Below are positions 1 through 64,000 of a DNA stretch of 64,000 nt, piece by piece; the stretch's first letter is position 1, and the number at the start of each line of letters is the position of its first letter. The stretch comes from Dehalococcoidia bacterium. GTDB taxonomy: Bacteria > Chloroflexota > Dehalococcoidia > UBA2979. The translations under genes were made by a program, and so were the position numbers. The DNA lies in NCBI GenBank assembly GCA_964291495.2, contig OZ219871.1:448001-512000 (forward strand), given 5' to 3'. Under the pieces are notes generated by a model that was given only the letters and a program-made list of their open reading frames with translations, was not told the origin of the DNA and ran no database searches.

Positions 1-498
1 GCGCGCCTCGTGATCGCGAACAGCTGGTGCTGGCCGGTCTCCGACGACCGGCACTTCCGGATGTTCAGCTTCATGATGCGCAGCCCGCTGGGGCAGTTCC
101 TCATCAAGCGCTTCAACTTCTTCGTCAACCAGGTAGTCCCGAGGGCCGTCGGCGACAAATCGATCCTCACGCCCGAAGTGATGGCCCACTACCGCAGCGC
201 CCAGCCGCCGGGGGCGCGCGCGGCGATGGCCGCGCTACCGGGCTACATCATCCGCGCGAGCGACTGGCTGGACTCGATCTGGAGCGAGCGAGCGAAGTTC
301 GCCGACAAGCCCGCACTGATCCTCTGGGGCCTCAAGGACATCGCGTTCCGCGAGCAGGAGCTCGAGCGCTGGCAGGCGGAGCTGTCCGGCGCGCGGGTGC
401 TGACCTTCGAGGACTGCGGCCACTTTCTCGCCGAGGAGGCGCCGGAACGGCTCCTGCCGGCGCTTCGCGAGTTCTTGGGAACGCCTCGGCCGAGTTGA
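1..498 (+). CDS. alpha/beta hydrolase, haloalkane dehalogenase/OleB-like (5' truncated by window edge)
   Basis: C-terminal motifs LILWGLKDIAF and CGHFLAEEAPE; frame open from position 1. Confidence 0.75.
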   Translation, partial: ARLVIANSWCWPVSDDRHFRMFSFMMRSPLGQFLIKRFNFFVNQVVPRAVGDKSILTPEVMAHYRSAQPPGARAAMAALPGYIIRASDWLDSIWSERAKFADKPALILWGLKDIAFREQELERWQAELSGARVLTFEDCGHFLAEEAPERLLPALREFLGTPRPS

Positions 499-527
499 GA
501 CAAACTCCCAATAATCCTCGGTGTTCA

Positions 528-555
528 TTGACAAAAGTGCCTCTGCGCCTATCGT
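528..555 (+). promoter_or_regulatory. sigma70-type promoter
   Basis: TTGACA (528-533), 16-nt spacer, TATCGT (550-555) in an AT-richer intergenic stretch; GGAGGAG RBS downstream. Confidence 0.5.
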
Positions 556-588
556 GACGGCAAGGCGCTTCCCGGGGATCGGAGGAGA

Positions 589-1305
589 GTGATGAGCGAG
601 TGGTCGGTGAGCAAGATCGCCGGATGGTCGATGATCGTGGCCGCCGTGCTCGTGGTCGTGGCGGCCGCTATCACGCCCGGCTACACCACGGACAGCTTCG
701 AGGGCCTGAACATGGTCCAGACGCTCGAGGATCGGTCCTCGGACGCCGGCCTGCACAACCTCGCGTCACTGATGAACATGGCTGCGGGGCTCCTCCTCCT
801 GTTCGGGCTGCTCGCCATCAGCCGGACGGCCAGGGGCGAGAGCGCGAGCGACGCGATGGTGCGGTACGGCGTGGTCGCCCTCACGATCACGATCGCTCTC
901 CTGCTTGCCGCCGTCGGCGTGAACAAGATGATCGTCCACGTGCTGCAGCACGGAGGCCTCGAGGGGATCGACGCCGAGCGGGCGGACGCGCTCTCGTGGA
1001 GCCTGCAGTCCGTCCGCTACGGAATCACCATCGGCGTCTGGGCGGCCGGCGCGGTCGGCACGCTGCTGCTTGGGCTCGGTCTCTACGACCGGTTCGCGGG
1101 CGGCTACCAGCGGTGGTTCGCGTTGCTCGTGGTCGTGGCCTCGGTCGCCGGGTTGGTGGCTACCGCGATCGCGGAGTTCGCGCACGACATCGCCCAGGAG
1201 CTGGTGCTCATCTACGGGCTGTACCTGCTGATCGTGACGATCTGGTACCTGCTCCTGGGCATCGGCCTCGTTAACGAGGACCCCGATCTGACGGCTTCCG
1301 GCTAG
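589..1305 (+). CDS. multi-pass membrane protein of unknown function (DUF4386-like)
   Basis: about 6 hydrophobic segments; GGAGGAG RBS. Confidence 0.7.
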   Translation: MMSEWSVSKIAGWSMIVAAVLVVVAAAITPGYTTDSFEGLNMVQTLEDRSSDAGLHNLASLMNMAAGLLLLFGLLAISRTARGESASDAMVRYGVVALTITIALLLAAVGVNKMIVHVLQHGGLEGIDAERADALSWSLQSVRYGITIGVWAAGAVGTLLLGLGLYDRFAGGYQRWFALLVVVASVAGLVATAIAEFAHDIAQELVLIYGLYLLIVTIWYLLLGIGLVNEDPDLTASG

Positions 1306-1312
1306 CCGCCTG

Positions 1313-1344
1313 AGCGCCGGGCGCCCGACGGGGCGCCCGGCGCT
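1313..1344 (+). terminator. GC-rich hairpin, possible terminator
   Basis: perfect 14-bp stem AGCGCCGGGCGCCC-GACG-GGGCGCCCGGCGCT just after the stop; no U tract. Confidence 0.45.
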
Positions 1345-1438
1345 GCTCGCCACTGCGGATCCTGCTACCCTCGCGCGCGCTCCGGGCGGGTGACATCACG
1401 TCCCGGACGAACGTCGCGAACGATGGGATCGAGGGTGC

Positions 1439-2251
1439 GTGATGGCAGAGGACGGCAAGCCGCTGGCGGGCAAGGTCGCGATCGTCGCCGGGGCGACGCG
1501 CGGCATCGGCCACGACATCGCCCTCTACCTCGCTCGCGCCGGCGCCAGCACAGTCATCGCCGCGCGCAGCAGCGAAGTCACCGACCCGCGCTGGCCCGTC
1601 ACGATCCACGACGTCGTCAGGGAGATCGAGGACGAGGGCGGCACGGGGCTCGCGCTCCGCCTCGACATGCGCGACCGGGAGAGCTGCCAGGCCTGCGTCG
1701 AGGACACGGTTGCGCACTTCGGCCGGCTCGACATCCTCGTCAACAACGCCGCCGTGCAGGCGCGCGGCATGATCGAGACGATGGCGGAGCGGCACATCGA
1801 CCTCATGCTCGAGGTCAACGTGCGCGGGCCGATCCTGCTGATCCGCCACGCGATCCCGCACATGCGGGCGGTTGGCGGCGGACACGTGATCAACATCTCC
1901 TCGCGCGGCGCCGTCAACTTCCCGCCCGGCCCCTATCCGGTCGAGGATCGCCGCCCCACCTCGTACCTCTACGGCCCCACCAAGGCGGCGCTCGACCGGC
2001 TCAACCAGCAGCTCGCGCTGGAGCACCAGAAGGACAACATCTCCTTCAACTGCCTCTCGCCGGACCACCAGGTCACGACGCCCGGCGTCGCGCTGCTGCG
2101 CAACATCGACGACCCTGACGCGCCGCTGCTCGACGTCGAGGTCGCCCATGACCTCGGCAAGTCGGCCGTCTGGATCTGCTCGCAGCCGCCCGGCTCGTAC
2201 ACCGGCAACATCCTCTACGACACCGAGGTCGTCGCGGAGCAGGGGCTGTAG
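1439..2251 (+). CDS. SDR family oxidoreductase
   Basis: GATRGIG, LVNNAA, YGPTK (YxxxK). Confidence 0.9.
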   Translation: MMAEDGKPLAGKVAIVAGATRGIGHDIALYLARAGASTVIAARSSEVTDPRWPVTIHDVVREIEDEGGTGLALRLDMRDRESCQACVEDTVAHFGRLDILVNNAAVQARGMIETMAERHIDLMLEVNVRGPILLIRHAIPHMRAVGGGHVINISSRGAVNFPPGPYPVEDRRPTSYLYGPTKAALDRLNQQLALEHQKDNISFNCLSPDHQVTTPGVALLRNIDDPDAPLLDVEVAHDLGKSAVWICSQPPGSYTGNILYDTEVVAEQGL

Positions 2252-2260
2252 GGGCGGGAG

Positions 2261-3004
2261 CTACGCCCGCTCGTAGATCGAGACGTGGGAGCGGCTCGCG
2301 GCGTCGAATGGCCCGCCCTGCCAGTCGCTCCAGCGCTCGCGCAGGCGCAGCCCTGCGAGGCGCGCCATCAGGTCCAGCTCCGAGGGCCAGACATAGCGGA
2401 TCTCGATCGGGTACTGCGTGACGGCCTCGCCGTCGATCGAGACGAGGCGAGTCGTAATCCGCTGCTGCGCACGGTCCAGCGTCGACGCATCGAACATCAC
2501 TCGCTCGCCCTCGACGCGGTGCATGCGGAGCGCGTGCCCGGTGTGGTCGTAGCGGCACATGTCCGGCACGAACGCCTCGACGACGAACACGCCGCCGGGG
2601 CTCAGGTGCGCCGCGACGTTGCGCACGCAGCGCAGCTGCGTCTCCTGCGTGAGCAGCGCGAAGAAGGTGTTGAAGACCACGAAGATCAGGTCGAACTCGC
2701 CCTCGACGCCGACATCCGCGAAGTCGCCGATCGTGACAGGGATCGCCTCTCCACCGGGCTTCGCCCGCAGCTCCGCGACCATCGCCTCGGAGGCGTCGAC
2801 GCCGTGCACCTCGACCCCGCGCGCCGCGAGGGGCAGCGCGATCCGTCCGGTGCCAATACCCAGCTCCAACACGCGTCCGCCGCCCGCCAGCCGGGCGAGC
2901 GCCTCGACGGCGTCGGTCGGGTCCATGTGGGTGTGCAGGTCGTCGTAGTCCGCGGCGATGCGCTCGCCGTAGGCGCCGGGAGCGTAGTCGGGATCGCCGG
3001 CCAT
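2261..3004 (-). CDS. class I SAM-dependent methyltransferase
   Basis: VLELGIGTGR motif I, GVDASEAM, FDLIFVVFNTFF. Confidence 0.9.
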   Translation of the reverse strand: MAGDPDYAPGAYGERIAADYDDLHTHMDPTDAVEALARLAGGGRVLELGIGTGRIALPLAARGVEVHGVDASEAMVAELRAKPGGEAIPVTIGDFADVGVEGEFDLIFVVFNTFFALLTQETQLRCVRNVAAHLSPGGVFVVEAFVPDMCRYDHTGHALRMHRVEGERVMFDASTLDRAQQRITTRLVSIDGEAVTQYPIEIRYVWPSELDLMARLAGLRLRERWSDWQGGPFDAASRSHVSIYERA

Positions 3005-3162
3005 CGATCTACCGTACGGCGCGACTCTTGAAGGGGCGAGGGCGTCCGCCGCTCGGGCCTCGGCGCACGCGGGTCTTGCCCTGAACGGCGCGGTGCGCCA
3101 GCATCGTGGCCGTCGCCGAGTGGATTCGGGCAGGGACCACTCCCCCGGCAGCGGAGGAATGC

Positions 3163-4431
3163 ATGACCTCGAGGCGTGAAGTCTCCGCGCCCAACCCCGC
3201 TGCGGCGGGGGGGCGCGACGAGGCGATGGCCGAGGAGCTCTGGCGGCGCGCTCGTACGTCCGGCATGACTCGCCGCCGCTTCCTGGAACTGATGGCGGCC
3301 GGCGGCGCCGCCGCGGTGCTGGTGGCCTGCATCGACCTCGAAGGCGGCATGGACGAGGAGCCCGACGAGCCCGCGCACTGGTTCAAGGACACCGAGCCGT
3401 TCATCGAGCACGCCGACACGAGCCTCGAGGCGCGCCTTGAACTGATGGACGAGGTGATCACCCCGGCCCGGCTGTTCTTCGTGCGGAACAACTCATCGTC
3501 GAGCCTCGATGTGGACGCAGGGGACTGGCGGCTGTCGATCGAGGGCGACGCCATCGACAGCCCGATCGAGCTGAGCTACGAGGAGATCCGCCGCCTTCCC
3601 TCGCGCACGTTCGTCTCCTACCTCGAGTGCGCGGGCAACCAGCGCGCGATGTTCGAGCGGCTGGAGGGCTGGCTGACGACTGGCTCCCAGTGGACCACCG
3701 GGGGCGTCTCCAACGGCGAGTGGACCGGGGTGTCCCTGCGCGATGTCCTGACGCTGGCGGGGATCCGCGACGATGCCGTCTGCGTGATGCTGGTCGGCCT
3801 CGATAGCGAGGCTCCGGAGGGCGGCTTCCGGCGCGTGATGCCGGTCGAGAAGGCGCTGCACCCGGACACGATCCTCGCCTACGAGCTGAACGGCGAGGCG
3901 CTCCCGAAGGACCACGGCTTCCCGCTGCGCGCCATCGCGCCGGGCTGGGTCGGCGCAACCAACATCAAGTGGCTCGGCCGCATCGTCGTCTCGCGCGAGC
4001 AGCTCTGGACGCGCAACAACACCACCCACTACGTGCTGATCGGCACCCGCTACGAGCCCGAGGGCGAGGCGCGGGGTGAGATCGCCGAGGAGCAGAACAT
4101 CAAGAGCGCCCTCGCGCTGCCCTGGCCCGCCGAGCTGTCGGCCGGCGTCCAGCGCCTGCACGGCTACGCCCACTCGCCCGGCGGCCCGATCGAGCGCGTC
4201 GAGTGGAGCACGGACGGCGGCGCGAACTGGAGCGAGGCGGACGTGCTGGGGCCGCAGGTCGACTACTCGTGGGCGATGTTCGAGTTCGAGTGGGACGCCG
4301 AGCCGGGTGAGCACACGATCATGACCCGCGCGACGGACGCCTCGGGCGAGACGCAGCCCGAGGAAGTGCCGTTCAACGACAAGGGCTACCTCTTCAACCA
4401 GCCCCTCCCGCACCCGATCACGGTGACGTAG
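3163..4431 (+). CDS. sulfite oxidase family molybdopterin enzyme with Tat/lipoprotein signal
   Basis: TRRRFL twin-Arg, VAC lipobox, FFVRN, LECAGN Mo-ligating Cys, DHGFPLR, IKWL, C-terminal dimerisation domain; start uncertain (3106/3163/3226). Confidence 0.88.
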   Translation: MTSRREVSAPNPAAAGGRDEAMAEELWRRARTSGMTRRRFLELMAAGGAAAVLVACIDLEGGMDEEPDEPAHWFKDTEPFIEHADTSLEARLELMDEVITPARLFFVRNNSSSSLDVDAGDWRLSIEGDAIDSPIELSYEEIRRLPSRTFVSYLECAGNQRAMFERLEGWLTTGSQWTTGGVSNGEWTGVSLRDVLTLAGIRDDAVCVMLVGLDSEAPEGGFRRVMPVEKALHPDTILAYELNGEALPKDHGFPLRAIAPGWVGATNIKWLGRIVVSREQLWTRNNTTHYVLIGTRYEPEGEARGEIAEEQNIKSALALPWPAELSAGVQRLHGYAHSPGGPIERVEWSTDGGANWSEADVLGPQVDYSWAMFEFEWDAEPGEHTIMTRATDASGETQPEEVPFNDKGYLFNQPLPHPITVT

Positions 4432-5215
4432 CCGGCTCGCGCTCGCCGTCGTCCTGCGCGATCCCCGCCGCATCGAGGCGTGCGTGCAAGCGTCTCAGTT
4501 CGTCCAGCACCTCGTCGGACGCTGGACCGCGGACCGGGTGCTCTGACTCGAACAAGAAGGCGGCGACGTTCGCGGTGAGCGCTGCAAAGGTGCCGATACC
4601 GACGATCATCAGCATCACGCCCACGCCGCGGCCCACCGCCGTAACGGGGACGGCGTCTCCGTAGCCCACCGTTGTCGCGGTTGCGATCGCCCACCAGAAC
4701 GCCGTATCGAGGCTGTCGATCTCGCCACTGCCAGAGCGCTCGGCGAAGTAGACCGCGATCGCGGAGGCTGTGAGGACGAGGCCCGCGAAGAGCAGCGATC
4801 CCTGCACACCTCGGCGGGCCAGGATCGCGCGCATCGCGTGTGCCGCACGTAGCGCGTACGCGAGCGCCCGCACCGCGCCAAGCACGCGCAGTGCGCCCGC
4901 GGATCGTGCGACGCGCAGCGGCCGCAGGAACGGCAGCACGACGATCAGCACGTCGAACCAGTGCCGCCGGAGGTACGTGAGCTTGCGGGGCGCGAGCCTC
5001 GTTCGAATCAGCAGATCGGCCGCGAAGACGCCCCAGATGAGCCAGTCGAGGGCGAAGATGACCCGCTCCTGGCCGGCGGACAGGTCGAGCACGAACGGCG
5101 AAAGAAAGAGCGGGATCGTGAGCAGCGCGAGGACGAGCAGCGGCACCTCGGTCGCGCGCTCGAATCGAGCGAGCGCTTCCAGTCGCCTCTGTTGATCCGC
5201 GGTCGTGGTGGTCAT
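4418..5215 (-). CDS. potassium channel protein
   Basis: TATTVGYGD selectivity filter; Arg-rich S4-like segment LRPLRVAR. Confidence 0.88.
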   Translation of the reverse strand: MTTTTADQQRRLEALARFERATEVPLLVLALLTIPLFLSPFVLDLSAGQERVIFALDWLIWGVFAADLLIRTRLAPRKLTYLRRHWFDVLIVVLPFLRPLRVARSAGALRVLGAVRALAYALRAAHAMRAILARRGVQGSLLFAGLVLTASAIAVYFAERSGSGEIDSLDTAFWWAIATATTVGYGDAVPVTAVGRGVGVMLMIVGIGTFAALTANVAAFLFESEHPVRGPASDEVLDELRRLHARLDAAGIAQDDGEREPATSP

Positions 5216-5230
5216 GGGGGTCCGCAGCCC

Positions 5231-6187
5231 CTACAGCACGGCCAGTGGGTTGACCGGCGATCCGGTGCCGCCCCAGATGATCAGCGGGGCGCAGACGAAC
5301 TGGAACTCGTGGCGGCCCAGCTCCGCGCAGGCCACGCCGACGGCCTCGAGGTTGGCGTTGTCGAGCAGCGGCAGCCCCATGTAGGGCAGGGCGATCTGGT
5401 GGATCGCGCCGCCGCTGCCCTCGAAGCCCTGCCCCGCCGCCTCCTGCAAGTCCCAGACGAGGATCGACGCGTCGTACTCGTAGAGAAACTCGATCGCCGA
5501 GGCGTGCACGCCGGGCCGGGGCGGCGCGCCCGGAACGGTGATGCTGCCGCCCTCGCTCGGCGCGTCGAGCGCGCCGCTCTGCAGCGCGCGCGACACCGCG
5601 TCCGCGCCGGATCGGATCAGCACCGCGTCGCCCGATCGCGGCTCGACGCCCTGCGCACGCGCGCAGTCCTCGAGCTCCCAGCCGTGCACGGGCTCCTCGT
5701 AGCTGACGTGCTCGACGCCGCGGTAGCGGGGGATGTCGTAGAGCACCCCGCGCGTGACGATGCCGTCGCGCCAGTGCTCCACGGATCCGCTCTTCGCGCC
5801 CGTCACCGTCACCAGCGAGGCGGGCCGGCCGTTGTAGAGCAGCGGCTCCTCGTCGTCGGTGAAGACGTGGCAGTGCGCGTCGACGTGCGTGTTGGTGAGG
5901 CCGTGGTAGTTGATCGCGAAGAAGTCCCAGGCGATGCCTGCGTGCCAGCGCAGGTAGTGCGAGACCGGGAACGGGTTGCGCGGCCCGGGCCGCGTGTCGA
6001 GGGAGTTGGCGAGCGAGACCGCCCTGCCCGCCTGCACGAGGCTCGCCGCGTGTGCGCGCACCTCGGGCGTGATGTGGTTGAGCGTGCCCAGCTGGTCGTC
6101 GTCGCCCCAGCGCCCCCAGTTGCTGTAGCGCTGGCGGTAGGCGAAGAAGTCTTCCTTCGTCGGCGGCGTGCGATCTGCGAGTCCCAT
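5231..6187 (-). CDS. cyclase family (kynurenine formamidase-like) metal-dependent hydrolase
   Basis: NWGRWGDDDQLGTLN, THVDAHCH, GGTGSPVNPLAV. Confidence 0.88.
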   Translation of the reverse strand: MGLADRTPPTKEDFFAYRQRYSNWGRWGDDDQLGTLNHITPEVRAHAASLVQAGRAVSLANSLDTRPGPRNPFPVSHYLRWHAGIAWDFFAINYHGLTNTHVDAHCHVFTDDEEPLLYNGRPASLVTVTGAKSGSVEHWRDGIVTRGVLYDIPRYRGVEHVSYEEPVHGWELEDCARAQGVEPRSGDAVLIRSGADAVSRALQSGALDAPSEGGSITVPGAPPRPGVHASAIEFLYEYDASILVWDLQEAAGQGFEGSGGAIHQIALPYMGLPLLDNANLEAVGVACAELGRHEFQFVCAPLIIWGGTGSPVNPLAVL

Positions 6188-6362
6188 GCGGCCCTCCCGC
6201 TGCTCCGCCGGCGCGCCCGTGCGGCCCGCCGGCGCCTCGGCGCGGATCGTAGCAGGCGGCGCGGACGGCTAGAATGACGCCCGCCGCGAGGCGCTTTGAC
6301 GCCGCCACGAGGCGACGCGAGACTTGGTCCGCACCGCGGCGCTGCGGGTGGGGGTGAGGCCG

Positions 6363-6689
6363 GTGAGCGGGCCCGAAGGCGACCGTCCAGAGGACCAGGC
6401 CGACGCGACCCCCGAGGCCGTCGACGCCGACGAGGACGTCCGCTACTTCTTCGACGAGTCGCTGATGGGCAGGCCCTGCACCTGCGAGGGCGGCGCACAG
6501 ATCGAGGGTACCGACTACGCCGGCCGCGTCACCTACCGGGGCGTGGCCACCGGCCGCCGCTTCGAGCAGGGCGACCCGCCCTGGCGCTGGCTGGAACTCG
6601 CCGGACGCAGCATCGACGATCACAGCGGACAGGGCGCGCAGCTCGTCTGGTGCGAGGAGAGCTTCGTCTTCTTCGACGACGAGGAGTAG
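6363..6689 (+). CDS. small acidic hypothetical protein
   Basis: coding-like codon usage; GTG start behind GGTGAGG; upstream of etfB. Confidence 0.6.
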   Translation: MSGPEGDRPEDQADATPEAVDADEDVRYFFDESLMGRPCTCEGGAQIEGTDYAGRVTYRGVATGRRFEQGDPPWRWLELAGRSIDDHSGQGAQLVWCEESFVFFDDEE

Positions 6690-6732
6690 GCGCGCAGACC
6701 ACATACGCACCGACGCGACCGAAGGAGGCCGC

Positions 6733-7530
6733 ATGCACATCGTGATCTGCGTCAAGCAGGTCGTCGACCCGGACGGCGTCAACAGCTACGCGCTGTGGGG
6801 CCAGCTGGAGGTCGACGAGAGCGGACGGGCGTTCAGCACCCGGCTGCCGCTGATCATCAACGCCTACGACGACCAGGCGATCGAGGCGGCGCTGCGCCTC
6901 CGCGACGCCGACGACGAGGTGACGATCACCGCCATCTCCGTCGGGGGCGAGGACGTCGACCAGGTGCTCAAGCACTGCGTCGCGATGGGCTGCAACGAGA
7001 TCATCCGCATCGACGACCCGGAGGCGGGGGCCGGCAACGCGCTGCGCACCGCGCGTCTGCTCGCCGCGCAGATCGCCGAGCTGGGCGACGTCGACCTCGT
7101 GCTCTGCGGGCGGCAGTCCTCGGACTACGACCAGGGCACGGTGCCGGGCGCGCTGGCGGAGCTGCTCGGCTTCGCCTGCGTCACGCTCGGCTTCGGCGTG
7201 ACCGCCGAGGACGGGCGCCTGCGCGTGCAGCGCGCGACGCCGCTTGGCGAGGAGCTCGTCTCCGTCGCGACGCCCGCCGTGGTGACGATCAGCAACGAGC
7301 TCGGCGTGCCGCGCTACCCCACGAGCCGCGGCATGATCGCCGCCCGTCGCCGCCCGCCGACCGTGCGCGCCGCCGCCGACCTCGATGCCGGCGAGGGCGC
7401 GCACGGCGTCGAGCTGGTCGAGCTGTTCGTACCGGACGTGCAGGGCCACTGCGAGGTGATCGAGGGCGCCACGCCTGCCGAGCAGGCCGCGGCCCTGTTG
7501 GCGAAGCTGGAAGAGGAGGGCGTGCTGTGA
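6733..7530 (+). CDS. etfB: electron transfer flavoprotein beta subunit
   Basis: [41 protein letters not shown]. Confidence 0.92.
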
Positions 7531-8504
7531 GCGGCGTGCTGGTCGTCATCGCACAACCCGGATCGGACGGACTCAACCAGGCCGAGGGCGAGGCGATCGG
7601 CCTCGGCCGCAGCCTCGCCGACGCCCTCGGCGAGCCACTCGCCTGCACGCTGATCGGACAGGGCCTCGAGGCGGCCGCCGCCGAGGCGGCCGAGCGCGGC
7701 GCGGAGCAAGTGCTCAGCGCCGACGCCGATCACCTCGCCACCTTCTCGGGCGACGCCGTCGTCGCGGCGGCAGCCGAGGCGGTGAGCGCCTCCGGCGCGA
7801 GCAGCTTGGTCGTCGCGCGCGGCCCGAACTCGCTCGAGCTCGCCCCGCGCCTCGGCGCGCGGCTGGGCGGCGGTTGCGTGATGGGCGTGAGCGGGTTCCG
7901 CACCGACGGCGCGAACGTCGAGGCCGTCGCCTCGGTCTTCGGCGGGGCGGCGCGCGCGGTCTACCGCATGAACGCCACGCCGCGCGTCGTCTCGCTCGCG
8001 CCGGGCGTCGCCACGCCGCCCGATCGCGAGGCCGGACGCACGGCGGAGTCGGTCGCCCTCGATGTCGCGCCGCCCGCGGAGGAGCGCGTGACCGTCGAGG
8101 AGCCCGCGGCGCTTACCGGGCCTCGCCTCGAGGACGCAAAAATCGTCGTCTCCGGCGGGCGCGGCCTGCAGCTGGGCGAGAACTTCGGCCTGATCCGCGA
8201 GCTCGCGGAGGCCCTCGGCGGGCTACCGGGCGCCTCCCGCGCGATCGTCGACGACGGCTGGGCGCCGGCCGAGGAGCAGGTCGGCCTGACGGGCAAGATC
8301 GTCAGCCCGGACCTCTACATCGCGGCCGGCATCTCCGGCGCGAGCCAGCACATGGTCGGCTGCTCGACGGCGCGCGTGCTGGTCGGCGTCAACACCGACG
8401 CGGACGCGCCGATCTTCCGCTACGCCCGCTACGGCATCACCGCCGACTGCCTGGAGGTGCTGCCGGAGCTGATCCGCCTCGCCCGCGAGCGGGCGGCGGG
8501 CTAG
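7527..8504 (+). CDS. etfA: electron transfer flavoprotein alpha subunit
   Basis: GTGA overlap with etfB; [35 protein letters not shown]. Confidence 0.92.
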
Positions 8505-8606
8505 CGGGCACGGTGCACGACCGCGTGCGCTCGCCTCGTGGCTAACGAGGGGGCGGAGACGCCGCCGACCGGTGCGACCCGCCGGCGGCGGCCGGCCGCC
8601 GTCTCG

Positions 8607-9335
8607 ATGGCCGGCGAGCCCGGCGCGGAGCTGGGCATCGTCGCCGAGGCGCGGCTCCCCGGCGGCGCCGTCGTCGACATGCACTGCCACAGCTCCGACC
8701 TCTCGCTCGACAGCGGCGTGCGCGCCGAGCAGCTGGTCGCGCAGGCGGCGGCGCGCGGCCTCGACGGCGTCTGCCTCACGGAGCACAACCAGCTCTGGGA
8801 CGCGGACCAGGCGCGCGAGCTCGGCGAGCGCCACGGCGTCGCCGTGCTGCCGGGCATGGAGATCGGCAGCACGCACGGCCACGTGCTCGTCTTCGGCCTC
8901 GACCGCTACCACCCGGAGCTGACCAACATCGAGCGGCTGCGCCAGATCGTGCTTGCCGAGGGCGGCGCGATGGTCTGGGCGCACCCGATGCGCGAGGGCG
9001 ATCACCAGCGCCCGAGCTGGTCCGCGATCCCGGATCTGTTCGAGGCGCTGGAGGTCGTCAACGGCGACCACACGGACCACGTCGACGGCTACTGGGCGAC
9101 GCTCGCCGAGGAGCTCGGCGTCGGCCGCACGGGCGGATCGGACGCGCACAGCCTCCCGGCCGTCGGGCGCGTCGGGACGGGCTTCCCGGAGCCGGTGCCT
9201 GACGTGGAGACGCTGGTGCGGCTGCTGCGGCTGCACCGCCACGCGCCGCTCGACTTCCGCCCGGGCGGCGCGCACGGCCTGCCGCACATGGCCGATCCGC
9301 CCCCGTACACGCCTCGGAGGCCGCCGGGTTCATAG
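8607..9335 (+). CDS. PHP-domain metallophosphoesterase/hydrolase
   Basis: DMHCHS, LTEHN, GMEI, AHPMR, GGSDAH; start uncertain (8538 or 8607). Confidence 0.85.
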   Translation: MAGEPGAELGIVAEARLPGGAVVDMHCHSSDLSLDSGVRAEQLVAQAAARGLDGVCLTEHNQLWDADQARELGERHGVAVLPGMEIGSTHGHVLVFGLDRYHPELTNIERLRQIVLAEGGAMVWAHPMREGDHQRPSWSAIPDLFEALEVVNGDHTDHVDGYWATLAEELGVGRTGGSDAHSLPAVGRVGTGFPEPVPDVETLVRLLRLHRHAPLDFRPGGAHGLPHMADPPPYTPRRPPGS

Positions 9336-9362
9336 TCGGGCACACTCTGACGGGACGCGGAA

Positions 9363-9384
9363 GGGGGCGCCTCGCGGCGCCCCC
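9363..9384. terminator. hairpin between convergent genes
   Basis: GGGGGCGCC-TCGC-GGCGCCCCC. Confidence 0.5.
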
Positions 9385-9410
9385 AACGCAGTCCTGCCGG
9401 AGCCGGCTGA

Positions 9411-10640
9411 TTACTGGTTCGTCATCACCATCGAGGACGCGGTGCCGGGGTTCGCCCAACCGAGGTTGGCGGTGATCTCAGGGTCCTGCACCTGGCGGCA
9501 CGCGCCCTCGCTGTAGTCGAAGGTGTGCTCGCCCTCGCAGTAGTCGTCCACCTGCAAGCGCAGCTGGCGCACGTTCTCGATCACCATGTTCATGCCGTGC
9601 GTGTAGCCCTCGCAGAGGTGGCCGCCCGAGGGGTTGTTCGGCCGCTTGCCGCCGAGGCGGATGGTGCCGTCGGAGACGTAGTTGCCGCCCTCGCCGATCG
9701 GGCAGAAGCCGTAGGCCTCGAGCTGGATCAGCGAGGTGAAGGTGAACGCGTCGTAGGAGCCGGTGATGTCGATGTCCTCGGGGCCGACTCCCGCGTTCGG
9801 CCAGAGGATGCGCGCGTTGTACTCGCCGGCGACCTGCGAGACCGGGTCGTTCTGCCAGGGGTAGCCGGCCTGCCACTTACAGACGCGCCCCGCCAGCCCG
9901 AGGATCTTGACCACCGGCTTCGCCAGGCTCGCCGCCCGCTCCGCCGTCGTCACGATGATCGCGGTCCCGTTGTCCGTCTCCACGCAGCAGTCGAGCAGGT
10001 GGAACGGCTTCACGATGTAGCGGGAGTTGACCACGTCCTCCACGGTCAGCCGCGTCTTGTAGTAGGCCTTCGGGTTGTTCGAGGCGCCCCAGCTGTGGGC
10101 GACCTTGACCTCGGCGAGTTGCTCGTTGGTCGTGCCGTAGTTGTGCATGTGGCGCACGAAGGCGAGGGAGAAGCTCTGCAGCGGCGTGCTAAAGCCGTAG
10201 ATCGCCGTCTGCAGCGTGTCCAGGCCGTTGGCCGTGGTGAAGCGCGGGGCCTGCTGGCCGGTGCCGCCGGTTCGCGTCTCCGTGAAACCGTTCATCGAGC
10301 GGTTGATGATCACCGCGTCGCACATCCCGGCTTCGATCACGCCGACGGCCATGCCGGTCAGCGCCTCGGTCGAGGAGCCGCCGCCCATGCAGTCGAAGAA
10401 GAAGTCAAGACGGATGCCGACCTCGCCGGCGAGGTCCGGGGCGTTGGCGGAGCCGCGGCCCTGGTAGGAGAGCATGCCCCAGCTGATCTCCTTGCGGTCC
10501 TCCCACATTCCCGCGTCCTGCATCGCGTTGCGGATCGCCTCGGCGCCCATCGACCGCGTGGTGCGGCCGGAGTTGCGGGAGTACTCGGTCTCCCCGACAC
10601 CTACGATCGCGTACTTGCCTCTGATCTCCGGACCCGGCAT
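9411..10640 (-). CDS. thiolase-fold lipid-transfer (SCP-x/Ltp-like) protein
   Basis: AIVGVGET, PFHLLDCCVETD, YDAFT, NPSGGHLCEGYTHG; GGAG RBS. Confidence 0.88.
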   Translation of the reverse strand: MPGPEIRGKYAIVGVGETEYSRNSGRTTRSMGAEAIRNAMQDAGMWEDRKEISWGMLSYQGRGSANAPDLAGEVGIRLDFFFDCMGGGSSTEALTGMAVGVIEAGMCDAVIINRSMNGFTETRTGGTGQQAPRFTTANGLDTLQTAIYGFSTPLQSFSLAFVRHMHNYGTTNEQLAEVKVAHSWGASNNPKAYYKTRLTVEDVVNSRYIVKPFHLLDCCVETDNGTAIIVTTAERAASLAKPVVKILGLAGRVCKWQAGYPWQNDPVSQVAGEYNARILWPNAGVGPEDIDITGSYDAFTFTSLIQLEAYGFCPIGEGGNYVSDGTIRLGGKRPNNPSGGHLCEGYTHGMNMVIENVRQLRLQVDDYCEGEHTFDYSEGACRQVQDPEITANLGWANPGTASSMVMTNQ

Positions 10641-10863
10641 CGGTAGCTCCCTCCGCGGCGCACGCGAAACCCTGCCCACGGGCGCGCTCCGCTTCATAGC
10701 ATGGCGTTGAAGTCGTCGCAAACCTCGGCCCATGCGAGGCCTCGAGGCGGCTCGCCGAACCCCGACGCACCCTCCGTCGCTGGCGACCCCGCAGTGCCGG
10801 TGGTATCGTCCGGGCGCTCCTCGCCGGACGCTCCGGCGGGGGCTGGCGAAGGGGAAGATGCGC

Positions 10864-12084
10864 ATGCCCCCAGAGGACTTCCGCGACAGCGTGGCGATCG
10901 TCGGGATCGGCTACAGCCGCAGCCCGTCGGCGCCCGGTGGGTTCTCCAAGAACTCCGGCGAAAGCGTCACCACGCTCACCGTCCGCGCGGCCCGCGAGGC
11001 CGCCGCCGACGCCGGCATGGACCCGAAGGACATCGACGCAGGGGTCACCTACCAGACGAGCGACTCGATCGAGCCGCAGGCGGCGCTGCGCGCGCTGGGC
11101 GTGAGGCGCATCCACCAGGACACCAACCTCACGGGCGGCGGCAACTACGCCTCCGCCTCGATCATGATGGGCGCGCAGATCATCTACCACGGCATGGCCG
11201 ACTACTGTCTGGTCTACCGCTCGATGAACGGGCGCTCCGGGTTCCGCATGGGCCAGTCCGGCGCGGGCGCCGGCGGAGGGACCAACCGCGTTGGCGGCCC
11301 CGGCCAGTTCCAGAACATCTACGGCCTCGCCGGTCCGCCCACCACCTACGCGCAGCAGGCGCGGCGCTACATGGACCTCTACAACGTCTCCAGCGCCGAC
11401 CTCGCCGAGTGGTCCGTGAACTCGCGCAGCAACGCGGTCAAGAATCCCCGCGCCACGATGCGCGACCCGATCACGGTCGAGGACCACCAGAACTCGCGCT
11501 ACATCGTGAACCCCTACCACCTGCTGGACTGCTGCCTGGAGACGGACGTGGCCTGCGCCATGATCCTCACCAGCGCCGAGCGGGCGAAGGACATGCGCAA
11601 GACGCCGCTGCTGATCCGCGGCGCGATCGGCGGGCCCAGCCCCTTCGCCGACCTCGCCGACACCGGCTTCAAGTACATGCGCGACAAGCTCTTCGCGGCC
11701 GCCGACATCCAGCTCAGCGACATCGACATCGCGCTGCTCTACGACAACTTCACGGACTGCCCGATGCGCATGGTCGAGGACATCGGCTGGTGCGGGCCGG
11801 GCGAGTGCGCCGACTTCGTGAGGAGCGGCGCGACCGCGCTGGACGGCGAGATCCCGATGCAGACCCAGGGCGGCCTGATCAACGAGGGCTACTGCCACGG
11901 CCTCAACAACGCCCTCGAGGCCGCACAGCAGCTCTGGGGCGAGGCCGAATGCCTCTGTCCCAACTGGTCCGAGGGCGAGCACACGTTCGATCGCGAGATC
12001 TGTCGCCAGACGCGCGACCCGAAGATCGCGCTGCACACCGGCGTGGTCGGCAAGAGCGCGCTCGTGATGATGAAGGCGGACTGA
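10864..12084 (+). CDS. thiolase-fold lipid-transfer (SCP-x/Ltp-like) protein
   Basis: AIVGIGYS, PYHLLDCCLETD, YDNFT, TQGGLINEGYCHG; start 10858 or 10864. Confidence 0.88.
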   Translation: MPPEDFRDSVAIVGIGYSRSPSAPGGFSKNSGESVTTLTVRAAREAAADAGMDPKDIDAGVTYQTSDSIEPQAALRALGVRRIHQDTNLTGGGNYASASIMMGAQIIYHGMADYCLVYRSMNGRSGFRMGQSGAGAGGGTNRVGGPGQFQNIYGLAGPPTTYAQQARRYMDLYNVSSADLAEWSVNSRSNAVKNPRATMRDPITVEDHQNSRYIVNPYHLLDCCLETDVACAMILTSAERAKDMRKTPLLIRGAIGGPSPFADLADTGFKYMRDKLFAAADIQLSDIDIALLYDNFTDCPMRMVEDIGWCGPGECADFVRSGATALDGEIPMQTQGGLINEGYCHGLNNALEAAQQLWGEAECLCPNWSEGEHTFDREICRQTRDPKIALHTGVVGKSALVMMKAD

Positions 12085-12086
12085 CG

Positions 12087-12539
12087 ATGGCTGACGAGTA
12101 CCCCTACCTGCTGCCCCAGCCGGACGTACTGACCCAGGGCTACTGGGACGCGCTCCGGGAGCACCGCCTGGTGCTCCAGCGCTGCCGGTCCTGCGAGACC
12201 TTCCAGCACCCGCCGGACCGCACCTGCCGGTTCTGCCCCGACGACGAACTGGACTGGGAGGAGGTGAGCGGCAAGGGCACGCTCTACACCTACGCGATCG
12301 TCACGCAGGGCATCCTCGGCCCCTGGCGCGGCCACGACCCCTACAACGTCATCCAGGTGCTGCCCGACGAGGTGGACCCGGCGAGCGTGAGCGTCCACAA
12401 CAACGCCACCTACAACGTCGTCTACGGCAACGCCGTCGAGGTGGACAACGACGACCTCGAGGTCGGCATGGCGATGGAAGCCGTCTTCGACGACGTGACC
12501 GACGATGTGACGATCCTGCGCTGGAAGCCGGCGAGCTAA
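12087..12539 (+). CDS. DUF35 Zn-ribbon/OB-fold protein (ChsH2 C-terminus-like)
   Basis: LQRCRSC...HPP...CRFC, VSGKGTLYTY, LEVGMAMEAVF. Confidence 0.88.
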   Translation: MADEYPYLLPQPDVLTQGYWDALREHRLVLQRCRSCETFQHPPDRTCRFCPDDELDWEEVSGKGTLYTYAIVTQGILGPWRGHDPYNVIQVLPDEVDPASVSVHNNATYNVVYGNAVEVDNDDLEVGMAMEAVFDDVTDDVTILRWKPAS

Positions 12540-12565
12540 CAGCGCCGCATCCGGGAGGCCGAGCC

Positions 12566-12802
12566 GTGGAGCGCCGCTTCCGCAAGGCCCTGTTCGCCCT
12601 CGCCCGCGAGGCGAGCGACGCGCCCGACCTGCGCGAGCGCTTCGACGCATTCATCGCCGAGGTGCGCACGCACCCGGCTCCGGTCCGGCCCTACGCGGAC
12701 GAGGTCCGCGACACGCTGCTCGCGCTGAGCTTCCGCCCGGAGGTCGCCGACGACCTGCACCGCCGCTACCGCGACGCACGCATCGGCTCATCAGCGGCGT
12801 AG
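12566..12802 (+). CDS. small hypothetical protein (78 aa)
   Basis: GGGAGG RBS 7 nt before GTG; high GC3. Confidence 0.5.
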   Translation: MERRFRKALFALAREASDAPDLRERFDAFIAEVRTHPAPVRPYADEVRDTLLALSFRPEVADDLHRRYRDARIGSSAA

Positions 12803-12851
12803 CGGCGGGCTGTTCCAGCTCGGAGTGGCTGTCCTTTCCATCGCAGTCAGA

Positions 12852-12866
12852 ATATGATTTTCATAT
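12852..12866. promoter_or_regulatory. palindromic operator of the vapBC pair
   Basis: ATATGA-TTT-TCATAT perfect inverted repeat 25 bp upstream of the antitoxin. Confidence 0.55.
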
Positions 12867-12891
12867 CGAGCGATTCATACGGAGCAAGCTC

Positions 12892-13110
12892 ATGCGAGTT
12901 TCCGAACGAGGCCAGGTCACGATCCCCAAGAAGCTGCGGGATCGCTACGGCATGCACCACGACGTCGAGGTCGAGATGACGCCCACGGACGGCGGCATCC
13001 TGATCCGCAAGCGGACGAGCGGGGAGCACCCCGTGGATCGCGCCTACGGGATTCTGGCGGTTCCCGGCTGGAGTACCGACGAGTACATGAAGGAAATCCG
13101 CGGCAGGTGA
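12892..13110 (+). CDS. vapB: AbrB/MazE/SpoVT family antitoxin
   Basis: RVSERGQVTIPKKLR...GGILIRK. Confidence 0.88.
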   Translation: MRVSERGQVTIPKKLRDRYGMHHDVEVEMTPTDGGILIRKRTSGEHPVDRAYGILAVPGWSTDEYMKEIRGR

Positions 13111-13514
13111 TCACCGCCGTCGATACCAACGTCATCCTGGACGTGCTGCTGCTCGACGAGATACACGGACCGCCCTCACGCGAGTGGCTCCGCGACGCCT
13201 TCGACCGTGGCGCGGTCCTCGTGAGCGACATCGCGTACGCGGAGTTGGTCCCGGCCGTGCCTGACCGACCTGCGCTTGACCGCGCGCTGCGGGCGCTCGG
13301 GCTGCAACCCTCACCCGTCGACAACGCAATCGCGTGGGAAGCCGGAGTGCGCTGGGGGCGCTACCGCCGGGCGGGCGGGCCGCGCCAGCGGATCATGACG
13401 GACTTCCTGATCGGCGCTCACGCCCTCGCGACGGCCGATGCGTTCCTCACCCGCAACCAGCGCTTCTACGCCACATACTTCCCGGAGCTGTCGACCCCGG
13501 CCGCCTCGGCCTGA
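13107..13514 (+). CDS. vapC: PIN-domain toxin
   Basis: AVDTNVILD, YAEL, DFLIGAHA, FLTRN; GTGA overlap. Confidence 0.9.
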   Translation: MITAVDTNVILDVLLLDEIHGPPSREWLRDAFDRGAVLVSDIAYAELVPAVPDRPALDRALRALGLQPSPVDNAIAWEAGVRWGRYRRAGGPRQRIMTDFLIGAHALATADAFLTRNQRFYATYFPELSTPAASA

Positions 13515-13532
13515 GGTCGGCCCACCCTCGGC

Positions 13533-13883
13533 TCAGCGCTGGAAGAAGGAGATCGCCGCGCCCGACGGGTCGGTCGCGAGAGCGGTGCGGCCGTGGTCGC
13601 CCATGTCTCGAACCTCGCCGGCGCTGCCGCCGCCGGCGCTGACGGCGGCAAGTGCGGCCTCCAGGTCGTCGACCTCGAAGACGGGGACGGGCTGGCCGGT
13701 GGCCGCACCCTGGCCCTCGGCGGCGCTTGCGATGGCGAGTGAGATGTCGCCCGCGGAGAGCTGCACCCAGTTCGCGCCGTCCCGGAACTGCTCCGAGAGC
13801 CCCAGCGTCTCGGTGTAGAAGCGGGCAGCCGCCTCCACGTCCTCGGCGACGATGTAGACCTGCCGGATCCGCTTGACCTCCAC
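13533..13883 (-). CDS. VOC/glyoxalase family protein
   Basis: EDVEAAARFYTETLGL, FEVDDLEAA, TDPSG. Confidence 0.8.
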   Translation of the reverse strand: MEVKRIRQVYIVAEDVEAAARFYTETLGLSEQFRDGANWVQLSAGDISLAIASAAEGQGAATGQPVPVFEVDDLEAALAAVSAGGGSAGEVRDMGDHGRTALATDPSGAAISFFQR

Positions 13884-14032
13884 GCCGCACCCCTTTCGCG
13901 CGTCGTTGCGTGCGTTCGCGCGCATCGTAGCCGCGCAGCGCCGCCCGTTCGAGCGGTCGCGAGGGCTCGCGCCCACGCGGCGGGCCGCTGGTATGATGCG
14001 CCAGCCGACACGGACCGACGACGGGTGAGAGC

Positions 14033-14818
14033 ATGACAACGAGCACCGAGACGCACACGACGGAGCAGATCGAGGTCGCGGGCCGCCGCGTCCAGTACCT
14101 GCAAGGCGGGAGCGGCGACCCGGTGCTGGTGCTGCACCACTCGATCGGCAACCACGGCTGGCTGCCCGCCCACGAGCAGCTGGCTGCGTCGCGCCAGGTG
14201 CTCGTGCCGGACCTCCCCGGATACGGCCAGTCCGAGCGCCCCGAGTGGGCCCGCGACACCCGTGACATCGCGATCCTGATCTTCCAGATGCTCGACAAGC
14301 TCGGCCACGGCTCGATCCCCGTCGTCGGCCTCGGCTTCGGCGGCTGGATCGCCGCCGAGATGGCGACGATGAACCAGCAGGGCGTCTCCAGCCTCGTGCT
14401 CGTCGGCGCGCCCGGCATCCAGCCGGACGAGGGCGAGATCCTCGACCAGATGCTGATCGACTACGACGAGTACGTGCAGGCCGGCTTCAGCAGCGAGGAG
14501 AGCTTCCACGCCGAGTTCGGCGAGGACCCGGCCCCCGAGGTCCGCGAGCTGTGGGACTTCAGCCGCGAGATGACCGCGCGCCTCACCTGGAAGCCCTACA
14601 TGTTCAACCGCCGCCTGCCACACCTCCTCCGGGAAGTTCAGACCCCGACCCTGCTGGTCTGGGGCGCCGAGGACAGCGTGGTGCCGCTCGCCGTCGCGCA
14701 GGCCTACGAGGCCGCGCTGCCCAACGCCAGCCTCGAGGTCGTCGCGGACTGCGGCCACATGGTGGACATGGAGCAGCCGGACCGGCTGGCGGAGCTCGTC
14801 GCCGCCCACCTCGGCTGA
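14033..14818 (+). CDS. alpha/beta-fold hydrolase-like protein
   Basis: VLVLHH, PDLPGYGQS, GLGFGG elbow, LVWGAEDSVVP, CGHMVDME. Confidence 0.88.
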   Translation: MTTSTETHTTEQIEVAGRRVQYLQGGSGDPVLVLHHSIGNHGWLPAHEQLAASRQVLVPDLPGYGQSERPEWARDTRDIAILIFQMLDKLGHGSIPVVGLGFGGWIAAEMATMNQQGVSSLVLVGAPGIQPDEGEILDQMLIDYDEYVQAGFSSEESFHAEFGEDPAPEVRELWDFSREMTARLTWKPYMFNRRLPHLLREVQTPTLLVWGAEDSVVPLAVAQAYEAALPNASLEVVADCGHMVDMEQPDRLAELVAAHLG

Positions 14819-14978
14819 TCGCAGACGGCGGGATCGCGGCGGCGCACGCTGCGGCCGCCTGAGTCGCGCACAAGGAACTGCGGCGCAGCGCACACGCGTG
14901 CCGACCCGCCGCCACGCGGTGTACGATGGCGACGAGGCGCGCCCCTCGCGCGGCGCGCCCTGAAGGCAGGAGACGGCA

Positions 14979-16292
14979 ATGTTCATCGGTCACTTCACGG
15001 AGCGCCCGTACCAGGACCCGAAGTCCGGAGTCTTCGGCACCACCGCGCGCCCGATTCCCGACCTTGGCATCACCAACGAGGTCTACGACCCGGAGGTCGG
15101 CGCGGAGCTCTACAACCGCTACCTCGATGAGCGCGTCTACGCCGAGGAGATGGGCTTCGACGGCGTGATGCTCAACGAGCACCACTCGACGCCGTTCTGC
15201 ATGGGCTCCGTGATGAACGTCGAGGCCGCGATCCTCGCGCGCATCACGAAGAAGGTGAAGATCGTGCTGCTCGGCAACATCCTGCCGATCTGGGACGACC
15301 CGCTCTTCCTCGCCGAGGAACTGGCCGAGATCGACATGATCTCGCGCGGCCGGCTCGTCACCGGCTGGGTGCGAGGGACGGGGCGCGAGAGCGTCTCGCA
15401 CAACTCGCAGCCGCCGTTTAATTGGGAGCGCTTCCAGGAGGCCCACGACTTCATCGTGAAGGCCTGGACCACGCCCGGCCCGTACCGCTGGGAGGGCGAG
15501 CACTACAACTTCCGCTACGTGAACCCCTGGGCGAAGCCCTACCAGGACCCGCACCCGCCGATCTGGATCCCCGGCGTGATGAGCAAGAACACCGTCGAGT
15601 GGTCCGCCCGGCACCGCTACCCCTACGTCATGCTCGCCACCGACCTCGAGCCCACGAAGCAGTCCTTCGAGTACTACGCCGAGGTCGCCGCCGAGGAGGG
15701 CTACGAGGCCGGCTCGCAGCACCGCGGCTACCTCTTCAAGGTCCACGTCGACGAAACCGAGGAGCTCGCCTACGAGACCGCGCAGAAGTACGTGGAAGGT
15801 CCGCCCAACCCGTTCCTGGAGGGCAACCAGGGTGTCGTCCGCACCTTCCTCCAGAACCTGCCCGGCCTGACCTCACGCACGCACCTGCTGCCCACCTCGA
15901 TCAACCGCGCCGCCGCCGCCGCGCGTGGCCGCGCCGGGCTCGCCGAGAAGGAGAGCACCGAAGCCGACCGCAAGGAGACGCTGCCGGCGGCCGGCTTCCA
16001 GGGCACCTACGACGAGCAGCTGGAGCGCTACACGATCATCACCGGCACGCCGAAGACCGTGATCCCGAAGGTCCGCCACGTCCTCGAGTACCTGCGGCCC
16101 GGCGCGATCTTCTTCTGGGACGGCGACGGCGCGATGAGCCACGAGGACCAGATGCGCAGCCTCAAGCTGTTCGGCGAGGAGGTCCTCCCCGCCGTCCGCG
16201 AGATCGGCGAGGAACTCGACCTGCGCGGCCCCTACGAGGTGGACCCGGCGACCAACGAGCCGGTCGCCGACGAGGCCGCGGCCCCCGCCTGA
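14979..16292 (+). CDS. LLM class flavin-dependent oxidoreductase
   Basis: AEEMGFDGVMLNEHH, LAEELAEIDMISRGRL, PYQDPHPPIW, LFGEEVLP. Confidence 0.9.
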   Translation: MFIGHFTERPYQDPKSGVFGTTARPIPDLGITNEVYDPEVGAELYNRYLDERVYAEEMGFDGVMLNEHHSTPFCMGSVMNVEAAILARITKKVKIVLLGNILPIWDDPLFLAEELAEIDMISRGRLVTGWVRGTGRESVSHNSQPPFNWERFQEAHDFIVKAWTTPGPYRWEGEHYNFRYVNPWAKPYQDPHPPIWIPGVMSKNTVEWSARHRYPYVMLATDLEPTKQSFEYYAEVAAEEGYEAGSQHRGYLFKVHVDETEELAYETAQKYVEGPPNPFLEGNQGVVRTFLQNLPGLTSRTHLLPTSINRAAAAARGRAGLAEKESTEADRKETLPAAGFQGTYDEQLERYTIITGTPKTVIPKVRHVLEYLRPGAIFFWDGDGAMSHEDQMRSLKLFGEEVLPAVREIGEELDLRGPYEVDPATNEPVADEAAAPA

Positions 16293-16317
16293 TCGCGAGG
16301 CGCAACGCGCGGGCACG

Positions 16318-17961
16318 ATGAGCGAGCCGCCCCCCGCCCGGGCCGACGTCGCCGTCATCGGCGGCGGGCCGGGCGGCAGCAGCGCCGCGGCGCTGCTCGC
16401 CCGCGGCGGCCTCAGCGTCGTCTTGCTGGAGCGCGAGCGTTTCCCCCGCGACCACGTCGGCGAGTCGCTGCTGCCGGCCAGCATCCCGATCCTCGAACGG
16501 CTCGGCGTGCTCCCCGCCATCGAGGAGGCCGGCTTCCTGCCCAAGCACGGCGCGACGATGGTCTGGGGCTCGGACCCGGAGCCCTGGAGCTGGTACTTCC
16601 GCGAGACCAACCGCAGCTACCCCAGCTCCTTCCAGGTCACCCGCCCCGAGTTCGACCAGATCCTGCTCGAACACGCCCGCACGCTCGGCGCCGAGGTGCG
16701 CGAGGGCTGCCGGGCCGTCGACGTGCCCTTTCAGGACGGCCGCGCCAGCGGCGTGCGCTACCGCACGGAGGAGGGCGCCGAGGGCTTCGTCGCCGCCCGC
16801 TGGGTCGTAGACGCCAGCGGCCAGTCGGCGCTGCTCGGTCACGCCCTCGGCCTGCGCGAGTGGGACGACTTCTTCCGTAACCTCGCGATCTACGGCTACT
16901 TCGAGGACGCCGAACGCCTGCCGGAGCCGGATGCCACCAACATCTTCATCGAGTCCTGCGAGCACGGCTGGTCATGGACGATCCCGTTGCACACCGGCCA
17001 GGCCAGCGTCGGCGTGGTCCTCGACAGCGACGCCGGGCAGCGCGCGATCGGCGAGCTGGGCGTCGAGGAGGCGTTCCGCGAGCGCATCGCCTCCGCGCCG
17101 CGCACGGCGGCGCTGCTTGAGCGCGCCACGCTCGTCGACGGGCCGCACGTCGTGCGCGACTGGTCCTACCGCTCGCGCCGGCTGGCGGGGCCGGGCTACG
17201 TCCTCGTCGGCGATGCCGGTTGCTTCGTCGACCCGCTGTTCTCCTCGGGCGTGCATCTGGCGCTGAGCAGCGGCGTGCTGGCCGCCGCCTACATCGCCTC
17301 GGCGCTGCGCGACCCGACGCTCGAGGGCCCGGCGGCCGAGGCCTACGCCGACCTCTACCTCGCGCAGTACAACAACTTCCACCGGCTGGCGATGCTCTTC
17401 TACTCGAGCAATCGCAGCGCCAGTTCCTATTTCTGGGAGGCGCGCCGGATCAGCGACGAGTCCGAGTTCAGCCCGCGCCACGCCTTCATCCGCATGGTCG
17501 CCGGGCAATCGCCGATCGGCTACGAGCGCGCCGTGATCAACCACGGCGACGCCCCGCCCGCCTTCGTCGCAGGCGTGCGCGCCGTCGAGGCGGAGCGCGA
17601 GGCGCGCCGCGCCGCCCTCGACCGCGCCGGTCCGGCGGCGGTCGCCGCCTCGGCGCCGCGCCTCGCCGCGGGCGTGCGCATCGAGCGCAAGCCGGTGATC
17701 GAGGGTGACGAGTTCGCGTGGGGCCACGTGCTGAGCAGCGAGCAGCGCCCGGAGGGCACGCCGCTCAGCCTGCCCGTCGCGCGCATGCTCGCCTCGGCGG
17801 ACGGTCGCGCCTCGATCGCGGAGCTGAGCGAGCGCATCGCCGCCGCCGCCGGCGTCACCGACGAGGCCACGCGCGCCCGCCTCACCGAGCAGCTCGCCGC
17901 CGCCGCCTCCATCCTCTACGTCGACGGCGCGATCGCGGAGCTCGCCGGGCTGGGGGGGTGA
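16318..17961 (+). CDS. flavin-dependent halogenase family protein with C-terminal extension
   Basis: GGGPGG, FPRDHVGESL, GFLPKHG (catalytic Lys position), WSWTIP (WxWxIP), GDAGCFVDPLFSSGV. Confidence 0.85.
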   Translation: MSEPPPARADVAVIGGGPGGSSAAALLARGGLSVVLLERERFPRDHVGESLLPASIPILERLGVLPAIEEAGFLPKHGATMVWGSDPEPWSWYFRETNRSYPSSFQVTRPEFDQILLEHARTLGAEVREGCRAVDVPFQDGRASGVRYRTEEGAEGFVAARWVVDASGQSALLGHALGLREWDDFFRNLAIYGYFEDAERLPEPDATNIFIESCEHGWSWTIPLHTGQASVGVVLDSDAGQRAIGELGVEEAFRERIASAPRTAALLERATLVDGPHVVRDWSYRSRRLAGPGYVLVGDAGCFVDPLFSSGVHLALSSGVLAAAYIASALRDPTLEGPAAEAYADLYLAQYNNFHRLAMLFYSSNRSASSYFWEARRISDESEFSPRHAFIRMVAGQSPIGYERAVINHGDAPPAFVAGVRAVEAEREARRAALDRAGPAAVAASAPRLAAGVRIERKPVIEGDEFAWGHVLSSEQRPEGTPLSLPVARMLASADGRASIAELSERIAAAAGVTDEATRARLTEQLAAAASILYVDGAIAELAGLGG

Positions 17962-18054
17962 CTGGCGCGTCAGGAACGGGCGCGCAGCTCGCCGCTGCCT
18001 GCCGAGATTGCATAACTCTATACGTCCATAGGGGCCCGATTATACGCCCACCAT

Positions 18055-21000
18055 ATGGATTGCAGGGATTCGCCAGTGACAGACTCCCCCTTGAGTGGAT
18101 ACCGCGAACGGGCGGGGACGATTGTTCGCGCGATACTGACTGCCGTAGTGGCGCTGCTGCTCGCCCTACCTGGCGTCCCCACGGTCGACGCCCAGGGCGT
18201 GGGCGGCGACGCGGACGCGATCGAGGTGCGCGTCGCCGCGCAGCGCCTGCCTAACGGGAACACGGAGTTCGCGGCGCAGCAGCGCCTGATGGACGGCTCG
18301 TGGGGCGAGCGGCTACTGCCGCGTGCGCGCTTCTTTCGCGCGAGCACGCGGGTTGGGCGCTGGCTGGCGAGCTCGCCGCTCACGGTCAGCGCGCCAGGCG
18401 GGAGTGAGGCGGAGATCCGCGTCGCGGCGCAGCGGCTGGCCGACGGACGCATGGAGTTCGCGGCGCAGCAGCGCGGCGAGGATGGCGAGTGGGGCGAGCG
18501 CCTGCTACCGCGTGCGCGCTTCTTCCCCGCGAGTCCCAGGATCGACCGCTGGCTTGTGAGCACACCGCTGACGGTGACGCCGCCCACGGCCAACTCCCTC
18601 GCCTCCGACCGCGCCGCCCTCGTCGCGCTCTACGAAGCGACGGACGGACCGAACTGGACGAACAGCACGAACTGGCTCAGCGACAGACCGCTCGGCGAGT
18701 GGCACGGGGTTACCGCAGATGATCATGGGCGTGTAACCGGGCTCATGCTGTTCGGCCCCGGCATGCTGAGCGGCCCACTCCCGACCGAGCTGGGCAATCT
18801 CACGAGCCTGCGGGAGCTCAAGCTCTTCGACCACCCCGAGTTGGCCGGGTCAATCCCGCCCCAGCTCGGCAATCTCTTCAATCTCGAAGAGCTGTGGTTG
18901 GGGAATAGCCAGTTGAGCGGACCGATCCCGGCGGAACTGGGCCAACTCAGCAACTTGCGCTGGTTAGTCCTGTCCAGCAATGAGTTGAGCGGGCCGATCC
19001 CGGTTGAGTTGGGACATCTCGCTCGATTGAGGGTGCTCGATCTAGGCGTCAATCAACTGAGTGGGCCGATTCCGGTTGTGCTGGGTAACCTGGAGAGTCT
19101 CGGACGGCTCACGCTCTCGGCCAACGAGTTGAGCGGACCGATCCCGGACGAACTGAGCCGGCTCATGAAGTTGGGATCGCTCGATCTCGCGAGCAACCAG
19201 TTGAGCGGACCGATCCCGCCGGAACTGGGCCGGCTCAGGGGGTTGGGATCGCTCACGCTCTGGGGCAACGAACTGAGCGGGCCGATTCCCGTTGAGTTGG
19301 GTGACATCACCAACCTGCGTAGTCTCGGCCTGGGGTCGAACCAGTTGAGTGGTCCAATACCGGCCTGGGTTGGCAACCAGAAGGATCTGCACACACTGGA
19401 GCTCCAGAACAACCAGTTGAGCGGACCAATCCCGGTTGGGCTTGGCGGGCTCACGAACCTCCGAAGCCTGAGGTTAGAACGCAACGAGCTGAGCGGGCCG
19501 ATCCCACTCTCGTTCGGCAGCCTCACCAACCTCACCTCGTTGCACCTCAGCAGCAATGAACTGAGTGGAACGATTCCGGTTGAGTTGGGCGCTCTCGTCA
19601 ACCTGTCATCGCTGCTGCTCGCATCCAACGAGCTGACCGGACCGATTCCGGCGGAACTCGGCAACCTCTCCAACATGACCGTCCTGTCCCTTGGAGGGAA
19701 TCGGTTGGACGGGGCGATCCCCGCCGAGTTGGGCCTGCTCACGAATCTGATCCGGCTCGACCTCGCCGAGAACCAATTCACGGGATGCCTGCCCAGGGCG
19801 TTGCGGCGTATTCCGCGCAGCGATGCTGCCGAACTGGGTCTGCCGATTTGCAGGGGCCCGAGCGTAGAGGCCGCGATCTCCCATGGAGCCGCGTCGGCGG
19901 CGTTGATCGCGCTCTATGAAGCGACTGACGGGCCGAACTGGTACCTGAGCACAAACTGGTTCAGCGACCGGCCCCTCGGCGAGTGGCATGGCGTCACCAC
20001 CGACGACGAGGGCCGTCTTACGGGCCTGGTCCTCATCGGGAACGAGTTGAGCGGGCCCATACCCTCGGAGCTGGGTGCACTCACGGACCTTGAAACACTG
20101 AACTTCTACGGAAACGAGCTGAGCGGCCCGATCCCGGTCGAGCTGGGCGCACTCCTGAACCTGAGGAAACTGGACCTCGCCCAGAACGACTTGAACGGGC
20201 CGATCCCGGTCGAACTGGGTGCCCTATCAGACCTGGAATGGCTGGACCTGAGAGGTAACGAGTTGAGCGGGCCGATCCCGGTCGAGCTGGGCGCGCTCTC
20301 GAACCTGGAAAGGCTGGATCTCGGCGAGAACGAGTGGAGCGGGCCGATCCCGGCCGAGTTGGGAGCACTCTCCAGGCTTGAGTGGCTGGGCCTCAGATAC
20401 AGCGGGTTGAGCGGGCCGATTCCGGTCGAGCTTGGCGCGCTCACGAACCTGGAAGGGTTGTCCCTTGGCTCGAATCGCCTGACCGGCCCGGTACCCCGGG
20501 AGTTGGCGGCGCTATCGAATCTGAAGCGGCTGCACCTCCACGACAACGAGCTGAGCGGGGCGATCCCGGTCGAACTGGGCGCACTCTCGAACCTGGAGCT
20601 CCTGTGGCTCGCCAACAACGATCTGAGCGGTCCGATCCCGGTCGAACTGGGTGCACTCCCGAACCTGGAAGGGCTGCAACTCCACGACAACCGGTTGAGC
20701 GGGCCGATCCCGGCCGAGTTGGGCGCACTCTCGAACCTGGAGCGGCTGTCGCTCAGCGGGAACGAGTTGAGCGGGCCGATCCCGGCCGAGCTTGGCGCGC
20801 TCACGAACCTGGAATGGCTGCAGCTCGGCTGGAACGAGTTGAGTGGGCCGATCCCCGTCGAGTTGGGCGCGCTCACGAACCTGTCGGGGCTGTGGCTCGA
20901 CAACAACACGCTGAGCGGGCCGATTCCAGTCGAGTTGGGGGCGCTCTCGAAGCTGGAGCTCCTGTGGCTCAACAACAACAAGCTGAGCGGACCGGTCCCA

Positions 21001-21135
21001 CCTGAGTTGGGCAACCTCGACAGGCTGGAAAGGTTGTCCCTCAGCGGCAACCAGTTGACCGGCTGCATCCCCAAGAGCCTGCGAGGCGTGGCGCGGAGCG
21101 ACCTCGACCACCTCGGCCTCCCCTACTGCCAATAG
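18055..21135 (+). CDS. secreted leucine-rich repeat protein with two capped LRR blocks
   Basis: signal-like ILTAVVALLLALPGVPTVDA; duplicated N-terminal domain; 24-aa repeats LxxLxLxxNxLSGPIPxELG; start uncertain. Confidence 0.92.
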   Translation: MDCRDSPVTDSPLSGYRERAGTIVRAILTAVVALLLALPGVPTVDAQGVGGDADAIEVRVAAQRLPNGNTEFAAQQRLMDGSWGERLLPRARFFRASTRVGRWLASSPLTVSAPGGSEAEIRVAAQRLADGRMEFAAQQRGEDGEWGERLLPRARFFPASPRIDRWLVSTPLTVTPPTANSLASDRAALVALYEATDGPNWTNSTNWLSDRPLGEWHGVTADDHGRVTGLMLFGPGMLSGPLPTELGNLTSLRELKLFDHPELAGSIPPQLGNLFNLEELWLGNSQLSGPIPAELGQLSNLRWLVLSSNELSGPIPVELGHLARLRVLDLGVNQLSGPIPVVLGNLESLGRLTLSANELSGPIPDELSRLMKLGSLDLASNQLSGPIPPELGRLRGLGSLTLWGNELSGPIPVELGDITNLRSLGLGSNQLSGPIPAWVGNQKDLHTLELQNNQLSGPIPVGLGGLTNLRSLRLERNELSGPIPLSFGSLTNLTSLHLSSNELSGTIPVELGALVNLSSLLLASNELTGPIPAELGNLSNMTVLSLGGNRLDGAIPAELGLLTNLIRLDLAENQFTGCLPRALRRIPRSDAAELGLPICRGPSVEAAISHGAASAALIALYEATDGPNWYLSTNWFSDRPLGEWHGVTTDDEGRLTGLVLIGNELSGPIPSELGALTDLETLNFYGNELSGPIPVELGALLNLRKLDLAQNDLNGPIPVELGALSDLEWLDLRGNELSGPIPVELGALSNLERLDLGENEWSGPIPAELGALSRLEWLGLRYSGLSGPIPVELGALTNLEGLSLGSNRLTGPVPRELAALSNLKRLHLHDNELSGAIPVELGALSNLELLWLANNDLSGPIPVELGALPNLEGLQLHDNRLSGPIPAELGALSNLERLSLSGNELSGPIPAELGALTNLEWLQLGWNELSGPIPVELGALTNLSGLWLDNNTLSGPIPVELGALSKLELLWLNNNKLSGPVPPELGNLDRLERLSLSGNQLTGCIPKSLRGVARSDLDHLGLPYCQ
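18730..21075 (+). repeat. 72-bp coding tandem repeats (LRR units) in two arrays
   Basis: recurring AACGAGTTGAGCGGGCCGATCCCGGTCGAGCTGGG-like unit at about 72-bp period; 15 units per block by manual count. Confidence 0.9.
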
Positions 21136-21275
21136 CCGCAGCGGCCCCCAACCCTCGCGCCTATCGCCTGCGCGGGGCGCGGCCTATATTGCGCACGCGG
21201 CGATCGAGGGCCGGGGCGACGCCGCACTCCGTGACCCGCTGCCCCGGTGCCCGCGGCACGAGGGGCGGCCATTCC

Positions 21276-22334
21276 GTGAACCATGAATTCAACGAACTGC
21301 AGGAACTGCTCGGTCAGACCGCGCGCGAGTTCTTCTCACGCGACTTCCCGCTCGACCGCATGCGCGACGGCTACCGCAACGACGACGGCTACGACACCGA
21401 ACTCTGGCCCAACATCGTCGACCTCGGCTGGAACTCCGCTCCCTTCCCCGAGGAGATGGGCGGCACCGGCGGCGGCATCTTCGACACCGTCCTGCTGCTC
21501 GAGGAGATGGGCAAGGGCTACTGTGTCAGCCCCTACCCCCACTCGACCATCGCCGCCGGCCTCGCGCTCGTCGAGGCCGACCCGGACCTCGCCCAGGCGA
21601 TCGCCGACGGCGAGGCCGTCGTCATCCCGGCGCTCACCGCCGCCGACGCCGGCGAGCAGACCGCGGCGCGCGGCGACGGCGACACGGTCACGCTGACCGA
21701 CCGCCGCCTCGTCGTGCCGTGGGCGGACCTGGCGACGCACCTGCTGGTCCCGCTGGCAAGCGGCGACGAGATGGCCGTCGTCGAGACGGGCGCGGACGGC
21801 GTCAGCGCCGATCCGATGCCCGCCTCGGGGGGCGAGCCGCTCTCCGACGTGCGCTTCGAGGGCGCCGCGGGCCGCGTGGTCTCGGCCGCGGGTCTGCAGG
21901 ACCACGTGACGCTGCTCGGCGCGATCGCCAACTCCGTGCTGATGCTCGGGCTCTGCCAGCGCTCGCTCGAACTGGCCTCGGAGTACTCGAAGACGCGCGT
22001 CGCCTTTGGCAAGCCGATCGGCACCTTCCAGGCGATCTCGCATAAGTGCGCCAACATGGTGGTCGACATCGAGACCGGGCGGTACCTCTGCTACAAGGCC
22101 GCCTGGCTGCACTCCACCGGCCAGTCGTACGAGATGGGCGCGCGCTACGCCAAGGCGTTCATGGGCGACGCCACCGCGCGCATCACCCGCGACGCGATCC
22201 AGGTGCACGGCGGCGTCGGCTTCATCGACGACCACTTCGTGCAGTTCCCCTACCGCATCGGCACGGCGGCGGCCTGCACCTACGGCACCGCGCACGAACA
22301 CCGCCGCGCCGTCGCCAGCGCGATCCTCGACTAG
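21276..22334 (+). CDS. acyl-CoA dehydrogenase, short (alpha/non-catalytic-type) subunit
   Basis: LLLEEMGKG, TRVAFGKPIGTFQAISH, IQVHGGVGF. Confidence 0.88.
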   Translation: MNHEFNELQELLGQTAREFFSRDFPLDRMRDGYRNDDGYDTELWPNIVDLGWNSAPFPEEMGGTGGGIFDTVLLLEEMGKGYCVSPYPHSTIAAGLALVEADPDLAQAIADGEAVVIPALTAADAGEQTAARGDGDTVTLTDRRLVVPWADLATHLLVPLASGDEMAVVETGADGVSADPMPASGGEPLSDVRFEGAAGRVVSAAGLQDHVTLLGAIANSVLMLGLCQRSLELASEYSKTRVAFGKPIGTFQAISHKCANMVVDIETGRYLCYKAAWLHSTGQSYEMGARYAKAFMGDATARITRDAIQVHGGVGFIDDHFVQFPYRIGTAAACTYGTAHEHRRAVASAILD

Positions 22335-22374
22335 CCGCAGCGACCGACTCGCAGCGAGAGGACGGAGGATCGCC

Positions 22375-23532
22375 ATGGACTTCGAGTACACCGAGAGCGA
22401 AAAGCAGTTCCGCGCCGAGGTGCGCGAGTTCTTCGAGCGCGTCTGGCCCCCGGAGGTCCAGCGGGCCGGGCGCGCGGGCCGCGAGGAGGGCGAGCGCTTC
22501 CGCCGCGCCGCCGCACAGCGCGGCCTCTTCTCCCTGGGACTCCCCGAGGAGTACGGGGGCCTGCCCGACTTCAGCCAGATGGAGCGCTTCATCGTCAGCG
22601 ACGAGGCGAGCCGCATCGGCGCGCCGCTCCCCGCCTACCTCGTCAGCATCATGGGGCCGCTGATCATGAAGTACGGCACGCCCTGGATGAAGGAGGAGGT
22701 GCTGCCCAAGATCCGAGCGGGCGACGTCGACTTCACGCTCGGCTTCACCGAGCCGGAGACCGGCTCGGACCTCGCCAACCTGACGACGCGCGCCTACCGC
22801 GACGGCGATGAGTACGTGATCAACGGCCAGAAGATGTACGGCAACCCGGGCCCCGACGAGATGATGTACCTCGCGGTGCGCACGGACCCGGACGCGCCGC
22901 TGCGACAGGGCATCTCCGTGCTCTTCGTCGAGTCCAGCCGCGAGGGCTTCACCTCGCTGGAGATGCCGACCCTCGCAGGCAACACCGTCGGCGCCACCTT
23001 CTACGACAACGTGCGCGTTCCCGCCGACCACCTGCTCGGCGAGGAGAACAAGGGCTGGGACTACATCCGCGAGGCGCTCGACCTCGACCGCACCAGCGGC
23101 ATCACCTACGGCCAGATGCCCGAGCGGTTGAGCGAGCTGATCGAGTACGTCAAGGAGTCGTCGCTCGACGGCAAGCCGCTGATCGAGGACCCCTGGGTGC
23201 GCGACCGCATCGCGCGGTTCGTGATCGAGATCGAGGCGGGCGAACTGCTGCAGGGCATGACCGCCTCGAAGATCGCGACGGGCATGAAGCTGCGCATGGA
23301 GTCCTCGGTCGTGAAGATCTTCCTGACCGAGCTGGAGTTGCGCATGGGTGAGTTCGCGATGGAGATCTCCGGGCCGCTCGCCTCGCTCACGGCGGACTCG
23401 CCCGAGGCGCCCTCGGGTGGCTGGTTCCACTACACGCACCGCAACAACCCCGGCATCACCATCGCCGGCGGCAGCAACGAGATTCAGCGCAACATCATCG
23501 CGCTGCAGGGCCTCGGGCTGCCTCGCGACTAG
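22375..23532 (+). CDS. acyl-CoA dehydrogenase
   Basis: GFTEPETGSDLA, INGQK, GEENKGW, IAGGSNEIQRNII, GLGLPR. Confidence 0.92.
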   Translation: MDFEYTESEKQFRAEVREFFERVWPPEVQRAGRAGREEGERFRRAAAQRGLFSLGLPEEYGGLPDFSQMERFIVSDEASRIGAPLPAYLVSIMGPLIMKYGTPWMKEEVLPKIRAGDVDFTLGFTEPETGSDLANLTTRAYRDGDEYVINGQKMYGNPGPDEMMYLAVRTDPDAPLRQGISVLFVESSREGFTSLEMPTLAGNTVGATFYDNVRVPADHLLGEENKGWDYIREALDLDRTSGITYGQMPERLSELIEYVKESSLDGKPLIEDPWVRDRIARFVIEIEAGELLQGMTASKIATGMKLRMESSVVKIFLTELELRMGEFAMEISGPLASLTADSPEAPSGGWFHYTHRNNPGITIAGGSNEIQRNIIALQGLGLPRD

Positions 23533-23562
23533 CGGCGACCGGACCGCGAAGGGACGCAGCAG

Positions 23563-24738
23563 ATGGACTTCGCCTGGAGCAAGGAGCAGGACGAGTTCCG
23601 CGCGCAGATCCGCGAGTTCCTCGAGGACGCCTGGCCCGAGGAGGTGCGCTCGGCGGACCGCCTCAGCCGCCGCGCCCCCGAGCACGAGGGCGCGATTAAG
23701 CGCTTCAAGGAGATGGTCGCCGAGCGAGGCTGGTACTCGATCGGCTGGCCCGAGGAGTACGGCGGCACGGGCGACCTCACCGCAGTCGAGCGCTTCATCC
23801 TCTCCGACGAGGCTTCGCGCGTCGGCGCTCCGCTCTCGCTCTACAACGTCAACATCATGGGGCCGCTGATCATCAAGTACGGCTCGCCGTGGATGAAATC
23901 GGAGTTGCTCCCCAAGATCCGCGACGGCGAGATCGACTTCACGCTCGGCTTCACCGAGCCGGAGACCGGCTCCGACCTCGCCAACCTCTCGACCGCCGCT
24001 TACCGCGACGGCGACGAGTACGTGATCAACGGCTCGAAGATGTACGGCCGCCCCGGCCCCGGCGACATCATGTACCTCGCCGTGCGGACCGACCCGGACG
24101 CGCCGCTGCGCGACGGCATCTCGCTGCTCTTCGTCGAGCACGGCCGCGAGGGCTTCGAGGTCGCCTCGATGCCGACGCTCGACGGCGGCGAGGTCGGCGC
24201 GACGTTCTACGACGACGTGCGCGTCCCGGCCGACCACCTGCTGGGCGTGGAGAACCGGGGCTGGGACTACGTGCGCGAGGCGCTGGACCTGGACCGCACC
24301 TCGGGCATTCCCTACGGGCACATGCCGCTCATGCGCGACAACCTGATCGCCTTCATCAAGGAGACGAAGGTCGACGGCCGTCCGCTTTCCGAGGATCCGT
24401 GGGTGCGCGACCGGCTCGCGCAGCTGGTGATCGACCAGGAGGCGGGCGACGTGCTGCAGGGCATGACCGCCTCGAAGATCGCCATGGGCATGAAGCTGCG
24501 CAGCGAGTCGTCCGTGTTGAAGATCTTCATGACCGAGCTGGAGCGCCGCATGGGCGAGTTCGGCACGGAGGTCGCCGGTCCGCTCGGCTCGCTGCAGCCG
24601 GCCTCCGGAGAGGCGCCACTCGACGGCCAGATCTGGGCGACGCACAAGTTCAACGTCGCGATCACGATTGCGGGCGGCAGCAGTGAGATTCAGCGCAACA
24701 TCATCGCGCTGCAGGGCCTCGGCCTCCCGCGCGACTAG
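23563..24738 (+). CDS. acyl-CoA dehydrogenase (tandem paralogue of the previous gene)
   Basis: GFTEPETGSDLA, INGSK, IAGGSSEIQRNII, GLGLPRD. Confidence 0.92.
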   Translation: MDFAWSKEQDEFRAQIREFLEDAWPEEVRSADRLSRRAPEHEGAIKRFKEMVAERGWYSIGWPEEYGGTGDLTAVERFILSDEASRVGAPLSLYNVNIMGPLIIKYGSPWMKSELLPKIRDGEIDFTLGFTEPETGSDLANLSTAAYRDGDEYVINGSKMYGRPGPGDIMYLAVRTDPDAPLRDGISLLFVEHGREGFEVASMPTLDGGEVGATFYDDVRVPADHLLGVENRGWDYVREALDLDRTSGIPYGHMPLMRDNLIAFIKETKVDGRPLSEDPWVRDRLAQLVIDQEAGDVLQGMTASKIAMGMKLRSESSVLKIFMTELERRMGEFGTEVAGPLGSLQPASGEAPLDGQIWATHKFNVAITIAGGSSEIQRNIIALQGLGLPRD

Positions 24739-25735
24739 CGCGCGCAGGCCGGCGCGCCCGCGGGCCGCGAGGGCGGCCCCGGCTCTCTTCGTCCTCGCGC
24801 TGCTCGCCGTCCTCGTTGCCGCCTGCGGGTCGGGCGAGGGCGAGATCCCTGCATCGGTCGACTTCTCCGCGCGCGCCGTCGGCGAGGCCTTCGACCCGGA
24901 GGCCCAGCCCGTCGTGCTCAACTCGGCACTGGCCGTCGGTCCGAACCGCCTGACGCTCGGCTTCTTCCGCTCCGACACCTCGCTGATCCTCGAGGCGAGC
25001 GGAAGCGTGCGGCTCTACCGCCTCGACGAGTCGCGGCGAGGCGCCTACGTCGCGAGCCACGAGCTGCAGCGCGCCGCGTTCGGCCAGAAGACCGACCACG
25101 AGCACGCAGACGGCTCGACACACGTGCATGAGGACGCGTTCGCCGCCGTCTTCTACGCCAGCGTCGACTTCGACCGCACGGGCGCCTGGGCCGCCTCACT
25201 GGACGTCGAGATCGAGGGCGAGCGCCATCGCGGGCTGCTCGTGCAGCCGTTCAACGTGCTGGAGCGCACGCCCGAGCCGCAGATCGGCGACGCGCTGCCG
25301 GAAAGCCCGCACCTGACGCTGGGCGACGGGGCGGACATCGCCGCCGTCAGCAGCATGACCGAGCCCGTCCCGGCGATGAACGAGCTGACCGTCCCCGAGG
25401 CGGTCGCGAGCGGCAAGCCGGTCCTCGTGGCGATCGCGACGCCCGCGTACTGCCAGACCCGCTTCTGCGGACCGCTGATGGAGTCCGTCGTCGTCCCGCT
25501 CTGGGAGGAGTTCGGCGGCGAGGTGCAGTTCGTGCACGTCGAACCCTACGAGCTGGACGAGGTGCGCAGCAGCGGCCGCCTCGTCCCCGTGCCGCTGCTG
25601 GAGGACTGGCAGCTCCAGACCGAGCCGTGGGTCTTCATCGCCGGCCGCGGCGGCGTCGTCACCGCCAAGTTCGAGGGCGTCGCCTCGCTCGAGGAGGTGC
25701 GCGCCGCCCTCGTCGCCGCGATCGGGGCGCAGTAG
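24683..25735 (+). CDS. lipoprotein with C-terminal thioredoxin-like domain
   Basis: LVAAC lipobox, HEHADGSTHVHED, TPAYCQTRFCGP, TEPWVF; start unresolved. Confidence 0.7.
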   Translation: MRFSATSSRCRASASRATSARRPARPRAARAAPALFVLALLAVLVAACGSGEGEIPASVDFSARAVGEAFDPEAQPVVLNSALAVGPNRLTLGFFRSDTSLILEASGSVRLYRLDESRRGAYVASHELQRAAFGQKTDHEHADGSTHVHEDAFAAVFYASVDFDRTGAWAASLDVEIEGERHRGLLVQPFNVLERTPEPQIGDALPESPHLTLGDGADIAAVSSMTEPVPAMNELTVPEAVASGKPVLVAIATPAYCQTRFCGPLMESVVVPLWEEFGGEVQFVHVEPYELDEVRSSGRLVPVPLLEDWQLQTEPWVFIAGRGGVVTAKFEGVASLEEVRAALVAAIGAQ

Positions 25736-25787
25736 CCGCGTCCCTTCCGCTGGCGTCGCCCGTGCGCGCGGTGGCAGACTCGCGGGG

Positions 25788-26549
25788 ATGAACCTTCCCG
25801 GCAGCCTCCCCGACTACACGGCGCTCGAGTTCCCCGAGGCGCCCGCCGATCGCCCCTACGTGGTCGCCAACATGGTCGCGTCCGCCGACGGCACGACGGT
25901 CATCGAGGGCCGCGAACGGGGGCTCGGCTCCGCGGCCGACCGCCAGCTGATGCGCGAGCTGCGCGTCCACGCCGACATCGTGCTCACCGGCGCGGGCACG
26001 CTGCGCGCCAGCGGCCACTCGCCGCGCCTCAACGACGACGCCCTCGAGGCGCTGCGCGTCGCCCGCGGCAAGCCGCGCCTGCCGATCGCCGCCACGCTCT
26101 CGCACTCGGGCGACCTGCCGCTCGACAACCGCTTCTTCACGGGGAGTGACTTCGAGGGCGTGGTCTACCTCTCCGACGGCGCCCCCGCCGAACGCGCCGC
26201 CGCGCTCGCGGCGGCCGGCCGACCGGTCCGGCGGGTCCCCGCGGGCGGCGAGGTTCCCTCGATGCTCGCGCACATGCGCAAGGCGCTCGGCTGCCGCCTG
26301 CTGCTGCTCGAGGGCGGCCCCTCGCTTAATGGCGAGTTCTTCCGCCGCGGCCTCGTCGACGAGCTGTTCCTGACGGTCGGCGCGCTCGTCGCCGGCGGCG
26401 AGGGCGGCCCGACCGCCGTCGAGACGCCCGGTCAGCCCGCGACGCACGAGGGCGTGCGGCGGCTCGAGCTGCTCTCGGCGTTTCGCAACCCGGAGACGAG
26501 CGAGCTGTTCCTGCGCTATCGCGTCCGCCGGCCGGGCGAGCCCGACTAG
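25788..26549 (+). CDS. RibD C-terminal domain (pyrimidine reductase/DHFR family) protein
   Basis: RPYVVANMVASADG, GAGTLRA, EGGPSLNG, GLVDELFLT. Confidence 0.88.
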   Translation: MNLPGSLPDYTALEFPEAPADRPYVVANMVASADGTTVIEGRERGLGSAADRQLMRELRVHADIVLTGAGTLRASGHSPRLNDDALEALRVARGKPRLPIAATLSHSGDLPLDNRFFTGSDFEGVVYLSDGAPAERAAALAAAGRPVRRVPAGGEVPSMLAHMRKALGCRLLLLEGGPSLNGEFFRRGLVDELFLTVGALVAGGEGGPTAVETPGQPATHEGVRRLELLSAFRNPETSELFLRYRVRRPGEPD

Positions 26550-27010
26550 CGGAGGGCCGCCTCGCAGGCGTCTACGGCGGCCACGGCATCCTCGACGCGC
26601 TCGATCGGAGCGTGCTCGCCGTCGCCGTCGCGCAGCTCCCAGGTGCCGAGGCCGATCACCGGCCGCTCGGAGATGAGCGCGAAAGCGATCTCGGAGAGCG
26701 TGCCGAACTTGCCGTCGATCGCGATCACGGCCTCGCCGGCGCGTGCGACCAGCACGTTGCGCGCGTAGCCGAGGCCGCTCGGCAGCGGGATGTCGACGTA
26801 CTCGTTCGCATCGCCGAGGTCGTCGCCCGGCAGGATGCCGATCGTCAGCCCGCCGCTCTCCTTCGCGCCGCGGCAGGCCTCGCGCATCACGCCGCCACGG
26901 CCGCCGCAGATCAGCACGTGCCCGCGCGCGCCCAGCTCGCGGCCGACCTCGAACGCCAGCCGCGCCGCCTCGCCCTCCGCCTGCTCGCCCCCGATGACCG
27001 AGATGCGCAT
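26546..27010 (-). CDS. TIGR00725/LOG-like Rossmann protein
   Basis: CGGRGGVM, TIGILPG, GLGYARN, GTLSEIAFA. Confidence 0.88.
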   Translation of the reverse strand: MRISVIGGEQAEGEAARLAFEVGRELGARGHVLICGGRGGVMREACRGAKESGGLTIGILPGDDLGDANEYVDIPLPSGLGYARNVLVARAGEAVIAIDGKFGTLSEIAFALISERPVIGLGTWELRDGDGEHAPIERVEDAVAAVDACEAALR

Positions 27011-27080
27011 CGCCGCCCCGCCTTCTCCTCGCGATTCTCTCCGGGTGCAGGGTAGCGCGCGCCGCCGATACCATTCCGTC

Positions 27081-27506
27081 ATGGCTGGCTACTCGGGAAC
27101 ACCGCTGCCGAAGAAGCTCGGGATCAAGCCCGGTCAGCGGGTTGCGCTCCTCCGCGCCCCGGAGGGATTCGACGCCACGCTCGGCGAGTTGCCCGAGGGC
27201 GTCGCGGTGCGGCGTTCGGCCCGAGGTCCGCTCGACGTGATCGTCAGCTTCACCGGCAACGAGCGAGAGCTGCGCAGCCGCTTCGCCACACTCGCGCGGG
27301 CGCTCGATCCGGCTGGGGGACTGTGGATCGCCTGGCCGAAGCGCGCCTCGGGCGTCCCAACCGACCTCGACGGCAACATCGTGCGCGAGGTCGGCCTCGC
27401 GCATGGGCTCGTCGACAACAAGGTCTGCGCGATCGACGCGACCTGGTCGGGATTGCGCTTCGTCGTGCGCGTCGAGGACCGACCGCAGACGACGCGACGG
27501 CGCTGA
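27081..27506 (+). CDS. DUF3052 family protein
   Basis: MAGYSGTPLPKKLGIKPG, LWIAWPKRAS, GLVDNKVCAID. Confidence 0.88.
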   Translation: MAGYSGTPLPKKLGIKPGQRVALLRAPEGFDATLGELPEGVAVRRSARGPLDVIVSFTGNERELRSRFATLARALDPAGGLWIAWPKRASGVPTDLDGNIVREVGLAHGLVDNKVCAIDATWSGLRFVVRVEDRPQTTRRR

Positions 27507-27589
27507 CACCTCCTCGGCCCGTCGCTTGTGAGCGGCCGAACTTGCCGCCGGCCCCTGCGACATACACTCGAAGGGAAAGGAGGTGCGTG

Positions 27590-27898
27590 ATGATCATGCG
27601 GATCACGTGGGGCAAGGTGCGACCCGGGATGTGGCCCGAGTACGCCGAGGCCTACCGCCGGACGATGGAGCCGATCAGCAGCGGCATCCAGGGGCTGCGC
27701 GGACGCTGGCTCGCCCACGACCTCGACGAGGAGGACGCGGGCTTCGCGGTCAGCATCTGGGACTCGCAGGAGGACCTCGACGCCTACCGCAACTCGGAGC
27801 TGTTCGAGGAACAGGTCCAGGCCCCGCTCGCCGACTACTTCGTCGACGAGTTCCGCACCTACCACTGCGAGGTCGACGTCGTCGAGGACGTCGGCTAG
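27590..27898 (+). CDS. ABM/Dabb-fold (antibiotic biosynthesis monooxygenase-like) protein
   Basis: GKVRPG...EY, SIWDSQEDLDAY; GGAGG RBS. Confidence 0.75.
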   Translation: MIMRITWGKVRPGMWPEYAEAYRRTMEPISSGIQGLRGRWLAHDLDEEDAGFAVSIWDSQEDLDAYRNSELFEEQVQAPLADYFVDEFRTYHCEVDVVEDVG

Positions 27899-27937
27899 GG
27901 CACGCCGCGGCCGCGTTTCGGCCGCCGATGTCACACT

Positions 27938-27966
27938 CGAGGCGCCCCGCCCCCCGGGGCGCCTCG
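27938..27966. terminator. GC hairpin
   Basis: CGAGGCGCCCCG-C5-CGGGGCGCCTCG, 12-bp stem. Confidence 0.4.
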
Positions 27967-27974
27967 TCAGTTCC

Positions 27975-28016
27975 GCCCCAGCACGCCACGGAGCCGTCGG
28001 GGCGCAAGCCGCAGGT
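27975..28016 (-). pseudogene. isolated RCC1-like repeat remnant
   Basis: minus-strand peptide TCGLRPDGSVACWG. Confidence 0.4.
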
Positions 28017-28068
28017 CTGCCGTAGAATCAGTTGCACGCCGGGACGGGACGAGGTCGAGGAAGCAGCG

Positions 28069-28269
28069 ATGGTGAGCATCACCGAAATCCAGGAAGCGAT
28101 TCGGGTCCTTCCCGAGCCCGAGTATGCCCGGTTGCGGAAGTGGATCAGCGATCTGGACTGGGAACGCTGGGACCACCAACTCGAGGCCGACGCCGAGGCC
28201 GGCAGGCTGGACTTCCTGATCGCGGAGGCCCATGAGGCCGGAGAGCGCGACGCCCTCGAAGAGCTATAG
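28069..28269 (+). CDS. putative antitoxin
   Basis: SITEIQEAIRVL...WDHQLEADAEAGRLDFL; directly upstream of a RelE/ParE-like toxin. Confidence 0.7.
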   Translation: MVSITEIQEAIRVLPEPEYARLRKWISDLDWERWDHQLEADAEAGRLDFLIAEAHEAGERDALEEL

Positions 28270-28524
28270 GTGCATCGAGCCACCCCCCGCTTCTGGCGAG
28301 AGTTCAGGCGCCTTCCGGAACCGGTTCAGCGGGTAGCAAGGCGGAACTTCCGCTTGCTCGCGGCGAACCCCTCCTATCCATCGCTTCGCTTCAAGAAGGT
28401 GGGCGCGTTCTGGTCCGCGCGCGTCGGGCGCGACTACAGGGCCCTCGCCGTTGAGGACGGCAACGACTTCACCTGGGTCTGGATCGGCGCCCACGACGAG
28501 TACGACCGCCTGATCGGCGGCTAA
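28270..28524 (+). CDS. RelE/ParE-like toxin
   Basis: TPRFW..F..LP, NPSYPSLRFKKV, WSARVG..YRAL, WIGAHDEYD. Confidence 0.82.
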   Translation: MHRATPRFWREFRRLPEPVQRVARRNFRLLAANPSYPSLRFKKVGAFWSARVGRDYRALAVEDGNDFTWVWIGAHDEYDRLIGG

Positions 28525-28638
28525 CCACCCCCCTCGCCCCGACCCTCGCCGCTACCAACTGACACGGCGATACTAGGTACGGACGGCCGCTGCCCCGGCG
28601 CGAGCCGGAGGAACGCGCGGCCGCGGCGGGAGGACCCG

Positions 28639-29658
28639 ATGAGCGCCAACGCGCATGCGGCGATCGTCGCCGAGGGCCTCGTCCGCACCTTCCCCGGCGT
28701 CCGCGCCGTCGACGGCATCGACCTCTCCATCGAGCGCGGCCAGGTCTTCGGCTTCCTCGGCGCGAACGGCTCCGGCAAGACCACCACCATCCGCATGCTA
28801 ACGACGCTGCTGCGGCCCACCGAGGGCCGCGCCTTCGTCGGCGGCCTCGACGTGCAGCGCGAGGCCGCCGAGGTGCGGCGCCGCATCGGCGTCGCGCTGC
28901 AGGAGGCCGGCCTCGACGACCTCCAGACGGGGCGCGAGCTGCTGACGCTGCAGGGCCGCCTGCAGGGCATGTCCCGCGCCGCCGTCCGGCCGCGCGTCGA
29001 CGAGCTGCTGGCCATCGTCGAGCTCGAGGACGCCGCCGACCGCAAGATCGGCACCTACTCCGGCGGGATGCAGCGAAGGCTCGACCTCGCCTCGGCGCTC
29101 GTGCACACGCCGAGCATCGTCTTCCTCGACGAGCCGACGAGCGGGCTGGACCCGATCAGCCGCCAGGCGCTCTGGCGTTATGTAGAGCGGCTGAACCGCG
29201 ACGACGGCGTCACCTTCTTCCTCACCACCCAGTACCTGGAGGAGGCCGACCGCCTCGCCGACGAGATCGCGATCATCGACGCAGGCCGCATCGTCGCCTC
29301 CGGCTCGCCCTCGGCGCTCAAGGCGACGATCGGCGCGGACGTGGTCTCGCTGCACATCGAGGACGGCGACGGCGCCGGGCAGGCGGTGGAGCGTGCGAGC
29401 GAGCGGTTCCGCGCGATGCCCGGCCTTGAGGAGCTGCGGAGGACGGAGGACGCGCTGGTGGTCTACATCCGCGAGGGCAGCCAGGCGATCGCGCCGATCG
29501 TGACGATCGCCAACGAAACCGGCCTCTCCGTGCTCGAGGTCACGCTCGCGCAGCCGACGCTGGACGATGTCTTCCTGCGCACGACCGGACGGCGTCTGGA
29601 GGTGGACGCGGACGTGCCGGACCCGGGCACGCGGGACGCCTCGGAGGCGGCGGCGTGA
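28639..29658 (+). CDS. ABC transporter ATP-binding protein (DrrA-like)
   Basis: GANGSGKTT, YSGGM, FLDEPT, TTQYLEEAD. Confidence 0.92.
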   Translation: MSANAHAAIVAEGLVRTFPGVRAVDGIDLSIERGQVFGFLGANGSGKTTTIRMLTTLLRPTEGRAFVGGLDVQREAAEVRRRIGVALQEAGLDDLQTGRELLTLQGRLQGMSRAAVRPRVDELLAIVELEDAADRKIGTYSGGMQRRLDLASALVHTPSIVFLDEPTSGLDPISRQALWRYVERLNRDDGVTFFLTTQYLEEADRLADEIAIIDAGRIVASGSPSALKATIGADVVSLHIEDGDGAGQAVERASERFRAMPGLEELRRTEDALVVYIREGSQAIAPIVTIANETGLSVLEVTLAQPTLDDVFLRTTGRRLEVDADVPDPGTRDASEAAA

Positions 29659-30419
29659 CGGCGCTCGCGATGGCCACGTACCAGCTCTGCTGGCGCGCGG
29701 TGCGGGAGACGCTCCGCCAGCCGGGCGTCGAGGTCAGCAACCTCTTCATCCCGCTGTTCTTCTTCTTCGTCACCGTCGGCGCGATCAGCAACATCGCCGG
29801 CCCGGCCTTCGGCGTCGAGAACTACGAGGGCTTCCAGCTGCCGGTCGCGGTGCTGCAGTGCGTGGCCGGCGCCGCCTCGATCTCCGGCATCGCGATCGTC
29901 AAGGACATCGAGAGCGGCTACTTCGACAAGCTGCTGCTCACGCCCAGCCCGAGGCTGGCGATCGTGCTGGGACGGCTCTTCGCCGACGCGATCCGGGCCG
30001 TCGCGTTCACCGCGGTGATCCTCGTCGTGGTCTCGCTGGTGGGCGCGGGGATGGAAGCGGGGCCGCTCGGCTACCTCGTGATTCTCGCGCTGGCAGGGCT
30101 GTTCGGTGCGGCCTACTCCGGCATCGGCGTGACGATCGCGCTGCGCACGGGCAACGCGCAGGCGGCGCAGGCCGGGTTCCTGGTCTTCTTCCCGCTGCTC
30201 TTCCTCTCGCCGGCCTTCGCGCCGAAGGAGGTCTTCGACCCCTGGATGGAGTTCCTCGCCTCGATCAACCCCGTCACCTACCTGCTCGAGGGCATGAGAA
30301 TGCTGGTGCTCGAGGGCTGGCAGTGGGACAACCTCGCGGGCGCGATCGGCGCCGTGCTCGCCCTCGGCGTGGTCACGATCGCGGCGGCGCTGTGGTCGCT
30401 GCGGGCGCGCACGCGCTAG
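29655..30419 (+). CDS. ABC-2 type permease (DrrB-like)
   Basis: 6 TM segments, DIESGYFDKLL, INPVTY; GTGA overlap. Confidence 0.9.
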   Translation: MTALAMATYQLCWRAVRETLRQPGVEVSNLFIPLFFFFVTVGAISNIAGPAFGVENYEGFQLPVAVLQCVAGAASISGIAIVKDIESGYFDKLLLTPSPRLAIVLGRLFADAIRAVAFTAVILVVVSLVGAGMEAGPLGYLVILALAGLFGAAYSGIGVTIALRTGNAQAAQAGFLVFFPLLFLSPAFAPKEVFDPWMEFLASINPVTYLLEGMRMLVLEGWQWDNLAGAIGAVLALGVVTIAAALWSLRARTR

Positions 30420-30483
30420 CAGCCGAGCCCGGCGCGGCTGCGCGCCGCAGCGTATAGAATCAGCCCGAGGTCAGGAGGACCAC

Positions 30484-31749
30484 ATGGACTGGGACGACTC
30501 TGCCGAGCTCGCGGCCTTCCGCGAACGCATCCGCACCTTCTTCGAGGACAAGCTGCCGGACCGCTACAAGCGAGCGGCTGCGGGCGAGTGGATGCGCCAG
30601 ATGATCCCCGCACCGGACGGCGAGCCGATGTACTTCGACGAGCCGAGCTGGGATCACGACCGGCTCTCCACCGACCCCGAAGCCCGCGCCGCCGCCCAGG
30701 AGTGGGCCGACGCCCTCTCCGCCGAAGGCCTCGTCGCCCCGGCCTGGGCGAAGGAGCACGGGGGCGCGGGACTGACCACGCTCGAGCAGTTCGTCTTCAA
30801 CGAGGAGCGCGAGCGCGCCGGAGCGCCGCGCGTCGGCGGGACCGGCGCGATGTTCCTCGGCTCGCTGCTGATGGTCTACGGCAACGAGGAGCAGCAGGCG
30901 AAGTACATGCCGCCGATCGCGCGCGGCGACATCCAGTGGGCGCAGGGCTACTCCGAGCCCGGCGCCGGCTCCGACCTCGGCTCGCTGCAGCTGCGCGCCC
31001 AGCGCGACGGCGACGAGTACATCCTCAACGGGCAGAAGATCTGGTCCACTCCGCAGACCGCCGACTCGATGTACGCCCTCGTCCGCACCGACCCGGACGC
31101 GCCGAAGCACCGCGGCATCTCCTTCCTCATGGTCGAGGACTTCCACACCGAGGGCATCTCGATGCGGCCGATCGAGAACGCGGTCTTCGACCACAGCTCG
31201 TTCGGCGAGACATTCTTCGACGACGCGCGCGTCCCGGCCGAGAACCGCATCGGCGAGGAGAACCAGGGCTGGTACGTGGCAATGACGCTGATGGACTTCG
31301 ACCGCGCGTCGATCTCCAACACCGCCGAGGACCGCGCGCTGCTGCTGGACCTCAAGGACTTCCTGGAGACACCCGAGGGCGCGGCGAAGTCGCGGCTCGC
31401 GGAGTCGGCGACGATCCGCGCGGAGCTGACGGACCGTGCGATCGAGATCGAGGTCGGCTACAACCTCTCATTGCGCCTCGCCTCGCTACAGGCGAAGGGG
31501 CTGATCCCGAACTACGAGGCCTCGATCGGGCAGGTCTTCTCGAAGGCGCTGAACCAGCGCATGGCGCGCACGGGGACGGTGATCTTCGGGCTCTACTCGA
31601 ACCTCTGGCCGGGGGACGAGCGGGCGCCGATGACGGGTGAGTTCACGCGCTCCTACGTGCGCACGATCCCCTCGACGATCGCAGGCGGCAGCGCCGAGAT
31701 CCAGCGCAACGTGATCGCCACCCGCGGCCTGGGGCTGCCTCGAGGCTAA
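30484..31749 (+). CDS. acyl-CoA dehydrogenase
   Basis: QGYSEPGAGSDL, LNGQKIWS, KHRGIS, IAGGSAEIQRNVIA. Confidence 0.92.
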   Translation: MDWDDSAELAAFRERIRTFFEDKLPDRYKRAAAGEWMRQMIPAPDGEPMYFDEPSWDHDRLSTDPEARAAAQEWADALSAEGLVAPAWAKEHGGAGLTTLEQFVFNEERERAGAPRVGGTGAMFLGSLLMVYGNEEQQAKYMPPIARGDIQWAQGYSEPGAGSDLGSLQLRAQRDGDEYILNGQKIWSTPQTADSMYALVRTDPDAPKHRGISFLMVEDFHTEGISMRPIENAVFDHSSFGETFFDDARVPAENRIGEENQGWYVAMTLMDFDRASISNTAEDRALLLDLKDFLETPEGAAKSRLAESATIRAELTDRAIEIEVGYNLSLRLASLQAKGLIPNYEASIGQVFSKALNQRMARTGTVIFGLYSNLWPGDERAPMTGEFTRSYVRTIPSTIAGGSAEIQRNVIATRGLGLPRG

Positions 31750-31780
31750 CGAGCGGGCGCGGACTGCGCCCCGGCTCCCC

Positions 31781-32440
31781 TCCGGCCCCTCTCCCTTCCG
31801 GCCCCCTCTCTTGGGGGAGAGGGTTGGGGTGAGGGGGCTCGCCGGTGCTCCTGCTCGCCTCGGAAGGTTCGTGCGCCGATCCGGCCCCCTCTCCTGGGGG
31901 AGAGGGTTGGGGTGAAGGGGCTCGCCGGCGGTACTCCCAGGTCGATCCGTTCTTACGCCATCGAAGCCTCTCGCCCGGGCGGCGCGCCGGGGCGCGCTCC
32001 CCCACCCCCGCCAGGGGGGAGGGGGCCGGACCGCCCTCTACAGTTCCGAGTGGGAGTGTGGGTGCGGAGCCCCCCACGGAGGGGGGCGCGGGGCGCAGCC
32101 GCAGCCACTGAGGGCGAGTGGGTGGGCCGGCTGCCCTGCGAGGTATCCCTCGCGTGCATGACAGGATCGTGCGCGCGCTCTCCGCGTGCGCCTCCCTCAC
32201 CCCCGCCCTCTCCCTCGGGGAGAGGGGGCCGGACCGCCCTCTACAGTTCCGAGTGGGAGTGTGGGTGCGGAGCCCCCACGGAGGGGGGCGCGGGGCGCAG
32301 CCGCAGCCACTGAGGGCGAGTGGGTGGGCCGGCTGCCCCGCGAGGTATCCCTCGCGTCCATGACAGGACCGTGCGCGCGCGCTCTCCGGCGTGCGCCTCC
32401 CTCACCCCCCGCCCTCTCCCTCGGGGAGAGGGGGCCGGAC
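31781..32440. repeat. cluster of BoxC-like REP hairpins with a ~205-bp tandem duplication
   Basis: units at 31797-31845 and 31880-31928; inverted units near 32000-32030, 32193-32233 and 32398-32440; 32021-32223 is repeated from 32224 to about 32430. Confidence 0.85.
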
Positions 32441-32458
32441 TCTCCGGACCAGGCGACG

Positions 32459-33346
32459 CTAGGACTCGCCGTTTGCGGATCCGCCGTCCCGGGGCTCGCT
32501 GCGCGCGCCGCCGGAGATGCCGGCGAGCGTGCTGCTGAGGTTGCCGGCTACGCTCGCGAGGTCCATCGGGATGATCCACTTCGTCGACTGGCCGTCGCCG
32601 AGCTGCTTCATCATCTCCAGGTACTGCAACCCCATCGTGTTGGAGTCCACGCCCTGCGCCACGTCGTAGATCCGCTCGAGGCCGATCGAGAAGCCCTCGG
32701 CCTGCAGGATCTGGGCCTGCCTCGAACCCTCGGCACGCAGGATCGAGGACTCGCGCACGCCCTCGGCCTCGAGGATGGCGGCCTGCTTGTTGCCCTCGGC
32801 GACGTTGATCGCCGACTGGCGCTGGCCCTCGGACTCGGTGATCTGGGCGCGCTTCGTGCGATCCGCCGTGAGCAGCTGGGTCATCGCGTCCTGGATGTCA
32901 TGCTGCGGCGTGATCTCGCGGATCTCGATCGATGTGACCTTCACGCCCCAGCGGATCGTCTCGGTGGCGATCTTGGTCTGCAGGCGGGTGTTGATCTCCT
33001 CGCGCCGCGCCAGCACGTCCTCCACCGTCATGTCGCCAATCACCGCGCGCAGCGAGGTCGTCGCCAGGTTGCGGACGGCGATGATGAAGTTGCTGATGTT
33101 GATCACCGCCGCCTCGGCGTCGACGACCTGCAGGAAGACCACGAAGTCGACATCGACGAGCGCGTTGTCCTTGGTGATCGAGGTCTGCTTCGGCTCCTCG
33201 ATGACGAACTCGCGCATATCGACGCGCACGCCGCGGTCGATGAAGGGAACCATGACCACGAGGCCGGGGCCCCGCGTGCCGACGTAGCGGCCGAGGCGGA
33301 AGATCACCGCCCGCTCGTACTGCCGCACCACGCTGATGAAGAACAC
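32459..33346 (-). CDS. SPFH/band 7 (stomatin-like) protein
   Basis: VRQYERAVIFRLGR, ITKDN, LRAVIG, WGVKV; GAGGAGGT RBS 5 nt before GTG. Confidence 0.9.
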   Translation of the reverse strand: MFFISVVRQYERAVIFRLGRYVGTRGPGLVVMVPFIDRGVRVDMREFVIEEPKQTSITKDNALVDVDFVVFLQVVDAEAAVINISNFIIAVRNLATTSLRAVIGDMTVEDVLARREEINTRLQTKIATETIRWGVKVTSIEIREITPQHDIQDAMTQLLTADRTKRAQITESEGQRQSAINVAEGNKQAAILEAEGVRESSILRAEGSRQAQILQAEGFSIGLERIYDVAQGVDSNTMGLQYLEMMKQLGDGQSTKWIIPMDLASVAGNLSSTLAGISGGARSEPRDGGSANGES

Positions 33347-33487
33347 CCGCCACCTCCTCGAAACCGTTTGCTCACCCAGCTCTATCGAGTATAGCCGGGC
33401 GCCGGAAGGCCCATGCGCCGTGGCCGCGGCGACCTCAGGTATCATGCGCCGGGCGCAGCGTGAGCAGCGCGCGATGGAGGACCGGTG

Positions 33488-34699
33488 ATGGCCGAGACGG
33501 ACGGCAATCTGGAGCGGCGCAGCGCACCGCGGATGCTCGAGGATCTCAAGGTGATTGACCTCACCACGATGATCGCCGGGCCGGTCACCGCGCGCATGTT
33601 CTCCGAGCTGGGCGCGAACGTGATCCACATCGAGCCGCCCTGGGGCGACGACGGGCGCAACTCGACCACGCCGTTCCTCGGGACCGAGGGCGTGCTCTAC
33701 ACGGTCTCCAACCGCAGCAAGCGCGGCATCGTGCTCGACATCCGCAACCCGAAGGGCCACGAGCTGCTGCTGCGCATGGTCGAGGACGCCGACGTCTTCA
33801 TCGAGAACATGCGGATCGGCGTGCTCGACAAGCGAGGGCTCGGCTACGAGGACCTCGCGAAGCTCAACCCCGGCCTCGTCTACATCTCGATCAGCGGCTG
33901 GGGCCGCGAAGGGCCGCTCAAGTACGAGCCCACCTACGACGTGATCATCCAGGCCTTCAGCACGGCGATGCGGCGCTACGACGACTACGGTCCGCCGCGC
34001 CTCAACGGCTCGATGGTGGGCGACACCTCGACGCCGCTGCTCGCCGCCTTCGCGGCGATGGCGGCGCTGCGCGAGCGCGACCGCACGGGGCGCGGCTCGC
34101 ACGTGACGAGCTCGTTGCTGCAAGGCGCGTTCCACATGATGGCGCCTCGCAAGCTGGTCCCGGAGAACGAGACGGGGCCGCCGCACGAGCGCCAGCTGCC
34201 GGCCGGCGCGGGCGTGTTCCAGACCTCGGACGGCGAGTGGACCTTCATCTGCGCGTGGACGAACGGGCAGTTCGAGCGCTTCGCCCAGCTCGCCGGCTAC
34301 CCGCACCTCGCCGGCGACCCGGCCTACGCGACGCGCCAGCTGCGCGAGGCCGCGCAGGTGGAGCTGAACGAGCTGTTCAACGCCTGGGTGCAGCCGCACA
34401 GGCGGGACGAGCTGATCACCGCCCTGCGCGCGGCCGACATCCCCTGCTCGCCCGTCTACGGCGGCGTCCAGGAGCTGATGGCGGACGAGCACGTCCAGGC
34501 CAACGACTTCGTCGTGGGCATCGACCACCCGACGAAGGGGCGCATCTGGCAGATGGGCGCCGGCTTCGAGATCAACGGGGAGCGTCCCGAGCTGACCTAC
34601 TCGCCGCTCTTCGGCGAGCACACGGACGAGGTGCTGCGCGAGCACGGCTGCTCCGACGCGGAGATCGCCGCGCTGCGCGAGGAAGGAGTGGTCGCATGA
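33488..34699 (+). CDS. family III CoA-transferase (CaiB/BaiF)
   Basis: VIDLT..IAGP, NRSKR, ADVFIEN, GDT (catalytic Asp position), GEHTDEVL. Confidence 0.92.
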   Translation: MAETDGNLERRSAPRMLEDLKVIDLTTMIAGPVTARMFSELGANVIHIEPPWGDDGRNSTTPFLGTEGVLYTVSNRSKRGIVLDIRNPKGHELLLRMVEDADVFIENMRIGVLDKRGLGYEDLAKLNPGLVYISISGWGREGPLKYEPTYDVIIQAFSTAMRRYDDYGPPRLNGSMVGDTSTPLLAAFAAMAALRERDRTGRGSHVTSSLLQGAFHMMAPRKLVPENETGPPHERQLPAGAGVFQTSDGEWTFICAWTNGQFERFAQLAGYPHLAGDPAYATRQLREAAQVELNELFNAWVQPHRRDELITALRAADIPCSPVYGGVQELMADEHVQANDFVVGIDHPTKGRIWQMGAGFEINGERPELTYSPLFGEHTDEVLREHGCSDAEIAALREEGVVA

Positions 34700-35622
34700 G
34701 GATCGCGATCTTCGGGCAGGCCGCCTTCGGCCTGGACACCTTCAACGCGCTGCGCGAGGCCGGCGAGCAGATCGTCGGCGTCTCCACCCCTCGGACGCCC
34801 GAGGGCGGGCGACCGGACCCGCTGCGCGCCGCAGCCGAGGAGGCCGGCTTGCCCTGGCTGGAGACGCGCGCGCTGCGCCGCGAGGAGGCCTTCGAGGCGT
34901 ACCGCGCGTGGGACGCGGAGCTGATCGTCTTCGCCTTCGTCACCGACATCGTGCGCAAGAACGTGCTGGACGCCGCCGCGCACGGCGCGATCCAGTACCA
35001 CCCCTCGCTGCTGCCGAAGTACCGCGGCCGCTCGGCGATGAACTGGCCGGTCGTCAACGGCGACGCGGAGACCGGCCTGACCATCTTCTGGGTCGACGAG
35101 GGCATCGACACCGGCCCGATCCTGCTCCAGCGCACCGTCGAGATCCGGCCCGACGACACGATGGGCTCCCTCTACTTCCAGCGCCTCTACCCCCTCGGCA
35201 TCGAGGCGCTCGCCGAGGCGACGGCGCTGGTGCGGGAGGGGCGCGCGCCGCGCATCGAGCAGGACCACTCGCTGGCGACGTACGAGCCGCCGTTCGAGGA
35301 CGAGCACGCGCTGGTCGACTGGTCCCGCCCGGCGCGCGCCGTCTTCAACCACGTGCGCGGCTGCGACCCGGCCCCCGGCGCGATCGCGGCGCTCGGCGAC
35401 GCGCGGGTGCGCCTCTTCGACCCCTCGCTCGCGCCCGCCGCGCCGTCGGAGCCGATCGGCACGGTGCTGGAGCCCGACGCCGCGAGCCCGGGCGCGGCGC
35501 GCATCGCCGTGATCGGCGGCGTGCTGACCGTCGGCCGCGCGCGCGCGGACGGCGGCAAGATCGCCGCCTCGGAGGTGCTGAGTCCCGGCGATCGCCTGAC
35601 GGCCGCGACGCTCGACGCCTGA
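34696..35622 (+). CDS. formyltransferase family protein resembling the ALDH1L1 N-terminal domain
   Basis: MRIAIFGQAAFG, QYHPSLLPKYRG, IFWVDEGIDTGP, DDTMGSLY; ATGA overlap. Confidence 0.85.
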   Translation: MRIAIFGQAAFGLDTFNALREAGEQIVGVSTPRTPEGGRPDPLRAAAEEAGLPWLETRALRREEAFEAYRAWDAELIVFAFVTDIVRKNVLDAAAHGAIQYHPSLLPKYRGRSAMNWPVVNGDAETGLTIFWVDEGIDTGPILLQRTVEIRPDDTMGSLYFQRLYPLGIEALAEATALVREGRAPRIEQDHSLATYEPPFEDEHALVDWSRPARAVFNHVRGCDPAPGAIAALGDARVRLFDPSLAPAAPSEPIGTVLEPDAASPGAARIAVIGGVLTVGRARADGGKIAASEVLSPGDRLTAATLDA

Positions 35623-35638
35623 GCCGCGCCGGCCCTCG

Positions 35639-36799
35639 TTACGTCGAGTCCGCCGCGTCCGCCTCGGGAGGTTTGGTCGGCGCCCAGTAGCGGGCGGCAA
35701 AGTAGGCGAGGAAGGCGGCGAGCAGCAGCGCGATCACGCCGATCACCGCGAGCACGATCACCAGCAGCCGCCCGATCGTGAGGTCCGTCGAGCCCTGCCC
35801 GATCCCGATGCCGATCGCGAACGCGAGCGCCAGCGCCGCCCCGGCCCCGAGCACGCCCCCGGTGGGCAGGAACAGCTCCAGGATCACCAGCAGCACGGCG
35901 AGCACCACGAAGGCGAGCGCGGCCTCGGCGGGCAGCAGCGTGCCGACACCGAGGAAGAACAGCAGCAGCGCGAGCGCCCCGGCGACGCCGGGAAGGAACG
36001 AGCCGGGCGCGAAGAACAGCTCCGTCGCGATGCCGGCCATCCCGATTAGCAGCAGCAGCGTGACCACCAGCGGGTCGCCGAGGAAGGCGACGATCCGCTC
36101 GTAAGCGTTGAACTCGTTCTCCACGCGCGGCGCGATCGCGAGCTGGAGCACGACGATGCGCCCGTCGATCAGCTCCACCGCGCGGCCCTCGACGGCGGCG
36201 AGCAGCTCCGACTCCGTCGCCGCCACGAGGTCGACCACGTTCAGCTCCAGCGCCTCGTTCGGGGTCGCGGAGATCGCATCGCGGACGGCGGCCTCGGCCC
36301 AGTCGGCGTTGCGCCCGTGCAGCTCGGCGACGCCGCGCGCGAAGGCGACGGTGTCGTTGGTGACCTTGCGTCCGAGGGCGCCCTCGACGTCCTCGCCCGT
36401 GGCGGTGACCGGCGTCGCCGCTCCGATGGTCGTGTTCGGGGCCATCGCGGCGATGTGGCCGGCCATGGCGATGAACGTGCCGGCCGAGACGGCTTCCGCG
36501 CCCGGCGGGCCGACCCAGGTGATGACGGGCACCTCGGAGCGCTCGATGCGCCCGACGATCTCCTTCATCGCGCCGATCTCGCCGCCCGGCGTGTCAACGC
36601 GCAGCAACACGGCGCGGCCGCGGCTGTCCTCGGCGTGGTCGATCGCGCGGTCGATGTAGCTCGCGAGCACGCCGTCCACCTGCCGCTCGATCGTGACGAC
36701 GTGCAGCGCGCGCTCGGTGCTCTCGGCGCCACAGGCCGCCCCCAGCGCCGCGAGGGCGAGCGCGAGGGCGGGCAGGACGGCGCGAGCGGTACGGATCAT
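35639..36799 (-). CDS. nfeD: NfeD-like membrane serine protease lacking the C-terminal OB domain
   Basis: VDTPGG, AVSAGTF, AMAPNTTIGAATPV, RKVTND, HGRNADWA, then a TM bundle. Confidence 0.85.
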   Translation of the reverse strand: MIRTARAVLPALALALAALGAACGAESTERALHVVTIERQVDGVLASYIDRAIDHAEDSRGRAVLLRVDTPGGEIGAMKEIVGRIERSEVPVITWVGPPGAEAVSAGTFIAMAGHIAAMAPNTTIGAATPVTATGEDVEGALGRKVTNDTVAFARGVAELHGRNADWAEAAVRDAISATPNEALELNVVDLVAATESELLAAVEGRAVELIDGRIVVLQLAIAPRVENEFNAYERIVAFLGDPLVVTLLLLIGMAGIATELFFAPGSFLPGVAGALALLLFFLGVGTLLPAEAALAFVVLAVLLVILELFLPTGGVLGAGAALALAFAIGIGIGQGSTDLTIGRLLVIVLAVIGVIALLLAAFLAYFAARYWAPTKPPEADAADST

Positions 36800-36845
36800 T
36801 CGCGGGCCTCCCCTGACACGATAGCCGTACGCGCGGGCGTCCGGC

Positions 36846-37478
36846 TCACAGCTCGCGGGCGAGGTCCTCGTCGCGACCGGCGAAGACGAGCATGTCGCCG
36901 GGGCCGATCGTGCGATCGCGGACGGGGTTGAGCTCGACCTCGCCGCGCCGCACGGCGATGAGCAGCCGCCGCGTGCCGTCCTGGCTGTCGACCTCGCCGA
37001 GGGTGCGGCCGTGCAGGTGCTCCGGCGCGTCCTGGATCGCAATCCCGTAGTCGTGGCTGATCGAGAGGTAGTCCCGGGCGCCCTGCACGCGCATCAGGTG
37101 CGCGAAGCGCTCGCCTCCGTCGCGCTCCGGCTGCACCACACGGGTGACGCCGATCCGCTGGAGGATCGAGGCGTGGAGCTCGTTGGAGGCCTTCGCGTAC
37201 ACCGCGGTCACGCCCAGCGCCTGCACGTTCATCGCCGCGAGGACGCTGGCCTCGATCACGCCGGTTGCGACGACGGCGGCGTCGACGTTGCCGACGCCGA
37301 GGTCGCGCAGCGCCAGCTCGTTGGTGATGTCGGCAACGGCGGCCTTCGCGGAGTGGGGCGCCGCCCGCTCCACGCTCGCCTCGTTGAAGTCCACCGCGAG
37401 CACCTCGTGGCCGAGTTGCCCGAGTTCACGGACGATCTGCGATCCGAAGCGCCCAAGTCCGAGTACGGCGATCTCCAT
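36846..37478 (-). CDS. trkA: TrkA/KtrA RCK protein
   Basis: VLGLGRFG, HEVLAVD, VVQPERDGG. Confidence 0.9.
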   Translation of the reverse strand: MEIAVLGLGRFGSQIVRELGQLGHEVLAVDFNEASVERAAPHSAKAAVADITNELALRDLGVGNVDAAVVATGVIEASVLAAMNVQALGVTAVYAKASNELHASILQRIGVTRVVQPERDGGERFAHLMRVQGARDYLSISHDYGIAIQDAPEHLHGRTLGEVDSQDGTRRLLIAVRRGEVELNPVRDRTIGPGDMLVFAGRDEDLAREL

Positions 37479-37498
37479 CGTTCGCTCCTCTCGCTCTG

Positions 37499-38902
37499 CT
37501 ACCCGATGCGCACGCGCCCGTACGAGTAACGGTAGCGCTCCTGCGGGCGGTCCGGAATCGAGATCGCGACGATCAGCGGTCCGAGCCGCCCGACGAACAT
37601 CAAGGCGGTCATCAGGATGACGCCCGGCGTGGAGAGCTCACCCGTGCTGCCCATCGACCAGCCGACGTTGGCGAGGCCGGACATGACCTCGAACAGCAGC
37701 TGGACGAACGGTCCGTCCTCGAACCTCAGCAGCAGCGACAGCCCGCCGGCGAGCAGGAAGACGCCGAGCAGCGTGACGGCCGTCGCGCGCAGCACGATCG
37801 CCTGCGGGATCTCGCGCCCGAAGACCTGCGCGCTGTGCCTGCCGCGGAGGGCGGAGAGGATCACGACGAGCGAGACCATGAAGGTCCCGATCTTGATCCC
37901 GCTCGCGGTGGAGGTGGACGCGCCGCCGATGAACATCAGCGGCAGCAGCATCGCGATGGTTGGATCCTGCAACGAGGCGATTTCGATCGTCGACATGCCG
38001 GTCGTGCGGTTGACGGCGAGGAAGTAGATGTTCGCGAGCGCCTCGAAGGGGTTGAGGCCGCTGAGCGGATTGCCCGCGCGCAGCTCGATGCTCGCGAACA
38101 CCAGCATGGCGATCAGCTGTATCGCCGCCATCCCGATCACGACCAGCCGCGTGTCGAGCGACCAGCGCCGCGGGCGCACTCGCAGGTTGAAGACAGTGAT
38201 GAAGGACAGGCTGCCGAGGAAGGCGGCAGTCCCCATCACGATGATCGGATAGGGCTCGTCGACCTGCCCGCTGAACCCGCGGCCCCCGCCCATCAGATCG
38301 AAGCCCGCGCAGTTGGAGGCGGAAATGGCGTGGAAGAAGGCCCGCCAGATCGCCGGGGCGGCGTCCCATTTCGTCAGCGACCAGGGCAGCAGCAGCAGGA
38401 ACGTCACGGCCTCGAGCGTGAAGACGAACAGTGCCGCGCGGCGCAGCAGGCGGCGCACGTCGCGCTCGGCGTCCCCCATCAGCTCGATGCCGAAGAAGTC
38501 GCGGCCGCGCAGGCCGAACTGCCCGCCGACGAAGAGGATCAGCATCCCCGCGTACATCGTGACGCCGAGCCCGCCGAGCTGGATCAGCACGACGACGACG
38601 AGCTCTCCGAAGAAGCTGAACTGGTCGGCCGTGTCGAAGCGCACGAGGCCGGTGACGCAAATCGCCGAGGTCGCGGTGAAGAGGGCGTCCCAGCCGTTGG
38701 TCCACTCACCGGACTCGGAGGAGATGGGCAGCGAGAGCAGCAGCGCGCCCAGCCCGATCAGCACGGCGAAGGCGGCGGGCACCATCCAGGGCCGGGGACG
38801 GAGGTTGCGCCGCTGGATCGCGGCGACGCGCACCGTCTCCGAGCGACGCCGCGCGCGCCGGACCACCCTGTCGCCGGGGAGCCTGCCTCCGAGACGCCTC
38901 AT
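37499..38902 (-). CDS. trkH: TrkH/KtrB cation transporter
   Basis: FTATSAICVTGL, IQLGGLG, FIGGASTSTASGIK, MFVGRLGP. Confidence 0.9.
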   Translation of the reverse strand: MRRLGGRLPGDRVVRRARRRSETVRVAAIQRRNLRPRPWMVPAAFAVLIGLGALLLSLPISSESGEWTNGWDALFTATSAICVTGLVRFDTADQFSFFGELVVVVLIQLGGLGVTMYAGMLILFVGGQFGLRGRDFFGIELMGDAERDVRRLLRRAALFVFTLEAVTFLLLLPWSLTKWDAAPAIWRAFFHAISASNCAGFDLMGGGRGFSGQVDEPYPIIVMGTAAFLGSLSFITVFNLRVRPRRWSLDTRLVVIGMAAIQLIAMLVFASIELRAGNPLSGLNPFEALANIYFLAVNRTTGMSTIEIASLQDPTIAMLLPLMFIGGASTSTASGIKIGTFMVSLVVILSALRGRHSAQVFGREIPQAIVLRATAVTLLGVFLLAGGLSLLLRFEDGPFVQLLFEVMSGLANVGWSMGSTGELSTPGVILMTALMFVGRLGPLIVAISIPDRPQERYRYSYGRVRIG

Positions 38903-39049
38903 GCGCGCCTGGCCTTGTCTGCCGGCCCCCGCCGGCCTGCTCGAACCAGCCTACGCCTGCGGCGCGCTGGGCGCAGCAGTCTGAGCGGGCATCCGCGTTG
39001 ACAGATCGCCGCCGCGCGGCGACCGTGCTGCGGGCGGAGGGACAGGCAC

Positions 39050-39892
39050 ATGGGCAAGCTCGACGGACGGGTCGCGCTCGTCACCGGGGCGAGCCGCGGC
39101 ATCGGCGAATCGATCGCCGCACGCTTCGCGGCCGAGGGCGCACGCGTCGTCTGTGTCGCCCGCACGCTGAGCGAGGGCGACCACCAGCTCGAGGGCTCGC
39201 TGGAGCGCACGGTCGCCGCGATCGGCGAGGCCGGGGGCGAGGCAGCGGCCGTCGCCGCCAACATCTCCGAGGTCGACGAGTGCCGCCGCGTGGTGGCCGA
39301 GGCGGAGCAGGCCTTCGGCCCGGTCGACGTCCTCGTGAACAACGCCGCGGCGAACTATTTCGCGCCGGTCGCGGAGATCCCGGAGCGGCGCTGGCAGCGC
39401 GTCTTCGCGGTCAACGTGCACGCCCCGTTCCTGCTCGCGCAGAGCGTGCTGCCCGGGATGATCGAGCGCGGCGGCGGCGCGATCGTGAACATCGGCTCCG
39501 GCGGCGCGATCGGCCCCGGCCGCGGCCCCTACCCCACGGTCGCCGAGGGCCGCGCCGTCCTCTACGGCTCGACCAAAGCCGCGCTTGAGCGCTTCACGCA
39601 GGGGCTGGCCGAGGAGGTCGAGCGCCACGGCGTCGCCGTCTCCTGCGTCTCGCCCTCCGAGCCCGTGCGGACACCAGGCGCGCTGTTCCACCTCGAAGTC
39701 TCCGGGATGGGCGACAAGGGCGCACCCGTCGACTACATGGTCGAGGCTGCGCTGCTGCTGGCGACGGAGCCGCTCGAGCGGGTGAGCGGGCTCGTGACCT
39801 ACGACCAGCGACTGCTCAAGGAGTACGGCCTGCTCGCGGACGCGAAGGGCACCGGCGTCACGAGTCCGGGCTCGGGCTACTCGGACAGCTAG
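39050..39892 (+). CDS. SDR family oxidoreductase
   Basis: TGASRGIG, LVNNAA, YGSTK. Confidence 0.9.
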   Translation: MGKLDGRVALVTGASRGIGESIAARFAAEGARVVCVARTLSEGDHQLEGSLERTVAAIGEAGGEAAAVAANISEVDECRRVVAEAEQAFGPVDVLVNNAAANYFAPVAEIPERRWQRVFAVNVHAPFLLAQSVLPGMIERGGGAIVNIGSGGAIGPGRGPYPTVAEGRAVLYGSTKAALERFTQGLAEEVERHGVAVSCVSPSEPVRTPGALFHLEVSGMGDKGAPVDYMVEAALLLATEPLERVSGLVTYDQRLLKEYGLLADAKGTGVTSPGSGYSDS

Positions 39893-39898
39893 GCAGAT

Positions 39899-40357
39899 CT
39901 AGCCGCTCCGCGGGCTCAGCCGCACGAGCGGGATCTCGCGCGGGTGGGCCTCCGCGATCATCTCGTCGTAGCGCGGGTAGGCGCGCGCGGCGATCGGCCA
40001 GAGCCGCTCGCGATCCTCGCCCTCGATCAGCGAGGCGAGCACGGGGATGCGACGGCGCCGCACGTAGACCCAGGCGTGCGGATCGGCGAGCAGGTTGTGA
40101 AACCAGGCGGGGTGGCGCGGGCTCCCACCGATCGAGCCGACGACGAAGTAGTCGTCGCCGTCCTCGAAGTAGAAGAGGGGCGACTCGCGCAGCTCGCCGC
40201 TGTGGCGCCCGATGCTCACGAGCAACAACGTCGGCACGTAGGGCACACCGATGCGCCTCGTGACGTGGCGGCTGAGCAGCGAGTACCCGGTGTAGCGCAC
40301 CAGCACCCGCTCCACGCGCGCGCGGATGCGGAGCAGGTCGAGCAGCGCGATCAGCAT
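39899..40357 (-). CDS. deazaflavin (F420)-dependent nitroreductase family (Ddn-like)
   Basis: GRHSGELRESPL, GSIGGSPRHPAWFHNL, REIPLVRL. Confidence 0.88.
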   Translation of the reverse strand: MLIALLDLLRIRARVERVLVRYTGYSLLSRHVTRRIGVPYVPTLLLVSIGRHSGELRESPLFYFEDGDDYFVVGSIGGSPRHPAWFHNLLADPHAWVYVRRRRIPVLASLIEGEDRERLWPIAARAYPRYDEMIAEAHPREIPLVRLSPRSG

Positions 40358-40437
40358 CCAGGCCCCTCACGCGGGTTGCGGCTATTGTGGCATGGACCTG
40401 GCCCGGGCTCGGCCCGGTACGACGATTCTGAGGCCTC

Positions 40438-40899
40438 ATGAGCAACGCCACACACTTCCGCGCACGCGCCATCGCCCGCCTGAGGGCGTCGACGATCTAC
40501 TGGATCGCGACGACGCGGCCGGACGGACGGCCGCACTCGATGCCCGTCTGGGGTGTCTGGGTGGACGGGGCGCTCTGGTTCGGCACGTATGGGCAGAAGG
40601 TCCGCAACCTCGAGCACGTCCCGTACGCCGTCGCCCACATCGAGAGCGGCGAGGACGTCGCGATCATCGAGGGGCCGGTCGAACGGCTGGATCTCGCGGC
40701 TGCACCCGCGGCCGTGGTCGCTGCCTACCGCGAGAAGTACGTCGACCCGACGACGGGCGGGCCGTTCGAGCTCGAGGCCGCGACGGAGTCGGGGGATGAC
40801 AGCTGGCTCTACATGCTCCGCCCGCGCATCGGCCACGCTTGGGTCGAGGGCGCCTACCTGGAGACGCAGACACGCTGGACCTCCGGGGACGGCTCGTAG
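40438..40899 (+). CDS. pyridoxamine 5'-phosphate oxidase-like split beta-barrel protein
   Basis: WIATTRPDGRPHSMPVW, KVRNL. Confidence 0.85.
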   Translation: MSNATHFRARAIARLRASTIYWIATTRPDGRPHSMPVWGVWVDGALWFGTYGQKVRNLEHVPYAVAHIESGEDVAIIEGPVERLDLAAAPAAVVAAYREKYVDPTTGGPFELEAATESGDDSWLYMLRPRIGHAWVEGAYLETQTRWTSGDGS

Positions 40900-40979
40900 C
40901 GACCCGGCCCTGCGAGCGCATCGACGCCCCGCGCGCCGGAGCGTAGCCTGACCGGCGCGCGGAGGGGGCGCGAGGCGCG

Positions 40980-42002
40980 ATGAAGGTCTACGCGGGCATC
41001 GGGACGCACACGCCGTTCGCCGACATCGAGGCGCACGTACGCCGCGTCGAGGCGCTCGGCTACGACGGCATCAAGGTGCCGGAGACGGTCAACGACGGGA
41101 TGATCACCGCCGCGCTCGTCGCCGAGCACAGCGAGCGGTTGCGCATCGTGACCAGCATCATCCTCGCCTTCCCGCGCGCGCCGATGCAGCTCGCCTACAG
41201 CGCCTGGGGCGTACAGCAGCTCGCCGCGGGCCGCCTCAACCTCGGCCTCGGCACGCAGGTGAAGGGCAACATCGAGGGCCGTTACGGCGTGCCGTGGACG
41301 CCTCCGATCCCGCGCATGCGCGAGTACCTGCAGCTGCTCAGTGAGATCTTCGGCGCGTTCCAGTCCGGCGAGGGCGTGCGCTTCGAGGGCGAGCAGTACC
41401 GCATCACGCGCCTGCAGCCGCGCTTCAACCCCGGCCCGATCGACTACCCGGCGCCCTCGCTCTGGCTGGGCGCGGTGAACCCGGCGATCTGCCGCCTTGC
41501 CGGCGAGCTGGCGGACGGCGTGCTCACGCACCCGACGAACTCCAGCCCTCGCTACCTGCGCGAGGTGACGCTCGCCAACATCGCCGAGGGCGCGAAGCGC
41601 AGCGGTCGCGACCCGTCGGAGGTCGAACTGATTCCGAGCCTGCAGATCCTGACCGGCGCGACGCAGGCGGAGATCGACCGGCAGCGCGAGGTGGTCCGCG
41701 ACTCGATGGGGTTCTGGTACTCGACCCCGCCCTACTGGCCGACGCTACAGATCCACGGCTGGACGGACCTCGGCCCGGAGCTGCGCGAGCTGACGCGGGC
41801 GGGCAAATGGGGCGAGCTGTCCTCGCTGATCAGCGACGAGATGATCGACACGCTGATGCCGCAGGGCACGTACGACTCGATCGCCGAGACCATCCTCGAG
41901 TGGTACGGGGACATCGCGGACGGCGTCACGTTCCCGCTGCCGGAGGATCCCGCCCGGGACGAGCAGGTCGCGCGCGTGATCGAGCGGTTGCAGGCGGCAT
42001 AG
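40980..42002 (+). CDS. probable F420-dependent LLM oxidoreductase (TIGR03617-like)
   Basis: AFPRAPM, LGLGTQVKGNIEGRYG, RMREY, ADGVLTHP, YSTPPY. Confidence 0.85.
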   Translation: MKVYAGIGTHTPFADIEAHVRRVEALGYDGIKVPETVNDGMITAALVAEHSERLRIVTSIILAFPRAPMQLAYSAWGVQQLAAGRLNLGLGTQVKGNIEGRYGVPWTPPIPRMREYLQLLSEIFGAFQSGEGVRFEGEQYRITRLQPRFNPGPIDYPAPSLWLGAVNPAICRLAGELADGVLTHPTNSSPRYLREVTLANIAEGAKRSGRDPSEVELIPSLQILTGATQAEIDRQREVVRDSMGFWYSTPPYWPTLQIHGWTDLGPELRELTRAGKWGELSSLISDEMIDTLMPQGTYDSIAETILEWYGDIADGVTFPLPEDPARDEQVARVIERLQAA

Positions 42003-42022
42003 GAAGAGGACGGAGGCAGACG

Positions 42023-42415
42023 ATGCAGCTTTCAGGGGACGACCGGACGGCGATCCAGGACCTGGTCTCTCGCTACAACATGGCGCACGACACGGACGAC
42101 GTGGACGGCTGGCTCGACACCTTCACCGAGGACGCCACGTTCATCACCGGCCGCAGCCGCCGCGAGGGCCACGGGGAGCTGCGCGACTTCTTCCTGCACG
42201 GCGGCGAGCGGCTGCCGAACGTCCGCCACATCACCTACAACTCCGTGTTCGAGCCGATCGAGGGCGAGAGCGAGCGCGTGCTGATGCACTCGGACCTGCT
42301 GGTCTTCCGCGCCGACGACCCCCCGGTGCTGGTGCTGACGCGGCGCTACCACGACACGCTGCGCCGCGACGGCGGCGAGTGGCGCTTCGAGCGCCGCGAG
42401 ATCACCGCGGACTGA
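42023..42415 (+). CDS. NTF2/SnoaL-like protein
   Basis: DRTAIQDLVSRY, FTEDA, RH, YHDTLRRDGGEWRF. Confidence 0.85.
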   Translation: MQLSGDDRTAIQDLVSRYNMAHDTDDVDGWLDTFTEDATFITGRSRREGHGELRDFFLHGGERLPNVRHITYNSVFEPIEGESERVLMHSDLLVFRADDPPVLVLTRRYHDTLRRDGGEWRFERREITAD

Positions 42416-42484
42416 CGACCACCCTCGCCGCACGTACGCGCCGAGCTCCCTCGTATACTCCCGGGGCGACCGAGGAGGGCTGGC

Positions 42485-43312
42485 ATGTTCGCGACGATCG
42501 GGCACACCTTCGAGTTGATGAAGATGAGCTGGCGCGTCCTGATGCTGGACCGCGAGCTGATCCTGTTCCCGATCATGTCGGGCATCGCGGTGCTCGTGCT
42601 GGTCGCCGTGATGGCCGGCATCGGCTTCTCCGTGGGCACCTTCGATCGCGCCGCGGCCGAGGGGGCGGAGGAGTCGCTCGGAATCGTGGACGCTGTGCTC
42701 GGGCTGGTCTTCGTCTTCGTCTCCTCGGCGCTCGTGATCTTCTTCAACGCGGCGCTGGTCGCCGCGGCGCTCGAGCGGCTGCGAGGCGGCGACCCGAACA
42801 TCGGCTCCGGGCTGCGCGCCGCCTCCGCGCGCCTGCCGCAGATCCTCGCCTGGGCGCTGATCTCGGTGATCGTCTCGATCATCCTGCAGGCGCTGCGCGA
42901 GCGCGGCGGCATCGCCGGCCAGGTCGCATCGTGGATCGGCGGCGTGGCCTGGAGCCTTGCCACCTTCTTCGTCATCCCGGTCCTGGTCGCCGAGGGCGTC
43001 GGGCCAATCGAGGCGATCAAGCGCTCGGCCGGGCTGCTGCGCCAGACCTGGGGCCGTCAGATCGCCGCCAGCTTCGGGTTCGGACTCGTGAGCATCCTCG
43101 CCGTGATCCTCGCCATCATCCCCGCCGCGATCCTCTTCTTCGTGCATCCGATCCTCGGCATCGCCGTCGGCGTACCGCTGGTCGCGCTCGCGATCGGCAC
43201 GGTTTCCGCCCTCGAGGGTATCTTCAAGGCAGCGCTCTACGACTTCGCGAACGGCGAGACGCCGCACGGCTTCGACCGCTCGACGCTCGCGAACGCCTAC
43301 CGGGCGATGTAG
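42485..43312 (+). CDS. membrane protein (DUF6159-like)
   Basis: SWRVLMLDRELILFP, FFNAAL, AIKRSAGLLRQTWG. Confidence 0.75.
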   Translation: MFATIGHTFELMKMSWRVLMLDRELILFPIMSGIAVLVLVAVMAGIGFSVGTFDRAAAEGAEESLGIVDAVLGLVFVFVSSALVIFFNAALVAAALERLRGGDPNIGSGLRAASARLPQILAWALISVIVSIILQALRERGGIAGQVASWIGGVAWSLATFFVIPVLVAEGVGPIEAIKRSAGLLRQTWGRQIAASFGFGLVSILAVILAIIPAAILFFVHPILGIAVGVPLVALAIGTVSALEGIFKAALYDFANGETPHGFDRSTLANAYRAM

Positions 43313-43424
43313 CCCCCGGGAGCGACCGCTCGGCAGCCCCTCCGCCGCCGGGCGGCTATGATCGCCGCGGCTCCGCGCCGGCCCAGGGCTGCGCATCGCG
43401 AGCCGCGCGGCGAGAGGCCCCGAG

Positions 43425-44732
43425 GTGGCGATGCAGCCCTCCACGGAGAGCGACGCCCCGGTCACGTCCGGCGCGCCCCTTGCCACCCCCGAGGACATTG
43501 ACGACGCGGCGGCCAGCGTCTCGTTGTGGGGGCCGCTGCGCAGCCGCGACTACCGCTGGTTCCTGCTCGGCGGGCTCACCTTCTCCGGCTCGCTCTGGGT
43601 CGGCATCACGGCTGTCGGCTGGGTCGCGCTCGAGCTGACCGGCTCGCCCTCGGGGGTGACGCTCGCCAGCGCTGTCTGGTTCTCGCCGTTCGTCGTGCTG
43701 GCGCTGCCGGCCGGCGTGCTCGCCGACTCGATGGACCGCCGCTGGCTGATGATCGTCCTGCGAGGGCTCTCGGCGGTGCTGATGGTCGCCGGAGCCCTGA
43801 TCGCCTTCAGCGGACAGCTGACGTACCCGCTGCTGCTGGTGCTCGCCGCCTGCAACGGCGCGCTGATCATCATCGAGATGCCTGCCCGCCAGGCTTACAT
43901 CGCGATGCTGGTGCCACGCGGCCAGCTGGTGAACGCGATGGCGATGCTGTCCAGCGAGGGCAGCGTCTCGCGCGTCGCCGGCCCGCTGCTCGCCGGCATC
44001 CTGCTCGACGAAACCGGCGCGGGCGGCGCGTTTCTCGCCTTCGCAGTGCTCTGCCTGATGATCATCGTCTTCACGTTGCGGATCCGCACCCCGGGGCGTG
44101 TCGTACGGGAGCGCGCGCCCGGAGCGGCCGCAGGCCGCATGCACCGCGAACTGATGGAGGGCCTGCGGCACCTCGCCGGGCACCCCGACGCGAGGGCGGT
44201 CGTGACGCTCGCCATCCTCGCCGGCACGGTCTCGTGGGTGTACGTCACGCTGCTGCCGGTGATGACGAAGGACGTCTTCGATGGCGACGCACGGCTGCTC
44301 GGCACGCTCAGCGCGGCGATCGGCATCGGGCAGGTGCCGTCGGCGGTGCTGCTCGCGTTCTACCGCGACTTCCGCCACACCGGCATCGCCTACATCGCCT
44401 CGATGCTCACGCTCGGCCTCGCGATCGTCGGCTACGCCGTCTCCACCTCCGTGCCGCTGACGCTGGGGCTGCTCGCGCTCACGGGGCTCACCTTCTCCAG
44501 CCAGCACATCATGCTCAACGCGATCCTGCTGAGGATCGTGGAGCCGCGCTTCCACGGCCGCGTGCTCGGCGCGATGTTCCTCCCCTGGGGGTTCAACGTG
44601 CTCGGCCTGCTCTCGGCGGGCGCGATCGCCGAGGCGCTTGGTGTGCAGCTCGCCGTCGGCATCTCCGGCGCGCTGCTCGTGACCTTCGCGTGCGGCGCCG
44701 TGCTGCTGCGCCCGCAACTGCTGCGCATCTGA
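43425..44732 (+). CDS. MFS transporter
   Basis: GVLADSMDRR motif A, PARQA, about 12 TM segments. Confidence 0.9.
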   Translation: MAMQPSTESDAPVTSGAPLATPEDIDDAAASVSLWGPLRSRDYRWFLLGGLTFSGSLWVGITAVGWVALELTGSPSGVTLASAVWFSPFVVLALPAGVLADSMDRRWLMIVLRGLSAVLMVAGALIAFSGQLTYPLLLVLAACNGALIIIEMPARQAYIAMLVPRGQLVNAMAMLSSEGSVSRVAGPLLAGILLDETGAGGAFLAFAVLCLMIIVFTLRIRTPGRVVRERAPGAAAGRMHRELMEGLRHLAGHPDARAVVTLAILAGTVSWVYVTLLPVMTKDVFDGDARLLGTLSAAIGIGQVPSAVLLAFYRDFRHTGIAYIASMLTLGLAIVGYAVSTSVPLTLGLLALTGLTFSSQHIMLNAILLRIVEPRFHGRVLGAMFLPWGFNVLGLLSAGAIAEALGVQLAVGISGALLVTFACGAVLLRPQLLRI

Positions 44733-44819
44733 GCCCGGCCCGAGGGACGCCCGAACCCGCCGCGCACGCCCTCGATGCGCTAAGGTCGCTCGCGGAGCGA
44801 ACGCGGGAGGGGACGCGCG

Positions 44820-45659
44820 ATGGATGACTTCGCGGGCAAGGTCGCCGTCATCACCGGCGCCGCGAGCGGCATGGGCCGCGCCTACGCGCGCCGCTTCTCC
44901 GCCGAGGGCATGAGCGTCGTGCTCGCCGACATCGACACGGACGGCCTCGATCGCCTCGTCGCCGAGCTGCGCGAGGCGGGGCGGGACGCCAGCGGCGTGG
45001 TCGCCGACGTGACGGACCCGGACTCCGTCGAGGCGCTCGCCGAGGCGGCGTTCGCGCGCCACGGCGGCGTGCACGTGCTGAGCAGCAACGCCGGAGGAAG
45101 CGGCGACACGCGCGGGCCGATCTGGGAGAACACGCAGGAGCAGTGGGAGTTCGTCTTCGGCCTCAACATGTACGGCGTGGTGAACGGGATCCGCTCGTTC
45201 GTGCCGCGCATGATCGCCATGGACGAGGAGGCGCACGTCGTCAACACCTCCTCGATGTCCGGAATCGTCCCCGGCGGCCTGATCTACGGGGCAGCCAAGC
45301 ACGCCGTGGTGAGCATCAGCGAGACGCTTTACCTGCAACTGCGCCGCCGCAACCTGAAGGTGCACGCGCACGCGCTGTGCCCGTGGTTCGTGAAGACCTC
45401 GCTCACCTCGCGCAGCGACGATCCCCGCGCCGTCTCCGCCTACGAGGGCGCGATCCAGCCCGAGGACGTGGCCGAGGCGGTGGTGCAGGCGCTGCGCGAC
45501 AACCGCTTCTACATCCTCCCCCAGCACGATCTCGACGAGTTGATCCTCGCCCGCGCGCAGAACATCGTGGCCGAGAGCGAGCCCGCCTCCCTTACACCCT
45601 GGGAGGCGAGCGCGAGCGTGCGCAGCGGCAGTGGCGTCAGCGACGCGATCAGGAGGTAG
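44820..45659 (+). CDS. SDR family oxidoreductase
   Basis: TGAASGMG, SNAG, YGAAK. Confidence 0.9.
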   Translation: MDDFAGKVAVITGAASGMGRAYARRFSAEGMSVVLADIDTDGLDRLVAELREAGRDASGVVADVTDPDSVEALAEAAFARHGGVHVLSSNAGGSGDTRGPIWENTQEQWEFVFGLNMYGVVNGIRSFVPRMIAMDEEAHVVNTSSMSGIVPGGLIYGAAKHAVVSISETLYLQLRRRNLKVHAHALCPWFVKTSLTSRSDDPRAVSAYEGAIQPEDVAEAVVQALRDNRFYILPQHDLDELILARAQNIVAESEPASLTPWEASASVRSGSGVSDAIRR

Positions 45660-45661
45660 CG

Positions 45662-46099
45662 ATGAGCGAGTACATCCCGAGCCCGCGCGACTGGGTCGCC
45701 GAGCAGGTCGAGGTCTACGAGGGCAGCAACGGCCGCGAGGGCACGACGCTGCGCGAGACCGGGCTGCCCTGCATCATCGTGACGTGCCGAGGGCACAAGA
45801 CCGGCGCGATTCGCAAGGTGCCGCTGATGACGGTCGCCGACGGCGACGGCTACGTGCTCGTCGCCTCGGTCGGCGGCGGGCCGAAGCACCCGCTCTGGTA
45901 CTACAACCTGCTCGCCGACCCGGAGGTGGAGATCCGCGACGGCGAGCGCGTGCAGCCGATGCGGGCGTGCCTCGTCGAGGACGCGGAGGAGCGGGCGCGC
46001 CTCTGGGAGATCGCAGTCGCGGCCTACCCGCCGTACGAGGAGTACCAGGGGCGCACGGAGCGCGTGATCCCCGTCTTCCGCGCTGAGCCTGTCGGGTAA
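45662..46099 (+). CDS. deazaflavin (F420)-dependent nitroreductase family (Ddn-like)
   Basis: YIPSPRDWVAEQV, GHKTGAIRKVPLM, HPLWYYNL, RVIPVF. Confidence 0.9.
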   Translation: MSEYIPSPRDWVAEQVEVYEGSNGREGTTLRETGLPCIIVTCRGHKTGAIRKVPLMTVADGDGYVLVASVGGGPKHPLWYYNLLADPEVEIRDGERVQPMRACLVEDAEERARLWEIAVAAYPPYEEYQGRTERVIPVFRAEPVG

Positions 46100-46189
46100 C
46101 GCAGGGCGCGGAGTCAGGGCGAGTCGCGATCCTCGATACTGGATCCGCCGGGCCGCGGGCAGTCTCGCGGCGCTGAGACGAGGCGCGAG

Positions 46190-47599
46190 ATGAGCGGCGC
46201 GATGAGCCTCCTCGACACGGTCTACCGCCAGTTCGATCAGGCGGCGAGCTTCACGGACTACGAGCCCGGCCTGCTCCAGCAGATGCGGGACTGCAACGCC
46301 GTCTACCACCTGCGCTTCCCCGTCGAGATGGACAACGGCCACGTCGAGGTGATCGAGGCCTACCGCGCGGAGCACAGCTACCACCGCCTGCCCACCAAGG
46401 GCGGCATCCGCATCAGCCCGCACGTCAGCGCCGACGAGGTGGTCGCCCTCGCGACGCTGATGAGCTTCAAGTGCGCCCTCGTCGAGGTCCCCTTCGGCGG
46501 CGCGAAGGGCGCGATCGTGCTCGACCCGCGCAGCCCCGAGGACGTTCGCAGGCGCGTGATCCGGCGCTACACGGCGGAGCTGTCGCGCAAGAACTTCATC
46601 GGGCCCAGCGTGGACGTGCCCGCCCCCGACTACGGCAGCGGCGAGCAGGAGATGGCCTGGATCGCCGACACCTACCGCCACCTCAACCCCGACGAACTCG
46701 ACCACTGGGCCTGCGTCACCGGCAAGCCGGTCACGCTGCACGGCATCCCCGGCCGCACCGAGGCGACGGGCCTCGGCGTCTGCGACGGCATCATGGAGGC
46801 GCTCGACCACCTCGACGACATGCAGAACCTTGGCCTCACGCGCGGCCTCGCGGGCAAGCGCGTGATCGTGCAGGGCCTCGGCAACGTCGGCTCCAACGCC
46901 GCCAGTCACCTGCAGGAATGCGGCGCGCGCGTCGTCGGCGTCGCCGAGTACGAGGGCGGGCTCTACACAGAGCGCGAACTCGACGTCGACGCAGTGCTGG
47001 CCTACCGCGCCGAGACCGGTTCGCTGCACGGCTTCCCCGGCGCCACCTGGATTCCCAGCTCCGCGGAAACGATCGAGCAGGACTGCGACATCCTGGTCCC
47101 CGCCGCGATCGAGGGCGTGATCACCTCGGAGAACGCGGCCCGCATCCAGGCGAAGGTGATCGCCGAGGCATCGAACGGCCCGGTCTACCCGGACGCAGAG
47201 CCGATCCTCGCCGAGCGCGGCACGCTGCTGATCCCGGACATCTACCTCAACGCCGGCGGTGTCACCGTCTCCTACTTCGAGTGGCTGAAGAACCTCTCGC
47301 ACGTCAGCTTCGACCGCATGTACAAGCGCTACGAGGAGATCTCGACGCGCCGCCTGCTGATGGCGACCGAGCAGCTCGCGGGCGGCCGCTTCAACCCCGA
47401 CCAGCTGGCCGATCTCACGCGCGGCCCCTCGGAGATCGACTTCGTGCGCACCGCGCTCGCGGAGACGATGTCCGAGGCCTACCGCGAGATGCACGAGACC
47501 TGGCGCGAGCGCGACCTCCCGGACCTGCGCACCGCCGCCTTCCTGATCGCGATCGAGCGCATCGCCTCGAACTACCTCGCCCTCGGCATCTTCCCGTAG
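46190..47599 (+). CDS. gdhA: Glu/Leu/Phe/Val dehydrogenase, glutamate dehydrogenase type
   Basis: PTKGGIR, VPFGGAKG, DVPAPD, VTGKP, QGLGNVG, NAGGVTVSYFEW. Confidence 0.9.
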   Translation: MSGAMSLLDTVYRQFDQAASFTDYEPGLLQQMRDCNAVYHLRFPVEMDNGHVEVIEAYRAEHSYHRLPTKGGIRISPHVSADEVVALATLMSFKCALVEVPFGGAKGAIVLDPRSPEDVRRRVIRRYTAELSRKNFIGPSVDVPAPDYGSGEQEMAWIADTYRHLNPDELDHWACVTGKPVTLHGIPGRTEATGLGVCDGIMEALDHLDDMQNLGLTRGLAGKRVIVQGLGNVGSNAASHLQECGARVVGVAEYEGGLYTERELDVDAVLAYRAETGSLHGFPGATWIPSSAETIEQDCDILVPAAIEGVITSENAARIQAKVIAEASNGPVYPDAEPILAERGTLLIPDIYLNAGGVTVSYFEWLKNLSHVSFDRMYKRYEEISTRRLLMATEQLAGGRFNPDQLADLTRGPSEIDFVRTALAETMSEAYREMHETWRERDLPDLRTAAFLIAIERIASNYLALGIFP

Positions 47600-47814
47600 G
47601 GGACCGTTGCGAAACCCTCTCCTCAGGGCAGCGAGCGCATCCCCTCCGGTCCCCTCTCCCCGAGGGAGAGGGTTAGGGTGAGGGAGGATCCGCTCTCTGA
47701 GTTTCGTTGCGCCTTCGGGGCTCTCGGAGGGGCGCGCGAGTCCTCCCCCTCACCCCCGCCCTCTCCCCAGGGAGAGGGGGCCGGATCGGGCTTGTGGGAG
47801 TTCGCAGGGGGCTC
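47600..47814. mobile_element. degenerate copy of the MITE-like element
   Basis: aligns by eye with 54303-54519; left end GGGACCGTTGCGAAAC; internal inverted REP pair. Confidence 0.65.
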
Positions 47815-47838
47815 CGCGCGGGCCGCGCCCCGCGCCGC

Positions 47839-48498
47839 CTACAGCGCCATCTCGCGCAGGTCCGGTGCGCGGCTGAGCGGGGCCGCCGTGGCCGCCTCTA
47901 CCTGCTCCGGCGTGACGCCGGGCGCGACCTCGCGCAGCAGCAGGCCGTCCCCGGTGACCTCGATCACTGCGAGGTTCGTGACCAGCAGGTCGACGCACGC
48001 GCTCGCCGTCAGCGGGTAGCTGCAGCGCTCGAGGATGCGCGGGCGGCCATCGTGCGTGGTGTGCTCCATCGCCACGATCAGCCGCCGCACGCCTACCGCC
48101 AGGTCCATCCCGCCGCCGATGCTGCCACCGCCCCGCTCCGGGATCGACCAGTTCGCCAGGTCGCCGCGCGCGGAGACCTCGAGCGCTCCGAGGATGGCGA
48201 CGTCGACGTGCCCGCCGCGGATCATCCCGAAGGAGTCGCTGGTGTGGAAGAAGCTCGCGCCGGGGCGCAGCTCGACCGACTGCCCGCCGGCGTTGATCAG
48301 GTTCGGGTCGAAGCCGCCGTCCTCGCGGATCGCGCCGTAGCCGAGGATGCCGTTCTCCGCCTGCAGCAGCACGCCGTGGTCGGGCGGCAGGTAGTTCGAG
48401 ACCAGCGTCGGGATGCCGATGCCGAGGTTGACGACCATCCCGTCGCGCAGCTCGCGCGCCACGCGCAGCGCCATCAACTCGCGTGTCAGCCCGGCCAC
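47839..48498 (-). CDS. 3-oxoacid CoA-transferase subunit B
   Basis: VNLGIGIPT, QAENG (catalytic Glu), GDLANW, GGGMDL. Confidence 0.9.
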   Translation of the reverse strand: MAGLTRELMALRVARELRDGMVVNLGIGIPTLVSNYLPPDHGVLLQAENGILGYGAIREDGGFDPNLINAGGQSVELRPGASFFHTSDSFGMIRGGHVDVAILGALEVSARGDLANWSIPERGGGSIGGGMDLAVGVRRLIVAMEHTTHDGRPRILERCSYPLTASACVDLLVTNLAVIEVTGDGLLLREVAPGVTPEQVEAATAAPLSRAPDLREMAL

Positions 48499-48499
48499 G

Positions 48500-49243
48500 C
48501 TAGATGCCCTCCAGGCGGACCTCGATCGGGTCGCAGCGCACGATGCGGTCGACATACACGGCCGGCGTGCCGACCGTCTCGGGGTCGAGCTCGCCTGTCT
48601 CGACGATCTCCGAGACCTCGGCGATCACGAGGTCGGCGGCGGTCGCCATCAGCGGATTGAAGTTGCGCCCGGACGCCCGGTAGACGAGGTTGCCGAGCCG
48701 GTCCGCGCGCTGCGCCTGGATCAGCGCAACATCGGCGCGCAGCGGCGTCTCCAGCAGGTAGTCGACGCCCTCCACCTCGATGCGCCGCTTGCCCTCCTCG
48801 ACGATCGTGTCGAGGCCGGTGCGGGTAAGCACGCCGCCGAGGCCGGAGCCGCCCGCGCGGATGCGCTCGACGAGCGTGCCCTGCGGGACGAGCTCGAGCG
48901 TCACCTCGCCGCGGTGGTACTGCTCCTCGAAGCGGCTCCATTTCGAGGTGGAGGCGCGGATCGCGAAGGACGCGATCATGTGAGCGATCTGGCCGTGCTC
49001 GCAGAGGATGTCGAGCTGGTCGCCGAAGCCGATGTTGTTGGCGATCGCCGTCAGGCCGCGCGTCCCGCGGCGCTTGAGCGCATGGATCAGGTTCGTCGGC
49101 GTTCCCGCCGAGACGAAACCGCCGACCATCACGGTCGCGCCGTCCTCGATGCCTTCGAGGGCGGCGTCGGGCGTCTCGAAGATCTCGGCGACCAGCGTCC
49201 GGCTCCGTTCAGCGGCGCCCGTGCGCGAGCGCGCGGCGATCAT
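48500..49243 (-). CDS. 3-oxoacid CoA-transferase subunit A
   Basis: DGATVMVGGF, PQGTLVERIRAGG, ADRLGNL, NFNPLMA; start may instead be CTG at 49195. Confidence 0.88.
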   Translation of the reverse strand: MIAARSRTGAAERSRTLVAEIFETPDAALEGIEDGATVMVGGFVSAGTPTNLIHALKRRGTRGLTAIANNIGFGDQLDILCEHGQIAHMIASFAIRASTSKWSRFEEQYHRGEVTLELVPQGTLVERIRAGGSGLGGVLTRTGLDTIVEEGKRRIEVEGVDYLLETPLRADVALIQAQRADRLGNLVYRASGRNFNPLMATAADLVIAEVSEIVETGELDPETVGTPAVYVDRIVRCDPIEVRLEGI

Positions 49244-49311
49244 AGCCGGGCGGCGGGCGGCGCTGCGCTATCATCGCGGCGCGGCCCGCGATCGAGCCGG
49301 AGGTATCGAGG

Positions 49312-50430
49312 ATGACTGCGAATTCCGGTCAGGCGAACCCGCTGCACACCCGGCTCTGCGAGGAGTACGGCTGCGAGTACCCGATCGTCGCCTTCTCGCA
49401 CACGCGCGACGTGGTCGTGGCGGCCTCGAACGCGGGCGCGATCGGCATGCTCGGCTGCAGCACGCACACGATGGACGAGCTGCGCGCCGACCTCGCCTGG
49501 ATCAAGGAGCGCGTCGGCGACCGGCCCTTCGGCTGCGACATCACCCTGCCCTCCTCCTATGTGCAGGGGAACCGCGAGGAGCTGGAGGAGCAGATCCCCG
49601 AGGTGCATCGCGAGTTCGTCGAGGACCTGATGCGCGAGCACGAGATCCCGGAGCCAAAGACGCCGGGGCCGTGGGGCACGACGCGGCTGCGCAGCCTGGC
49701 CGACACGCGCGCCAAGCTCGAGCTGTTCATGAACGAGCGGATCCCCATCTTCGCCTCCGGGATGGGCAGCCCCGCCTTCGTGCTCGACGAGATGCACGAC
49801 GCCGGGGTGAAGGTCTGGGGCCTAATCGGCCTCGGCCGCCAGGCCGCACGCGAGCTGGAGGCGGGGATCGACCTGATCATCGCCCAGGGGCAGGACTCCG
49901 GCGGACACACCGGCCGCATCGGCACCTTCTCGATCGTCCCCGAGGTGGCGGAGCTCGCGAGGGCGTACGACACGCCGATCGTCGCCGCCGGAGGCGTGAC
50001 GACGGGTCGGCACCTCGTTGCGGCGCTCTCTCTTGGGGCGGTCGGCGTCTGGACCGGCACGCTCTGGCTGGCCACGCACGAGAACGGGCACCTGGAACCG
50101 TGGCAGAAGCAGAAGGTCGTCGAGGCGCGCACGCAGGACGCCTGGGTGACGACGGCGCTGGACGGCAAGCGCGCCCGAGGGCTGCGCGACTCCTTCGTCG
50201 AGGCGTGGGAGCAGCCCGAGGCGCCACGCACGCTGCCGATGCCGCTGCAGGGGCTGCTCGTCGGCAAGCTGCTCCAGTCGGCCGAGGACTGGGACCGCCG
50301 CGACTGGATTCGCACCCCCGGCGGGCAGGGCGTCGGGTTCGTGCGCGAGATCAAGCCGACCCGGCAGGTGATCTTCGACGTGATGGAAGAGGCCTGGGAC
50401 GCCCTCGACGCCGTCCAGCTCGCCGAGTAG
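49312..50430 (+). CDS. nitronate monooxygenase/enoyl-reductase-like FMN protein
   Basis: YPIVAFSH, SNAGAIG, AQGQDSGGHTG, AAGGV, WTGTLWL. Confidence 0.88.
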   Translation: MTANSGQANPLHTRLCEEYGCEYPIVAFSHTRDVVVAASNAGAIGMLGCSTHTMDELRADLAWIKERVGDRPFGCDITLPSSYVQGNREELEEQIPEVHREFVEDLMREHEIPEPKTPGPWGTTRLRSLADTRAKLELFMNERIPIFASGMGSPAFVLDEMHDAGVKVWGLIGLGRQAARELEAGIDLIIAQGQDSGGHTGRIGTFSIVPEVAELARAYDTPIVAAGGVTTGRHLVAALSLGAVGVWTGTLWLATHENGHLEPWQKQKVVEARTQDAWVTTALDGKRARGLRDSFVEAWEQPEAPRTLPMPLQGLLVGKLLQSAEDWDRRDWIRTPGGQGVGFVREIKPTRQVIFDVMEEAWDALDAVQLAE

Positions 50431-50449
50431 CCGGGAAGCGATCGAGACG

Positions 50450-52879
50450 ATGGCGCAACCCGGCGAGGGCGGCGCACTGTCCGGCCTGCGCGTGCTCAAC
50501 CTCGGAAGCTCGCTCTCCGCGGCCTGGTGCGCGCGGACGCTCGCCGAGTACGGCGCGGAGGCCACGATCGTCGAGCCCCCCGGCGGCGCTGCGCTGCGGA
50601 GCCTCGGCCCGCACGGCCCCGAGGGCGAAAGCACCCCCGCCGCCTACGCGCTCGCCAACCAGCGATCGCTCGTCCTCGATCTCACGCTCGCGGCGGACCG
50701 CGCCGCGCTGCGCCGCCTCGCCTCGGACAGCGACGTGGTCATCGAGAGCCGCGCGCCCGGCGCCCTCGAGGAAGCGGGCGCGAGCTTCGAGGAGCTGCGC
50801 GCCGAGCGGCCGGGGCTGATCCTCGCGGCGCTGACGCCGCACGGGCTGATCGGGCCGCGCGCAGGGCAGCCGGGCAACGACCTGACAGCCTTCGCGCGCT
50901 CCGGCTGGGCGGCGATCAACGGTCGCGCCGAGCCGCCGCTCAAGGGCGCACGCCACGTCGCCTCGCTCTACGCCGGACTGACGGGCGCGGCGGCGGTGCT
51001 GGCGGCGCTGCGCGAGCGCGCGGCGAGCGGGCGCGGGCAGCTCGTCGACCTCGCGGAGACGGACGCCCTCGCCGCGACGTTCGCCTCGGTGGCCTCGCAC
51101 GCGCAGTACCAGGGCGAGCTGGAGCAGCGCAACGTCGTCTGGTTCCGCGACCCGCTGCGCGGGCCGCTGCCCGCCGCCGACGGCTACTTCCACCTCATGC
51201 TCGGCCGCAGCGACTTCTTCCGGCTGGCGCTGCACATCCTCGGGCTGCCGGAGCTGGCCGAGGACACGCGCTTCGAGGGCCGCAGCGCGAGGCTCAAGCT
51301 GGCGGACGAGTGGGTCCCCGCCGTGTGGGAGCGCGTCGCCGCGCGCAAGAAGCTCGAGCTGTTCGAGGCGCTGACGACGGCGCGCGTCGTCGCCGGGCCG
51401 GTGCTGGACGCGGCGGAGCTCGCCACGAACGAGCACCTCGAGGCGCGCGGCTTCTTCGTGCGCCCGGAGGGCGGCGGACCAAGAATGCCGGGCCCGGCCG
51501 CGCGGCTCTCGGCGACGCCTCCCCGTCTGCGCCGTGCGGCTCCGGCGCCCGGCGCAGACGGCGCCTCGGTGCTCGGAGAGGAGCGCGAGCGCCGGGCGGC
51601 CACACCGCCGCCCACCGGCGGCGCGCGATCGAGGCCGCTCGAGGGCGTGCGGGCGCTGGCGCTCACGCAGGTCTGGGCGGGCGCGCACTGCGCGCAGCAC
51701 CTCGCGCTACTCGGGGCGGAGGTGATCAAGGTCGAGGCGCGCCGCCGTCCCGACACCTGGCGCGGCGGCTACGAGATGCGGATCCTCAGCGCGCTGCGGG
51801 ACCGCCCGACGGCGCGGCGCGGCTGGAACTGCCACCCCTCCTTCAACTCCGGCAACCTCAACCAGCTCGGCCTCACGCTCGACCTGCAACGGCCCGAGGG
51901 CGTCCGGCTCCTGCGCCGCCTGCTGCGCTCGACCGACGTCGTCGTCGAGAACTTCACGCCGCGCGTCCTCGGCAGCCTCGGGGTCGGCTACGAGGCGATG
52001 CGCGAGGAGCGGCCGGACGTGATCCTCTGCTCGATCAGCGGCTTCGGCGCGAGCGGGCCGTACCGCGACCGCCCCTCGAACGGCGGGACGATCGAGCCCG
52101 CGTCCGGCATGTCCTCGCTGCTCGGCTTCCCCGGCGGACCGCCGCGCAACTCCGGCGCGACCTTCCCCGACCCGCTCGCGGCGATGACCGCGACAACCGC
52201 GATCCTCGCCGCGCTCGAACACCGCGCCCGCACGGGCGAGGGCCAGCACATCGACGTCTCGATGCAAGAGGCGACGCTCGCGCTGGTCGGCGACGCGGCG
52301 CTGGAGCACGAGCTGACCGGGCGCACGCCGGGGCCGCAGGGCAACCGCCACCCGGACATTGCGCCGCACGGCATCTACCCCGCGAGCGGCGAGGACCGCT
52401 GGATCGCCCTCGCCGCCGACGACGAGGCGCAGTGGCGGCGGCTCGGCGCGGTCGCCGCGCGCCCCGATTGGGCGGCCGACCCGCGCTACGCGACGAACGG
52501 CGCCCGCAAGGCCAACGAGGACGCCCTCGACGCCGAGATCGCCGGGTGGACCCGCACGCAGCCACGCGACGCGCTGGCCGATCGTCTCGCGGCGGCCGGG
52601 CTACCCGCCGCGCCGGTGCTGAACCCCGGCGAGCTGCCCTCGGACGCCTCGTTCCGCGAGCGCGGCGTCGTCGCCGAGGTCGAGCACCCGGAGGCCGGCG
52701 TGTGGCCCTACGTCGTCGTCCCCTACCGCCTCACCGAGACCCCGTTGCGCGTGACCGCGCCCGCCCCCTGCCTCGGCGAGCACTCCGCCGAGGTGCTCAC
52801 CCGCCTCGCCGGCGTCGACGCCGCCGGCTACGAGGAGCTCGTGCGCCTCGGAATCAGCGGCGAGGATCCGCCGGAGTAG
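50450..52879 (+). CDS. family III CoA-transferase with two fused domains
   Basis: two CaiB-type repeats (LSGLRVL..., PLEGVRAL...LGAEVIKVE, ENFTP, FPDP, LGEHS). Confidence 0.9.
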   Translation: MAQPGEGGALSGLRVLNLGSSLSAAWCARTLAEYGAEATIVEPPGGAALRSLGPHGPEGESTPAAYALANQRSLVLDLTLAADRAALRRLASDSDVVIESRAPGALEEAGASFEELRAERPGLILAALTPHGLIGPRAGQPGNDLTAFARSGWAAINGRAEPPLKGARHVASLYAGLTGAAAVLAALRERAASGRGQLVDLAETDALAATFASVASHAQYQGELEQRNVVWFRDPLRGPLPAADGYFHLMLGRSDFFRLALHILGLPELAEDTRFEGRSARLKLADEWVPAVWERVAARKKLELFEALTTARVVAGPVLDAAELATNEHLEARGFFVRPEGGGPRMPGPAARLSATPPRLRRAAPAPGADGASVLGEERERRAATPPPTGGARSRPLEGVRALALTQVWAGAHCAQHLALLGAEVIKVEARRRPDTWRGGYEMRILSALRDRPTARRGWNCHPSFNSGNLNQLGLTLDLQRPEGVRLLRRLLRSTDVVVENFTPRVLGSLGVGYEAMREERPDVILCSISGFGASGPYRDRPSNGGTIEPASGMSSLLGFPGGPPRNSGATFPDPLAAMTATTAILAALEHRARTGEGQHIDVSMQEATLALVGDAALEHELTGRTPGPQGNRHPDIAPHGIYPASGEDRWIALAADDEAQWRRLGAVAARPDWAADPRYATNGARKANEDALDAEIAGWTRTQPRDALADRLAAAGLPAAPVLNPGELPSDASFRERGVVAEVEHPEAGVWPYVVVPYRLTETPLRVTAPAPCLGEHSAEVLTRLAGVDAAGYEELVRLGISGEDPPE

Positions 52880-52885
52880 CGACCG

Positions 52886-54196
52886 CTACCGGCTCGCGGC
52901 CTGCGGGGGGCGCGCGTAGGCGGAGGACTGGAAGGCGCGGATCGCGTCCACGTGCACCACGCGGACCGCGGGTGGGGCCTCGACCGTGCCGGTGTAGTCC
53001 ACGATCGTGCGCACGCCGGCGGCGGCGAGGCGGTCCGCGACGCCCTGCGCGTAGCGCGGCGGCACGGCGACGATCGCCGCCGCGATGCCCGAGGCGGCGA
53101 GGGCGTCCTCGAGGCCGTCGACGGACTCGACGGTGAGGCCGCGGATCGCGTGGCCGATCTGGCGCGGGTCGGCGTCGAAGGCGGCGGTGATCTCGTAACC
53201 GGCTTGCGCGAGCTGCTCGCTCGCCAGCGTGGGGCGGCCGAGGCGGCCGCAACCAACGAGCGCGAGCGGGGCCAGCGGCTCGCCCTCGAACGCCGCACGG
53301 AACGCCTCGGTGATGGCCCGCGGGCCGCGTTGTTCCTCGATCAGCCGGCCCTCGCGCACGAGGTAGTGGAGGTGGGCGTTGGTCTCCCAGATCGCCATGT
53401 TGCGCGTGTCGGCGTTCATCTCCTGCCACGTGCCCACGTTCCAGCTGATGCGCGCCGCGATGCCCGCGGCGCTGCGCGGGCCGTCCGCGGCGGCCGCGAG
53501 GATCTCCTCGTTGCGCTCGTGGTGGTGCTCGATGATCTCGTCCACCCGCGCCCGCAGATCCTCGAACGAGTACTCGTGGGCGGGGTGGACCATCGCCACG
53601 TTGAGGTCGGCGAGCGCGCGATGGCCATCGATGAAGTCCTGCAACGGGTTGCCCGTGTCGGTCGGGTAGCGGCTGACGTTCGGGGTGGTGACGGGCAGCA
53701 CGTGGTCGCCGGAGAAGAGCAGGCGGCGCCTGCGGTCATGGACGCAGGTGTGGCCGGGCGTGTGTCCGGGCGTCCAGATCGTCCACAGGCCGGAGCCGGG
53801 CACGAGCTCCTCGCCGCCCTCGAGGAGCACGTCCACCTCGGGAGGCCCGGCGTCGGCGTCGAAGGTCAGCACGTAGGGGTTGGTGGCGTCGGCGCGGTGG
53901 ATGGCGATCGGTGCGCCGGTGAACTCGCGCGCCTTCGCGGCGAGGCCGAAGTGATCGTTGTGGCCGTGCGTGACGACGATCAGCGAGAAGTCGCGCGGGG
54001 CGAGGCCCGCCTCCGGGATCTGGCGGCGCAGCGCCTCGAGGCCCTGATCGCTCTCCATCCCGGCGTCGACCATGACCCAGCCCTCGGAGGTCTCGATGGC
54101 GTAGACGAGCGTGTAGCGCTCGCGGCTGCTGGGCCGGATCTGGTTCGGCGGCATGGGGATGCGGAACTGGTAGACGCCCTCGGCCGCTGCCTGCAC
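52886..54196 (-). CDS. MBL-fold hydrolase + winged helix + Rex-type NAD(H)-binding domain fusion
   Basis: THGHNDH, TPGHTPGH, SGDH, PAHE; C-terminal LVGCGRLG, AAFDADPRQIG, VAVP..AQGVADRL. Confidence 0.85.
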   Translation of the reverse strand: MQAAAEGVYQFRIPMPPNQIRPSSRERYTLVYAIETSEGWVMVDAGMESDQGLEALRRQIPEAGLAPRDFSLIVVTHGHNDHFGLAAKAREFTGAPIAIHRADATNPYVLTFDADAGPPEVDVLLEGGEELVPGSGLWTIWTPGHTPGHTCVHDRRRRLLFSGDHVLPVTTPNVSRYPTDTGNPLQDFIDGHRALADLNVAMVHPAHEYSFEDLRARVDEIIEHHHERNEEILAAAADGPRSAAGIAARISWNVGTWQEMNADTRNMAIWETNAHLHYLVREGRLIEEQRGPRAITEAFRAAFEGEPLAPLALVGCGRLGRPTLASEQLAQAGYEITAAFDADPRQIGHAIRGLTVESVDGLEDALAASGIAAAIVAVPPRYAQGVADRLAAAGVRTIVDYTGTVEAPPAVRVVHVDAIRAFQSSAYARPPQAASR

Positions 54197-54302
54197 GCGC
54201 TGCCTCCCACCCGGCTCGGTCCGTGCCTGGCAAGCCTAGCCGTCACGCGCAGTCGAAGGCCACGGCTGGTGCGAGAACGAATCCGGTCGCGTATTCCAAA
54301 CC

Positions 54303-54519
54303 GAGACCTTCGCGTAACCCTCACCTCGGGGCAGCGAGCGCATCCCCTCCGGTCCCCTCTCCCCGAGGGAGAGGGTGAGGGTGAGGGAGGAGCCGCCCTC
54401 TGGAGTTTCGTTGCGCCGTCGGGGCTTCGAAGGGGCGCGGGAGTCCTCCCCCTCACCCCCGCCCTCTCCCCGAGGGAGAGGGGGCCGGATCGGGCTTGTG
54501 GGAGTTTCGCAAGGGTCTC
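54303..54519. mobile_element. MITE-like element with 16-bp imperfect TIRs and AAACC target-site duplication
   Basis: GAGACCTTCGCGTAAC ... GTTTCGCAAGGGTCTC (13/16 complementary); AAACC at 54298-54302 and 54520-54524. Confidence 0.75.
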
Positions 54520-54550
54520 AAACCGCGGGTCGAACGACCCCATTTCACAG

Positions 54551-54566
54551 TGTGATTCAGGTCACA
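54551..54566. promoter_or_regulatory. TGTGA-N6-TCACA palindrome (CRP/FNR- or Rex-type site)
   Basis: TGTGA TTCAGG TCACA; candidate -10 TATCAT at 54612-54617. Confidence 0.6.
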
Positions 54567-54640
54567 AGGCATGGCCCCGACGCGTCGCGGCAAGGGGCGT
54601 CGCATCGGTGCTATCATCCGCCCGCGCGAGGGGGTGAGGC

Positions 54641-55102
54641 GTGCGCATCGACGGCGAGCACCGTTTCGCGCTTCCCCGATCCGTGATGTGGGAGCACCTG
54701 CTCGACCCCGCCTCGCTGCAAGGCGCGATCCCCGGCTGCACCGCGTTCGACGAGGTCGCCCCCGATACCTGGGAACTCACCGCCCAGGTCGGCGTCGGGC
54801 CGGTGCGCGGAACCTTCACGGGCCGCGTCGAACTGCGCGACCGGCAGCCCGAGTCGCGCTACACGCTGATCGCCTCGGGACAGGGGCGGCCCGGTGGCGG
54901 CCAGGGCGAGGCCGTGATCGACCTGACGGACGACGGAGAAGGCACGCACCTGCGCTACGAGGCGGACGTGACGGTCCGGGGCGCGATCGCTCGCGTCGGC
55001 GGCCGCTTGCTGACGGCCTCGGCGCGCACGATGGCGCGCCAGTTCTTCGATGCGATCGAGCAAGAGGCAAAGACGGCGACAGAGAGGAGTGCGGCGACAT
55101 GA
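54641..55102 (+). CDS. coxG: CoxG/SRPBCC family protein
   Basis: WEHLLDP..L...[24 protein letters not shown]. Confidence 0.88.
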
Positions 55103-55566
55103 GCGTACCGATTTCGGTAACCGTGAACGGACGGGCCCACGAACTGGAAGTGGAGCCCCGCATGCTGCTGGTGCACCTCCTGCGGGAGGAGCTGAACCTC
55201 ACCGGCACGCATGTGGGCTGCGACACGAGCCAGTGCGGGGCCTGCACCGTGATCGTCGATGGCTCGTCCGCCAAGTCCTGCACCGTGCTGGCGGTGCAGG
55301 CCGACGGCGCGTCCATCACCACGATCGAGGGCCTCGCCCAGGACGGCGAACTGCACCCGCTGCAGGAGGCGTTCTGGGACGAGCACGGCCTGCAGTGCGG
55401 CTATTGCACGCCGGGCATGATTATGTCCGGTATTGACCTCCTCGAGCGGCACCCCGACCCGTCCGAGGCCGAGATCCGGCGCGGGTTGGACGGCAACCTC
55501 TGCCGCTGCACCGGCTACGAGCACATCGTGAACGCCATGCAGGCCGCGGCGGGAGGTGCATCATGA
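55099..55566 (+). CDS. coxS: 2Fe-2S small subunit of CODH/xanthine dehydrogenase family
   Basis: [29 protein letters not shown]. Confidence 0.92.
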
Positions 55567-57935
55567 CCATGGCCGCAACCCCAGGCCAGCTTGTCGGACA
55601 GCGCGTCCGGCGGCGCGAGGACCCGCGCCTGGTGCAGGGCCACGGCACCTACGTCGACGACGTGAAGCTGCCGGGCATGCTCCACCTCGCCTTCCGGCGC
55701 AGCGACGTGGCGCACGGCATCATCCGCTCGATCGACACCAGCGCCGCCGAGGCGATGGATGGCGTCGAGGCGGTCTACACCGGCGCCCAGATCGCCGACA
55801 TAGTGCCGCCGATGCCCGTCGCGACGCCGTTCCCGGCGCCCGACCACCACTCGGTGGCCCCGGAGCGCGTCCGCTACGTCGGCGAGCCCATCGCCGTTGT
55901 CGTGGCCACCGACCGCTACCTGGCGGCCGACGCCGCCGACGCGATCGAGGTCGACATCGAGGAACTGCCCGCGGTGATCGACCCCGAGCGGGCGATGGCC
56001 GGTGAGCCGACCACGATCTACGACGACTTCGAGAACAACCTCGCCGTCCCGATGGCCCCCGCCGGCACCGGCGTGGGCGCCGACGGCAGCATCGAGGACA
56101 ACTCGGCGCTCGACGAGGCGTTCGAGAAGGCCGACGTGGTGATCTCGCAGCGGATGATGAACCAGCGCCTGGTCCCGAACGCGATGGAGCCGCGCGGCAT
56201 CCTCGCGCACTACGAGCCGGGCAAGGAGGAACTGACCGCCTGGTCGACGACGCAGAACCCGCATATCGCGCGCACGCTCCTGGCGGCGATCCTCGGGATG
56301 GGCCAGCACCAGGTGCGCGTCATCGCCCCGGACGTGGGCGGCGGCTTCGGCAGCAAGATCAACGTCTACGGCGAGGACTTCGCCGCGGCCGCGATCTCGC
56401 GCGACCTCGGCCGCCCCGTGAAGTGGATCGAGGACCGCTCCGAGGCGTTCATGACCACGATCCACGGCCGCGACGTGATCGGCTACATCGACCTCGCCGC
56501 GACGGGTGAGGGCAAGGTGACGGCCGTCAAGATGCGGCTCATCGCCGACATCGGCGCCTACGAGATGGTGCTGACGGCGGCGATCCCCACCCTGGTGGCC
56601 TTCATGATCAGCGGCGTCTATGACATCCCCGTCGTGCGCGCCGAGCTGACCGAGGTCTTCACCAACAAGATGCCGACCGACGCCTACCGCGGCGCCGGAC
56701 GGCCCGAGGGCATCTACTTCCTCGAGCGCGCCATGGACATGCTGGCGTCCGAGCTGGGGATGGACCCCGCCGACGTGCGGCGCGTGAACTTCATCCAGCC
56801 GGACCAGTTCCCGTACACCACCGCCGGGGGCATGGTCTACGACTCCGGTGAGTACGAGCGCCTGCTCGACCAGGCCCTCGAGAACGCCGGCTGGGAGCAG
56901 ATGAAGGCCGACCGCGACGCCGCGCGCGCCGAGGGTCGGATCGTCGGGCTCGGCATGTCGTTCTACACGGAGATCTGCGGCTTCGGCCCCTCGGCGGCGA
57001 TGCCGACCGTCGGACTCTGGGAGCACGCGAGCGTAAGCGTGGAGCGCGACGGCAAGGTGATCGCCTCGAGCGGCGCGTCCTCGCACGGCCAGGGCCACGA
57101 GACGACGTTCGCGCAGATGCTGGCGGATGACCTCGGTATCCCGATGGATGACATCTCGATCATCCATGGCGACACCGGGCAAGTCCGCGAGGGCACGGGC
57201 ACCTTCGGCAGCCGCTCGCAGGTGGTGGGCGGCACCGCGCTGCTCATGGCGAGCGGCAAGGTCAAGGACAAGATGCGCAAGTTCGCCGCGCAGATGCTCG
57301 AGACCCAGCCCGCCGACCTCTCGTTCCGCGAAGGGATGATCGGACCGACGGGGCAGGAGGACACCGGCGTCGCCTTCGCCGAGGTCGCCGGCTTCGCCTA
57401 CATCCCGATCCCGCTCCCGCCGGACACCGAGCCCGGCCTGAGCGAGGAGGCGTTCTGGGAGCCCGAGGGCTTCACCTGGCCCTTCGGCTGCTACATCTCG
57501 CAGGTCGAGATCGACCGCGACACGGGCGAGCTGGAGCTGCAGCGCTTCGTCGGCGTGGACGACTGCGGCAACGTGGTCAACCCGCTGATCGTCGCCGGGC
57601 AGATCCACGGCGGCATCGCCCAGGGCGTCGGCCAGGCGATGACCGAGGAGGCGGTCTATGACGAGGAGAGCGGCCAGCTGCTGAGCGCCTCGTTCATGGA
57701 CTACGCGATCCCGCGCGCGCGCGACCTGCCACGCTTCGAGCTGGACCACACCGTGACCCCCTCCCCGCTCAACCCGATGGGCGTGAAGGGCATCGGCGAG
57801 GCCGGCACGATCGGGTCGACTCCATCGATCGTGAACGCCGCCGTCGACGCGCTCAGCGGGCACGGCGTCGAGCACATCGACATGATGCTGCGTCCGGAGA
57901 AGCTCTGGCGTCTGATCCAGGGAGGCGACGCATGA
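55563..57935 (+). CDS. coxL: molybdopterin large subunit, form II CoxL-like
   Basis: [36 protein letters not shown]. Confidence 0.88.
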
Positions 57936-58777
57936 TCCCCTCAGCGTTCGATTACCAGCGCGCCGGCTCCGTCGAGGAGGCGATCGCGCTCAAGCAGGGA
58001 GCAGAGGGCGACGCCCGCTTCATCGCCGGCGGTCACAGCCTGATCCCGCTGATGAAGCTGCGCCTCGCCGAGCCCTCGCTGCTGATCGACATCAGCGGCA
58101 TCCCCGGGCTCTCCGGGGTGAGCGAGGACGGCGGGCGGATCTCGATCGGCGCGCTCACCACCCACGCCGAGTTGGAGGACGACGCGGTGCTGCTCGCCTC
58201 CGCGCCCGTCGTCGCCGAGGCGGCGGGCGAGATCGGCGACCAGCAGGTGCGCAACCGCGGCACCATCGGCGGCAGCCTCGCGCACGCCGACCCGGCGTCC
58301 GACCTGCCGGCGGTGGTCGTCGCGCTCGACGCCTCGATCCACATCGCCGGCTCGGGCGGCGAGCGCACGGTCGCCGCGGGCGACTTCTTCAGCGGGCTGT
58401 TCGAGGTCGACCTGACGGAGGACGAGCTGATCACCTCGGTCAGCTTCGACGCCCCCTCGCAGGCGGCCTATGCGAAGCTCCGCCACCCGGCCTCGCACTT
58501 CGCGATCGTCGGCGTTGCGGCCTCGCTGACCGTCGAGGGCGGCGTCTGCACCGGCGCCCGCGTCGCCGTGACGGGCGCCTCGACGCACGCGCAGCGGCTG
58601 GGGGCGGTCGAGGAGGCGCTGACCGGCTCGTCGCTCGACGACGACGCGATCGCAGCCGCCTCCGCGGCAGCCGCCGTGGACGACGTGAACGCGGACCTGG
58701 CGGGCTCGGAGGAGTACCGGCGGGCGATGACGCAGGTCTTCACCGGCCGCGCGATCGCCGCCGCCGCCGGCCGCTAG
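57932..58777 (+). CDS. coxM: FAD-binding medium subunit
   Basis: IAGGHSLIPLMKLR, QVRNRGTIGGS, ADPASD, SEEYRR. Confidence 0.92.
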   Translation: MIPSAFDYQRAGSVEEAIALKQGAEGDARFIAGGHSLIPLMKLRLAEPSLLIDISGIPGLSGVSEDGGRISIGALTTHAELEDDAVLLASAPVVAEAAGEIGDQQVRNRGTIGGSLAHADPASDLPAVVVALDASIHIAGSGGERTVAAGDFFSGLFEVDLTEDELITSVSFDAPSQAAYAKLRHPASHFAIVGVAASLTVEGGVCTGARVAVTGASTHAQRLGAVEEALTGSSLDDDAIAAASAAAAVDDVNADLAGSEEYRRAMTQVFTGRAIAAAAGR

Positions 58778-58882
58778 TCGGAGGCGCGGGCGCGCGCCTC
58801 GGGCGAACCTGTACGCAAGCCTCGCGCCGGGACCGGTTCCCGGCGCGAGTGTTCTCGCCGCAGACAACGCGAGGGGGCAGCG

Positions 58883-59821
58883 ATGCGCGGAGTAGGAGTC
58901 ATCGAGTTCGGCGGCCCGGAGGCCCTCGAGGTCGTCGCGCTGCCCGAGGTCCACGCCGGGCCCGGCGAAGTGCGGATCCGCAACCACGCCGCCGCGGTCA
59001 ACCCGACGGACACGATGCTGCGCAACGGCTCGCGTGCCGATGCGCTGCGCGACGTGCTGTCGCCTCATGTCCCGGGCATGGACGCCGCCGGCGTCATCGA
59101 CGAGATCGGCCCCAACACGGATACCGACCTCGCGATCGGCGAAGCGGTCATGGCGATGGTGATCCCGCACAGCAGGCACGGCGCCTACCGGCAGAGCATC
59201 GTGCTCTCCGCCGACTCCGTCGTGCGCGCCCCGGCCGGCGCCGGCCATGTCGAGGCGTGCACGCTGCCGATGAACGCACTGACCGCGCGCATGTCGCTCG
59301 ACCAGCTCGCGCTGCAGCCCGGCCAGACCCTCGGCGTGACGGGCGCCGCCGGCTGCTACGGCGGCTACGTCGTGCAGCTCGCGAAGGCCGAGGGCCTGCG
59401 CGTCGTCGCCGACTCCTCGGAGGCCGACTGGGGACTGGTCCGCGAGCTCGGGGCCGACATCATCGTGCCGCGTGGCGACGACGTCGCCGCGCGGATGCGC
59501 ATGGCCGTGCCCGGTGGCGTCGACGGGCTGGCCGACGGGGCGGTGCAGAACGAGCTGGCGGTCGGCGCCGTCCGCGACGGCGGCTCGTTCGCCGCGGTGC
59601 GCGGCTGGACGGGCACCGGCGAGCGCGGGATCAACTTCCACGTCACGATGGTGCGCAACTACGACCACCGCGCCGACCTGCTCGATACGCTTCGCCAGCA
59701 AGTCGAGGACGGCGTGGTCAGCCTGCGGGTGTACGACACCTACACGATGAACCAGGCGCCGGACGCCCACGCCCGCCTCGAGGCGGGAGGCGCACGCGGC
59801 CGCTGCGTGATCCTGTTCTAG
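58883..59821 (+). CDS. NADP-dependent MDR/quinone oxidoreductase-like protein
   Basis: [30 protein letters not shown]. Confidence 0.88.
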
Positions 59822-59849
59822 CGCCCAGCACCGCACAGGGGAACGCTCG

Positions 59850-60611
59850 ATGACCACGACCGCCGGCGCCTTCGCCTTCCTCGGCGAGGCCGCGGTCGAA
59901 GGCCGCGTCGCCGAGCGCCGCTTCGAGGTGCAGCGCGGCGGGGAGTCGATTCCCGGCATCCTCTGGACGCCCGCGGCGGTGAGCCGCGCCGTGCCGCTGG
60001 TGCTGCTGGGCCACGGCGGCAGCGGGCACAAGCGCAGCGACCGCATGCTCGAGCTCGGGATTCGGTTCGCCCGCGATCGCGGCTTCGCGGCCGCGGCGAT
60101 CGACGGCCCCGGCCACGGCGACCGCGGCGGGCTGACCTCGACGGACGACCCCGCCTACCGCGCGATCTGGCAGCGACCCGGCACCGTGCCGGATATGGTG
60201 GCCGACTGGCAGGCGACGCTCGACGCGCTGAGCGAACTGGAAGCGATCGACGCCGCCCGCGTCGGCTACTGGGGCCTCTCGATGGGCACGATGTTCGGGC
60301 TACCGTTCGTCGCCGCGGAGCCGCGGATCCGGGCGGCCGTCCTCGGCAAGGCGGGGCTCACCGGCAGCAGCGTCGACCGCAGTGGCATCGCGCCGCACCT
60401 GCGCGCGGCGGCTCCTCGCGTCACCTGCCCCACGTACTTCCACGTGCAGTGGGACGACGAGCGGTTCGACCGCTACGGCTCGCTGTTCCTCTTCGACCAG
60501 ATCGCGGCCGTCGAGAAGGAGCTACACACCTTCCCCGGCCTGCACGCGGTCATGACGCCGCAGGCGCTTGAAGGCTCAATCGCCTTCCTCGCCCGCCACC
60601 TCGCGGCCTGA
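59850..60611 (+). CDS. alpha/beta hydrolase (dienelactone hydrolase-like)
   Basis: LGHGG, DGPGHG, GLSMG (GxSxG), WDDE, PGLH. Confidence 0.85.
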   Translation: MTTTAGAFAFLGEAAVEGRVAERRFEVQRGGESIPGILWTPAAVSRAVPLVLLGHGGSGHKRSDRMLELGIRFARDRGFAAAAIDGPGHGDRGGLTSTDDPAYRAIWQRPGTVPDMVADWQATLDALSELEAIDAARVGYWGLSMGTMFGLPFVAAEPRIRAAVLGKAGLTGSSVDRSGIAPHLRAAAPRVTCPTYFHVQWDDERFDRYGSLFLFDQIAAVEKELHTFPGLHAVMTPQALEGSIAFLARHLAA

Positions 60612-60986
60612 GCGAGGCGGCGAGGCGTCGTAGCCGGCCTCCTCCTCGGCGACCACGAGCGAGTTCCCGCCGCCGATCCGCAGCGGGATGGCCGTCTCCG
60701 TCTCGCCGTCATCGAAGAGGGCGACGATCCGCAGCCGGGCGCCGAGGCCTTCGAGATACCGGCGCAGCGAGGACAGCCGGATATCCTCGCCGCGCTCGAG
60801 CTGCGAGACCGCGGGCTGGCTGCTGCCGAGGCTTAACGCAAGCTCGGCCTGCGAGCGGTTGAGCGCCCGGCGGAGCTCGTGCAGGCCGACCTCGGCCAGG
60901 GTGGCCTCGCGCAGCGCGGCAAGCCGCTCGGGCGCGCCGGGGCGGGCCACGACCTTCCCGTGGAGCTCCCGATAGTTCCTGGCCAT
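60576..60986 (-). CDS. XRE-family HTH antitoxin
   Basis: LHELRRAL..SQAELA..LGSSQPAVSQLERG..LSSLRRYLEGLG. Confidence 0.85.
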   Translation of the reverse strand: MARNYRELHGKVVARPGAPERLAALREATLAEVGLHELRRALNRSQAELALSLGSSQPAVSQLERGEDIRLSSLRRYLEGLGARLRIVALFDDGETETAIPLRIGGGNSLVVAEEEAGYDASPPRSGREVAGEEGD

Positions 60987-60999
60987 GATCCCGACTCCT

Positions 61000-61374
61000 C
61001 TACCGGGCCTCGTTCCCGAGCAACCCCTCCGCGCGCAACTCCTCGAGGTGGGCGTCGTACAGCGCATCCGCCTCGGGAATCGCTCGCCGGTACCACGCGT
61101 TCCACTGACCCGACTTGTCACCACCCAGCAGCAGGATCGCGTGCCGGCGCGGGTCGAACGCGAACAGCACGCGAAGCGCACCGCCCCGTGACGCCCTCAG
61201 CTCCTTCATGTTGGCGTGCCGTGAGTTCGTGATCGTGTCGACCACCGGCCGCCCGAGCCCCGGACCAATCTCCGCGAGCAGCATCACCCGATCGTCGAGC
61301 GCCTCCTGCTGTTCGATGCTGAGGTCTTCCCACCAGCCCCCGAACTGGTCCGTGTACTCCACTTCCCACGCCAT
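61000..61374 (-). CDS. RelE/ParE (Gp49-like) toxin
   Basis: GPGLGRPVVD, SRHANMKELR, RVLFAFDPRR, LLGGDK. Confidence 0.88.
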   Translation of the reverse strand: MAWEVEYTDQFGGWWEDLSIEQQEALDDRVMLLAEIGPGLGRPVVDTITNSRHANMKELRASRGGALRVLFAFDPRRHAILLLGGDKSGQWNAWYRRAIPEADALYDAHLEELRAEGLLGNEAR

Positions 61375-61377
61375 GAG

Positions 61378-61401
61378 TATAAGTCCTATCTACTATAAGT
61401 C
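61378..61401. promoter_or_regulatory. direct-repeat operator/promoter of the TA pair
   Basis: TATAAGTC at 61378-61385 and 61394-61401 in an AT-rich island. Confidence 0.45.
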
Positions 61402-61427
61402 AAGACTAATGTTGGAGGGCGTCTCGG

Positions 61428-62453
61428 CTACGCGTCGACCCGCACGAACTTCTGCAGCGCACGCGAGCCGCGGTCGATGCCGCGGTAGGTCTCCGCGAGG
61501 TCGCCGACGTAGATGCTGCCCTGCGAGTCGACGGCGAGGCCGTGCGGACCGATCACCTGCCCCGCCGTCTGCTGCTCCGCCGGGCAGGGCGGGATCGGCG
61601 GCTGCTCCGGGCAGGTGCAGCCCTCGTCGCCCCAGCCGGCGAGGCGCTCGCCCCCGGGGCTCCAGATGCTGATGCGGTGCAGCAGCTCGGCGACGTAGGC
61701 GTTGCCGTCCGGGCCCCAGGCGATGTCGTCCGGCAGGTTCACGCCGGACCACTCCTCCTCGTACTCGCCGTCGGCGCTGAAGACCTGGATGCGGCGGTTG
61801 GAGCGATCGCAGACGTAGACGCGGCCATCGGGCCCGATGCTGACGGCGTGCGGGTTGGAAAACTGCCCGGGGCCGGAGCCGGGGCTGCCCCAGCCGAAGC
61901 GGTACTCGCCGTCCGGACTGAAGACGTGGATGCGCGCGTTGCCGTAGCCGTCGCTGACGTAGAGGTCGCCGTTGGCGGCCACGGCCACGCGCGTCGGCTC
62001 GTTGAACGGGTCGCCGCCCATGCGCGGCGCGCTCTGGTGTGGCGTGCCGAGGCTGAGCAGCGGTTTCCCGTCGGGCGTGAACTTGCGCACGGTGTGGTCG
62101 CCCGTGTCGGCGAGCCAGACGTTGCCCTCGGCGTCGACGGTGATGCCGTGCGCCGTCGTGGTCACGTCGTCGCCCCACCAGTCGAGGAAGAAGCCGTCGC
62201 GGTCGTAGACCTGCACCGGCCGCCGCGATCGCGAGAAGACGAAGACGCGGTCCTCGGCGTCGACGGCGACTCCGGCGACATCGATCCACGCCCAGCCCCG
62301 AGGCCGGCGCGCCCAGTTGTCGACGACGTAGTAGCTGTGCTCGCCGGAGCCGAGCGCCTCCTCGACGATCCCTCGGGAGCGGGTCGCCGGGGCGCCCCAG
62401 CGCCCGTCGCTGTTCGCCCAGCCGTGGTGCTCGAGCCGCGTCACGTTGACCAT
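61428..62453 (-). CDS. NHL-repeat beta-propeller (peptidyl-alpha-hydroxyglycine lyase-like)
   Basis: AHGITVD, DTGDHTVRKF, YVSDGYGNARIH, GQFSNPH, DRSNRRIQVF. Confidence 0.85.
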   Translation of the reverse strand: MVNVTRLEHHGWANSDGRWGAPATRSRGIVEEALGSGEHSYYVVDNWARRPRGWAWIDVAGVAVDAEDRVFVFSRSRRPVQVYDRDGFFLDWWGDDVTTTAHGITVDAEGNVWLADTGDHTVRKFTPDGKPLLSLGTPHQSAPRMGGDPFNEPTRVAVAANGDLYVSDGYGNARIHVFSPDGEYRFGWGSPGSGPGQFSNPHAVSIGPDGRVYVCDRSNRRIQVFSADGEYEEEWSGVNLPDDIAWGPDGNAYVAELLHRISIWSPGGERLAGWGDEGCTCPEQPPIPPCPAEQQTAGQVIGPHGLAVDSQGSIYVGDLAETYRGIDRGSRALQKFVRVDA

Positions 62454-62475
62454 CGAGAGCCCCGCCTTCCGGCCG

Positions 62476-63396
62476 CTACCTCCCGGGCCACGGCACGCGG
62501 CGATGATCGAAGTCCGGGCCCAGCTCCGCCGGCACGCGCTCGATCAGCGCGTCCAGCGTCCACGGCCCCTCGCTGTGGATGTGCCCCACCCACTCGCGGT
62601 GGTTGAGGAGGTAGACCCCCCGCCCGACCGCGCCGAAGACCTGCCCGTTGATCGAGGCGGCCTCGTCGGTCAGCAGGTAGGCGACGATCGGCGCCACGTT
62701 GGCCGGGTCCATCGCGCCGCCGATCGCCTGCTCGCTCGGCAGCGGGTCGTCCTCGCCGACCTGCCCGGTCTGCTGCGCGACGATATCGTGCATGCGCGTC
62801 GCGCCGACGGGGACGATGCAGTTCGAGGTGATCCCGAGCGGCTTCAGCTCCTCGGCGAGGCTCAGCGCGAAGCCGATCACGCCCGCCTTCGCGGACGCGT
62901 AGGCGACGCGCACACCCGAGCCCGCCAGTGCGGTGCTCGAGGAGAAGGAGATGATGGTGCCGCTGCCCTGCTCGCGCATGACCTCGGCGGCTGCCCGTGC
63001 GCAGGAGAAGTGCCCGCGCAGATGCACGGCCATCGCCCGATCCCAGGCGTCCGGGCTGACCTCGAGCAGGCCGCCCTCGAGGAGGATGCCGGCGCAGCAG
63101 ATCATCGCGTCGAGGCGCCCGAAGTGCTCGATGGCCGTCGCGACGATCTGCTCGCCGCCCTCTATCGTCGAGACGTCGGAGCGGCTCGCGGCGGCCTCGC
63201 CGCCGGCGGCGATGATCTCGTTCGCGACGACCTGGGCGACGTCCGCCTCGGGCCCACCGGCGCCGTCGACGGGACCGCCGTAGTCGGCGACGACGACCTT
63301 CGCGCCCTCGGCGGCGAGGCGCAGCGCGATGCCGCGGCCGATGCCGCGCCCGGCGCCGGTGACGGCGGCGACCTTGCCCTCGAGTGGTTGTGTCAT
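62476..63396 (-). CDS. SDR family oxidoreductase
   Basis: TGAGRGIG, VHLRGHF, YASAK. Confidence 0.9.
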   Translation of the reverse strand: MTQPLEGKVAAVTGAGRGIGRGIALRLAAEGAKVVVADYGGPVDGAGGPEADVAQVVANEIIAAGGEAAASRSDVSTIEGGEQIVATAIEHFGRLDAMICCAGILLEGGLLEVSPDAWDRAMAVHLRGHFSCARAAAEVMREQGSGTIISFSSSTALAGSGVRVAYASAKAGVIGFALSLAEELKPLGITSNCIVPVGATRMHDIVAQQTGQVGEDDPLPSEQAIGGAMDPANVAPIVAYLLTDEAASINGQVFGAVGRGVYLLNHREWVGHIHSEGPWTLDALIERVPAELGPDFDHRRVPWPGR

Positions 63397-63430
63397 GGAC
63401 GCCATACTAGAGAAGTGCGCGGTGCCGCGT

Positions 63431-63474
63431 ACGTTCACCCCTAGGTTGACGCGTTCACCCTTGGGTAGTACGTT
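63431..63474 (+). promoter_or_regulatory. higBA promoter with tandem operator repeats
   Basis: TTGACG (63446-63451), 17 nt, TACGTT (63469-63474); CGTTCACCC repeated at a 20-bp period. Confidence 0.6.
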
Positions 63475-63481
63475 TCGTCGT

Positions 63482-63775
63482 GTGGAGATTCGCTTTCGTA
63501 ACCGGCGGTTGCAGCGGGCCTTCGAGCAGCGCAATCGCGCGATTCGAGAATGGGGGCCTGTCGTAGGGGAGCGGTACACTGAGCGAGTGCGGACGCTGCG
63601 GCGCACCGAGCGTGTCGAGCATCTCTACGACATCCGCCCACTTGACTTCCACCCGCTGAGCGGCGATCGGAGAGGGCAGCACTCGATCCGGCTGACGGGA
63701 CGGACGAGGCTGATTGTGACTGTCGAAGACGAGAGAACGGTCACTGTCGAGGAAGTGGTGGACTACCATGAGTGA
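63482..63775 (+). CDS. higB: HigB-type toxin
   Basis: EIRFRNRRL, FHPLSGDRRGQHSIRL, EEVVDYH. Confidence 0.85.
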   Translation: MEIRFRNRRLQRAFEQRNRAIREWGPVVGERYTERVRTLRRTERVEHLYDIRPLDFHPLSGDRRGQHSIRLTGRTRLIVTVEDERTVTVEEVVDYHE

Positions 63776-64000
63776 GCAGACGTACCCCTATGTGGAACCG
63801 GACTATGTCTCCCACCCCGGCACGTTGCTCGCGGAGGAGCTCGAGGTCCGGGGGATGTCGCAGCGCGAGCTCGCGCGACGCATCGGGCGGCCATACCAGG
63901 TAGTCAACGAGATCGTTCGCGGGCGTAAGGCAATCACCGCCGAAACCGCTCTGCAACTCGAGGCCGAGTTCGGGACGCGGGCCTACATCTGGCTCGGTCT
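63768..64000 (+). CDS. higA: HigA antitoxin (3' truncated by window edge)
   Basis: manual translation: SHPGTLLAEELEVRGMSQRELARRIG...NEIVRGRKAITAETALQL. Confidence 0.88.
   Translation, partial: MSEQTYPYVEPDYVSHPGTLLAEELEVRGMSQRELARRIGRPYQVVNEIVRGRKAITAETALQLEAEFGTRAYIWLG

Follow-up and report, generated by a model that had tools for sequence, protein, structure and literature searches.

A 436-aa protein encoded in the window (the 64,000-nt stretch of DNA analysed here) joins an MBL-fold metallo-hydrolase to the C-terminal half of Rex. Comparative sequence evidence indicates that the fusion is real and ancient, that selection has maintained it and that its family is very small, with members found so far only in Dehalococcoidia/Chloroflexota metagenome-assembled genomes. 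Alignment to solved and canonical Rex proteins shows that the fusion retains the ADP-binding residues of Rex, and that it has lost the nicotinamide-stacking tyrosine and the Rex DNA-binding domain. We tentatively favor a reading, in which our confidence falls a little short of even, that the protein is an enzyme to which a dinucleotide-binding module from Rex is coupled, and that its hydrolase activity would respond to the NAD(H) pool.

Gene anatomy and the hydrolase half

The first-pass annotation placed one continuous ORF at 52886..54196 without giving its strand. ORF reading confirms a single uninterrupted frame of 436 aa on the minus strand. The strings quoted in that annotation are all present: THGHNDH spans residues 76–82, SAAGIAARISW...HLHYLVREGRL spans residues 242–285, and LVGCGRLG, AAFDADPRQIG, IVAVP and VRVVHVD...FQSSAY fall in the last third of the protein. 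The features referred to below are as follows.

52886..54196, minus strand: fusion coding sequence, 436 codons (stop 52888-52886, GTG start 54194-54196)
54203..54208, minus strand: Shine-Dalgarno-like GGGAGG, 6 nt 5′ of the GTG and kept in relatives (upstream-region alignment)
53561..54196, minus strand: MBL-fold catalytic core, residues 1–212 (Pfam Lactamase_B at 27–207; fold matches to TTHA1429 and others)
53951..53968, minus strand: HxHxDH metal motif (H77, H79, D81, H82), invariant in 21/21 fused proteins and 99/99 unfused relatives
53327..53560, minus strand: winged-helix-like helical domain, residues 213–290, found C-terminally in this MBL subfamily and ending in a wing hairpin (predicted secondary structure; residue conservation; aligned jointly with the core to 2zo4/5i0p at Z 29.7)
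52889..53326, minus strand: Rex-derived part, residues 291–436 (sequence matches, structure matches and junction alignment)
53237..53254, minus strand: GxGxLG dinucleotide-binding loop, G315–G320; G315, G317, L319 and G320 occur in 24/24 fused proteins and 11/11 canonical Rex
53159..53179, minus strand: FDADPRQ motif, residues 340–346 (alignment to solved Rex and conservation)
53219..53221, minus strand: codon of S326, the position of the Rex nicotinamide-stacking tyrosine (family alignment column)
52913..52948, minus strand: C-terminal helix region, residues 417–428 (D417, A421, Q423, S424), counterpart of the domain-swapped last Rex helix

Near-identical contigs in a metatranscriptome (X2) cover 53426-54298 and 52800-52982, with DNA carry-over in the library possible; contigs are absent over 52983-53425, a gap from which we draw no conclusion.

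The N-terminal half matches Pfam Lactamase_B (PF00753) over residues 27–207 (E 1.5e-28, 100.5 bits against a cut-off of 22.7). Farther along the core, downstream of the HxHxDH motif, lie the remaining metal ligands H149, D164 and H207, and the metal site that had been called intact is so throughout, all seven residues being present in 21/21 fused proteins and 99/99 unfused relatives. This half has the alpha-beta/beta-alpha fold, and many MBL structures match it at Z 20–30. The closest are TTHA1429 (2zo4; Foldseek E 9e-23) and the Burkholderia MBLs 5i0p, 5u8o and 6ao1, with Z scores of 29.4–29.7 over 271–286 residues in a rigid alignment that takes in both core and helical domain; LACTB2 (4ad9) follows at Z 25.6 and the thioesterase PqsE at Z ∼23. 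The family profile matches TTHA1429-type structures at E 2e-36 to 4e-30, and NCBIfam NF053820 (Strvi_7410 family MBL-fold hydrolase) scores 186.9 bits against a cut-off of 525, which marks the protein as a relative rather than a member. From the alignments and structural models, this half is predicted to be a di-metal MBL-fold hydrolase of the TTHA1429/LACTB2-like subfamily, and it is complete, with the winged-helix-like C-terminal domain native to that subfamily. Neither named relative fixes the substrate of the fusion, since TTHA1429 is described as without an assigned function (PMC6267482) and LACTB2, an endoribonuclease, as having a C-terminal domain without an established role (PMC4770246).

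Within the helical domain, R217, H224, H225, R228, W252 and H275 are invariant in 99/99 unfused relatives and E271 is present in 98/99. Because stand-alone enzymes share them, these conserved residues are features of the enzyme. Unfused relatives finish directly after the wing hairpin; in the fusions the hairpin leads on to Rex sequence, beginning with the second wing strand and the linker helix and continuing with the Rossmann dinucleotide-binding domain and the C-terminal helix. The two winged-helix-like domains are joined at their wing hairpins, which puts the hydrolase domain in the place of the Rex DNA-binding domain. This gives structural support to the earlier suggestion that the hydrolase's own wHTH-like domain had taken that place.

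The Rex-derived half and its dinucleotide site

The C-terminal half matches Pfam CoA_binding (PF02629), the family that also holds the Rex C-domain, over residues 312–402 (E 1.5e-14, 54.9 bits against a cut-off of 22.3). Nine NCBIfam Rex models match residues ∼295–429 at model positions ∼72–205. All nine score below their cut-offs, the best being NF003995 (E 1.1e-26, 93.7 bits against 126), whose shortfall is attributable to the presence of only the C-terminal half of Rex. Residues 303–436 alone match eight distinct solved sequences, all eight of them Rex, and positions 293–429 of the family profile match residues 71–205 of Rex 2vt2 at E 3.3e-25. The start that the first-pass annotation had put at about 53320 corresponds to residue 293, in agreement with the start of that profile match. 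The Lactamase_B, CoA_binding and Rex matches are all far beyond chance.

Structure comparison leads to the same assignment. The full-length model (pLDDT 87.6, pTM 0.82) aligns through its C-terminal half with 18 Rex entries at Z 16.2–18.8 and rmsd 1.4–3.4 Å over 106–118 residues; the CoA-binding domain of succinyl-CoA synthetase alpha comes next, at Z ∼12. Foldseek E values are 9e-11 for Rex and ∼1e-5 for CoA-binding domains (2e-5 for succinyl-CoA synthetase). Rex is thus ahead of the CoA-binding enzymes by both Z and E, and kinship closer to those enzymes was not found. Pfam, NCBIfam, solved-structure and profile matches therefore all agree that this domain tracks the Rex C-terminus, as first proposed. 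The Rex winged-helix DNA-binding domain (PF06971, Put_DNA-bind_N) gave no match in the fusion at E up to 1, and a separate Rex in the same genome carries it at E 8.3e-20.

The residues of the ADP site, mapped to solved Rex, are kept: V314, G315, G317, L319, G320, D341, Q346, L362, V378, P379, V386 and D417. D341, at the end of strand 2, is present in 24/24 fused proteins and corresponds to Asp115 of Thermotoga maritima Rex, which is described as binding the ADP ribose of NAD (PMC8836258). The C-terminal helix is predicted to remain helical with its D417/A421/Q423/S424 motif conserved; D417 occurs in 21/24 fused proteins and Q423 in 22/24, and both are present in 11/11 canonical Rex. The nicotinamide side of the pocket is different. 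In accounts of canonical Rex, a tyrosine from the opposite subunit (Tyr98 in T. aquaticus, Tyr100 in T. maritima) stacks on the nicotinamide and relays NADH, hydrogen-bonding the C-terminal helix when NADH binds (PMC8836258, PMC8063818). The equivalent column holds tyrosine in 11/11 canonical Chloroflexota Rex, a biased sample picked through a shared motif, and in 0/24 fused proteins, where it reads S10, I6, N3, Q2, V1, L1 and A1. The following loop, Y-P-G-F-x-P-E in 11/11 canonical Rex, is replaced in the fused proteins, as are the Trp that precedes strand 1 and the Pro that follows D417. These replacements show that the Rex element that tells NADH from NAD+ has been remodelled, and with the stacking tyrosine gone from every fused protein a canonical NADH/NAD+ switch is not assured.

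Distribution, origin and selection

Among the matches listed (120 proteins) there are at least 19 full-length fused clusters of 428–457 aa and 49–93% identity, all with PF00753 and PF02629. The best 150 of 1.84 billion 50%-identity representatives include two full-length fused proteins and two fragments that run across the junction. At the DNA level, we found the gene in 12 distinct Dehalococcoidia/Chloroflexi genomes (the window and L178-L188). Searches for related arrangements were less productive. A metagenome scan with MBL motifs gave at least 80 loci, none of those listed being fused, which says little. An atlas search with the Rex-type domain found only short Rex C-domain clusters. Other partners for this domain were absent from 26 matches in proteins of 239–763 aa (10 MBL fusions and 16 ordinary Rex), and none was found in proteins of 764–2180 aa, though the latter is weak evidence. 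One candidate split form (G195), where the match ran across a TAG, was rejected; the MBL gene there ends normally and the next ORF is unrelated. The claim that no protein of this architecture had been described stands for the literature, in which our search found no paper on it, and falls for databases, which already contain the family and include one JGI automatic name that gives both halves.

Phylogenetic analysis places the Rex parts of 23/23 fused proteins in one clade (support 100/99), and 22/22 again when long branches are removed. The clade is nested among Chloroflexota Rex, and branches inside it are long. Of the 21 MBL halves from fused proteins, 20 group in a single clade, and keeping all 21 together gives a tree that is better by 18.6 lnL (AU p 0.835). 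Both halves are thus compatible with one common origin of the fusion. Over 54 pairs the MBL core has a median dN/dS of 0.137, the helical domain 0.241 and the Rex part 0.208, values that show purifying selection on both halves, the Rex part included.

These data also bear on whether the fusion is an artefact, either a chimeric assembly, a read-through of two genes or a dying pseudogene. The source genome is a metagenome assembly of 3.08 Mb with 93.7% completeness and 3.68% contamination, and damaged copies do exist. In one of the 12 genomes, L186 (whose contig is that of L008), codon 306 is a TAA in frame, and exactly at the junction ∼60 nt are scrambled and the glycine loop is disrupted. One protein cluster (P0016) represents a frameshifted copy. 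Against this, the ORF is intact in nine of the 12 genomes, and two more copies at contig edges keep the frame. Moreover, an independent contig from another study (X4 record 27) covers 52989-54239 with 69 substitutions and no gaps, bridging the junction. The first-pass annotation had itself named a misassembled junction, a singleton and a decaying Rex part as ways in which the proposal could fail. Misassembly is ruled out by the gap-free contig and by recurrence in other genomes; the 12 genomes and the clusters, which diverge down to 49% identity, show that the gene is no singleton; and the dN/dS of 0.21 on the Rex part, with its invariant ligand-site residues, speaks against decay. Judged by this comparative evidence, the artefact reading is refuted for the family as a whole, and we regard it as extremely improbable for the gene in the window.

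Enzyme, scaffold or regulator

The protein might instead be a transcription regulator, in which the winged-helix-like domain of the MBL half binds DNA and the MBL core serves as a ligand-sensing or signal-destroying input. In topology the helical domain does stand where Rex has its DNA-binding domain, and Foldseek alignments with Rex chains frequently run on through it (200–221 columns); these extended alignments, however, have an rmsd of ∼12 Å, and rigid-body alignment covers the Rossmann part only. The domain has a mean net charge of −1.7 (range −10 to +3, n = 21), compared with +3.9 for Rex DNA-binding domains (n = 11), and it shares its conserved residues with 99/99 unfused enzymes, while the intact metal site speaks for catalysis. 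A perfect palindrome, TGTGA-N6-TCACA (TGTGATTCAGGTCACA, 54551-54566), lies 355 bp upstream of the start and was considered as an operator. We rejected it: it adjoins a mobile repeat insert, occurs once in the 3.08 Mb genome (our own chance estimate is about 0.4), is missing from the corresponding position of all 13 related upstream regions and is absent from the other loci compared. Neither the alignment of those 13 regions nor the genome count revealed a conserved operator-like site near the gene. DNA binding is unlikely, given that the helical domain is an integral, non-basic part of the enzyme and that no operator is conserved. The earlier suggestion of a regulator with a catalytic input thus loses most of its ground, and we consider a transcription regulator improbable.

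A more serious competitor is an enzyme whose Rex-derived domain is redox-blind. The domain would then be a dimerisation scaffold with a structural nucleotide, or an anchor by which the substrate's ADP moiety is held (as in an acyl-CoA thioester or an NAD-derived or ADP-ribosylated compound), in a constitutive two-domain enzyme. Such a role would fit the loss of the nicotinamide-reading tyrosine and its loop in 24/24 fused proteins with retention of the ADP-binding residues, and would also fit the somewhat faster evolution of the Rex part relative to the MBL core and the long branches within the fused clade. Placement in Pfam CoA_binding, the succinyl-CoA synthetase domains as the next structural relatives after Rex, and PqsE among the relatives of the N-terminal half point the same way. 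However, Rex matches are much stronger than those to CoA-binding domains, D341 is the very Rex residue that binds the ADP ribose of NAD, and the C-terminal helix and D417, signal-relaying elements of Rex, are still conserved. There is also no evidence linking the enzyme to CoA esters: the neighboring downstream CoA-transferase is convergent and varies among relatives. In L178-L180 an insert of 4.2 kb lies between the gene and the divergent coxGSLM-like cluster, and in same-genus genomes that lack the fusion this cluster has another neighbor. As both neighbors vary among genomes, the neighborhood gives no functional clue, and we rejected gene context as a guide to the substrate. On balance we think a redox-blind domain rather unlikely, while giving it appreciable weight.

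We therefore return to an enzyme coupled to a dinucleotide-binding Rex module as our preferred reading. The protein would act as an enzyme rather than repress genes by binding DNA. As in Rex, a dimer may form through the Rossmann domains and C-terminal helices, and occupancy of the dinucleotide site might be relayed through the C-terminal helix to the helical domain packed against it. As that domain belongs to the hydrolase and carries invariant His, Arg, Trp and Glu residues, hydrolase activity could in this way be tuned to the NAD(H) pool. The NADH-regulated hydrolase of the first-pass annotation is still the best guess, weakened by the tyrosine that 11/11 canonical Rex have and 24/24 fused proteins lack. 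Because every member lacks this residue, the read-out is probably unlike the canonical NADH-versus-NAD+ switch, and may follow dinucleotide occupancy or concentration rather than the NADH/NAD+ ratio. Coupling of a Rex module to a foreign domain appears feasible in light of SoNar, in which the T-Rex NADH-binding domain, with its DNA-binding domain truncated, is described as still reporting NADH:NAD+ through the fused domain (PMC6747460). A more specific version of the model is that NAD(H) occupancy of a Rex-type dimer gates the metallo-hydrolase post-translationally, as the first natural Rex module on an enzyme, with the winged-helix-like lid of the hydrolase doing mechanically what the DNA-binding domain does in Rex, and the remodelled, Tyr-less pocket providing a new read-out. 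We consider this version, taken as a whole, rather unlikely.

What we hypothesize, then, is NAD(H) gating of the fusion hydrolase in a tiny family confined to uncultured Chloroflexota. To our knowledge, Rex has been described only as a transcription factor; should the sensor half still signal when grafted onto an enzyme, NAD(H) sensing by Rex modules would not be limited to gene regulation. We likewise know of no function for the TTHA1429-like hydrolase subfamily, for which an NAD(H) regulatory link, if true, would be the first functional clue. The fusion would also be a compact template from nature for enzymes under redox or dinucleotide control, a natural counterpart of SoNar-type sensors. 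Because its two winged-helix-like domains are joined at equivalent points, it cleanly illustrates one domain standing in for a topologically similar one, and the family-wide loss of the tyrosine is a natural experiment on the residues needed for NADH/NAD+ discrimination.

Several known systems resemble parts of this protein. TTHA1429, 5i0p, 5u8o, 6ao1 and LACTB2 have the same arrangement of MBL core and C-terminal helical domain, but TTHA1429-type proteins stop after the wing hairpin, where the fusion runs on into Rex. Residues ∼291–428 of the fusion correspond to residues ∼70–205 of Rex (solved for Thermus, Bacillus subtilis, Thermotoga maritima, Thermoanaerobacter and Streptococcus agalactiae), and the two share the linker helix, the GxGxLG Rossmann fold, the ADP-ribose Asp, the AVP strand and the C-terminal helix with its A-L/F-Q-S motif. 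Unlike Rex, the fusion has no PF06971 domain and is joined to an enzyme rather than to a DNA reader. KTN/RCK domains of K+ transporters are NAD(H)-binding Rossmann dimers that control an attached or associated effector; they belong to an unrelated Rossmann subfamily with another type of effector, and the likeness is one of concept only. Further parallels are the engineered NADH sensors SoNar, RexYFP, Frex and Peredox, in which the Rex nucleotide-binding domain passes a conformational change to a foreign domain. These sensors are artificial and keep the tyrosine, whereas the natural fusion has an enzyme as partner and is joined on the N-terminal side through a winged-helix-like domain. The segment of Rex that it retains is essentially the same as that in SoNar.

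Domain composition and the junction

A metallo-beta-lactamase (MBL) fold hydrolase is joined to the C-terminal part of the NAD(H) sensor Rex in a single gene:

52886..54196, minus strand: fused open reading frame (ORF), one frame of 436 codons with a GTG start
6 nt upstream of the fused-gene start, minus strand: Shine-Dalgarno-like GGGAGG, kept in relatives

All of the strings quoted in the first-pass annotation are present, and its reading of an MBL/Rex fusion in one ORF agrees with the Pfam, NCBIfam and solved-structure matches. Pfam places Lactamase_B at residues 27–207 (E 1.5e-28) and CoA_binding, a family that takes in the Rex C-domain, at residues 312–402 (E 1.5e-14). Nine NCBIfam Rex models match residues ∼295–429 at model positions ∼72–205, all under the curated cut-offs since the protein has just the C-terminal half of Rex. 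Over its N-terminal two thirds the protein is similar to the Strvi_7410 MBL family (186.9 bits; cut-off 525). Among solved structures, the first 290 positions of the family profile match TTHA1429 (2zo4, E 2e-36) and three Burkholderia MBL-fold proteins; positions 293–429 match residues 71–205 of Rex 2vt2 (E 3.3e-25). Residues 303–436 used alone match eight distinct solved sequences, every one a Rex.

A confident full-length structural model has a pLDDT of 87.6 and a pTM of 0.82. Its residues 1–290 superpose on TTHA1429 and the Burkholderia proteins with Z of 29.4–29.7 over 271–286 residues (rmsd 2.3–2.7 Å), on LACTB2 with Z of 25.6 and on the thioesterase PqsE with Z of ∼23. For the six closest structural relatives the aligned range, expressed as end points only, extends to ∼residue 430, a hint that the very C-terminal end of the Rex part packs at the site of those enzymes' last element. 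When residues 213–436 are modelled separately (pLDDT 88.7), Rex chains occupy Foldseek ranks 1–37 with E down to 9e-11, followed by succinyl-CoA synthetase at E ∼1e-5; rigid-body Z is 16.2–18.8 for 18 Rex entries versus ∼12 for succinyl-CoA synthetase. Rigid superposition of this model on Rex is limited to the Rossmann domain and the last helix; in the monomer model the helical domain of the hydrolase (residues 213–290) is oriented differently from the Rex DNA-binding domain.

In the alignment, 92 of 99 unfused homologues terminate at the equivalents of residues 297–307, directly after a β-hairpin that succeeds the long final helix in their C-terminal domain. In canonical Rex, the second strand of the protein's own wing leads into the linker helix. 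The fused proteins differ from both, as the MBL hairpin passes straight into the Rex wing-strand/linker-helix segment. The similarity is plain in more divergent members (database cluster P0022, GSVALLEELRPIVG, versus Chloroflexota Rex, YSVKYLLEELRQILG). The join thus sits at the same topological position in two winged-helix-like domains, which supports the earlier proposal that a domain native to the hydrolase took the place of the Rex DNA-binding domain. The sequence pattern and the predicted secondary structure suggest that the helical domain may be a true winged helix; the LACTB2 C-terminal domain is classified as one.

Distribution, integrity and ancestry of the fusion

Full-length fused forms make up 19 clusters (428–457 aa, 93 down to 49% identity) among the best 120 of 958 homologues, with stand-alone MBLs of ∼335 aa ranking beneath them. 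All 19 carry PF00753 and PF02629, and one bears an automatic JGI name naming both halves. When 1.84 billion 50%-identity representatives were searched exhaustively with a profile, the best 150 included only two full-length fused representatives (P0022 and P0122) and two junction-spanning fragments (P0142 and P0150), so the fused family is very small. A first genome scan returned at least two fused loci, and a scan seeded with the junction and the Rex part returned 11 (L178–L188). Together with the window these come from 12 different genomes, each labelled as a Dehalococcoidia or Chloroflexi MAG; L007, L008 and L167–L169 are duplicates of loci in this set. Within a 401-genome sample of the class, which takes in one unpublished genome (G244), 91 genomes have a match at E 1e-40 or better; four of these hold the fused form, each belonging to the window's genus (11 genomes in the sample), and the other 87 matches span the MBL part only.

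That the fused gene is an artefact or a pseudogene is highly improbable. Its recurrence in 12 genomes and 19 clusters disposes of the singleton that the first-pass annotation had allowed for. Nine of the 12 copies are intact and full-length, two end at contig edges with no internal stop in the remaining part, and one (L186) is interrupted. A misassembled junction, also considered earlier, is contradicted by a contig from another study (metagenome run X4, record 27), which spans 52989–54239 with 69 substitutions and no gaps and therefore bridges the junction in frame. Run X1 spans 52700–54332 with zero differences from the window and is probably its source sample. Close relatives occur in run X2 and in run X4, each labelled as sponge metagenome. 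Median Nei-Gojobori dN/dS comes to 0.137 (MBL core), 0.241 (helical domain) and 0.208 (Rex part) over 54 pairs from 11 coding sequences including L186, two of them identical and that pair removed by the dS filter; the last value indicates that the Rex part is maintained by selection rather than decaying.

The interrupted copy (L186 4469–5773, on the same contig as L008) has a ∼60 nt divergent stretch exactly at the junction, which brings an in-frame TAA (codon 306) and breaks up the glycine loop; the Rex-coding sequence further downstream is otherwise conserved. This lesion reflects either a local fault in the assembly or a recent inactivation by which a stand-alone MBL was recreated. Two database proteins are likewise damaged copies: P0016 shifts to an alternative frame after residue ∼245, and P0020 ends at 255 aa despite a long contig. 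Either sequencing or assembly errors or further inactivation would account for them.

By their Rex parts, all 23 fused proteins group in a single clade (bootstrap 100, SH-aLRT 99), which falls within Chloroflexota Rex when actinobacterial-type Rex serves as the outgroup, in a sample biased by the retrieval of 10 of the 11 Chloroflexota Rex rows via a shared AFDADPRQ motif. The clade holds without long-branch rows (22/22, support 100/99). In a quick tree of the MBL half, built from 21 fused and the first 70 of 99 unfused sequences, 20 fused sequences form a clade (SH-aLRT 98) with P0122 outside; constraining all 21 together gives a log-likelihood 18.6 higher (AU p 0.835). Both sequence trees are consistent with one fusion event, and the fusion is old, under selection and cleanly built. 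The genome also encodes a canonical 222-aa Rex with a PF06971 DNA-binding domain on another contig (L002 1450–2118, minus strand), which is 36% identical to the fused Rex part, versus 44–46% for other Chloroflexota Rex. This resident Rex is unusually divergent, with a long branch and VYDASEDEIG in place of the AFDADPRQVG of other Chloroflexota Rex and the fused proteins.

Genomic setting and DNA binding

The fused gene is its own transcription unit, with these features around it:

49312-50430: nitronate-monooxygenase-like gene, ahead of the CoA-transferase gene
50450-52879, plus strand: double CoA-transferase family III protein, 809 aa, two tandem domains (Pfam E 1.5e-182, two stretches)
54303-54510 and 47602-47802: dispersed G+C-rich repeat, ∼205 bp, with internal inverted repeats
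54551-54566: perfect palindrome TGTGA-N6-TCACA, TGTGATTCAGGTCACA, between the fused gene and coxG
54641-58777, plus strand: cox-like cluster for a CO dehydrogenase or another molybdenum hydroxylase, divergent from the fused gene, with genes of coxG, coxS (2Fe-2S), coxL (molybdopterin) and coxM (FAD) type

The CoA-transferase gene is convergent with the fused gene, their stop codons 6 bp apart. It lies beside the fused gene in three related loci and 3.5–5.6 kb off in three, and is swapped for a 34–35% identical one in three. The cox cluster adjoins the fused gene in six related loci and is ∼4.2 kb away in L178–L180, a count covering the loci other than L185 and L188. The insert in L178–L180 (about 3110–7364) ends in 300 bp that resemble the end of a coding region, then a G+C-rich hairpin. 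Five genomes of the same genus that lack the fused gene have a transporter-like ORF ahead of the cox cluster. With neighbours this variable, gene context yields no clue to the substrate. The dispersed repeat has ∼40 genome matches of 130 bp or more at 76–95% identity (68 matching pieces in total) and looks like a MITE-type element; its insertion in the 54197–54640 spacer doubles the upstream spacer of the fused gene (444 versus about 120–224 bp in relatives).

The palindrome has a CRP/FNR- or Rex-operator-like core and had been put forward as a target for EMSA. It occurs once in the 3.08 Mb genome (reversed control 0; by our own estimate ∼0.4 chance occurrences), is at the aligned site in none of 13 related upstream regions and adjoins a ∼225 bp insert of the dispersed repeat, and we set it aside as an operator. 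The protein itself has the features of a hydrolase. All 21 fused and all 99 unfused sequences have the metal ligands H77, H79, D81, H82, H149, D164 and H207. Helical-domain residues R217, H224, H225, R228, W252 and H275 occur in 99/99 unfused enzymes, and E271 in 98/99; being invariant or nearly so there, they are hydrolase features and not a DNA-reading surface, and plausibly line the substrate site. Net charge averages −1.7 in the fused helical domain (range −10 to +3, n = 21) versus +3.9 in Rex DNA-binding domains (range +1 to +6, n = 11). Sequence conservation and charge point to an enzyme that is unlikely to bind DNA, and leave little room for the earlier alternative of a DNA-binding regulator with a catalytic input.

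The Rex part as a putative dinucleotide sensor

Alignment to the cofactor contacts of T. maritima Rex listed in PMC8836258 indicates that the fused protein retains the residues that bind the ADP moiety (V314, the G315/G317/G320 loop, L319, D341, Q346, L362, V378, P379 and V386), as well as D417 at the start of the last helix. These residues are conserved across 24 fused sequences and in Rex, and a C-terminal-helix A-L/F-Q-S motif is common to both. In Rex, according to the same paper, a Tyr from the opposite subunit stacks on the nicotinamide and, with NADH bound, hydrogen-bonds the last-helix Asp; PMC8063818 calls this Tyr ‘highly conserved’. It is present in 11/11 canonical Chloroflexota Rex versus 0/24 fused proteins, where the column (S326 here) contains S in 10, I in six, N in three, Q in two, and V, L and A in one each. 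Replacements extend to the remainder of its loop (P-G-F-x-P-E), to the Trp ahead of strand 1 and to the Pro that follows D417. Thus, the pocket is retained, and the element that discriminates NADH from NAD+ is remodelled family-wide.

By analogy with Rex, we tentatively propose that the hydrolase would form a Rex-style dimer, that a dinucleotide would bind the Rossmann domain, and that the conserved last helix would relay binding to the helical domain and so modulate catalysis; this scheme, the likeliest of those considered, has somewhat less than an even chance. Because the Tyr is missing, it may be occupancy or concentration that sets the response, and not the NADH:NAD+ ratio. The main rival, a redox-blind Rex module that serves dimerisation or holds an ADP-containing substrate, would fit the same kept ADP site and lost Tyr, and we regard it as possible but doubtful.

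Full-text literature searches turned up no published account of a Rex sensor domain naturally fused to an enzyme, in line with the first-pass statement that no described protein is known to have this architecture, and word-based searches, within their limits, found no other fusion partners of the Rex-type domain. The MBL and Rex parts are both well known, and databases already hold the fused family under automatic names. A precedent by design is the engineered sensor SoNar, in which, according to PMC6747460, a Rex nucleotide-binding domain without its DNA-binding domain can drive a fused foreign domain.
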